Origin: Pseudomonadota bacterium
Lineage (GTDB): Bacteria > Bdellovibrionota_F > JAHFAK01 > JBDREC01
Length of the DNA: 40,118 nucleotides
Reading direction: 5' to 3'
NCBI GenBank assembly: GCA_043820105.1
Contig: JBDREC010000086.1
Location: forward strand, 1-40,118
The notes beneath the pieces were generated by a model. The model was not told where the DNA came from, searched no databases, and saw only the letters and a list, made by a program, of their open reading frames with translations. Shown one piece after another: positions 1 to 40,118 of the stretch. The stretch's first letter is position 1; every line of letters begins with the position of its first letter. A program made the position numbers and the translations under genes.

Positions 1-1
1 G

Positions 2-70
2 CTCCGCTTTGCAATTAGAGAAGGTGGCAGAACAGTTGGCGCAGGTGTTATTAGCGAAGTAGTGGAATAA
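2..70 (+). CDS. tuf: Elongation factor Tu, C-terminal fragment (gene truncated by window start)
   Basis: Frame 2 reads LRFAIREGGRTVGAGVISEVVE*, the conserved EF-Tu C-terminus. TAA at 68-70. Lies upstream of rpmG-trnW-secE. Confidence 0.97.
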   Translation, partial: LRFAIREGGRTVGAGVISEVVE

Positions 71-150
71 GCTTGTAGCTTGTAGCTTGTAGCTTGTAGT
101 TTAAGATAAAAAATTACCAGCAACCAGCAACTAGCAACCAGTAACTAATA
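71..150. repeat. Pair of heptamer tandem arrays: (GCTTGTA)x4 at 71-98 and ACYARYA x5 at 116-150, roughly inverted to each other
   Basis: Read directly. Second array: ACCAGCA ACCAGCA ACTAGCA ACCAGTA ACTAATA. Its reverse-complement unit GTTGCTG matches GTAGCTT at 5/7. Confidence 0.9.
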
Positions 151-161
151 AAGAGGAAAAA

Positions 162-311
162 ATGAGTGATATAATTCATCTTGAATGCACTGTATGTAAG
201 CATAGAAATTACAGCTCAACAAGAAATAAAAAGAAAAATCAAACAAAGGTTAGATTAAAAAAATACTGCAAATTCTGTCGGAAACATATAGAACATAAAG
301 AGACAAAGTAA
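162..311 (+). CDS. rpmG: 50S ribosomal protein L33, Zn-ribbon (C+) form, 49 aa; missing from the ORF track
   Basis: [49 protein letters not shown], with two CxxC motifs, an AGAGGA RBS and canonical position after tuf. Confidence 0.97.
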
Positions 312-318
312 GAAATAA

Positions 319-347
319 AGCTGGTAGCTACAAGCTACAAGCTTATT
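319..347. repeat. Heptamer array AGCTACA; 326-347 is the exact reverse complement of 66-87
   Basis: 66-87 AATAAGCTTGTAGCTTGTAGCT vs 326-347 AGCTACAAGCTACAAGCTTATT. Confidence 0.9.
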
Positions 348-348
348 T

Positions 349-422
349 GGGCCTGTAGCTCTAATTGGCAGAGCGGTGGATTCCAAATCCATAGGTTGTC
401 AGTTCGAATCTGGCCAGGCCTG
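349..422 (+). tRNA. trnW: tRNA-Trp (anticodon CCA at 383-385); 3' CCA not encoded
   Basis: Cloverleaf: acceptor GGGCCTG/CAGGCCT, D-arm GCTC/GAGC, anticodon stem GTGGA/TCCAT with loop TTCCAAA, T-arm GTCAG-TTCGAAT-CTGGC, discriminator G422. Conserved position before secE. Confidence 0.97.
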
Positions 423-460
423 TAAATGATGTCTTTATAAAGACTTAAATGAGGTAAATA

Positions 461-832
461 ATGAGTAATCGAAAAATTGTCATTTCATCTTTTTTCGCAG
501 TAGGGTTTTTTCTGTGGTATATTGTTGATAAGATAGTCTTAAATGCATTTCTTTTTGGAAAAGTCACTAATTACATGATTGGTGGATTTCTACCATCATC
601 TCAATTTATTGCTTTTTTGATAGCTGCTGCAGCTATTTTCTTTTCTTTAAAGACTGCTTCAATTAGTGATTTTTGCAATGATGTTGTTAGTGAATTAAAA
701 AAGGTTGCCTGGCCAAATAAAAAAGAAACTTCTGGTGCAACTTTAGTGGTGATAATCACGGTTATAATTTTTTCAATAATATTAGGTATTTTTGATTTTG
801 TATGGGTTAAAGTTATTCAACTTTTTCTATAA
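461..832 (+). CDS. secE: Preprotein translocase subunit SecE
   Basis: ELKKVAWP motif followed by a C-terminal TM helix; GAGGT RBS; synteny with trnW and nusG. Confidence 0.95.
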   Translation: MSNRKIVISSFFAVGFFLWYIVDKIVLNAFLFGKVTNYMIGGFLPSSQFIAFLIAAAAIFFSLKTASISDFCNDVVSELKKVAWPNKKETSGATLVVIITVIIFSIILGIFDFVWVKVIQLFL

Positions 833-935
833 AATCTCTTTTTGGGCATTTAATAATTACTTTCGAGGGTTTTCAAAAAAAAATAAAATTGATCAAGCTG
901 TTAAGTATTTAACAACTTAAAATTATTTATCTAAA

Positions 936-970
936 TAAATGTTGACATTTAGTATTATATACAATATTAG
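936..970 (+). promoter_or_regulatory. Possible sigma70 promoter for nusG, with its -35 inside a 16-bp palindrome
   Basis: TTGACA (942-947), 17 bp, then TATTAG (965-970). Palindrome TAAATGT-TG-ACATTTA at 936-951. Confidence 0.45.
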
Positions 971-1023
971 GCGTCACTCTTTCAAATATATGGACCCGAA
1001 ATGTCCTGAAATTAGAGGTAAAA

Positions 1024-1554
1024 ATGGAATTTAAATGGTACGTTGTTCATACATATTCTGGGTGTGAGAATAAGGCTAAAGAAGCACTCCTGGAGCGTAT
1101 TAAAGCCAAGAAAATGGATGATTTTTTTGACGAGATTCTAATTCCTACCGAAAATGTTGTTGAAATGGTAAAAGGTCAAAAAAAGACCTCAACCAGAAAG
1201 TTTTTTCCAGGGTATATACTTGTTAGAATGCAAATGAACAATGAAACATGGCATCTTGTTAAGAATACAGCTAAAATTAGTGGTTTTGTTGGCGGTGGCA
1301 CTAATCCTCCATCGATCACTGAAGAAGAAGTAGATAAAATTACAACTCAGGTTACTGAAGGTGTTATTGCGCCTAAGCTTAAATTTTCTTTTGAGCAGGG
1401 AGAATCCGTTAGAGTTATTGAAGGTCCGTTTTCAAATTTCAATGGAATTGTTGAAGAGGTTAAACCTGAAAAGGGTAAAGTTAAAGTTATGGTTAGTATT
1501 TTTGGAAGATCTACTCCTGTTGAATTAGATTTTGCACAGGTTGAAAAGAATTAA
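1024..1554 (+). CDS. nusG: Transcription termination/antitermination factor NusG
   Basis: KWYVVHTYSG, FFPGYILV, KOW domain and SIFGRSTPVELDF. Confidence 0.98.
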   Translation: MEFKWYVVHTYSGCENKAKEALLERIKAKKMDDFFDEILIPTENVVEMVKGQKKTSTRKFFPGYILVRMQMNNETWHLVKNTAKISGFVGGGTNPPSITEEEVDKITTQVTEGVIAPKLKFSFEQGESVRVIEGPFSNFNGIVEEVKPEKGKVKVMVSIFGRSTPVELDFAQVEKN

Positions 1555-1606
1555 TACTACCAAATTATTGATTTATCAGCGAAGAGCTGGATTTTAGGAG
1601 ATAAAA

Positions 1607-2032
1607 ATGGCAAAAAAAGTAGTTGGCATGATTAAATTACAGATTCCATCTGGTAAAGCAAACCCATCACCACCTGTTGGTCCAGCCCTTGGTCAGCATG
1701 GTGTGAATATTATGGAATTTTGTAAGGCTTTTAATGCAAGAACACAAGAACTTGGTGACACAATAATCCCGGTTGTCATTTCAGTTTATGCTGACAGGTC
1801 CTTTTCTTTTATTACAAAAACTCCTCCTGCTTCAATACTAATCATGAAAGCAGTTAAGCTGCAAAAAGGTTCTTCAGAACCAAATAAGATAAAAGTTGCA
1901 AAGATATCAATAGATCAAATCAAAGAGATCGCTACAGTTAAGATGCCTGATCTTAATGCAAATAGTATTGAGGCTGCAATGGAGATTATAAAAGGCACAG
2001 CACGAAGCATGGGAATTGATGTAGTTAATTAG
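1607..2032 (+). CDS. rplK: 50S ribosomal protein L11
   Basis: [34 protein letters not shown]. Confidence 0.99.
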
Positions 2033-2037
2033 GTAGG

Positions 2038-2062
2038 TAGCTTGTAGCTACTTAGCTTGTAG
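2038..2062. repeat. Degenerate TAGCTTG heptamer copies in the rplK-rplA spacer
   Basis: TAGCTTGTAGCT-ACT-TAGCTTGTAG, the same unit as at 71-98. Confidence 0.7.
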
Positions 2063-2100
2063 GAATAAAATTAGGAAAAAAGTTAAAGAAGGTAAATAAA

Positions 2101-2808
2101 ATGAAGTTTAGAGGCAAAAATTATAAGTTATCAGCTGAAAAAATGAGCAGCCAAGATTTATACACATTTGAAGAAGGTGTAAAAAAAGTTACTGAGCTTT
2201 CTACTGTGAAGTTTGATGAAACAGTAGATTTAGCAATAAAGCTTGGTGTTAATCCTAAACATGCTGATCAAATGGTTAGGAGTTCTGTTGTTTTACCTAA
2301 CGGCCTTGGAAAAGAAGTTAGAGTTTTAGCTTTTGCAAAGGGCGACAAGGAAATTGAAGCAAAAGAAGCTGGAGCTGATTATGTTGGTGCTGAAGATTTG
2401 GTTGAAAAAATTCAAGGTGGCTGGTTGGAATTTGAAAAAGTATGTGCAACCCCTGATATGATGGCAAAAGTTGGAAAAATCGGTAGGATTTTGGGAACTA
2501 AGGGTTTAATGCCTAATCCAAAAGTTGGTACAGTAACTATGGATATTGGAAGAGTTGTTAAAGAACTTAAAGCAGGTAAAGTTGAATTTAGAGTTGAAAA
2601 AGCAGGTATTTTACATGCACCAATTGGTAAGGTTTCATTTGGTCCTGAAAAATTAATGGAAAATGCTAAAGCACTTTTAGAGACTGTTCTAAAGCTTAAA
2701 CCACAAACTAGTAAGGGTACTTACATGAAGGCTATAACAATCAGTTCAACTATGGGTGTTGGAATAAAACTTGATACACTTGATGTTAGAAATTATTTTA
2801 AAAAATAA
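2101..2808 (+). CDS. rplA: 50S ribosomal protein L1
   Basis: [28 protein letters not shown]. Confidence 0.99.
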
Positions 2809-2827
2809 TAGTTAAGGAGATAAAGCT

Positions 2828-3355
2828 GTGAACAGGAATGATAAAGAAAAAATGGTTGAGCAACTTAAGGATGATTTTTCGAAAATCACTGCAGCTGTTC
2901 TGGCTGATTATAGAGGCACGAATGTTGACTTATTAACAACATTAAGACGAGAACTTCGTAATGAAGATATTAATTTTAAGGTAATTAAAAATACTCTCGC
3001 TAAAAGAGCTATAAAAGGCACAGCAGCAGAAGTCCTGGATAAAGAATTGGAAGGACCGATTGCAATTGCTTATAGCTTTGGCGATGAAATTGCACCAGCT
3101 AAGATAATTTCAAAATTTATTAAAGAACATAAAAATATAACATTTGAAATAAAGGCTGGATATTTGGCAGGCAAGTCTCTTGACAAAACAGAAGTTGATA
3201 ATTTGGCCAAGTTGCCATCTAAACAAGAGCTAATTGGTAAACTTCTTTATCTAATTGGATATCCAATTTCAGGCTTTGTTGGTGTATTACATAATGCAGG
3301 GGCTCAAAGACTTGTTTATGCTTTAGAGGCAATAAAAAAACAAAAAGAAGGATAG
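2828..3355 (+). CDS. rplJ: 50S ribosomal protein L10 (GTG start)
   Basis: DYRG, KVIKNTLAKRA, LAKLPSKQEL; AAGGAG RBS. Confidence 0.97.
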   Translation: MNRNDKEKMVEQLKDDFSKITAAVLADYRGTNVDLLTTLRRELRNEDINFKVIKNTLAKRAIKGTAAEVLDKELEGPIAIAYSFGDEIAPAKIISKFIKEHKNITFEIKAGYLAGKSLDKTEVDNLAKLPSKQELIGKLLYLIGYPISGFVGVLHNAGAQRLVYALEAIKKQKEG

Positions 3356-3444
3356 AATTAAGCTTACCCACGGTTAGCCGCTTGTGGATAAGGTGTTAAA
3401 TTATAAATTGTAACAGAAGTTTACTATGTTTGGAGGTAAATAAC

Positions 3445-3825
3445 ATGGCTGAGAAAATGACAAAAGAAGATCTAGTTTCTTTTATTGAAAATATGACAGT
3501 ACTAGAGCTTTCAGATCTTGTTAAAGAACTTGAAGAAAAATTTGGTGTTTCTGCTGCAGCTCCTGTAGTTGCTGGTGGAGCAGTTGCAGCTGTTGCTGAA
3601 GAAGTTGAAGAACAGACAGAATTTGCTGTTAATTTGGATGCTGTTGGAGACAAGAAAATCCAGGTTATTAAAGTTGTTAGAGCTTTAACAGGCTTAGGCT
3701 TAAAAGAAGCAAAAGACCTGGTTGATTCTGCACCAAAAGCAGTAAAAGAAGGTATTTCTAAAGAAGAAGCAGAAAAAATGAAAAAAGAGCTTGAAGAAGT
3801 TGGAGCTCAAATTACTGTTAAATAG
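3445..3825 (+). CDS. rplL: 50S ribosomal protein L7/L12 (start moved to ATG 3445)
   Basis: [41 protein letters not shown] at 3432-3437 lies 7 nt before ATG 3445, so the track's TTG 3430 overlaps the RBS. Confidence 0.98.
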
Positions 3826-4094
3826 TTTTTTGACTAATTTTATCTTTTTTTTACAAGGTGCGATAAAATTAAAGTTTTCATGACTAAAATTCATGACATT
3901 AATATTGCCGCTAAAGGGGCTATATGGGTGATTAATTTTTAGCTATTACCCATGATTGTATAGTTGTATAATTTTGCTAAATATTAATTTTATGAAAACA
4001 AAGCTTGTAATTTTTTAAATAAACATTTAAAATTTTTCGGTTTCATTTTAGTCATTCATTTAGAATTTGTTCAAATTTAAGCCAAGGAGTAAGT

Positions 4095-7000
4095 ATGTCA
4101 AAATTAGTTGCGAGCAACTATAGGCATCGTAAAGACTTCGCCCGTATTCCAAAAGTAATCGATATTCCTGATCTAATTGATATTCAGAAAAAATCTTATG
4201 AGAGATTTTTGCAATCAAGCGTTGAGCCAGATCAAAGGAAAAATATTGGTTTACAGAGAGTTTTTACTTCAGTCTTTCCAATCAAAGATTTTAATGATAT
4301 TTCTTCATTAGATTTTGTTAGTTATACTTTTGATAGACCCAAATATGATGTAACAGAATGCTTAACAAGAGGCATGACTTATGCAGCTCCAATAAGAGTT
4401 ACCATAAGATTGGTTGTTTGGGATATTGATGAAGAAACTGGCGAACGTTCAATAAGGGATATTAAAGAGCAAGAAATATATTTTGGTGAAATTCCTTTAA
4501 TGACTGAGACAGGTACATTTGTTATAAATGGAACTGAAAGAGTTGTTGTTAGCCAATTACATAGATCACCTGGTGTTTTCTTTGATTCAGATAAAGGGAA
4601 ATCACATGTTAGTGGGAAAGTTTTACATTCCGCCAGGTTGATACCTTATAGAGGATCTTGGCTAGATTTTGAATTTGATCACAGAGATTTTCTATATGTC
4701 AGAATTGATAGAAGAAGAAAGTTTCATGCAACAATTTTGTTGAAAGCTCTTGGTTATAATGAAGAAGAACTTTTAAATTACTTTTATGAAAAAGCCCATA
4801 TAACTTTTTCTAAAAAAGGAATAATAAAGAAAGTTAGACTTGATTTAATGGCAGGTCAAAAAACATCTGTTGATATTCTTCATCCAAAGAAAAAAGATGT
4901 TCTTTTGAAAAAGGGAAAGAAATTTACTACCTTCTCTATTAAAAAACTTATAAACGCAGGTATCGAAGAGATTCCTATTAGCCAGGAAGATCTTTATGGT
5001 TCACTTGCCTCAGAAGATATAGTAAATCCTGATACTGGTGAAGTGTTTTTACAGGCAGGTGAAGAATTAACTGAAGAAAGATTAAAAGAAATCTTAGATG
5101 CCGGTCTAAAAGAATTTAATTTTCTCCACATTGATGATTATAATGTTGGATCCTATGTTAGAGATACTCTACAAGCGGATAAAATTAATTCAGCAGATGA
5201 TGCATTATTGGATATATATAAGAGAATGAGGCCTGGGGACCCTCCAACAATTGAAACGGCCACTCTATATTTTAATAATCTATTTTTTAATCATGAAAGA
5301 TATGATATTTCTGGTGTTGGTAGATTAAAAATTAACTATAAATTTAATATTAATACACCTCTTGATATATTAACTTTAACAAAAGAAGATATTTTAGCGA
5401 CTGTTAAATATCTTATTGACCTAAAGAATGGTTATGAAAAGGTTGATGATATTGATCACCTGGGTAACAGAAGAGTTAGGTCTGTTGGAGAGCTAGTAGA
5501 AAATCAATACAGAATTGGTCTTGTTAGGATGGAAAGAGCTATTAAAGAAAGAATGTCACTTCAAGAAGTTGATACTTTAATGCCTCATGAGCTTGTTAAT
5601 GCGAAACCTGTTTCAGCTGTTTTGAAAGAATTTTTTGGTTCTTCTCAGCTTTCTCAGTTCATGGATCAAACAAATCCAATTTCTGAAATTACACATAAAA
5701 GAAGATTATCAGCACTTGGTCCTGGTGGTATGACAAGGGAAAGAGCTGGCTTTGAGGTTAGGGACGTTCATCCTACTCATTATGGAAGAATTTGTCCTGT
5801 TGAAACACCTGAAGGACCGAACATTGGTTTGATCGCTTCACTTAGTTCATATGCCATAGTTAATGATTTCGGTTTTATTGAAACACCATATAAAAAGGTT
5901 GAAAATGGAAAAGTTTCTGATGAAATTATTTACTTTTCTGCTTTGGACGAAAAAAACCATGTTATTGCTCAAGCAAATGCAAGATTAGATTCAAACAATA
6001 AATTTATAGATGAATTCGTTGCTGCTAGAAAAAAAGATGAATCTGTTGTTACACCGTCTGGAGAAATCGATTTGATGGATGTTTCCCCTCACCAGCTGGT
6101 GTCTATTGCTGCTTCACTTATTCCATTCCTGGAACATGATGATGCAAACAGAGCATTGATGGGTTCAAACATGCAGAGACAAGCAGTTCCATTAATTAAA
6201 ACAAACGCACCTATTGTTGGGACTGGAATGGAAAGAAGGGTAGCTGCTGATTCTGGTGTTACTGTTGTTGCGAAAAATGATGGTGTTATTGAATGGGTTG
6301 ATGCTTCAAGAATTGTTGTTAAGAAAAATCTTTCAGCTATTACTGATGGATCAATGGTTGATATCTACAATTTGATTAAGTTTCAAAGATCAAATCAAAA
6401 CACCTGTATTAATCAAAAGCCTATCGTTGTAAAAGGTGATATGGTTAAAAAAGGTGATATAATAGCAGATGGTCATGCAACAGATGTAGGTGAGCTTGCC
6501 CTTGGTTATAATGCCGTGGTTGCTTTTATGCCATGGGGTGGCTATAACTTTGAGGATTCAATTTTACTTTCTGAAAAGCTAGTAAAAAATGATGCTTACA
6601 CTTCAATTCATATTGAAGAATTTGAATGTATAGCTCGTGATACAAAACTTGGTAAAGAAGAAATTACCAGAGATATTCCAAATGTAAATGAAGAAGCCTT
6701 AAAAGATTTGGATGATAGCGGTATCATTCGAATTGGAGCTGAAGTTACACCCGGAGATATTCTAGTTGGGAAAATAACCCCCAAGGGTGAGACACAACTT
6801 TCTCCTGAAGAAAAACTTCTTAGAGCAATCTTTGGAGAAAAAGCTGGAGATGTTAAAGATACATCTTTAAGAGTTTCTCCTGGTGTTAGGGGATGTGTTA
6901 TTGATGCAAAAGTCTTTTCACGAGAAGGTATTGAAAAAGACGACAGAGCTAAAGATATTGAGTTCTACGAAATTAAGAAGTTAATGCAGGATCAACAAGA

Positions 7001-8255
7001 TGAAATCAATATTGTTAAAGAGAGTTATGCTCAAAAGATAAGAGAAATACTAAAGGGCAAAACAACTTCAACAAGACTTGTTGACAATGAAGGAAAAGTA
7101 TTAATTGCAAAAGATACTAAACTTACAAAAGAGCTTTTAAGTGAAATTCCAGTTAATTACTTTGAAGAAATTAATGTTGGAGACACTAGTGGAAAAATAG
7201 AAAATGAAATAGACGATGTGTTCACCAACATGAATGAACAGATCGAAATGATCAAAGTTTATTTCTCTGAAAAAATGGATAAACTAAGAAGAGGTGATGA
7301 ACTTCCTCCTGGTGTAATCAAAATGATTAAGGTTTTCGTTGCTGTTAAAAGAAAAATATCAGTTGGCGATAAAATGGCTGGACGTCATGGTAATAAAGGT
7401 GTTGTATCAAGGATACTTCCAGAAGAAGACATGCCATTTTTAAATGATGGTACACCAGTTGATGTTGTTTTAAATCCTCTTGGTGTTCCTTCTCGTATGA
7501 ATGTTGGTCAAATTCTCGAAACTCATTTGGGTTGGGCTGCAAAGGAAGTAGGAAGAGATATTAGGAAATTGATTGAAAAAGCTTCAGACGTTGAAGAATA
7601 CAGAAAAGAATTGATCAAAATCTTTGATACTCAGAGCATGAAAAAAATTATTGAAAACGCATCAAAGGATGAAGTCATTACTTTGTCAAAGCGTATTGCT
7701 GAAAAAGGTATTCATGTTGCAACCAGAGTTTTTGATGGTGCTAATGAACATCAAGTAAAAGCACTACTAAAAAAAGCCGGACTTCCAGAGAATGGACAAG
7801 TCGATCTTTGGGATGGAAGAAATGGTGAAAAGTTCAAAAATCAGGTTACTGTTGGTGTAATGTATATCATGAAACTACATCACCTGGTAGATGATAAAAT
7901 TCATGCTAGATCAATTGGACCATACTCTCTAGTTACTCAACAACCTCTTGGCGGTAAAGCTCAATTTGGTGGTCAGAGACTAGGAGAAATGGAAGTGTGG
8001 GCACTTGAAGCTTATGGCGCAGCTCATTGCTTGCAAGAGTTTCTAACAGTTAAGTCTGATGATATTCAAGGTAGGACTAAAATGTATGAAACTATTGTAA
8101 AACGTGAAGCAAGTGTTAACATTAGTATGCCGGAATCATTTAAAGTACTTGTTAAAGAACTCCAAGGTCTTGGATTGCTTGTGGACCTGGTAAATAGAGA
8201 TGAGTTGAATGCTGATGGCAAGTATGTAGCAAAACTTAAGCAAGTAGAAGAGTAG
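4095..8255 (+). CDS. rpoB: DNA-directed RNA polymerase beta subunit
   Basis: [56 protein letters not shown]; 1386 aa. Confidence 0.99.
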
Positions 8256-8298
8256 AATATAAGATTAATTAACTTGTAAATTATTTAAGGGGTCACTC

Positions 8299-11200
8299 TT
8301 GGAAGAATATAATGATTTATTACAAGAAAGTAAATTAAAATCCATTAAAGATTTAATGGCAATGCGAATATCTTTAGCCTCACCGGAGTCTATTTTAGAA
8401 TGGTCTTTTGGAGAAGTTAAAAAGCCTGAGACAATTAATTATAGAACCTTCAAACCAGAAAGAGATGGTTTGTTTTGTGCTAAAATATTTGGACCAGTTA
8501 AAGACTATGAATGTAACTGCGGCAAATATAAGAGAATGAAGCACAGAGGAATTGTTTGTGAAAAGTGTGGTGTTGAAGTTATTCTTTCTAAAGTTAGAAG
8601 AGAAAGAATGGGACACATTACTCTAGCTACTCCAGTCGCTCATATTTGGTTCTTAAAATCTCTTCCATCAAGAATAGGAACAATTCTTGATCTTTTATTA
8701 AAAGATTTGGAAAAGGTTTTATATTGTGAATCTTATATTGTTACAGATCCTGGAGATACATCATTAAAAGAAAAAGCATTGTTGACTGATGAAGAATATA
8801 GCGAGGCACAGGAAAAGTTTGGTGCTAGATTCTCCGCTGGTATGGGTGCTGAAGCTATAAAAGAACTTTTAAAGAAACTAGATGTAGAAACAGATTCTAT
8901 TGAACTCAGAAGAGAGCTTGTAACTGTTACTTCTGAAGCAAAAAGAAAAAAGATTATAAAAAGATTGAAAGTTGTTGATGCTTTTAGACAGTCAGGCAAT
9001 AAACCTGAATGGATGATTATGGATGTTGTTCCTGTTATTCCACCTGATCTTAGGCCTTTAGTTCCACTGGATGGCGGAAGGTTTGCAACTTCAGATCTTA
9101 ATGATCTTTATAGAAGAGTAATTAATAGAAATAATCGTCTGAAAAGATTGATGGAGCTTAATGCCCCTGAGATTATTATTCGAAATGAAAAAAGAATGTT
9201 ACAAGAATCAGTTGATGCCCTTTTTGATAATGGCAGAAGAGGCAAGGCAATCGTTGGTTCTAATAAGAGACCTTTAAAATCTCTAAGTGACATGATCAAA
9301 GGTAAACAAGGTCGATTTAGACAGAACCTTCTTGGTAAGAGAGTTGATTATTCTGGCAGGTCAGTTATTGTTGTTGGTCCAGAACTCAAGCTTCATCAGT
9401 GCGGTCTTCCTAAAAAAATGGCTCTAGAGCTATTTAAACCATTTATTTATGGTAAATTAGAAGAAAGAAATCTTGTTTCAACTATTAAGAGCGCTAAAAA
9501 GATGGTTGAAAAAGAAAGACCAGAAGTTTGGGATATTTTAGATGAGGTTATTAAAGAACATCCAATCTTGCTAAACCGAGCGCCAACTCTACACAGGTTA
9601 GGTGTTCAGGCATTTGAACCTGTTCTTATTGAAGGTAAGGCTATTAGATTGCATCCACTTGTTTGTTTAGCTTTTAATGCTGACTTTGACGGTGATCAGA
9701 TGGCTGTTCACTTACCGCTGTCAATTGAGTCTCAAATTGAGTCTCGTGTTATTATGCTTTCTACAAATAATATTTTATCACCTGCAAGTGGTCAACCAAT
9801 TATTATACCAACACAAGATATTGTTTTGGGGCTTTATTATTTAACAAGAGAAAAGCCAGGTGTTCCTGGTACAGGAATGATTTTATCTTCTAAAAGTGAA
9901 GTTGTTTCAGCATATGACGCAGATGTCTTGGATATACATGCAGCTATTACTGTTAGAATGGATGGTAAGAGAGTAAAAACAACTACTGGAAGAATTATTT
10001 TTTCTGAAATTATTCCCAAAGAAATATCTTACAATGAAATTAACCGGGTTATGGATAAAAAAACCTTGGCAAAACTCATCAATGTTTGCTTTAGAAGAGC
10101 AGGTGGGAAAAAAGCTGTTCTTTTAGCCGATAACATGAGAACCATGGGTTATAAGTATTCAACTCAAGCAGGTATTTCTATTTGTCTTGATGATATGGTT
10201 ATTCCTGATAAAAAAGAACCACTTATTAAAAAAGCTTGGGATGATGTTGAAGATATTCAAACTCAATATCGTGAAGGTCTTATTACTGACGGTGAAAGAT
10301 ATAATAAGGTTATTGATATTTGGGCCCAAGTTTCTGAAAATGTTGCAACTGAGATGATGAAAAATCTTGCAACTGATGATATAAAAGATGAAAAAGGTAA
10401 GACTCAAAAAGTTACAAGTTTTAATTCTATTTACATGATGGCTGATTCTGGCTCAAGAGGTAGTTCTCAACAGATCAGGCAGTTAGCTGGTATGAGGGGC
10501 TTGATGGCAAAACCATCCGGTGAAATTATGGAAACCCCAATTACTGCTAACTTTAGAGAAGGTCTTACTGTTTTACAATATTTTATTTCAACCCACGGTG
10601 CTAGAAAGGGTCTAGCTGATACAGCGTTAAAAACAGCAAACTCTGGTTATTTAACTAGAAGGCTTGTTGATGTAGCTCAAGACGCGATAATTACTGAAAA
10701 AGATTGTGGTACCTTAGATGGTATTTATATTTCATCTCTAGTAGAAGGAGGTGAGATCATTGAAACAGTTGGAGATCGTATTTTAGGCAGGGTTGTCTCC
10801 CCTGATATTCTTGATCCATTTACACAAGAAGTATTGATTAAATCAAACACTGCTTTGACAGAAGCTCACATTGAAATTATTGAAAATGCTGGCCTTGAAA
10901 AGGTTATGATTAGATCGGTTCTTACATGTAGAGCAAAACGTGGTATTTGTGTTCGTTGTTATGGTCGAGATCTTGGTAGAGGTAAAATGGTTAACCTGGG
11001 AGAAGCAGTTGGTGTTATTGCTGCTCAGTCAATTGGTGAGCCTGGAACTCAGCTTACAATGCGTACTTTCCACGTTGGTGGTACAGCAACAAGAGCAGCT
11101 GAGCAAAGCACCTTGATTGCCAAGAATGATGGTGTTGTTAAGTTTAATAATCTTTCCAGTGTTGAATCTGTCGATAAACAGCTTGTTGTTGTAAATAGAA

Positions 11201-12456
11201 ATGCTGAATTAGTTGTTATCGATGATTCCGGTAGAGAAAGAGAAAAATATATCTTAACTTATGGTGCTAAACTTAAAGTCAGAGAAGGTGATTTTATAAA
11301 AACAGGTGAACTTGCTGCTGAATGGGATCCTTACACAATGCCAATTCTTACACAAGTAGGTGGAAAAATAAAATTTAAAGATCTGATTGATAATGTAACT
11401 ATAAAAGAACAAGTTGACTCTGTTACTGGTCTTTCAAGGAAAGTAATTATTGAATCAAAAGATTCAGAAATGAAACCTGAGATGGTAATTCTTGATAAAA
11501 AAGGAAAAACTCAAAAAATTCCAGGAACTAATGTTACAGCAAAATATCTTCTTCCAGTTTCTGCTAACTTGCAGGTAATGGATGGTGATGAGGTTGGACC
11601 TGGTGATATATTAGCAAAAATACCTCGTGAAACTACTAAAACAAAGGATATTACTGGTGGTCTTCCAAGGGTTGCTGAACTTTTTGAAGCAAGAAAACCA
11701 AAAGAAATCGCTGTTGTTAGTGAAATTGATGGTTATGTATCTTTTGGTAAAGATACTAAGGGAAAACGAAAAGTTATAATTAATCCTGAGGTTGGCGAAG
11801 AATCTGAATATCTAATTCCAAAAGGAAAACATATTTCTGTTCATGAGGGTGATTTTGTTAAAGCAGGTGAACCTTTAATGGATGGTGCTGCTAACCCACA
11901 TGATATTATTCGAATTTTGGGTGTTAAAGATCTTGCAAAATATCTTGTTGATGAAGTTCAAGAAGTTTACAGATTGCAAGGTGTTAAGATTAATGACAAG
12001 CATATCGAAGTTATTGTTAGGCAAATGCTCAAGAGAATTAGAATCACTGACGCTGGTGATACTGATTTCTTAAGGGACGAAGAAGTAGAAAAAGGTGTTT
12101 TTGAAGCAATGAATGAACGTATGATTAAGGCAAAGAAAAAACCAGCAGTTGGTTTGCCAATCTTGCTTGGAATCACAAAAGCTTCTTTAAGTACAGAAAG
12201 TTTTATTTCAGCAGCTTCCTTCCAGGAAACAACAAAGGTTTTCACTGAAGCAAGTATTCACGGTAAAGTTGATTACCTAAGAGGCTTAAAAGAAAATGTT
12301 ATTATGGGTAGATTAATTCCAGCTGGTACAGGAATTAATATCTATAATGAGCTTGGAATTAAGGTTGACTCAGAAGATGATGAAGAAGAAGTAACGGAAG
12401 ATGATGCGCCGATAAAAGAAAGAAAATCTGAATCAAAAGCAAGAGCTAGAGCCTAA
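8299..12456 (+). CDS. rpoC: DNA-directed RNA polymerase beta' subunit (TTG start)
   Basis: Zn finger (CxC...CxxC), catalytic [30 protein letters not shown]. Confidence 0.99.
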
Positions 12457-12491
12457 TGATTTATTTAATTATAAATTCTTAAAACTATTTT

Positions 12492-13127
12492 CTAAGATCT
12501 TTTTATAACTAACTGCATTCCATCTCTAATTGTTAATAAAATATTATCTACATTACTAGATTTGCATAGCTTTTTATTTAGGTTATGAATAGCCAAAGAC
12601 TCCTCATCATTAGGAGCCAAAACATTCCCAGACCAAAACGCATTATCAAAAATCATAATACCACCAGAATTTAATTTTGCTAAAAGCATGTCAAAATAGA
12701 CTGGATAATTCTTTTTATCTCCATCAATAAAAATAAAATCAAGTTTGTGCTTTATTTTAGGAATTGTTTCAATTGCTAAACCCATTTCAATTTTAATTTT
12801 TTTGCCATGGGGTGATTGCTTGAAGTATTTTTGAGCTAATTTTTGAGCAACAGTATTGATTTCACATGTAATTAAGGTTCCATCATCTGGCAGAGCTGAA
12901 GCTATTGATAAGGCTGAATACCCTGTATACATGCCTATTTCAAGTGCATGTTTTGCCTTTGAAATTTTAACAATAGAATGAAGGAATTTGCCAGCAACTT
13001 TACCAGTTAGCATCTTTGTTCCAGTCATTGTAACAAGAGTTTCTTTTTCAAGATCTTTTAATAAAACATCTATATCAGAAGAATGATTGGAAGCATATTC
13101 TTCGAATTTTTCATCTATTATTTGCAT
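12492..13127 (-). CDS. SAM-dependent O-methyltransferase, family 3 (caffeoyl-CoA OMT/YrrM-like)
   Basis: LEIGMYTGYS, DFIFIDGDKKNY, DNAFWSG, IRDG. Confidence 0.9.
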   Translation of the reverse strand: MQIIDEKFEEYASNHSSDIDVLLKDLEKETLVTMTGTKMLTGKVAGKFLHSIVKISKAKHALEIGMYTGYSALSIASALPDDGTLITCEINTVAQKLAQKYFKQSPHGKKIKIEMGLAIETIPKIKHKLDFIFIDGDKKNYPVYFDMLLAKLNSGGIMIFDNAFWSGNVLAPNDEESLAIHNLNKKLCKSSNVDNILLTIRDGMQLVIKRS

Positions 13128-13308
13128 TAATTTAAATCCTGTTTTATGTAAAACTAAATTGAAATATTAAGAAAAAGATAAAAAGGTCAATGATAATATA
13201 TACGATCAAATTTTATGACAACTGGACCCTTATTAATAGCAGTCACTTAATTTATATTATTGATTCTTTGTATGGTCTTGAATATTTTATTTTAAGAAAG
13301 GAAAATAT

Positions 13309-13587
13309 ATGAAAAATATAAGAGTTGAAAAAGAGATATCAAAAAATCTAAGTAAGGAAGAGTTTGAATCATTAATTTTAAATATTAAAGAATCGCGCTT
13401 CAAAGATTATGATTTTGATTATACTTGGAGTGATGATGATAATATTTCTTTTAAAGGAAAAGGTTTTTCTGGATCTTTAGAGAAAAATAAAAACATAATA
13501 TCAATAAATCTTTCTTTTGGTTTTTTGTTAATACCTTTTAAAAATCTTATTAAAGAAGGTATTGAAGCAGAATTGGATAAAATTTAA
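13309..13587 (+). CDS. Small protein resembling the polyhydroxyalkanoic-acid-system (PHA_gran_rgn) family
   Basis: 92 aa with pattern W-x4-N-x2-F-x3-G-x2-G-x-L...FGFLL-x-PFK-x2-I-x3-I-x3-LD, recognised by eye; AAAGGA RBS. Confidence 0.6.
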   Translation: MKNIRVEKEISKNLSKEEFESLILNIKESRFKDYDFDYTWSDDDNISFKGKGFSGSLEKNKNIISINLSFGFLLIPFKNLIKEGIEAELDKI

Positions 13588-13589
13588 AA

Positions 13590-15254
13590 TTACAACTTCC
13601 TTTTTAACCATGAAGGAAGACGAAATGGCAAAATCACATTTCTTTCCTTGTATGTTCCCCAATAATCAGATCCTCTCACATTGCCTGTTTGCATATCCAT
13701 TAAAGCTATTTCACGAGCTCGCGTAATTAAACCAGGATTTGAGAAAAGTTTATCAGCTGCATCTACTACTACTGAATAGATATATCCAATTTGCTGATCA
13801 ATTATTATATCAAAGAGCCTTGACTGCATTGGAAAGTCTATTAATGAAGAAGTAACAACTTCCCAATAATTGTCACGAGCATGAACTTCATGTTTGTGGG
13901 AGTGGCCTGCAATATGCATGATAACTTCTTCATAGGATGATAAAATCTTTTCTAAGTCTTTTCCTGAATATTGTTTTCCTTGCTTTTTAATGCATTTTCT
14001 TGCTGTTGCAAATGGAAGAATGTTGTTCTTCTTTATTATATTTTTACCATGATGAGAGGCGATAATAACAAGCTCTTTGCCTTTCGATTTTTCTAGCTCA
14101 GGTATTAAAAAATCTTCAATTTGTTTTTCATAAAGCATGGCGTGGACTGCTGAACATTTTGGCCAGGTATTTAAAACAATCATTTTTATTGGAATATGAG
14201 AATCAAAAGTAATTGTATAATAACCCTCTAAATAGTCAAAGCCATGACTAATTAATTTTTCATAAAATTCTTTTTCAGAAAACAAACGCCTTTCTGGGTC
14301 ACTTGAAATATCAAAACTTACTTTTTTCTTTCTTTCAGTTTCCCTTTTTTTATTCACAAGGTCTTTTATTTCATTAAGGGACAAATAATCTTCAGCTGGA
14401 AATACTGGTGCTTTTGATATACTAGCCAAAGGATCATGGGGGAAGTTTATAATAACTTCCTCTTTTATTGTATCCTGGCTGAGGTTTCCATATAAGAATC
14501 CATCATGATTTCCCATAGCGACATACCATGGAATTTCACTTCTCAAACCTTCAGCTAAAAATGGATCATTAGCATCATCTGGAAAAAATGGAATATCTTC
14601 GCACATGCTTATGTATGGGTTTTCATCTAAGCCACTATCAGGATCAATGTATTTGCCATTAATAATATCATAAAACCAATCAAGCTCAATTTTTAAAGAA
14701 TTTTCAACTAAATCACCTGTTAATAAAAGCATATCAAAATTCTTATTAGTTTCATGGGAAATCTGATTGGCTGTTCTTATCATTGTATCAAAAACTTGAG
14801 TTGAATACTGTTCTTGAGGTCTAAAAAAGCCATCAAGAAGTTTTGAATCTTTTAAAACATCCCTGGCAGGTGATTCTTCATCTGTTATATGAGCATCTGT
14901 TATCTGCATAAAATATAATACAGATAAAGCATTAGTTGATATATAGTTTTTCGCGCGAGGTATGTGAAAATCATTTCTAAAATAAAAATCTTCACCAAGA
15001 TCAGGTTCATATTTTTCTATTAATGGATCGTCATACCAATATGGATCAGTTTTTAAATTAGGATTATCAGGATCATCTTTAACCCCAAGGATAGGCCTAT
15101 TAATGTAAGTGAGTGTAGTTAAATCAGTTCTATTTATTATATTAGCTAAAACTGGCCTATCAATTTCCTTATTTAAATAAACAGCAGTACAAATATAAGG
15201 GAAAAACAATATATTTATTATTATTATAAAACCAGGTAATTTTCTAATTTTCAT
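13590..15254 (-). CDS. Secreted calcineurin-like metallophosphoesterase (RPA4764/TIGR03768-like)
   Basis: Hydrophobic N-terminal signal; motifs TDAHITDEESPAR, TGDLVEN, GNHD, HH, GHSH, TSSLIDFPMQSR; GGAGGGG RBS. Confidence 0.85.
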   Translation of the reverse strand: MKIRKLPGFIIIINILFFPYICTAVYLNKEIDRPVLANIINRTDLTTLTYINRPILGVKDDPDNPNLKTDPYWYDDPLIEKYEPDLGEDFYFRNDFHIPRAKNYISTNALSVLYFMQITDAHITDEESPARDVLKDSKLLDGFFRPQEQYSTQVFDTMIRTANQISHETNKNFDMLLLTGDLVENSLKIELDWFYDIINGKYIDPDSGLDENPYISMCEDIPFFPDDANDPFLAEGLRSEIPWYVAMGNHDGFLYGNLSQDTIKEEVIINFPHDPLASISKAPVFPAEDYLSLNEIKDLVNKKRETERKKKVSFDISSDPERRLFSEKEFYEKLISHGFDYLEGYYTITFDSHIPIKMIVLNTWPKCSAVHAMLYEKQIEDFLIPELEKSKGKELVIIASHHGKNIIKKNNILPFATARKCIKKQGKQYSGKDLEKILSSYEEVIMHIAGHSHKHEVHARDNYWEVVTSSLIDFPMQSRLFDIIIDQQIGYIYSVVVDAADKLFSNPGLITRAREIALMDMQTGNVRGSDYWGTYKERNVILPFRLPSWLKRKL

Positions 15255-15292
15255 GTCAATATCATCCCCTCCAAAAAGAATGTGCTTTTTTT

Positions 15293-15310
15293 ATTCAAGA
15301 TGCATGCCAG
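15293..15310 (-). promoter_or_regulatory. Putative sigma54 (-24/-12) promoter for the metallophosphoesterase
   Basis: Minus strand CTGGCATGCATCTTGAAT is GG-N10-GA, a -12 variant of TGGCAC-N5-TTGC, about 40 nt before the ATG. Confidence 0.55.
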
Positions 15311-15513
15311 GAATAGAAATTTGTTTCGATTATAGAAAGTTTAACAAAAACAAGATGATAGACCATCGTCTCTTTTGGAGGATAATTTAAAGTGGTGCCA
15401 TTTTGCTTTCTGGGGCTTTGAAAAAAATTAAATTCTATGTTCAGATTTATCTTTTCTCAATTCGCATGCACTTCTCAGTTGATATCGCTTTTCATCTTTT
15501 ATACATATAAGTA

Positions 15514-17739
15514 ATGAGTTTTAAATTTAATAAAACATTTATTTTATCTCTTGTTTTCTGTCTAATCATTACATGTTTTACTATTTTCCTTTTGAAATTA
15601 GCTGCTTTTTCTTGGCTTGAAATGGCGGTTTTTGATTATAGATCAAGGCTTGCTACTGATTATAATGATAAATCAACTTCAAACATTTCTTTAATCACAA
15701 TTGATGAATCTTCCTTGTTGTATATGGAAAATAAAGCACAGCAACCATGGCCATGGTCTCGTGATGTTTATGTGCCTGTTCTTGGTTTTCTTAAAGAATC
15801 TGGAGCTAAAGCTATTATATTTGATATGATTTTTGATAAAAGTGATTTTAAGCGCGCTGATATTGATGGCTATGACGCTGATATAGCATTTGCAGATGCT
15901 TGCAGAGATCATAATACTTTATATCATTCTGCAATATTTAAAAAACAGGAAGGCCAATATTCATTATTGATAAATGATTTTGAAAAAAGAGAAAATACAT
16001 TTTTAGAAAAATCCAAGATTTGTATTGATAAAAGTGTTTTAAGTAAATTGCCTGAAATGAAATCAGCTATTTTACCAATAGAAGCTTTAATAAAAGCATC
16101 CAAAGCAACTGGCGTCGCGAATATTGATCATTCATATTCAAACGTGAAAGGGATTAATGAATCTATTAGTAGGGAAGTAAAATTATTATATAAATATAAA
16201 GAACAAATTATTCCTCATATGGGTTTGAGAATAGCAATGGACCTAAAGGGGATTGATTGCATTGGTCTAACAAATGATAAAATAACATTTTCTGGTGGAT
16301 CCATTCCTGTTAATATAGATCAAAAATTACTTTTAAAATGGTATGGGCTTGGTGGAACAAATAGTAATGGAAAAAGCCTTACCTTTAATTACTATTCTTT
16401 TAGGGATGTTTTATTATCAGGTGTAGCTATTTTGAGTCACGAGAAACCTTTACTTCCTATAAATTCATTCAAAGATAAAATTGTAATTATTGGTGGTACA
16501 GCTAGTCTTTTATTTGATCTGAAAAACACACCAATGGGAAGAAAGTACCCTGGCATGGAAATGCAGGCAACAATTATAAAAAATATTATGAATAATGATT
16601 TTATTTATAAAGCATCTGTTTATTATACTTTCATTGTTGTTATTTTATTGAGTTTATTTCTTTGTTTGATCTTTTTTCATATTCACAGATGGTACAGCTC
16701 TGTTTTAATTTTATTTATTACCCTAATAGGACTAACTTTTATTAATTTTACTTTGTTCATAAAACACTCTCTATTTCTTGATTATATTCCTCCTGTTTTT
16801 GCAGTGTTTTTATCTTTTATAATGGCAATTTTATATAATTTGCAAACTGAGGGTAAAAAAAGAAAAGATATTAAAAAGAAATTTCAGCACTATGTTGGAG
16901 CTTCAGTTGTTAATGAAATGATGAATAATCCTTCAAAGTTTAAGCTAGGTGGCGAAAAACGAGTGCTTACTGTAATGTTTGCTGATATCGCTGGTTTTAC
17001 TGCTATTTCAGAAAAACTTAGTCCTGAAAAGCTGTCTTCAATGTTTAATGTTATTTTTACTTATTTAACAGATATAATAATAAAGCATGATGGTACTTTA
17101 GATAAGTATATTGGTGACTGTATCATGAGTTTTTTTGGTGCTCCTGTTGCCTTTAACAATCATGCTGACATGGCTTGCAAGGCCGCGTTTTTGATGAATC
17201 TAAAAATTGGTGAACTTGCAAAAGAGTATTCAGCTGAAGCGATTCCTGGTTTGAGCATGAGAATTGGAATAAATTCAGGTGAAGTTATTGTTGGAAATAT
17301 GGGATCAAAGTATATTTATGATTATACTGTTTTGGGTGATAGTGTTAATCTTGCATCAAGAATTGAAGGTGTAAACAAAGTTTTTGGTACAGCTATTATT
17401 ATTAGTGAAGATACCAAAAAACTTTTGACTGAAAAAATAATTCTTAGAATGCTTGGATCTGTTAGAGTTAAAGGAAAAGCCAGGCCTGTTATTCTTTATG
17501 AAATCAGGGGTCTTGGTACTGCTGCTGAATATGAGCTTGAGTTAATACAAGAATTTGAAAAGGCTTTACAATATTATAAAAATAAGCAAGTGGATTTAGC
17601 CTTGCAATCATTTAGAAATGTATTATCAATAGAAGATAACGACCAGGCTACAAAATATTATATTAATTTATGCCAAAATTTGATAAGAGTTGGTTATAAT
17701 GATAAGTGGGATTGGACAATAGATTTGAAAAGCAAGTGA
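15514..17739 (+). CDS. CHASE2-domain class III adenylate cyclase
   Basis: N-terminal TM; CHASE2 motifs (ITIDE..WPWSR..D..F, TP..YPGME); three TMs; catalytic FADIAGFT, DKYIGD and DYTVLGDSVNLASRIEG. The Lys/Thr pair indicates ATP specificity. TPR-like tail. Confidence 0.93.
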   Translation: MSFKFNKTFILSLVFCLIITCFTIFLLKLAAFSWLEMAVFDYRSRLATDYNDKSTSNISLITIDESSLLYMENKAQQPWPWSRDVYVPVLGFLKESGAKAIIFDMIFDKSDFKRADIDGYDADIAFADACRDHNTLYHSAIFKKQEGQYSLLINDFEKRENTFLEKSKICIDKSVLSKLPEMKSAILPIEALIKASKATGVANIDHSYSNVKGINESISREVKLLYKYKEQIIPHMGLRIAMDLKGIDCIGLTNDKITFSGGSIPVNIDQKLLLKWYGLGGTNSNGKSLTFNYYSFRDVLLSGVAILSHEKPLLPINSFKDKIVIIGGTASLLFDLKNTPMGRKYPGMEMQATIIKNIMNNDFIYKASVYYTFIVVILLSLFLCLIFFHIHRWYSSVLILFITLIGLTFINFTLFIKHSLFLDYIPPVFAVFLSFIMAILYNLQTEGKKRKDIKKKFQHYVGASVVNEMMNNPSKFKLGGEKRVLTVMFADIAGFTAISEKLSPEKLSSMFNVIFTYLTDIIIKHDGTLDKYIGDCIMSFFGAPVAFNNHADMACKAAFLMNLKIGELAKEYSAEAIPGLSMRIGINSGEVIVGNMGSKYIYDYTVLGDSVNLASRIEGVNKVFGTAIIISEDTKKLLTEKIILRMLGSVRVKGKARPVILYEIRGLGTAAEYELELIQEFEKALQYYKNKQVDLALQSFRNVLSIEDNDQATKYYINLCQNLIRVGYNDKWDWTIDLKSK

Positions 17740-17745
17740 GGAAGA

Positions 17746-17777
17746 AGTATTTGGTATTTGGTATTTAGTATTCAGTA
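17746..17777. repeat. Heptamer array RGTATTY x4.5 between the cyclase and M48 genes
   Basis: AGTATTT GGTATTT GGTATTT AGTATTC AGTA, with complementary TACTAAATA at 17808-17816. Confidence 0.8.
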
Positions 17778-17839
17778 AAGAATATAATCACAATACTATG
17801 TTTCAGTTACTAAATATATAAAATATAAAGAGGTCAGAT

Positions 17840-19327
17840 GTGTTTATAAATAAAAAGCTCATGCTTATTTTTGTTGCAGTTGCTTTTCTTTGCTTTGCTT
17901 CAAGTGTAGACACTGTTAAAGTTAAACGAAAGTATGCAAAAGTTAGAAATGGGCCGGCTTCTTTTTATCCTGTTGTTTCTTTGGTCTATCAGAATGATTC
18001 TCTTAATGTGGTCAAGGCTACTGATAAATGGCTTAATATTTCATTTGAAAAAGATGCTGCTGGCTTTGTCAAGGAAAGTGATTACTTGCTTTATAAAAAA
18101 GAAAAAATATCTACACCTGTTTATAAAGAGGCGAGTGATGCTTCTAGGAAAATAAATTATCTGGATAATAATTTGAGTTTTTCAACTAAAAAGAAAGATG
18201 ATAGTTGGAGAGAAGTGCAGATTAAGAAAAAAATAGAAGGATGGGTAGCAAGAATTTCTATAGCAGAAAAAAGTTCTGGTTTTGATATGAAAAATCTACT
18301 CCAGGATATTGATCAAATCCCCATATCTGAAGTGGAAACAGCTGCTGCAATTAGAGGACTTACTGATTCATTTTCATCTATTAAAGATTATAACTTTAAA
18401 GCTCTCAAGGAAATATTAGAAAAGGAACTCTTCTCAGTTGATAGTTATAATGCTTCATTTAGAGATCCTTTGCAGAAACACATAAATGCACCTAAAAAGA
18501 AAAAAATAAAACAAATGGTAAAAGAGATTTTAGATCCCATTTATGAAGAAAGGCTAGGATATTTAGTTGCAGCTCACCTTTTGGGCAAATATAAAATTGT
18601 TGCTGTTGATTCTGAGCTTTCGAAATATGTTAATATGTTGGGCACCTTTATTGCATTCTATTCAGAGCGCTATGATGTGAAATATCGTTTTTTAATTTTA
18701 AAGTCAGACGAATTAAATTCCTTTTCAGCACCAGGTGGATTTGTATTTCTTACAACAGGTGTTTTAGAAAAAGTTACTTCAGAAGATGAGCTCGCTGCTA
18801 TTTTAGGTCATGAAATTTCACACATCGCCTTAGCCCATAGCGCAAAATCTCAAAGGAACACAGCTGCTAGACTGGGAGGGATGGATGTCCATGTGCTTGA
18901 AGCTGACTTTGATAAAGAGATTAAAAAGGCCCATAAAAGGCAAGACTATGAGGGTGGAGATCTAGCTTATGCTAATAAAGAGGTTTTTCAAAAACTTAGT
19001 CATGATTCCAATCTCTTTTTAGATGCTACAATTGGTGGCGGCAGAAATTATCAATTTGAAATTGAAGCAGATTTTTATGGTCAGTACTATGCTTATATTG
19101 CTGGTTTTGGTACAAACGGAATGCTAAAATTTCTTGATAAAATAAAGGGAAAAAACGAGAATTATATTTCACAAAAATCTATTCGTGATTTTATGAACCA
19201 CCCAGATGTTCCCACTAGAATAAAAGAGTTAGAAAGAAATCTTAAAAGAAATGGCTTATACAAGATAAATGGATATGAAGGTCAATCTAGGTTTATGGAA
19301 TATAAAAAGCAACTAAATTTACTATAA
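17840..19327 (+). CDS. Exported M48-family Zn metallopeptidase with N-terminal SH3b-like region (GTG start)
   Basis: Signal peptide; VRNGP...WL and EGWV (SH3b-like); NSFSAPGGFVF, EDELAAILGHEISH, EIEAD, HP. Confidence 0.85.
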   Translation: MFINKKLMLIFVAVAFLCFASSVDTVKVKRKYAKVRNGPASFYPVVSLVYQNDSLNVVKATDKWLNISFEKDAAGFVKESDYLLYKKEKISTPVYKEASDASRKINYLDNNLSFSTKKKDDSWREVQIKKKIEGWVARISIAEKSSGFDMKNLLQDIDQIPISEVETAAAIRGLTDSFSSIKDYNFKALKEILEKELFSVDSYNASFRDPLQKHINAPKKKKIKQMVKEILDPIYEERLGYLVAAHLLGKYKIVAVDSELSKYVNMLGTFIAFYSERYDVKYRFLILKSDELNSFSAPGGFVFLTTGVLEKVTSEDELAAILGHEISHIALAHSAKSQRNTAARLGGMDVHVLEADFDKEIKKAHKRQDYEGGDLAYANKEVFQKLSHDSNLFLDATIGGGRNYQFEIEADFYGQYYAYIAGFGTNGMLKFLDKIKGKNENYISQKSIRDFMNHPDVPTRIKELERNLKRNGLYKINGYEGQSRFMEYKKQLNLL

Positions 19328-19345
19328 TTAAACATTAGAAAGAAG

Positions 19346-19378
19346 AAAATTCACATAAAATTCACATAAAATTCATAT
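19346..19378. promoter_or_regulatory. Three 11-bp direct repeats AAAATTCAYAT; candidate OmpR/PhoB-type binding array
   Basis: AAAATTCACAT AAAATTCACAT AAAATTCATAT, one helical turn per unit, about 200 bp upstream of the 19580 gene. Confidence 0.5.
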
Positions 19379-19427
19379 TGTAATTCATTGCAAACAGATA
19401 AGTGTCTGTTAATAAAGGATAAAAAAA

Positions 19428-19454
19428 GCATTGACACAAGCCATGTGTTAATGC
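19428..19454. promoter_or_regulatory. Inverted repeat containing TTGACA (operator or terminator-like hairpin)
   Basis: GCATTGACACA-AGCCA-TGTGTTAATGC, an 11-bp stem with one G.U, preceded by an A-run. Confidence 0.45.
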
Positions 19455-19579
19455 ATTAAGTCGACTGGTTGGTATGGGATCTGGGAAAAACAGGGATATC
19501 TCCCTTTCATTGTGGTTTTGAAAGTATGTTATGATCTATCTTATTTAATTAATTGTGTTTTTAGCTTTGGAGGCCTTTT

Positions 19580-20290
19580 ATGCATTTTATCAAAATTACA
19601 AGTTTTGCATTATTTTCATTATTGATTGTTTTTTCAATTTCTCTTCGTGCAGGTGGAGTCGAAAAATATTGTACGGATGAGTTTTATGTTGGTCCATGTG
19701 AAGAATATGAAGATGCCAATGCCCATTTTCGTGTTAGTAATCATCTTTCTTTAGATTCAATTTTAAGTTTTGCTGGTCCAAGCAAAAGTTTTTCAGATAA
19801 ACTAATTTGTGTAAGAGGAACAAATTCTGATGACCACATTGAGGTAAAGCAAGAAGGAAATCTCTTTTATTTTGAGTTTAATGGTGAGGCTACAAGCTAT
19901 GAATATTATCCCGAAAATGTTTATTTCTTTAGAGGCTGTGCTGGAAATGATATTTTAATGGGTGGTCCTGCTGTAGATATTATTAATGGTGGCGCTGGTA
20001 ATGATTCAATATATGGCGGGGATATTTTTGAAAATAAAATGGATATAATGTTTGGTGGTGAAAGTTGGGATAAGTTTTTTGTGAGTTGTGAAGATTATAT
20101 TATTGATGTTAAGCCAAGAGGTCTTTTGGTTAGATATTCACGAAGAGCATCACATGTTACAAGCTCCTGTGTAACACATAAGGTTGGTACTTTTGTTGAT
20201 AAAATAGATGAATATGATGAAGGTGTACAAATATTATCCGCTGACGAACCAGAACCAGATGCCTGGGAAGGTTTTGTTTTTGAAAATTAA
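19580..20290 (+). CDS. Secreted protein with hemolysin-type (RTX-like) Ca-binding repeats
   Basis: Sec-type signal ending LRA; nonapeptides GCAGNDILM, GGPAVDIIN, GGAGNDSIY, GGESWDKFF; GGAGG RBS. Confidence 0.75.
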   Translation: MHFIKITSFALFSLLIVFSISLRAGGVEKYCTDEFYVGPCEEYEDANAHFRVSNHLSLDSILSFAGPSKSFSDKLICVRGTNSDDHIEVKQEGNLFYFEFNGEATSYEYYPENVYFFRGCAGNDILMGGPAVDIINGGAGNDSIYGGDIFENKMDIMFGGESWDKFFVSCEDYIIDVKPRGLLVRYSRRASHVTSSCVTHKVGTFVDKIDEYDEGVQILSADEPEPDAWEGFVFEN

Positions 20291-20345
20291 ATGCCAACCT
20301 ATTCTATTCAATAGACAATAAAATTCTACTTAAAATATTAATGCT

Positions 20346-21719
20346 TTACTTATAATCCTTTGCACTTATACCGTATTTTTCAAGTTTTCTAAGCAGAGTC
20401 TTTTTAGGAATATTGGCGTGTTCAGCTGTTTGATTAATTTTGCCTTTAAAAGTTTTTAATGCTTTTATAATAAAATCTTTTTCGAATTGTTCTTTCATTA
20501 TCTGAAAATCTAATATTTCTTTTTTTGAATTTTCTTCATTTGTGCTTTCAGCATTTGTTAAAAATTCTGGTAATGCATTGGTAGTAAGTTCATTAGCGGT
20601 TTCAAGGATGTATGCACGTTCTATAATATTTTCAAGCTCCCTAATATTACCAGGCCAATTATATCGTTTTAAAATATTGATTACATCTTTAGATATTTTT
20701 ATAAGATTTTTTCCATGTGCTTTGTTGAATTTTTTTAAGAAGTGTTCCACAAGAAAATCAATATCTTCTTTTCTTTCACGAAGAGCTGGTAAGTAAACAG
20801 GAAGCACATTTAGTCTATAATATAAATCTTCTCTAAATTTATTTGTCTGAATAAATTCTTCTAAGTTTTGATTAGTTGCTGCAATTATTCTTACACTTGC
20901 ACCTAATTCAAGGTTTGAGCCAATTGGTGAAAAAACTTTTTCTTGAATAACTCTCAAAAGCTTTGCCTGCATTGAAATGGCTAAGTCTCCTATTTCATCA
21001 AGGAAAACTGTTCCACCCTCTGCATATTGAAACTTGCCAATTTTTCTTTGATCAGCTCCTGTAAAGGCACCTTTTTCGTGTCCAAAAAGTTCACTTTCAA
21101 TAAGATTTTCTGGAATTGCACTGCAATTAATTGCTACAAAGCGATTGTCTTTTCTTGAGCTATTGAAATGAATGGCCCTTGCGACAAGTTCCTTGCCTGT
21201 TCCACTTTCACCACGAATTAAAACGTTGGTTTCAAATTGAGTTAGTTTATCAATTATTTCAAAAACTTTTTTCATACCTTTGCTTGTTCCGATAAACTCT
21301 CTATCGCCACCGATTTTTAATATTGGAGATGATAAGGCAATGTCTCGAACCATTTCATTTGCTTCAAAAGCTCGTTCTACTATACTTTGAACATCCTCTT
21401 TTTTAACTGGTTTTGGTATGTAATTATAGGCCCCGTCTTTTATTGTTGAAACAGCATCCTTTATTGAAGCATAGGCTGTAAGCATTATAACAATAATTGA
21501 GGGATCATATTGCTTGATTTTTTTTAAGGCCTCTAAACCATTCATCTTGGGCATATCAACATCAAGCAAAACCAAGTCAAATGATTCAGCTTCAATTTTG
21601 CCAACAGCTTCTTGGCCGTCACAGGCTTCATCAAGCAGAAATTTTTCATCATTTGCAAAAGCTTGCTTAACTATTTGGCGATGGTTAGGGTCATCATCAA
21701 CAACCAGAATTCGTTTCAC
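20346..21719 (-). CDS. Sigma54-dependent response regulator, NtrC/AtoC family (REC-AAA+-Fis HTH)
   Basis: REC (VVDDD, LLDVDMP, YIPKP), GESGTGKE, ESELFGHEKGAFTGA, FREDLYYRL, WPGNIRELEN, C-terminal HTH. GGAGG RBS before GTG. Confidence 0.95.
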   Translation of the reverse strand: MKRILVVDDDPNHRQIVKQAFANDEKFLLDEACDGQEAVGKIEAESFDLVLLDVDMPKMNGLEALKKIKQYDPSIIVIMLTAYASIKDAVSTIKDGAYNYIPKPVKKEDVQSIVERAFEANEMVRDIALSSPILKIGGDREFIGTSKGMKKVFEIIDKLTQFETNVLIRGESGTGKELVARAIHFNSSRKDNRFVAINCSAIPENLIESELFGHEKGAFTGADQRKIGKFQYAEGGTVFLDEIGDLAISMQAKLLRVIQEKVFSPIGSNLELGASVRIIAATNQNLEEFIQTNKFREDLYYRLNVLPVYLPALRERKEDIDFLVEHFLKKFNKAHGKNLIKISKDVINILKRYNWPGNIRELENIIERAYILETANELTTNALPEFLTNAESTNEENSKKEILDFQIMKEQFEKDFIIKALKTFKGKINQTAEHANIPKKTLLRKLEKYGISAKDYK

Positions 21720-21738
21720 GAAACACCTCCAGTAATAT

Positions 21739-21780
21739 TAAGTGGTAAGTGGTAGGTGGTAAGTGGTAAGTGGTAAGTGC
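21739..21780. repeat. Heptamer array (TAAGTGG)x6 in the leader of the NtrC-type gene
   Basis: TAAGTGG TAAGTGG TAGGTGG TAAGTGG TAAGTGG TAAGTGC. Confidence 0.92.
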
Positions 21781-21857
21781 TATGTAGTTCATCTATTCAA
21801 ATACCAGTCTACCTTGATAGTTTATTAAATTAAATTAAGATCTTGGTCAAGAAAATA

Positions 21858-21872
21858 GTGGCATTTTGTCAC
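21858..21872. promoter_or_regulatory. Imperfect palindrome, possible HTH-regulator site upstream of the NtrC-type gene
   Basis: GTGGCA-TTT-TGTCAC (one mismatch), about 140 bp upstream of the regulator start. Confidence 0.35.
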
Positions 21873-21875
21873 CAG

Positions 21876-22646
21876 CTAAAGTAGCAAAATTGGAATGATT
21901 ATGCTTGCTCCAAGCAAAAGCATAATCATTGTAGAAATAAAATAAACACCTTGCTTTTCTTCGCCTGTTATTTCAACTCCATCTTTATCAAGATCTTTAT
22001 TTTGTGATATGAAGACATTATCAAATTTAAAGACATTATTGTTCGATGTATTTACTAATTTATTAAAAAAGACTTTACCTTTATATGAAACGCTAAGTTG
22101 ATAGTTGGCTCTTTTCATATTCAATAAAATAGGTGAAACACCTGCGAACTTATAGTTTATATAAATTTCCCCGTTATCTGGAAAAGTAATAAATGAACAA
22201 ATTCCAGTTTTATCACTAAAAAGCCAATTTTTATTTGTGCTAAGATATTCAGAAATACTTTGTTCAACTATTTCATTATTATAAAAATTAAAAGTTTTGG
22301 ATATATAATTACCATCTGCTTCATAGATATAAAATAAAAATGACAAATTATTATTCTGTCCAAAAACATTAAAACTATTTGCTGCATATAGTTTATCTTC
22401 AGTGAGGTTCAGCATTTCAAGAGCAGCCTTGTTTTTTATAACAATTAAATTTTTAAATATTTCTAAATCTTTTGCTATTTCATTTTGTATTGCTAATGGA
22501 ATATTGCTTCCAACAACAAAGCCTATTTGATAAGAAACATTTTGATTTATACTATAGTCAGTTGGAGGGGGTGTTTTTGCGGCACATCCGAAAAGTGAGA
22601 TAAATATTAATAAAAATAGGGTGTGCAGCAATTTATATATTTTCAT
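21876..22646 (-). CDS. Lipoprotein with PEGA-like domain and C-terminal TM helix
   Basis: Lipobox LFGC; PEGA-like ITFPDNGEIYINYKFAGVSP...YQLSV; hydrophobic C-terminus. Confidence 0.65.
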   Translation of the reverse strand: MKIYKLLHTLFLLIFISLFGCAAKTPPPTDYSINQNVSYQIGFVVGSNIPLAIQNEIAKDLEIFKNLIVIKNKAALEMLNLTEDKLYAANSFNVFGQNNNLSFLFYIYEADGNYISKTFNFYNNEIVEQSISEYLSTNKNWLFSDKTGICSFITFPDNGEIYINYKFAGVSPILLNMKRANYQLSVSYKGKVFFNKLVNTSNNNVFKFDNVFISQNKDLDKDGVEITGEEKQGVYFISTMIMLLLGASIIIPILLL

Positions 22647-23110
22647 TAGTTATTATCCTGAACGTGAGCTATCACAATTGTATCAGCGAAAATATCTCCA
22701 GCTCTTCTTCCTTGTTCATTTGTAAAAATTAAATAAATTTCAACTGCAAAAATACCTAAACCAACTGTAAAAAATAATAAAAGACCAAGCACTGGAAAGG
22801 ATAATATGGCTGCTACAATTCCTAAAGGTATGTTTCTAATTATTGATTTTTTTATATCACAATCTTTTGAGTTATCCTTTAAGTTTACAACTTGCAAATC
22901 AAACAGACGTTTTCCTGGACTTTGGCCTGATAGCATAGAATCAGAAACAAAGATAAATAATAAACCAAGTATTGATCCACCAATGCCAAAAAGTGTAATT
23001 AAAATTATGAATATGGCAATATCAACGAGTTTAGCTACAAGTCTTTTTGCAGGAAGGCCGGAATCTTGCTTTGCAATTTTTTCAATATTATTTAAAATCT
23101 TGTTTTTCAT
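22646..23110 (-). CDS. RDD family membrane protein
   Basis: KRLVAKLVD, GQSPGKRLFDLQVV, RN, GRRAGDIFADTIV. Stop overlaps the next start by 1 nt. Confidence 0.88.
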   Translation of the reverse strand: MKNKILNNIEKIAKQDSGLPAKRLVAKLVDIAIFIILITLFGIGGSILGLLFIFVSDSMLSGQSPGKRLFDLQVVNLKDNSKDCDIKKSIIRNIPLGIVAAILSFPVLGLLLFFTVGLGIFAVEIYLIFTNEQGRRAGDIFADTIVIAHVQDNN

Positions 23111-23338
23111 ATCTTACTCCTTTTTTTTGTATCATAGAGAGGCAAGATTTAATTATTAGAAAAGAAAAGTAAACGCGTGGGCAAATTAAGTCAAAGTAAA
23201 AATTATTTCAATGCGATATTATGGTCCCTATTTTTTAGGCTAATTTCATAAAAGCCTACTTTTATTCAATAAAACTTATATCTTAGAAATAAAAACATTG
23301 TATAAACAGGCACTTGAATGTTAGTGTTTTGTTTTGTT

Positions 23339-23356
23339 TTGGTATCAAATTTGCAT
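23339..23356 (+). promoter_or_regulatory. Putative sigma54 (-24/-12) promoter
   Basis: TTGGTATCAAATTTGCAT is GG(23341-42)-N10-GC(23353-54). IHF-like AATAAAAACATTG (1 mismatch to WATCAAN4TTR) at 23288-23300. Confidence 0.65.
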
Positions 23357-23429
23357 AATCAATACAATGAGCATTACAACGCGGGGGCATTATATGACTT
23401 TTTTATATTATTTAAGAGCTTACAAGGTT

Positions 23430-25583
23430 ATGAAACGATTAATTATTATCATATTTATTTACTTTCTTTTTTTCTCATCCCTATCTTTTTGCCAAGACAA
23501 TTGCATAAATTTATTTGGGAAAAATACTAAGAATATTTATATTCAGGATGTTTCTAGAGTTGATCAAATAATACTTTCATCAAATCAAGGGCAAGAAAAA
23601 GTATCACCAGAACAAATCCAAATAAATGAAGCTAGCAATTTAATGCTTGAACGAATTGCCCAGGCGGATTCTAAAAAGAAAGCAGCATTAGCTGATACTG
23701 TAAATCGTTGTGAAGTTGATATGTATAAAAGACCAGCTTTTGATGCGTTTTATGAATTAGCAGAAGCAGGTGAGTGGGTGGTAATTCTTAGATCTGATAA
23801 GAGTGATGGTGGCGGATATACCTTGGCTGAGGGTCGGGATGTAGCTGATAATGGCTTTAGGGATTTTTACTTTAAACCTTTGGAAAATCTCGCTGAGGAG
23901 CTTGGTGGCATAGCTGGATCTTTTGGTCAGGGAGATGAAGCTGGAATAATTATTGTAGGCTTAGATCCTAAAATTGTTATAGATCATGCTAATGCATTTC
24001 TTCACAAATTATCTCAAAAGCAGCCAGAAAAAGGCCTGCATTATTTGGGTAAATATTCCATGGATTATTTAACAATCAATGGTTTTAGAATTGGTATTGC
24101 TTATGGTGAAAAACCAGGAAATAAAAGAGATCAAGTTGAGTTTTATAATAATCTGCATGAACTAGCGGACTCTAGAGCTGAAAATGGAAAAATCCATGAA
24201 GTAAGTGAAGTAAATAGTTTTGATGGTCGAAATCCAATAGAAATAATAAATGAAAAATATATTGAAATAATTGAAGAGTCTTTCGTTGAGTCAGCTCGTC
24301 AGGGCAGAGTAATGTCTAGCTTACTGCATGAACATATTGATGCAAGATCAGAATTTATTCCTCGAGGTGAGGATGTTGAAGCTGAAAGAAATAGAATAAA
24401 AGATGCAATTGCAAAGTTGGGTGGAAAGGGATTTTTAATAGACGCACAGTTTGAATTTTCACCGGAAATGTATAGAAAAGTTTGGTCAATATTATTTACA
24501 CAAAATAAAGGTCTGGGTGAAGCAATACAAGGAAAAGCCAGAATAAAAGTATTCAATTCTATCTGGGATCACGCTGGTGGAGACCTTGCTATTGCTGCTT
24601 CAGCCAGAGGCCTTAAACTTTCTTTAAATAGTATTATAGGAGAAGATAATTATAAATATCCACAAGATATACTAGTAGATGGAAAAAATGAAAAAGATAT
24701 TAAAGAAGGTGATATTATTGTTTGGATGCAAGACGCTCCTGATTTATGGGCTGTCTTCATTGTAGGCAAAGACATTGATTTTCCAATGGGATTAAATGAA
24801 ACAATGAAGCAAATGGATCATCTTTTCCCTTTGGGCATAGCTGACATTCTTAATAGAAGGCAAGTTGTTGCAAAAGCCAGGGTTGTTGGCTTTGAAATAG
24901 AAGAAAATTCTAGCCTAAAAGATGCTTATGAAATGTTTGAAAATTCATTTGCTCTTATGCAAGCAGCTCATAAAGTAGGTAGAGAAAGCACAGTAGAAAG
25001 TCCTTATCTTTATACAGGTTCAAAACAAGAACTAAGAACTTTATCAAGATATCAAATGATTGATTTGACTGCTACCTGGTTTTTAAGATTTTTAAGGGAT
25101 TTGAATTCATTAACAGAAGAAGATTTTTTTGCAAAACATGGACAGGAAGACCGTGACATGGCCCCAATGTTTAGGCTTCTTTATTTTTTACAAGATAAAT
25201 TTTCAATGGTTGGATATTCAGAAAATGAGAATCCATTACTTGAAGAAAATCTTAGACCTCCTGAGATGCAAGGTTATTCGGCGGATGAGGCAAGAATAGT
25301 AATTTTTGGAAGAGGAAGTATTGACGCTATGGAAAATTTTAGAAAATTTGGTCGCTATTCTGATGATCCAGATCTTTCCATGGGTGATACTTGGCAAGTG
25401 GATCAAATAAATATTCTAAAGTGGATAGATGAGTGGTTAAATATCGCAGAAAATAAAGATGCTGTGATAGAGAGTTATTTTCAATATAGGCAAGATGCCA
25501 AATATGAGAATGAGCCAACAATAGGATTCTTATTTAGCAATAATATTACAATTGAACTAGCTACAGTTGCAGCAGCAGCCTGA
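23430..25583 (+). CDS. Exported hypothetical protein (717 aa) with two degenerate GGDEF-like domains; start revised from 23334 to ATG 23430
   Basis: MKRLIIIIFIYFLFFSSLSFC signal after an AAGGT RBS and downstream of the sigma54-like site. GGDEF-like motifs aligned by eye (see findings). Confidence 0.6.
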   Translation: MKRLIIIIFIYFLFFSSLSFCQDNCINLFGKNTKNIYIQDVSRVDQIILSSNQGQEKVSPEQIQINEASNLMLERIAQADSKKKAALADTVNRCEVDMYKRPAFDAFYELAEAGEWVVILRSDKSDGGGYTLAEGRDVADNGFRDFYFKPLENLAEELGGIAGSFGQGDEAGIIIVGLDPKIVIDHANAFLHKLSQKQPEKGLHYLGKYSMDYLTINGFRIGIAYGEKPGNKRDQVEFYNNLHELADSRAENGKIHEVSEVNSFDGRNPIEIINEKYIEIIEESFVESARQGRVMSSLLHEHIDARSEFIPRGEDVEAERNRIKDAIAKLGGKGFLIDAQFEFSPEMYRKVWSILFTQNKGLGEAIQGKARIKVFNSIWDHAGGDLAIAASARGLKLSLNSIIGEDNYKYPQDILVDGKNEKDIKEGDIIVWMQDAPDLWAVFIVGKDIDFPMGLNETMKQMDHLFPLGIADILNRRQVVAKARVVGFEIEENSSLKDAYEMFENSFALMQAAHKVGRESTVESPYLYTGSKQELRTLSRYQMIDLTATWFLRFLRDLNSLTEEDFFAKHGQEDRDMAPMFRLLYFLQDKFSMVGYSENENPLLEENLRPPEMQGYSADEARIVIFGRGSIDAMENFRKFGRYSDDPDLSMGDTWQVDQINILKWIDEWLNIAENKDAVIESYFQYRQDAKYENEPTIGFLFSNNITIELATVAAAA

Positions 25584-26096
25584 TGGTTTTATTTTTTTTA
25601 ATAGCTCACAGCCAAATGCTTCGGCTGCTTCAGGCCCTGATGCTGTAATAAATTTTCCATCAACTTCAACATCCTTTCCTGTATAATTTGCATTTTTACT
25701 TGCTAGAGCTTCTTTGGTTTCATCAGATGGATAAACGGTTGCATTTTTATTGTCCAATACTCCAGCATTGGCTAAAGTAACAGGCGCTATGCAAATAGCA
25801 GCTAGGACTTTATTCATGCTGTAAAATTCTTTTGCAAGAGTGTGAGCTTTTTCATTTTCCCAATAGCAGGAAGAACCATAGCCCCCAATAAATACAATTG
25901 CATCATAATCAGCTGAATTAATGTCATCAATTAATATATCTGCTTTGGCTGTTCCACCAAGCATTCCTGTTGCTTCTTCTAGTGAAGTTGAAGCAAGGGT
26001 AACCTGGACACCGCCGTTTTCAAGTATTTCCATAGGTTTAAAAAGTTCTTCATCCCTAAAATCTTTTGGGGCAATTATAAATAAAGCTTTTTTCAT
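25557..26096 (-). CDS. DJ-1/PfpI family protein (start probably ATG 26096)
   Basis: FRDEEL, YDAIVFIGGYG, AAICIAP nucleophile elbow, ITASGP. GAGGA RBS before MKKALF. Confidence 0.92.
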   Translation of the reverse strand: MKKALFIIAPKDFRDEELFKPMEILENGGVQVTLASTSLEEATGMLGGTAKADILIDDINSADYDAIVFIGGYGSSCYWENEKAHTLAKEFYSMNKVLAAICIAPVTLANAGVLDNKNATVYPSDETKEALASKNANYTGKDVEVDGKFITASGPEAAEAFGCELLKKIKPSGCCCNCS

Positions 26097-26263
26097 GATA
26101 TTCCTCATTATTTTGTGTTATGTATTCCTTGATTTAGTAAGTAATCTAAAATAAAGGAGAATTTGTCAATAGATTTTCAGCTAACATTTTTCTTGATATT
26201 TTGCATATGCTTTTGTTATTTGCTTGAATTCAAAATAAATTCTAATTTTATTTGAGGTTTTAT

Positions 26264-26680
26264 TTGAAAAGTTTAAGAAAAGAACTTTGGTTTGAAACAT
26301 CTAATCGTCGTGAATTTATTAATATAACAAAAAAAGTACAAGAACTTGTCGCCGAAAGTGATGTGAAAGAAGGCCTTGTTTTGGTAAATGCCATGCATAT
26401 TACAGCTTCAGTTTTTATTAATGATCATGAAAGTGGTTTATGGCAGGATTTTGAGAATTGGCTTGAAAAATTAGCTCCTGAAAAGCCTTATGATCAATAT
26501 AGGCATAATGGATATGAAGATAATGCAGATGCTCATTTGAAAAGAACAATAATGGGAAGAGAAGTCGTAGTAGCTGTTACTGATGGCCAGCTTGATTTAG
26601 GTCCATGGGAACAAATTTTCTATGGTGAATTTGATGGGAAAAGAAAGAAAAGAGTACTTGTTAAGATAATTGGTCAATAG
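26264..26680 (+). CDS. yjbQ: YjbQ/UPF0047 family protein (secondary thiamine-phosphate synthase-like)
   Basis: [34 protein letters not shown]. The GAGGT RBS favours TTG 26264 over 26252. Confidence 0.9.
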
Positions 26681-26748
26681 CTATATTCGCTTGACTGATT
26701 ATTTCGAAAATGTTTGTTAAGATTAATTAATTTTATTTGGAGTTTAAA

Positions 26749-26946
26749 ATGCTACCAGGTTTTGGTGAATGGGTTATTATTTTACTTATAATACTTACTA
26801 TTTTTGGTGCGTCAAGGATTCCTAAGCTAGGAAAAGCTCTTGGTGAAGGGATTAAAAATTTTAAAAGTGGAATAAAAGAAGCTAAACAAGAAGAAGATAC
26901 AAAAAAAGTAGAAAGCGAATCAGATAGTGAGCAAGAAAAAGCATAA
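26749..26946 (+). CDS. tatA: Twin-arginine translocase subunit TatA
   Basis: GEWVIILLIILTIFGASRIPKLGKALGEGIKNFK; GGAG RBS before ATG 26749. Confidence 0.93.
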   Translation: MLPGFGEWVIILLIILTIFGASRIPKLGKALGEGIKNFKSGIKEAKQEEDTKKVESESDSEQEKA

Positions 26947-28669
26947 GAATTCGATTAAGCTCCTTTCTCAAAATACCATTAATAAAATCGCAGCAGGTGA
27001 AGTTATTGAAAGACCTGCGTCCATTTTAAAAGAACTAATTGAAAATTCTATTGACGCTCAAAGTAAAAATATTACTGTTGAGCTTGGCAATTCCTTGCCT
27101 TGGTTTCTTTCTATTACTGATGATGGAATAGGAATGAATCACGATGATTTAAGCTTGTGTGTTAAAAGGCATGCAACAAGTAAACTTACAGAAGAAGAAG
27201 ACCTTTTAAGCCTTAATACGTTGGGTTTTCGAGGCGAGGCTTTGCCTAGTATTGCATCGATTTCAAAGATGGCCCTAGAATCAAGAACACGTGATGATCT
27301 GACTGGTCGCTTACTTAGGATTGAAGGCGGGTTTGAAGATGAGATACAAGAAGTAGCACTTCCATATGGAACAAAAATAACAATTAAAGATATCTTTTTT
27401 AATACTCCTGCCCGGCAAAAGTTTTTAAAAAGATATGCAACTGAACTTAATCATGCCATTGAAATTTTTTATTTAACTGCCTTTATACATCAAAACATAT
27501 CCTTTAAGTTATATAAAGGAAAGCAGCTTGTGTACCATTTTTCTGAAAATACAAGCATTAGGGAAAGAGCGCAAAATGTCTTTGGTTCAGAATTTTATAA
27601 TAATTCTGCTAATTTAAAATCTGAAAATGAAACTTATAGATTAAATGGAATTATTTCAAGTTCAAGATATACTAAATCAAATAGCAAAAATATTATTTTC
27701 TACGTTAATAATAGATCTGTTCGTGATAAAACTTTGATACACGCTGTTACTCATGCTTATAAAAATTTTATTCCATACGGGAGATATCCAGCTGTTGTTC
27801 TTTCATTACAATGTCCACAAGATATGGTTGATATTAATGTTCATCCAGCGAAGTCAGAAGTTAGGTTTGTTGATCAATCTCAGATATATCGTTTTGTTTA
27901 TCATGCTATAAAAGATAAATTGGAGTTTGGGGAAAAAGAGCACAAGGGAACAAGGGAACAAGAAATTAATTCAAAATTCAAAATTCAAAATTCAAAATTA
28001 ACCAATGAAATAAGTACAAGCAATATTGTGTCACTAAATTCATTTCCATCTCAGGAAAACTTATGGGTTAAAGAAGAAACGGGTTACTTTGAATCAATGG
28101 AAGTTATTGGGCAATATGATGCAAGTTATATTGTTTGTGAAAGCAGTGATAATAAGCTTTATTTATTTGATCAGCATGCGATGGCTGAAAGGGTTGCTTA
28201 CGAAAAAATTCTCGAAAGTTATGATGCAAAGAATGTAATTTCACAGAAATTACTTTTTCCTGTATCAATTGATTTAAAAAAAGGCACCTTATCTCAAATT
28301 GAAATATTTTTTGAAAAATTTAAGGAGATAGGATTTGAAGTAGAAGCATTTGGCGAAGAAACAATAATAATTAATTCCCATCCTGCAATCATTAGTTCAT
28401 CAAATATTGAGTCTATTATAATTGATATAATTGAAGAACTACTGGTTCTTGGAGATATTAGAAAATTTGATGACATTATTCATAAGCTAATTTCAATGCT
28501 TGCTTGCAAAGCTTCTATTAAAGCAGGAGCTTTAATGAATGTTGAAGAAATAAAACAGCTTTTAAAAGATGTTGATAAGCTGGGAATTGGTTTAACATGC
28601 CCTCATGGCAGACCCTTTGCAAAAGAGTTTGAAAAAGCAGAAGTCATGAAGTGGTTTCATAGGAAGTGA
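26927..28669 (+). CDS. mutL: DNA mismatch repair endonuclease MutL
   Basis: IAAGEVIERPAS, ELIENSIDA, GFRGEALPSI, DINVHPAK; C-terminal endonuclease motifs DQHAxxERxxYE and CPHGRP (MutH-independent type). Confidence 0.97.
   Translation: MSKKKHKNSIKLLSQNTINKIAAGEVIERPASILKELIENSIDAQSKNITVELGNSLPWFLSITDDGIGMNHDDLSLCVKRHATSKLTEEEDLLSLNTLGFRGEALPSIASISKMALESRTRDDLTGRLLRIEGGFEDEIQEVALPYGTKITIKDIFFNTPARQKFLKRYATELNHAIEIFYLTAFIHQNISFKLYKGKQLVYHFSENTSIRERAQNVFGSEFYNNSANLKSENETYRLNGIISSSRYTKSNSKNIIFYVNNRSVRDKTLIHAVTHAYKNFIPYGRYPAVVLSLQCPQDMVDINVHPAKSEVRFVDQSQIYRFVYHAIKDKLEFGEKEHKGTREQEINSKFKIQNSKLTNEISTSNIVSLNSFPSQENLWVKEETGYFESMEVIGQYDASYIVCESSDNKLYLFDQHAMAERVAYEKILESYDAKNVISQKLLFPVSIDLKKGTLSQIEIFFEKFKEIGFEVEAFGEETIIINSHPAIISSSNIESIIIDIIEELLVLGDIRKFDDIIHKLISMLACKASIKAGALMNVEEIKQLLKDVDKLGIGLTCPHGRPFAKEFEKAEVMKWFHRK
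27943..27999. repeat. Intragenic repeats in the MutL linker: (CAAGGGAA)x2.5 then (AATTCAA)x4.6
   Basis: CAAGGGAA CAAGGGAA CAAG at 27943-27962; AATTCAA x4 + AATT at 27968-27999, encoding NSKFKIQNSKL. Confidence 0.9.
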
Positions 28670-28677
28670 CAATGAAC

Positions 28678-28971
28678 TTATTCTGCTTCATTTGAAACTT
28701 TATCTAATTTTTTATTTAGTTTATTAACTTTTCTTCTAAGGTGAGTAATATAAACGCCTGATCTTAAAATCTCAAAAAATACAAGCAAGATCATGAATAA
28801 GATGCCTGAACCAATAGATAATAATATGATCAAATAAAGTGGTATTGGTCCAACGGGTTTTCTTAAAAAGCTAATTGTTATTTCTTGAGTGTTTGATGCA
28901 ACAAAGTCACCTAAAATAAGAACAATTGCAATAATAAGAACTATGAAAAATACTTTTTTTAATAATCTCAT
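28678..28971 (-). CDS. LapA (DUF1049)-like small membrane protein
   Basis: TM, F-x2-SN-x3-I-x-I-x-F, P-L-x-L, second TM, basic coiled tail. Position downstream of rpsA-sppA-HIT. Confidence 0.7.
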   Translation of the reverse strand: MRLLKKVFFIVLIIAIVLILGDFVASNTQEITISFLRKPVGPIPLYLIILLSIGSGILFMILLVFFEILRSGVYITHLRRKVNKLNKKLDKVSNEAE

Positions 28972-29043
28972 CTTTTCACCAAGATTAATTATAATTTATT
29001 AAACTATCTTAAATATATTTAAATTAAATTTCAATTTAATATA

Positions 29044-29544
29044 TTAAATATTTTCTATCTTTTTAAATTCTTTACTCAAAATATTATATGTATTTTGGAT
29101 ATGATCAGAAATAACTCTTGTTTCTGAAATTACACACATATAATTTGAATCACCAAGCCATCTAGGAACAATATGAAAGTGTAAGTGATCTACAATACCT
29201 GCTCCAGCCACTTGTTCTAAATTACATCCTATATTAAAGCCTTCAGGATTTAGAGTCTTTTTTAGCATTTCAACTGACTTGGATATTGTTTTCATTATTT
29301 TTAGTTGAGTTTCTTCATTTAAGGTTTCAATATTTCTTTCGTGGTTTTTAGGTATAACTAAAAGATGGCCATTTATATATGGAAATTTATTCATTGAAAC
29401 ACAAATTGTATTATCTCTATATAATAACAAGTTTTCTTCTAAGGTTTTAGCCTGAAAAAAGTTGCAAAAAATACAGGATGCAGTTTTATTATCTTTTGTG
29501 GAAAGGATGTAATCCATTCTCCATGGAGCCCATAATTGTTTCAA
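29044..29544 (-). CDS. HIT-family nucleotide hydrolase (Ap4A phosphorylase-like)
   Basis: LWAPWRMDYI, CIFC, NKFPYINGHLLVIP, HLHFHIVPRW. Confidence 0.93.
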   Translation of the reverse strand: MKQLWAPWRMDYILSTKDNKTASCIFCNFFQAKTLEENLLLYRDNTICVSMNKFPYINGHLLVIPKNHERNIETLNEETQLKIMKTISKSVEMLKKTLNPEGFNIGCNLEQVAGAGIVDHLHFHIVPRWLGDSNYMCVISETRVISDHIQNTYNILSKEFKKIENI

Positions 29545-29561
29545 TTTATTTATTCCTTAGA

Positions 29562-30485
29562 TTATTTTACAATAATTGTTTCTTTTTTTTCAATAGCTGC
29601 ATTAATTGCATTGGAGATCATTTTGGTTCCAGAATCCATTATGAATTCAATTAATTGTTCATGCTTTTCTTTATAGTATTTAACTTTAGGTTTGCCGCTG
29701 ATACCTGAATGTCTGGCTGCATAAGCTATAACAGAAGGCAAGTTGCCAAGTTCATCAATCAGACCATTTTCTAAAGCTTGTTTGCCAGTAAAAACTCTTC
29801 CATCAGATAATGCTTTTACTTTTTCTTTTTCCATATTTCTGGCTACAGAAATGTCAGTAATAAATTGATCATGGATGTCATCAGCTAGGTCTTGAAATAT
29901 TTTTTCTTCCTCTTTTGACATTACTTTAAATGGAGAGCCCATGTCCTTATATTTTCCAGCTTTTATTGTGTGCTTTTTAATTTTCGCCCAATCATAGAGC
30001 TCTTGAAGGTTAAAAAGGTCCATTATCGTGCCAATGCTACCTGTTAACGTGCCTGGGCTTGCAAAAATTCTATCTGTTGCTGAAGCAATGTAATAGCCTC
30101 CAGAGGCTGCAGCGGATCCCATTGATGCATAAATTTTAAGTTTCTTTTTTTGACGTAATATTTCTTCATATACTTCTTGGCAAGGTGCAACTGATCCACC
30201 AGGAGAATTTATTCTAATAATAACAGCTTTAACATTCTCCTGATCTGCAAAGTGTTTTATACCCTCAATATACATTTTTGAATCTAGGATAACTCCCTCT
30301 ACTTCAACGATTCCAATATCAGGCTTGCTTGACAGTTCAACTTTGCTTCCAGTTAAAGAGTAAAGAAAAATAAAAAAACCTGCAGATACAAGTAGAAATG
30401 TACCCAATACTGCAAATGTAACAATAATGACTGTATAATTTATTTTTTGTTTATTTACTACTGTAGCTTTTGGTATTTGGTTCAA
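29562..30485 (-). CDS. sppA: Signal peptide peptidase SppA (short form, S49)
   Basis: RINSPGGS, AASGGYYIA, TGSIG, GKYKDMGSPF, DGRVFTGKQA; AAGGAG RBS. Confidence 0.95.
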   Translation of the reverse strand: MNQIPKATVVNKQKINYTVIIVTFAVLGTFLLVSAGFFIFLYSLTGSKVELSSKPDIGIVEVEGVILDSKMYIEGIKHFADQENVKAVIIRINSPGGSVAPCQEVYEEILRQKKKLKIYASMGSAAASGGYYIASATDRIFASPGTLTGSIGTIMDLFNLQELYDWAKIKKHTIKAGKYKDMGSPFKVMSKEEEKIFQDLADDIHDQFITDISVARNMEKEKVKALSDGRVFTGKQALENGLIDELGNLPSVIAYAARHSGISGKPKVKYYKEKHEQLIEFIMDSGTKMISNAINAAIEKKETIIVK

Positions 30486-30500
30486 GGTATCTCCTTATTA

Positions 30501-30533
30501 TAAGTGGTAAGTGTTAAGTGGTAAGTGGTAAGT
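30501..30533. repeat. Heptamer array (TAAGTGG)x4.7 in the sppA leader
   Basis: TAAGTGG TAAGTGT TAAGTGG TAAGTGG TAAGT, followed by partly complementary CACTTATCAC near 30555. Confidence 0.9.
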
Positions 30534-30668
30534 AAAATATGAAAATATTATTAGCACTTATCACGTTAAACCTACTTTTTGATAAAAATAGTTTAATTAA
30601 TTGAAATGTCAATTTTGTTTGGAGATTTTTTAAATTATGAATTTTGAATTATAATTTTAAATAAAGAT

Positions 30669-32555
30669 TTATTCTGATTTCTCTTCTTCTTTGGCTTCAG
30701 CCAAAGCTTCTTCTTTGGGTTCTTCTATATTCACTTTTTCAACAGCTTCATCTGTTTTAGGTTCTTCAGCTTTTACCTCTTCAATTGCTTCTTCTGCTTT
30801 AGTTTCTTCAACAGGTTCCTCTGCTTTAGGCTCTTCTTGTTTTTCACCAATGGTAGGCATTAAGTCTCCAAATGTTGGAGCTGCAGTTTTTGAATCTTTA
30901 TTAAATTCTTCGATTGCTTTTCTATCTTCTGCATTTTGAACTGCCTTAATACTTAAAGCCATTTTTCGTTCATCTGGATCAATGCTAATAACCATAGCTT
31001 CAATTTCGTCACCTGAATTGAATTTTGGTTTATTTTCTTCATCTTTATCATAGATTTCTTTTTTGTGTACTAGGCCTTCAATTTCATTTTCAACTTGTAC
31101 AAAAATACCGAAATCAGTAAGTTTGGTAATTTTACCTTTAATAATATCACCTGATGAATATTTATTAGCAGCAAGTTTCCAAGGATCGTCTTTTAGTTGT
31201 TTTATGCCAAGAGTAAATCTTTCGTTTTCAACATCTAAGCTAAGGACGATAGCTTGTACTTCTTCCCCCTTTGAGAAAAGGTCTGAAGGATGTTTTGTTT
31301 TTGTATTCCAGGAAAGGTCAGATGTATGAACAAGGCCATCAATATCTGTATCAACGCCAACAAAAATTCCAAAATCAGCTACTTTTTTAACTTCACCTGT
31401 AAGCACAGATCCAACTGGGTATTTCTTTGCTAGTTCTTCCCATGGATTTGGTTCTGTTTGACGCATTCCCAGAGAAATTCTTTTATTTGGTACATCAATG
31501 TCTAAGATAACAGCTTCAACTACATCACCAATTGCAACTAGTTTTGATGGGTGTTTAACTCTTTTGGTCCAGGACATTTCTGAAATATGTATTAGGCCTT
31601 CAATGCCTTCTTCTAATTCAACAAATGCGCCATAATCAGTAATACTAACAATTTTTCCCTTAATCTTTTGACTGATTGGATATTTTTTGTCAGCTTCAAC
31701 CCATGGATCTGGAGTGATTTGTTTTAAGCCAAGAGAGACTCTCTCGTTATTTTCATCATATTTGAGTACCATTACATTAACTTCATCACCAATTGAAAAC
31801 ATTTCTGATGGATGGTTAACTCTACCCCAGGACATATCTGTAATATGTAAAAGTCCGTCAATGCCACCAAGGTCAATAAATGCACCGTATTCAGTGATAT
31901 TTTTAACAATACCTTTAAGAATAGCACCTTCTTTTAGGTGTTTCATGGTTTCTGTTCTAAGCTCTTTTCTTTCTGTTTCCAAAAGTGCTTTTCTGGAAAG
32001 CACAATGTTGCCTCTTTTTTTATTAAACTTAATAAGTTTGAAGTTTAATTTTTTGCCTAAATAAGCATCAAGGTTTTTAACTGGAATTAAATCAATCTGA
32101 GAACCAGGTAAGAAAGCCTTTACGCCGATATCTACTGATAAGCCACCTTTAACTCTATCCATTATCCTGCCTTCAATGACTTCACCCTTTTCAAAGGAGT
32201 TTTCAATTTTATCCCAAACCTTCATTTTGTCTGCTTTATCTTTTGATAAAACAATGTTACCAGTATCGTCTTCTGTTTCCTCTATCAATACTTCGATTTC
32301 ATCACCGGGTTTAACGGTTATGTTTCTATCAAGATCTGAAAATTCGTGGATATTAATATAGCCCTCTGACTTATATCCAATATCTACTAAAACCTGGTCA
32401 TTTTCAATTTTAACTACAGTGCCCCTAATAACGGAGCCTTGTTTAAAATCATTTTGTTGCTTTAGGCTTTCATCTAAAAGCTGTTCGAAGTTATCTTCTC
32501 CAGCCAGTTCTAAGCCATTGCCATTACTTGAATCATTTAAATTACTTGGAATCAT
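30669..32555 (-). CDS. rpsA: 30S ribosomal protein S1 with acidic C-terminal extension
   Basis: Six S1 repeats (AFLPGSQID, YGAFIDLGGIDGLLHITDMSW, etc.); E/K/A-rich tail. Confidence 0.98.
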   Translation of the reverse strand: MIPSNLNDSSNGNGLELAGEDNFEQLLDESLKQQNDFKQGSVIRGTVVKIENDQVLVDIGYKSEGYINIHEFSDLDRNITVKPGDEIEVLIEETEDDTGNIVLSKDKADKMKVWDKIENSFEKGEVIEGRIMDRVKGGLSVDIGVKAFLPGSQIDLIPVKNLDAYLGKKLNFKLIKFNKKRGNIVLSRKALLETERKELRTETMKHLKEGAILKGIVKNITEYGAFIDLGGIDGLLHITDMSWGRVNHPSEMFSIGDEVNVMVLKYDENNERVSLGLKQITPDPWVEADKKYPISQKIKGKIVSITDYGAFVELEEGIEGLIHISEMSWTKRVKHPSKLVAIGDVVEAVILDIDVPNKRISLGMRQTEPNPWEELAKKYPVGSVLTGEVKKVADFGIFVGVDTDIDGLVHTSDLSWNTKTKHPSDLFSKGEEVQAIVLSLDVENERFTLGIKQLKDDPWKLAANKYSSGDIIKGKITKLTDFGIFVQVENEIEGLVHKKEIYDKDEENKPKFNSGDEIEAMVISIDPDERKMALSIKAVQNAEDRKAIEEFNKDSKTAAPTFGDLMPTIGEKQEEPKAEEPVEETKAEEAIEEVKAEEPKTDEAVEKVNIEEPKEEALAEAKEEEKSE

Positions 32556-32640
32556 AGTTTTACTCTCGGTTAATAGTTAATAATATTGTTTTCCCAATAC
32601 TAAGAGCATGGAAAAACCCCTTTTTTATTAAAGATAAGTG

Positions 32641-32669
32641 CCTATACACTTTTATTTTTTGACTTTCAA
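32641..32669 (-). promoter_or_regulatory. Possible sigma70 promoter of rpsA
   Basis: Minus strand TTGAAA, 17 bp, TATAGG. Confidence 0.4.
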
Positions 32670-32686
32670 GTATTAAATGAAGTGAA

Positions 32687-34078
32687 TCAAAAGATTTTTC
32701 CAGGATTCAGGATGGTATTTGGATCAAATGCTTTTTTAATTTCTTTCATAAGATCTATTTGTTCTTTTTCTAGAAACATTGGTAAATATTCTTTCTTTGC
32801 AAGACCAATCCCGTGTTCTCCTGATACAATACCTGACATATCTTTTGCTATTTGATGAAGTTCTGCTTTTATTGTATATATCTTCATTGAGTTTAGCTTA
32901 TGATTTGTTTTGATTGAACGATTTTTTTTTGTAATATGGGTATGTATATTTCCATCCCCAGCGTGTCCATAACTTGGAAGCCAAATGTCATGTTTTTCAG
33001 ATATGGCCTGTACTGCCTGCAGATATGCGGAAACCTGAGATGGAGGAACAGTAATATCAAGGGGTTCTAATGTTTCCTTTTTTATAGCAAGATAAAGATT
33101 GCTTCTTAGGGCTAAAACATCTTTTCTTCTTTTTTCAGTATCTGCTATAACTGTATTATCTATGAGCTTATTATTTTCCGAACATAAATTGTTTATCTTT
33201 TCAGCTTCTGCAAACAATAATTCTTCAGAATTGCCATCCAGTATTATCATTAAAAAGGCCTGGCCTTTGCAGGGCCAAGTTTTATTTAGCATAAGTTCAC
33301 ATTTTTGAATTACATCTTTTTCCAGAAATTCAATAGCCATTGGCATAACTTGTGCCCTGATTTTTGGAACGATATTTAAGGCAGAATGAATATTTTCAAA
33401 AGGAATAATCAGTGTAAGCATTTCTTTGGGTTTTGGTAAAAGAGCAATAGTTATATTAGTCACAATACACAAGGTGCCTTCTGAACCAATAACAAGATTT
33501 AACAGATTATAGCCACTTGAGGATTTAACCAGTTTTCCACCAAGTTTAATAATTTTTCCATTTGCTAAAACACAGGTCATGCCTTTCACATAATTTCTAA
33601 CAATGCCGTATTTTACTGCTCTTGCTCCTCCAGCATTAGTAGCGATAAGGCCCCCGAATTGTGCGTTTTCTTCTCCGGGATGGGGCGGGAAAAATAAGTT
33701 TGCTTTTTCAATTTCCTTTGAGAATGCCTCTAAAGTAACTCCGGCTTCTATTTTTGCCATGAGATTTTCTGTATCGATTTCCAGAATTTTATTCATTTTA
33801 GAAAAACTAAGTACAATACCTCCCTTTAATGGGAGAGCTGACCCGCATAGACCAGTACCACCACCTCTGGCTGTTACCGGTATTTTAAGTTCATTGGCGT
33901 TTTTAAGTATTGCACTTACATCCTCTTTATTTTTTGGAAAAAGCACTAGCTCTGGTAAAAATCCTTTATCATATCCTGAAGATTCATCTTTTGAATATTC
34001 TTTTAATTCACTCTCATTTACCAAAGAATCTTTCCTCAAATGCTCTGGAATTTTACTTAAAAAGTTCTTAATTTTCAT
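32687..34078 (-). CDS. FAD-linked oxidase, GlcD/D-lactate dehydrogenase-like
   Basis: RGGGTGL, ATNAGG..AVKYG, GSEGTL, GHAGDGNIH, SGEHGIG, DPNTILNPGKIF. Confidence 0.93.
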   Translation of the reverse strand: MKIKNFLSKIPEHLRKDSLVNESELKEYSKDESSGYDKGFLPELVLFPKNKEDVSAILKNANELKIPVTARGGGTGLCGSALPLKGGIVLSFSKMNKILEIDTENLMAKIEAGVTLEAFSKEIEKANLFFPPHPGEENAQFGGLIATNAGGARAVKYGIVRNYVKGMTCVLANGKIIKLGGKLVKSSSGYNLLNLVIGSEGTLCIVTNITIALLPKPKEMLTLIIPFENIHSALNIVPKIRAQVMPMAIEFLEKDVIQKCELMLNKTWPCKGQAFLMIILDGNSEELLFAEAEKINNLCSENNKLIDNTVIADTEKRRKDVLALRSNLYLAIKKETLEPLDITVPPSQVSAYLQAVQAISEKHDIWLPSYGHAGDGNIHTHITKKNRSIKTNHKLNSMKIYTIKAELHQIAKDMSGIVSGEHGIGLAKKEYLPMFLEKEQIDLMKEIKKAFDPNTILNPGKIF

Positions 34079-34113
34079 TTATTATCTCATATACTTAAAA
34101 AATAATTATAATA

Positions 34114-34157
34114 TGTGATCTAATTCACTTAAATTTACAATCAAAATTTGCTATAAT
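34114..34157 (+). promoter_or_regulatory. CRP/FNR-family-like box plus extended -10 promoter
   Basis: TGTGA-TCTAAT-TCACT (34114-34129); TGnTATAAT (34149-34157). Confidence 0.6.
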
Positions 34158-34266
34158 AATATACGAGGCTACTAAATAATTACGATACTTGCACAATCTC
34201 ACTTAAGTGTTGGATATTATAGGATAATGTTCTTCAGGATGGTTTCAATTATTCAAGGAGGGTCTA

Positions 34267-36876
34267 GTGAGAAAATCTGAAAAGAAAAAAATATTTATTT
34301 CAGTTTTAATTTTTGCATTAATTTTTCTTTTTTCCTGCAGTAATTTTTTTGATCAGGATACAAATACACCTGAAAATTCTGTTGGTGGTGACATTACTTC
34401 AATTAGCGATACAGCAATACCCGGACAAGTATCAAATATTGAAGTCTCAGGAACTAATCTTGGTATTGGTGAAAACACATTTTCAGAAGCAGTTGATGTT
34501 GAGTTATCAGTTTTAGATGACGATGATCTTGATGCAATAATTGGTGAATCAGGGATAAGCCTTGAATATGACAGCGCCAGCGCAGAAATAGCGACATCTG
34601 TGGAGATTGGACTGACCAGCACAAGCGGAGCCATTATTGCTGAAGATTCCATGTTTGTGTCTTCTGCCATTTCTTCCTTGAGCATGGATTTGTTTGACGG
34701 AACTTCAATTGATGAAGATATTCCCGGCATAACAAGTGGCGCAATTCCAGGGGCCATTCCAGGAGCCATTCCCGGAATGTCAGCCTATTTCCTTAAATAT
34801 TTCAAGTGGTTAAGTGCTGGTTTTAGCTTAAAAGCCATGTTGTTTATAATCGGGCCTGATAAAAAAATAATTAGCTGTCCTAAAAAATTGGCGATTTACC
34901 TGAATGACAATAAAGATTATCTGGTTTATAAAATACCTCAAAGTTTATTTGGTGCAGGTTTGCAAAGCGGAGTTCGTTTTTATGTAACTCTTTTCGCCAT
35001 TTCAACTGAAGGTAGTGCTGATGTAAATGTTGCATATACAGACGAAAATGGTAGTTCACAAAGCTCCACACTTGATGCTTTAAGTGAGGTTGAGGATGAA
35101 GATACAGCCGCTGGCGCGGATGCTTCCACAGGCACTTCTGAAGATGATTCTGCACAAACCCCGGATTCACAGGAGGATAATACAGATCATGCAGTTCCAG
35201 GGCTTAATGGAGATTCCATTATAATTAAGCTTGGTGGAGATCTTAATTCCACTACTTTGAGATACATTGATATCCAGATTTATGGTGAAGGATTTTCAGG
35301 GTATTGTTTAAGCAACATTGAGGGAGAGTTTATTACCTGTTCAAGTGTTAATCAGGATCAGTCTGATGCTAGGCAAATTACCATCCACGACTATGATCTT
35401 GCTGCAAGTCTTGGTTTAAAAACCATCTATTTCCGTTTTAGTAATTCGAATGGTGACTATGTTGATAAAAGCGCGAGTATAACTCTTACGGAAGCTGATT
35501 ATGGAACTTATCTGTACGCTTCTCACTTATCTCTTAATGAAGAATCGGGAAGTTCTACGATTTACGATGTTGTATTTATCGAAGGAGAAGATGAAGAGGA
35601 AGCTGGGAGCATGTTTTATGTTGGAAAATTTCAAGGATCAATTGATTTAGATCCTGATGAATCATTTAATGCTCTTTCTGAAACTGGAGAGACTTACAGC
35701 GACTTTTTTATTGTAAAGGTAGATGGTGAAGGAAAGTATATATCTGCAACGGTTGGGGGTGGTTCTTTTTCTGATAGGGCGAGAGCTATTGATATTGATG
35801 CCAATAGCAATATTTATGTTGTTGGGGAAGTCGATGGTAGTGGTGTTGATCTTGATGGAGATGGAGAGACTGAAAATTTAAGTGGGATGCTGGACATTTT
35901 TCTGCTTTCATTTAATTCTGTGCTGGATAACGACGACAGGTACACATTTGTTTTTGGTTCATCAGTCAATGATTACGCCAATGATGTCGCTGTGGATTCT
36001 CACGGCAATGTATATATATGCGGCAGCAGGGAAGATAAGGCCTTTATTGCAAGAATTGGCTCTAGTGGTGAGGGAGCGGAAATCGGGGAAATATGGTTAA
36101 ATAGCATTGAAACCTCCGGAGCATCTGTCTGTAATGAACTTTATATTGATGATTTAAATAATGTTTTCATGATCGGAAATTATATAGATAACGGTAGTGC
36201 TAATTTAAATTTTTTGGGAGAGGGAGCTGACTTCAAACAGGCAACAACTAATCAGGATGTTTTTATTACTAAATTTAGCATAAGGGATGAAGATGGTAAA
36301 AATGAATATGAAGGCACCTTTGTTTATAACGGTGGAATGGATGATTTTGGTAATTCGTTAACGGTTTCAGGAGATGGATTCCTCTATTTCACAGGAATGA
36401 GTGTTCGAGAAGAAAGCAGCGGAGATATTCTTATCGGCAAATTATCATCTAAAGACCTGACAATGGGAGACAGCGGTTTTACAAAGGTTTTTGGAGGAAC
36501 AGATATGGATGCTGGTATAAAAATTGAATTGAGAAACGATAACGAAATCTTTGTTGCAGGTATTTTTTCTGGTGTTGAAGTTGACCTTAATTTCACTGAT
36601 GGAACTGACGACGATTCAGTGTATAATTCAAGTGAGGATGATATTTTTCTGTTAAAACTAACCTCAGATGGTAATTTTGGATGGGTAAAAGTAATATCAG
36701 GTGAGGCCTCAGATACCCTTGAATTACTAACTGTCCATGAAGATAACCTTATTATTGGTGGTGCCTTCAATGGTGCCATAAATTTCAACCCTGGCGTAGA
36801 GGGCGCTGAACAGGAAGAAAGTCATTCTGTAAATTCCGGGTTTTTACTTTATTACGACATGATGTGCTATGATTAG
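34267..36876 (+). CDS. Large acidic lipoprotein with C-terminal SBBP-like beta-propeller
   Basis: Lipobox LFSC; repeats such as D..RAIDIDANSNIYVVG, D.ANDVAVDSHGNVYICG and DIFL.K; DLDGDG Ca-loop-like motif; GGAGG RBS before GTG. Confidence 0.75.
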   Translation: MRKSEKKKIFISVLIFALIFLFSCSNFFDQDTNTPENSVGGDITSISDTAIPGQVSNIEVSGTNLGIGENTFSEAVDVELSVLDDDDLDAIIGESGISLEYDSASAEIATSVEIGLTSTSGAIIAEDSMFVSSAISSLSMDLFDGTSIDEDIPGITSGAIPGAIPGAIPGMSAYFLKYFKWLSAGFSLKAMLFIIGPDKKIISCPKKLAIYLNDNKDYLVYKIPQSLFGAGLQSGVRFYVTLFAISTEGSADVNVAYTDENGSSQSSTLDALSEVEDEDTAAGADASTGTSEDDSAQTPDSQEDNTDHAVPGLNGDSIIIKLGGDLNSTTLRYIDIQIYGEGFSGYCLSNIEGEFITCSSVNQDQSDARQITIHDYDLAASLGLKTIYFRFSNSNGDYVDKSASITLTEADYGTYLYASHLSLNEESGSSTIYDVVFIEGEDEEEAGSMFYVGKFQGSIDLDPDESFNALSETGETYSDFFIVKVDGEGKYISATVGGGSFSDRARAIDIDANSNIYVVGEVDGSGVDLDGDGETENLSGMLDIFLLSFNSVLDNDDRYTFVFGSSVNDYANDVAVDSHGNVYICGSREDKAFIARIGSSGEGAEIGEIWLNSIETSGASVCNELYIDDLNNVFMIGNYIDNGSANLNFLGEGADFKQATTNQDVFITKFSIRDEDGKNEYEGTFVYNGGMDDFGNSLTVSGDGFLYFTGMSVREESSGDILIGKLSSKDLTMGDSGFTKVFGGTDMDAGIKIELRNDNEIFVAGIFSGVEVDLNFTDGTDDDSVYNSSEDDIFLLKLTSDGNFGWVKVISGEASDTLELLTVHEDNLIIGGAFNGAINFNPGVEGAEQEESHSVNSGFLLYYDMMCYD
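34738..34776 (+). repeat. In-frame 12-bp repeat encoding (GAIP)x3-G
   Basis: GGCGCAATTCCA GGGGCCATTCCA GGAGCCATTCCC GGA; differences between copies are synonymous. Confidence 0.8.
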
Positions 36877-36901
36877 GACTGAATAAATTAATAAAGGCTG
36901 C

Positions 36902-38194
36902 TCAAAAAATCAGCTTACTTATTCCTTTGCCACGGCTTATAAGATTTTCTGCAATTTTATGTGTATTATTTATTAACTTCATTTTATCAATCAAGACTTG
37001 CTTATTCTTTTTAATAAAATTTCCATTAACTATTGAATGGATTATGTTGTTTTTGCTGCTTGAATAAATTATTGCTGCAAGCGGATTGTGAGCAGGTGCT
37101 GTATTAACCTGCTTTAAATCCCAAAGCAAAAGATCTGCTGCAAAACCTGCTTTGATTTTTCCAGTGTTAAAATTTAGAGCATTATGTCCATTTTGCAAAA
37201 TTGACCAAATTTCCTTTAACTTAAAATCTTCTGCGTTTTTCCCATTTAATTTGCCGGCTAATGCAAACAGACGAGCCTGTTCTATTGGATCCATGGAATT
37301 TGAACTGACCACGCCATCAGTACCAATACAAAGAGGAAGTTTGTTTTTAAATTTCCAGATATTGCCATAACCCATGGCAAGTTTCATGTAAGTTTTAGGG
37401 CAGATGGCTATGTAACTATTTTCATTTAATAATGAGATTTCTTCTTCTGTAATCCATAGAGCGTGTGCTAAAATATGTGGAAGATCTAAGCCTCCAGATT
37501 CTTTTAAAACTTGAAGAGGCGATAAATTATAATTTTTAATGCTATCTTTTACTTGTTGTTCTGTTTCTGAAATATGTATATGAATTCCAACATCCAGGTT
37601 TTTAGCCGCACTATTTATAATCTTTAATTGCTCAGGACTGCATGTATATGGTGAATGAGGACCCATTCTTACCTTAATTAATTCAGAATTGCCATTCTCT
37701 TTGGAAATTAATGAAGAAGCATTTTCAAGTTGCGTATTAAAATTATTATTCATTCCAAAAAGAGTAATAGCAAGGTCAAGTCTTATTCCAGTTTCCTTTG
37801 CTGCTTTGACTATCATTTCCGCGTTAAAATAGTGATCAGCAAAAGCTGTAACTCCGTTGTCAATCATCTCATAAATCGCCAGCATGGTTCCCCAGTAAGA
37901 CTCTTTTGGAGTCATTTTGCTTTCATATGGCCAGATGTAATCATTAAACCACTTTTCAATGCAAACATCTTCAGCTATCCCTTTAAAAATATTCATGCCG
38001 GAGTGAGTGTGGAGATTGACAAGCCCTGGGGTTATGTAGAAATTAGTACAATCAATCGTTTCATCAGCTTCCTTGTTTTCAAGTATGCCAATTTGAGCAA
38101 TCTTTCCATTTTCAATAAAAATATCCTGACTTAATTTTATTTTGCCCTCATGATCTATTGTGTTTGAATTTTTTAATAATATATTATTTGTCAT
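36902..38194 (-). CDS. Amidohydrolase, MtaD/SsnA-like nucleoside deaminase family
   Basis: PGLVNLHTH, GPHSPYTC, HIHISET, AHALW, GTDG, G.I..G..ADL. Confidence 0.9.
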   Translation of the reverse strand: MTNNILLKNSNTIDHEGKIKLSQDIFIENGKIAQIGILENKEADETIDCTNFYITPGLVNLHTHSGMNIFKGIAEDVCIEKWFNDYIWPYESKMTPKESYWGTMLAIYEMIDNGVTAFADHYFNAEMIVKAAKETGIRLDLAITLFGMNNNFNTQLENASSLISKENGNSELIKVRMGPHSPYTCSPEQLKIINSAAKNLDVGIHIHISETEQQVKDSIKNYNLSPLQVLKESGGLDLPHILAHALWITEEEISLLNENSYIAICPKTYMKLAMGYGNIWKFKNKLPLCIGTDGVVSSNSMDPIEQARLFALAGKLNGKNAEDFKLKEIWSILQNGHNALNFNTGKIKAGFAADLLLWDLKQVNTAPAHNPLAAIIYSSSKNNIIHSIVNGNFIKKNKQVLIDKMKLINNTHKIAENLISRGKGISKLIF

Positions 38195-38279
38195 AAGATA
38201 TTCTTTGTTTATTTACCTAAGACTTAACTTAATCTTATTGATTTTAATGTCAAAAGCAATATTTTGGAATGATCCTTTT

Positions 38280-38322
38280 TGTGATTTTCATCATTGAAAA
38301 ATTAGCAATATTAAGGTATAAT
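38280..38322 (+). promoter_or_regulatory. sigma70 promoter with an overlapping CRP-like box at about -41.5
   Basis: TGTGA-TTTTCA-TCATT (38280-38295); TTGAAA (38294-99), 17 bp, TATAAT (38317-22). Confidence 0.65.
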
Positions 38323-38373
38323 TTAATAATGATATGAAAATACTAGGTTTTTAAAAGGTGAGGGGGTAAGCTT

Positions 38374-39408
38374 TTGACATATCTTCTTAAATTTACAGGC
38401 AAAATAGCTTTTTTTCTTTCCATTGTCGTTTTGTTTTCAGGCTGCCTGGATTCCATTTTTCCAGGGATATCTGGTGATAATACTACAACAGAAGAATTAA
38501 AATGGGCTGAAGGCACAGCATCACCTGATTTTGATACTGTTATTAGTGAGGGAAATGTGGAAATGACCATTCCTGCTTCCTCTGTTGCCGAGGAAACTCC
38601 TTTTGAGGTTTATGTATACTCAGAAGCAGATTTTACATATTATTTAGATGGGATTCTATCTATTGAATATACAGAAAGTGTTGTTGAATTTCTTGGTGGC
38701 ATTGAGCTGTATATAGAATATTTTGAAGATGAAATATCGCTTGATTTTGATGTAAGTGAATTTGAGCTTGATCAGGGAGCAACTTATAAGGCCATTTGTT
38801 TTTTACTTGATGTAAGTTCTTATGAAATCTTAGGGCAGCTTTACAAGCTTGATGGTAGTTTAGATAGTTCAAATAAGCTTGTTGCTATAGATATTCCAGC
38901 TTCAATTTTTTATGAAGAATATTATAAATCAGACTTATTACAATTAAAATACTCTGAAGCAGATGGTATTGAAGCAACTGATGCTGAATCTTATGAATAC
39001 TCTTATTCACTTTTTTTAGGGCTTTATAAATTTAAAAGTACAAGTACAGAAGATGATTTAGTTATATCTCATGGAGAAGAGCAGTACACTCTTGATGCTT
39101 TGTCAGAACCTGGTTTTTCAACAGCTGTTGAGACAGATTCAATTTCCGATCAAGATTATGAAACATATGAGGATGAAGCAGAAAGTAGTCAAACCTCAGA
39201 AACATCAGAAGATAGGAGTGATGAGCTTAATTCTCGAGAAGCAGAAGATGCAGATACAGAGAGTCAAGATGTTAGACCAGCAAGACAAAGACCAGAAACT
39301 GAAGATGAATCAGATTCAGAAAGACCTGCTTTAGATGAGCAGTCAAGACCGGATCTTGATTCTGAAGATAGACCTCCAAGAAGAAGACCAACACGAGAAG
39401 ACTTATAG
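38374..39408 (+). CDS. Acidic lipoprotein, probable paralog of the N-terminal part of 34267..36876, with disordered RP-rich tail
   Basis: Lipobox FSGC; GAGGGG RBS before TTG; shared blocks including identical TLDALSE. Confidence 0.7.
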   Translation: MTYLLKFTGKIAFFLSIVVLFSGCLDSIFPGISGDNTTTEELKWAEGTASPDFDTVISEGNVEMTIPASSVAEETPFEVYVYSEADFTYYLDGILSIEYTESVVEFLGGIELYIEYFEDEISLDFDVSEFELDQGATYKAICFLLDVSSYEILGQLYKLDGSLDSSNKLVAIDIPASIFYEEYYKSDLLQLKYSEADGIEATDAESYEYSYSLFLGLYKFKSTSTEDDLVISHGEEQYTLDALSEPGFSTAVETDSISDQDYETYEDEAESSQTSETSEDRSDELNSREAEDADTESQDVRPARQRPETEDESDSERPALDEQSRPDLDSEDRPPRRRPTREDL

Positions 39409-39419
39409 AAATCTTTAAT

Positions 39420-39824
39420 CTAGAAATAATTTAAGGGTTCACCAAAAAAGTTTGTATATTTTTCAATCTCATCACCAAAGACTTCCATTTCTTCGCCTTT
39501 GATTTTGTAAGTTACTTTTTCACCAACAATTGTTGAAAAATAAATATCAAATTCTGTTCCAACATGGTCTTCCATATGGATTTTAGCCAGATTATAATCT
39601 TTTCCTTTTACTGCAAGATCTTCATTGCACATTGGGCAGTGAATATCAAGTTTTTCACCTTCTTCGTAATCAAATGAAGGATGATTTACAATGGAATAAT
39701 CTCCTAATTGTGGATCTAGTAGTAGCATTCCAAAAGTGCCGTTTTCTTTTTTTGCAGTTACAATGATTTGATCATTGACTCTTAAATGTCCCTTGCAATG
39801 AGGGCAAGAATAGTCGTAGTTCAT
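39420..39824 (-). CDS. Hypothetical protein with two CxxC motifs (putative Zn/metal binding)
   Basis: CPHC...CPMC; GGGAGG RBS; normal composition. Confidence 0.7.
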   Translation of the reverse strand: MNYDYSCPHCKGHLRVNDQIIVTAKKENGTFGMLLLDPQLGDYSIVNHPSFDYEEGEKLDIHCPMCNEDLAVKGKDYNLAKIHMEDHVGTEFDIYFSTIVGEKVTYKIKGEEMEVFGDEIEKYTNFFGEPLNYF

Positions 39825-39888
39825 TTGGCCTCCCGTTTCTTTTGGGCTTGTTAATATGGGGCCTTAGATAGCACAGGTTTGCGTGGAA

Positions 39889-40118
39889 TGCAAGGATATA
39901 AGTGGTAAGTGGTAAGTGGTAAGTGGTAAGATTTGTATTCAGTATTTGGTTTCATTATCTTTCTGGTGCTCTGGCGCACTGGTGCAAGGATATAAGTGGT
40001 AAGTGGTAAGTGGTAAGTGGTAAGTGGTAAGTGGTAAGATTTGTATTCAGTATTTGGTTTCATTATCTTTCTGGTGCTCTGGCGCACTGGTGCAAGGATA
40101 TAAGTGGTAAGTGGTAAG
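39889..40118. repeat. Nested tandem repeat: 94-bp and 108-bp units plus a truncated third, differing only in TAAGTGG copy number (4, 6, >=2)
   Basis: Unit = TGCAAGGATA-(TAAGTGG)n-TAAG-ATTTGTATTCAGTATTTGGTTTCATTATCTTTCTGGTGCTCTGGCGCACTGG, starting at 39889, 39983 and 40091. Confidence 0.92.

Follow-up and report, generated by a model that had tools for sequence, protein, structure and literature searches.

We describe a protein in which two tandem, very diverged GGDEF-type domains are followed by a helical tail, encoded on the forward strand at positions 23430..25583 of a 40,118-nucleotide stretch of a Pseudomonadota bacterium genome (hereafter the window). Sequence comparison with an in-genome paralog confirmed this architecture, and its descent from a tandem GGDEF ancestor is very probable. 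GGDEF domains are regarded as strictly cytoplasmic signalling enzymes that need dimerisation, and PleD and WspR are textbook canonical diguanylate cyclases of this family (PF00990). If our reading holds, a one-chain GGDEF pair with its degeneracy split between the two domains, placed behind an export signal, would represent a new use of the fold, either as a delivered effector that binds or makes nucleotides or as a c-di-GMP sponge.

The coding sequence comprises 717 codons (23430-25580) plus a stop codon, in a frame that is open from 23334, and every motif that the original prediction had quoted from it was recovered in place (for example, GQGDEA at residues 166-171, positions 23925-23942). 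The frame itself is thus as first reported. The start codon may differ from the ATG at 23430 that was initially chosen, since a Shine-Dalgarno-like GGGGG element (23383-23387) lies 6 nt upstream of an in-frame ATG at 23394 (element and codon, 23383..23396, + strand), and the sister genes described below carry the same GGGG(C)AT element 6-10 nt before their starts. ATG 23394, 12 codons upstream of 23430, is therefore the probable true start; residue numbers here count from 23430. The long open frame sits in DNA of 32% G+C, and its persistence in such AT-rich sequence, with motif positions kept between paralogs that are 24-26% identical, argues for a gene under maintenance. The C-terminal region of about 200 residues (24984..25580, + strand) is predicted to be helical and aligns with the tail of the paralog in patches only. 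As first suggested, it belongs to no known family in Pfam or NCBIfam searches.

Taken singly, the protein matched no Pfam family at E<=10, gave two chance-level rows in NCBIfam and found nothing better than E 2.7 among PDB sequences. Its separate domains, domain 1 at residues 89-262 (23694..24215, + strand) and domain 2 at residues 298-518 (24321..24983, + strand; with an insertion of about 30 residues before the hairpin), were not significant against a profile of 35 GGDEF sequences (hhalign P=0.16 and 0.026, respectively), and the protein was absent from the best 40 matches to a GGDEF model built from its own genome. Because these domains give no significant GGDEF profile match by themselves, the assignment rests on one paralog and, for domain 1, on a low-confidence ESM model. 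The paralog, P0002 (1144 aa, contig C45), matches the protein at a BLASTP E of 9e-11, with 116 of 492 columns identical and both domains spanned. Its second domain scored E=2.9e-4 against Pfam GGDEF (21.1 bits, cut-off 23.8) and E=0.0032 against TIGR00254 (17.2 bits, threshold 37.4), and its two domains alone gave P=4e-5 and 6e-6 against the 35-sequence profile. Neither protein reaches the curated thresholds of PF00990 or TIGR00254.

Two-row profiles pairing the two paralogs aligned with the GGDEF profile over whole domains and in the correct motif register, at P=6e-7 for domain 1 (score 45.5, 138 columns) and P=1.9e-5 for domain 2 (score 37.7, 135 columns). With 60 column shuffles for each domain, the highest scores were 23.8 and 22.9, short of the observed values in every case; reversed sequences scored 12.3 and 13.2. 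Against only six GGDEF domains of the same genome, hhalign gave weak matches (P=0.0059 and 3.8e-4), and the 35-sequence profile was used instead; an alignment of all the domains in four rows misplaced domain 2 and was not used. The domain profiles returned chance rows only from PDB sequences (E>=0.17), a reverse HMM search of the genome with them did not find the canonical GGDEF proteins at significant levels (best E=0.2, domain 2), and the two domain pairs did not match each other (P=0.19). In the ESM Atlas, the model of residues 89-262, which is of low confidence, aligned to the GGDEF part in all ten listed clusters, with TM scores by query of 0.74-0.79 over 156-165 residues, and 28 of the 30 named feature matches listed carried GGDEF. 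Confidence for the whole protein was low (pTM 0.39, pLDDT 0.49). AlphaFold2 run on the two-row alignments produced unusable models (pLDDT 33.3 for the whole protein, 39.0 for the paralog tandem), and Foldseek with the latter model gave no PDB match at E<=0.001. The proposal of two tandem GGDEF-derived domains is nevertheless upheld by the paralog matches and the shuffle-calibrated profile alignments, with the ESM superposition for domain 1.

By profile alignment, both domains share the motif order and probably also the fold of canonical GGDEF cyclases, and for domain 1 the ESM superposition agrees. This order comprises an NRRxF-like turn helix, the beta1 Asp, the nucleotide helix, the GG[DE]EF hairpin, the SxGxA strand and the AD helix. 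Unlike those cyclases, the protein carries two such domains in one chain, each lacking a different part of the active site, as a residue map built on 33 canonical GGDEF domains makes clear. Domain 1 keeps D123, D140 and Q167-G-D-E-A171, and thereby the metal-binding acids D123, D169 and E170. Its counterpart of the GG[DE]EF hairpin, GQGDEA (23925..23942, + strand), has both acids, with the first G and the F changed, and GDE is invariant between the paralogs. The same domain departs from columns that are invariant in the 33 references, with G128 for the Lys of FK, T131 for Asn, R136 for His and S164 for the Arg before GGDEF; among its C-terminal columns, that for Lys holds Ala and those for Gly and Arg are unaligned. 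Domain 2 retains the nucleotide-binding helix, K373...N376...H381..G384-D385 (24546..24584, + strand), at FKxxNDxxGHxxGD columns that are 97-100% conserved in the reference set. It lacks the metal ligands, with G368 in the beta1 Asp column and L439 where GGDEF has its second acid. In domain 2, the RxxD columns hold K425-E-G-D428 (R-G-V-D in the paralog) and the GGDEF columns Q434..P437-D-L-W440 (RPDTF in the paralog), both encoded within 24702..24749 (+ strand). Domain 1 shows no inhibitory site of the kind seen in canonical cyclases; its sequence has a gap at the R column of the alignment and Gly at the D column. The complementary degeneracy proposed at the outset is thus visible in the map, with D123, D169 and E170 surviving in domain 1 and K373, N376, H381, G384 and D385 in domain 2. 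Neither domain combines base and phosphate ligands with the acids, and of 20 invariant GGDEF columns, 6 to 9 survive per domain in both paralogs.

Searches for relatives, which had been named as a check on the idea, yielded the one in-genome paralog and nothing elsewhere. A word-indexed search with the protein, a search with the C-terminal 585 residues of P0002 and a two-row profile search each returned only the query itself or its in-genome paralog. HMMER over 1.84 billion representative proteins found no homolog outside the genome of origin, and homologs were found in 0 of 40 other genomes and, by profile search, in 0 of 3 other genomes of the class. Judged from these searches, the protein is fast-evolving and found only in this genome. 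PADLOC identified nothing, and in particular nothing Cas10- or CBASS-like. In the literature on tandem, degenerate, secreted or translocated GGDEF proteins, the titles and abstract openings of the matches listed mentioned neither an exported GGDEF-GGDEF protein nor a translocated GGDEF effector.

The N-terminus (residues 1-21; 23430..23492, + strand) is signal-like by Kyte-Doolittle hydropathy, with MKR followed by a 17-residue hydrophobic core. With a 19-residue window value of 2.27, it is the one stretch of the chain that reaches 1.4. The n- and h-regions of a Sec signal are clear, and candidate cleavage sites lie, by eye, after S19 or C21. These features agree with the Sec-type signal of the original prediction, as does the lack of a second hydrophobic segment, and its statement that the protein has no sensor domain also stands, none being recognisable in a Pfam search. 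In place of the cytoplasmic sensor domains of canonical GGDEF cyclases, the chain begins with a predicted signal peptide, which speaks against a cytoplasmic location, and we consider it probable that the protein is exported. In the paralog, too, the sole segment reaching 1.4 is N-terminal, and its residues 337-535 include several moderately hydrophobic stretches (0.96-1.37). The genome encodes four secretins; TssC, FHIPEP and VirB4 were not found in the 93% complete assembly.

Upstream of the gene, TGGTATCAAATTTGCA at 23340..23355 (+ strand) is the sole exact match in the window to the sigma-54 consensus TGGYAYN5TTGCW (-24 TGG, -12 TTGC), 39 nt before ATG 23394 and 75 nt before ATG 23430. At least one exact match occurred in 20 of 100 whole-window shuffles, so that the single site alone is not significant over the window. 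The genome encodes RpoN (contig C8) and contains 33 Sigma54_activat matches, one of them 1.7 kb from the gene. The proposed sigma-54-type promoter thus gains support from an exact consensus with correct spacing, from RpoN and from an NtrC-type activator 1.7 kb upstream, and its sequence features are those expected of a sigma-54-dependent promoter. That activator, an NtrC-type response regulator at 20346..21719 (- strand; Pfam Response_reg, Sigma54_activat, AAA_lid_14 and HTH_8), is a candidate regulator of the gene by proximity alone. Between the two lies a divergently transcribed pair (21876..23110, - strand), in which 22646-23110 encodes an RDD-family membrane protein and 21876-22646 a lipoprotein-like one that matches PEGA weakly. 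No convincing repeats that might serve as activator sites were seen in the promoter region, and a scan for sigma-70 promoters and terminators gave no usable signal, with 17 promoter-like sites where 14.9 were expected and no terminators. Genome-wide, exact sigma-54 sites number 208 against 11.4 expected from base composition, and by a crude hydropathy rule, 113 of 139 genes behind such sites bear a signal, as against 1068 of 2667 other genes.

Residues 25-29 (23502..23516, + strand), just behind the hydrophobic core, read CINLF, an instance of a motif, C[IL][DN]LF, identified by motif search and model scores in a set of sister proteins. The pattern C[IL][DN][LV]F occurs 31 times in total among 4648 frames of at least 90 aa, and in 15 proteins it lies 24-34 residues from the start, immediately behind the hydrophobic core; in a sixteenth, it follows a 23-residue spacer. 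A model of signal peptide plus motif scored its 15 training sequences at 31.8-46.1 bits and the next match in the genome at 16.5 bits. Outside the tag, only 3 of the 15 proteins are related to one another. Recognisable domains in the set include a PPP/ApaH-type phosphoesterase, a HAD hydrolase and a lone GHKL ATPase, with weak matches to a Zn-peptidase, a methyltransferase and a kinase-like domain, and several members carry enzyme domains that are usually cytoplasmic. The GHKL ATPase and the GGDEF pair, at least, would need nucleotides, which the periplasm lacks. Nine of the 15 tagged genes have exact sigma-54 sites, located 40-90 nt upstream of their starts, and three more have sites with one mismatch. 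The paralog P0002 does not carry the tag, and when the other 3 genomes of the class were searched, C[IL][DN]LF was not found after signal peptides.

The residue preceding the tag Cys varies more than a lipobox would allow (N, P, Q, A, D, E or V). We infer that the tag is a sorting or processing signal for release through a secretin-based system. Membership in a tagged set with sigma-54 promoters and usually cytoplasmic enzyme domains favours a secreted, effector-like role. The suggestion that the protein acts outside its producer likewise gains support from its place in the set of proteins with a signal peptide plus C[IL][DN]LF.

On this basis, we propose the following course of events. Transcription from the site at 23340-23355 would depend on sigma-54 RNA polymerase, with the neighbouring NtrC-type regulator as its probable activator, and translation would begin at ATG 23394 or 23430. 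The N-terminal signal, to judge from its sequence pattern, would direct Sec passage, leaving a mature chain that begins at or just before C-I-N-L-F, the tag that it shares with 14-15 otherwise unrelated proteins of the genome. The tag may then direct the protein to one of the secretin-based systems for release. Once outside, and most likely in another cell where nucleotides exist, the two domains would form a pseudo-dimer. K373, N376, H381, D385 and K425xxD428 of domain 2 might bind a c-di-GMP-like ligand or a guanine nucleotide, and domain 1 might supply the Mg-binding acids D123, D169 and E170. Since neither domain has a complete catalytic set, ligand binding or sequestration, or at most the making of one phosphodiester bond, appears more likely than canonical c-di-GMP synthesis. 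The proposed explanation as a whole, with a single-chain pair of degenerate GGDEF (palm) domains and a helical tail at its core, is held tentatively. Action in another cell is conceivable and somewhat more doubtful, and nucleotide cyclase activity seems improbable. The boldest version is a long shot, namely a pseudo-heterodimer of GGDEF domains in one chain that, after secretion, would either synthesise a guanine (di)nucleotide in a target cell or bind it tightly, as one of about 16 effectors with a previously undescribed N-terminal export or processing tag, switched on by a very large sigma-54 regulon in a sparsely sampled lineage.

Several other readings of the same features deserve consideration. 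The original prediction had envisaged a self-sufficient single-chain cyclase. Read as an active cyclase or nucleotidyltransferase, the protein would position the acceptor with domain 2 and catalyse with domain 1, much as in Cas10 or the class III C1/C2 cyclases, and its product in a host or prey cell would be an unusual (di)nucleotide, either linear or cyclic. The three metal-binding acids in domain 1 of both paralogs, with their invariant GDE, the base- and phosphate-binding helix of domain 2, the tandem layout common to both proteins and the effector-like company of the tagged set all speak for this idea, and the ESM feature match at rank 30, a cluster with 20% Cas10 palm2 members, offers a lead only. 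However, in a GGDEF domain, the base, phosphate and metal ligands all serve one half-site, and each half-site needs its own complement, so that a distribution of the residues over two domains is not in itself enough to restore an active site. Domain 1 lacks the invariant Lys, Asn, His and Arg (G128, T131, R136 and S164), its C-terminal Lys/Arg columns are unaligned, and PADLOC offered nothing Cas10- or CBASS-like. The claim of a self-sufficient cyclase thus finds no support in the residue map, and we regard an active enzyme of this kind as unlikely. Alternatively, both GGDEF folds might be mere scaffolds of an exported protein that has lost its nucleotide function and now serves structure, adhesion or protein binding, either in the envelope or beyond it. 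The few invariant columns left per domain in both paralogs and the very fast divergence, with no homologs elsewhere, fit this picture, as does the periplasm, which to our knowledge contains no nucleotides. Yet what survives in both paralogs is not a random subset but functional residues, namely the metal acids of domain 1 and the Asn, the His and the Gly of Gly-Asp in domain 2, to which domain 2 adds the Lys and the Asp of Gly-Asp in our protein or RxxD in P0002. A pure scaffold therefore also seems an improbable outcome.

The N-terminus could instead be an uncleaved anchor, or not be used for export at all, so that the domains face the producer's own cytoplasm and the protein is a degenerate-GGDEF c-di-GMP receptor or scaffold; it would then be an ordinary representative of a known class, if an extremely diverged one. 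Receptors that bind c-di-GMP through the RxxD site of a degenerate GGDEF domain are well established, with PelD and PopA as familiar examples. CmrA is described as a further case in a preprint (10.64898/2026.08.21.746235). KxxD in domain 2 and RxxD in the paralog stand at the columns of this inhibitory site, the 8 canonical GGDEF domains of the genome imply that c-di-GMP is in use, the hydrophobic core is long at 17 residues, and the moderately hydrophobic stretches of the paralog might be membrane helices that place its GGDEF pair inside. Against this, the MKR charges precede the core, which by the positive-inside rule should put the remaining chain outside, and our protein has no second hydrophobic segment to return it. 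Furthermore, a tag set right after the core in 15 unrelated proteins looks more like a signal for processing or sorting than like a linker next to the membrane. We consider a cytoplasm-facing receptor not very likely. It is highly improbable that the gene is a decaying or functionless orphan frame, as the lack of a homolog among 1.84 billion representative proteins might suggest, given its 717 open codons in AT-rich DNA, a paralog with an identical two-domain layout and conserved motif positions, and a promoter, Shine-Dalgarno-like element and signal peptide arranged as in the sister genes.

Returning to the exported GGDEF pair, comparison with known systems helps to place it. Like the degenerate receptors, it has lost the catalytic motif and kept nucleotide-contact residues and a possible RxxD-type site (KEGD here, RGVD in the paralog), but it has K in place of the R of RxxD, and its domain 2 has a GGDEF-like partner domain in which the acids are kept. 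Those receptors are cytoplasmic or cytoplasm-facing, whereas this chain starts with a predicted export signal. Like Cas10 (Palm1/Palm2) and the class III C1/C2 cyclases, the protein appears to combine two palm-type domains in one polypeptide, one of which keeps the metal acids; the likeness is one of layout, not of membership, as Pfam and PADLOC gave no sequence or family match. A parallel in concept is offered by the secreted nucleotide-cyclase toxins of pathogens (class II adenylate cyclase type), which become active only once they are in the cytoplasm of another cell. They differ from the present protein in fold and family, and it is for the toxins that a complete active site and a delivery route are established.

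Sorting tags that follow a signal peptide are known from the lipoprotein export signal of Bacteroidota and from the RxLR/PEXEL motifs of eukaryotic pathogens. C[IL][DN]LF resembles them in being a short motif of 5 residues that follows the signal peptide at a set spacing in proteins not otherwise related, but it matches neither the lipoprotein export signal nor RxLR/PEXEL and is seen in this genome only. The tag picks out unrelated, enzyme-like proteins that appear to be under sigma-54 control, in a lineage with almost no studied members, and it may prove the more tractable lead, as it offers both a testable sorting signal and a list of candidate effectors.

P0001, the protein encoded at window positions 23430-25583 (+), contains two GGDEF-derived domains with split degeneracy (domain 1, residues 89-262; domain 2, residues 298-518), and its gene is maintained without a relative outside its own genome. 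The peptides quoted in the original prediction all lie where it had placed them, for example GQGDEA at residues 166-171 (23925-23942). For P0001, Pfam returned zero families even at E ≤ 10, NCBIfam two rows that are both chance matches, the PDB sequences a single row (E 2.7), and PADLOC nothing. A word-indexed search of 5.8 billion clusters and a complete HMMER scan of 1.84 billion representatives each recovered the query alone, and 0 of 40 other genomes matched P0001 at E ≤ 0.01. This lineage is thinly sampled, with two genomes of the same order, one more of the same class and the rest related only at the taxonomic rank of domain. The 3.8-Mb assembly, 93% complete and in 113 contigs, encodes one paralog, P0002 (1144 aa, contig C45), matched by BLASTP through both proposed domains (E=9e-11, 116/492 columns identical) and by a phmmer search of every frame in the genome (E=1.2e-4). 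Homologs of P0002 were likewise not found outside this genome, and a two-row profile of both proteins (A1) again recovered only the query; the class's three remaining genomes gave no match to it (0/3 at E ≤ 1).

The sequence case for GGDEF ancestry runs through the paralog. Domain 2 of P0002 reached E=2.9e-4 against Pfam GGDEF (21.1 bits, below the cut-off of 23.8) and E=0.0032 against TIGR00254. Under a GGDEF model built from the genome's own domains, P0002 (E=0.0035) ranked directly behind the true GGDEF proteins, with both domains touching profile positions 34-73, and P0001 was absent from the 40 best matches. We used hhalign with two-row alignments (domain 1, P0001 89-262 with P0002 614-803; domain 2, P0001 298-518 with P0002 821-1025) against a reference of 35 GGDEF sequences, 30 from loci of diverse genomes and five from this one; the family was found in 38 of 41 genomes. 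Domain 1 aligned over 138 columns (probability 92%, P=6e-7, score 45.5) and domain 2 over 135 (78%, P=1.9e-5, score 37.7), with all motifs in the expected register. Column shuffles, 60 per query, scored at most 23.8 and 22.9, respectively, and reversed queries 12.3 and 13.2. As single sequences, the P0002 domains gave P=4e-5 and 6e-6 and those of P0001 only P=0.16 and 0.026, so that in sequence P0001 is linked to GGDEF transitively, by way of P0002. Reverse searches with the domain profiles did not recover canonical GGDEFs at significant E-values, and nothing was found among PDB sequences.

Fold-level support for domain 1 is independent of P0002. The ESM Atlas holds the exact P0001 sequence as a single-sequence model (pTM 0.39, pLDDT 0.49). 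All ten listed structural neighbours of the whole chain are GGDEF-containing clusters (TM 0.24-0.34), and for residues 89-262 all ten listed align on their GGDEF part (TM 0.74-0.79, 156-165 residues), with GGDEF in 28 of 30 named feature matches (top score 0.91). Of the two predicted GGDEF folds, this model thus supports that of domain 1 and not that of domain 2. AlphaFold2 with the two-row alignment gave low-confidence models of P0001 (pLDDT 33.3, pTM 0.24) and of the P0002 tandem (pLDDT 39.0); the latter had no Foldseek match at E ≤ 0.001. The predicted helix and strand order of domain 1 is compatible with a GGDEF domain, but we give this no weight.

A residue map against 33 canonical GGDEF domains agrees with the complementary degeneracy described originally. 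Domain 1 keeps the beta1 metal Asp (D123), the base-binding Asp (D140) and both hairpin acids (QGDEA; D169, E170); it has lost the Lys of FK (G128) and the Arg before the hairpin (S164), and its base-binding Asn and His are changed (T131, R136). Its RxxD site has a gap at the R column and Gly at the D column, and A250 stands at the C-terminal Lys column, with the Gly and Arg columns unaligned. Domain 2 keeps the Lys (K373), Asn (N376), His (H381) and base-binding Asp (G384-D385), and has lost the metal Asp (G368), the Arg before the hairpin (W432), the second hairpin acid (PDLW; L439) and the C-terminal Lys (H514); G517 and R518 occupy the Gly and Arg columns, and its RxxD site reads K425-E-G-D428 (R-G-V-D in P0002).

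The gene occupies an open frame of 749 codons (23334-25583, +), giving 717 aa when read from ATG 23430, and its G+C content (0.32-0.35) equals that of its surroundings. A GGGGG element (23383-23387) is followed after 6 nt by an in-frame ATG at 23394; because the same arrangement precedes the starts of sister genes, whose products share the tag described below, translation probably begins 12 codons upstream of ATG 23430. The signal-like character of the N-terminus is unaffected by the earlier start: residues 1-21, MKR plus 17 hydrophobic residues, show the predicted signal-like pattern (Kyte-Doolittle 2.27 over 19 residues) and alone reach membrane-like hydropathy, all else staying below 1.4. 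P0002 also starts with a signal-like segment and has no other at or above 1.4; stretches within its residues 337-535 reach 0.96-1.37 and might be membrane helices.

The predicted sigma-54-like promoter was recovered as TGGTATCAAATTTGCA at 23340-23355; no other site in the window fits the consensus TGGYAYN5TTGCW exactly, but when the whole window was shuffled 100 times, 20 of the shuffles contained at least one such site. The genome encodes RpoN, and an NtrC-type response-regulator activator lies on the opposite strand (20346-21719), behind RDD-family and lipoprotein-like genes that diverge from P0001. At its 3' end (25557-25583) the gene overlaps convergently, by 27 nt, an opposite-strand gene of the DJ-1/PfpI family; a scan of 23000-26300 for terminator-like hairpins was negative. 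A second nucleotide-signalling gene nearby, with no visible link to P0001, encodes a CHASE2-sensor class III cyclase (15514-17739), followed up to 20290 by an SH3 and M48 peptidase protein and a small RTX-repeat protein.

P0001 shares the motif C[IL][DN][LV]F (CINLF, 23502-23516) with other proteins of this genome. Among 4648 frames of at least 90 aa it occurs 31 times, 14 of them after an N-terminal hydrophobic core; a fifteenth, on contig C80, fails only the hydropathy threshold. Besides P0001, the tagged proteins lie on contigs C4, C6, C10, C12, C39, C41, C68, C80, C90, C96, C99, C102 and C110 (loci L005-L018). With P0001 they make 15, and a signal-plus-tag model trained on them gives each 31.8-46.1 bits. 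A sixteenth protein (C99, near 86845), with the tag after a 23-residue spacer, follows at 16.5 bits. Only three of the 15 show kinship beyond the tag. An exact sigma-54 site lies 40-90 nt upstream of nine of the 15 genes, and one with a single mismatch upstream of three more. Recognised domains are a PPP/ApaH-type phosphoesterase, a HAD hydrolase and a lone GHKL ATPase, with weak matches to a Zn peptidase, a methyltransferase and a small effector-type kinase; nine of 14 have no Pfam match. The kinase match, to a small type-III-effector family (L014, C96:22575-24056, 494 aa; E=0.0015, 18 bits vs a cut-off of 200), is a lead only. The motif could represent a new tag that directs sorting or processing. 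Reading it as a lipobox was rejected because the residue before the Cys is too variable. P0002 has no tag, and in three other genomes of the class none follows a signal peptide, the model there matching only internal sites of unrelated proteins.

We tentatively favour, at somewhat less than even confidence, a reading in which P0001 would be exported, sorted by its tag and active in another cell, with domain 2 binding nucleotide and domain 1 providing metal ligands. The active cyclase originally proposed would draw on the complementary halves of the two domains. In GGDEF enzymes, however, all the mapped active-site residues serve one half-site; cross-domain complementarity alone therefore does not restore catalysis, and this version seems decidedly unlikely. 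An exported scaffold without nucleotide function would suit the many losses in both domains, but the surviving residues are functional positions common to paralogs just 24-26% identical, which argues for some retained nucleotide-related role and leaves the scaffold equally doubtful. A cytoplasm-facing receptor, with residues 1-21 as its one membrane-like stretch, is unlikely, and a dead frame is highly improbable. None of the 35 literature matches listed describes an exported GGDEF-GGDEF protein or a translocated GGDEF effector, although one may exist in print. A degenerate GGDEF/EAL effector, CmrA, is the subject of one preprint (10.64898/2026.08.21.746235).

For such an exported protein, the genome encodes four secretins, and markers of T6SS (TssC), flagellar/T3SS (FHIPEP) and VirB4 systems were not found in this 93% complete assembly; Sec followed by a secretin would therefore be the available route. 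Judged from its promoter motifs, the sigma-54 regulon is very large, with 208 exact sites where base composition predicts 11.4. Such a site lies near the start of 139 approximately delimited genes, and by a crude hydropathy rule 113 of these (81%) look signal-bearing vs 1068 of 2667 others (40%). Many paralogous type-IV-pilin-like genes with near-identical prepilin-type N-termini each lie behind such a site (for example C19:1191, C30, C36, C88:41867, C92, C104 and C108). At the P0002 locus, sigma-54-like sites precede three consecutive genes, with six matches at up to one mismatch vs 1.5 expected (0/200 shuffles reach this). Upstream of P0002 (C45:4201-8377, -), genes each preceded by a sigma-54-like site encode a 593-aa protein of no known family with a lipoprotein-like N-terminus and a 705-aa thioredoxin-domain protein.

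The sigma-54 activator domain has 33 matches in the genome, nine of them in open frames of ~1950-1990 aa that would encode giant activators. Two more degenerate GGDEF domains, C49:36894-37301 and C99:42787-43200, score above the cut-off of Pfam, at 44.9 and 37.1 bits, with no GGDEF/GGEEF motif in either translation; a sigma-54 activator domain is encoded in the same open frame (648 aa) as the latter.
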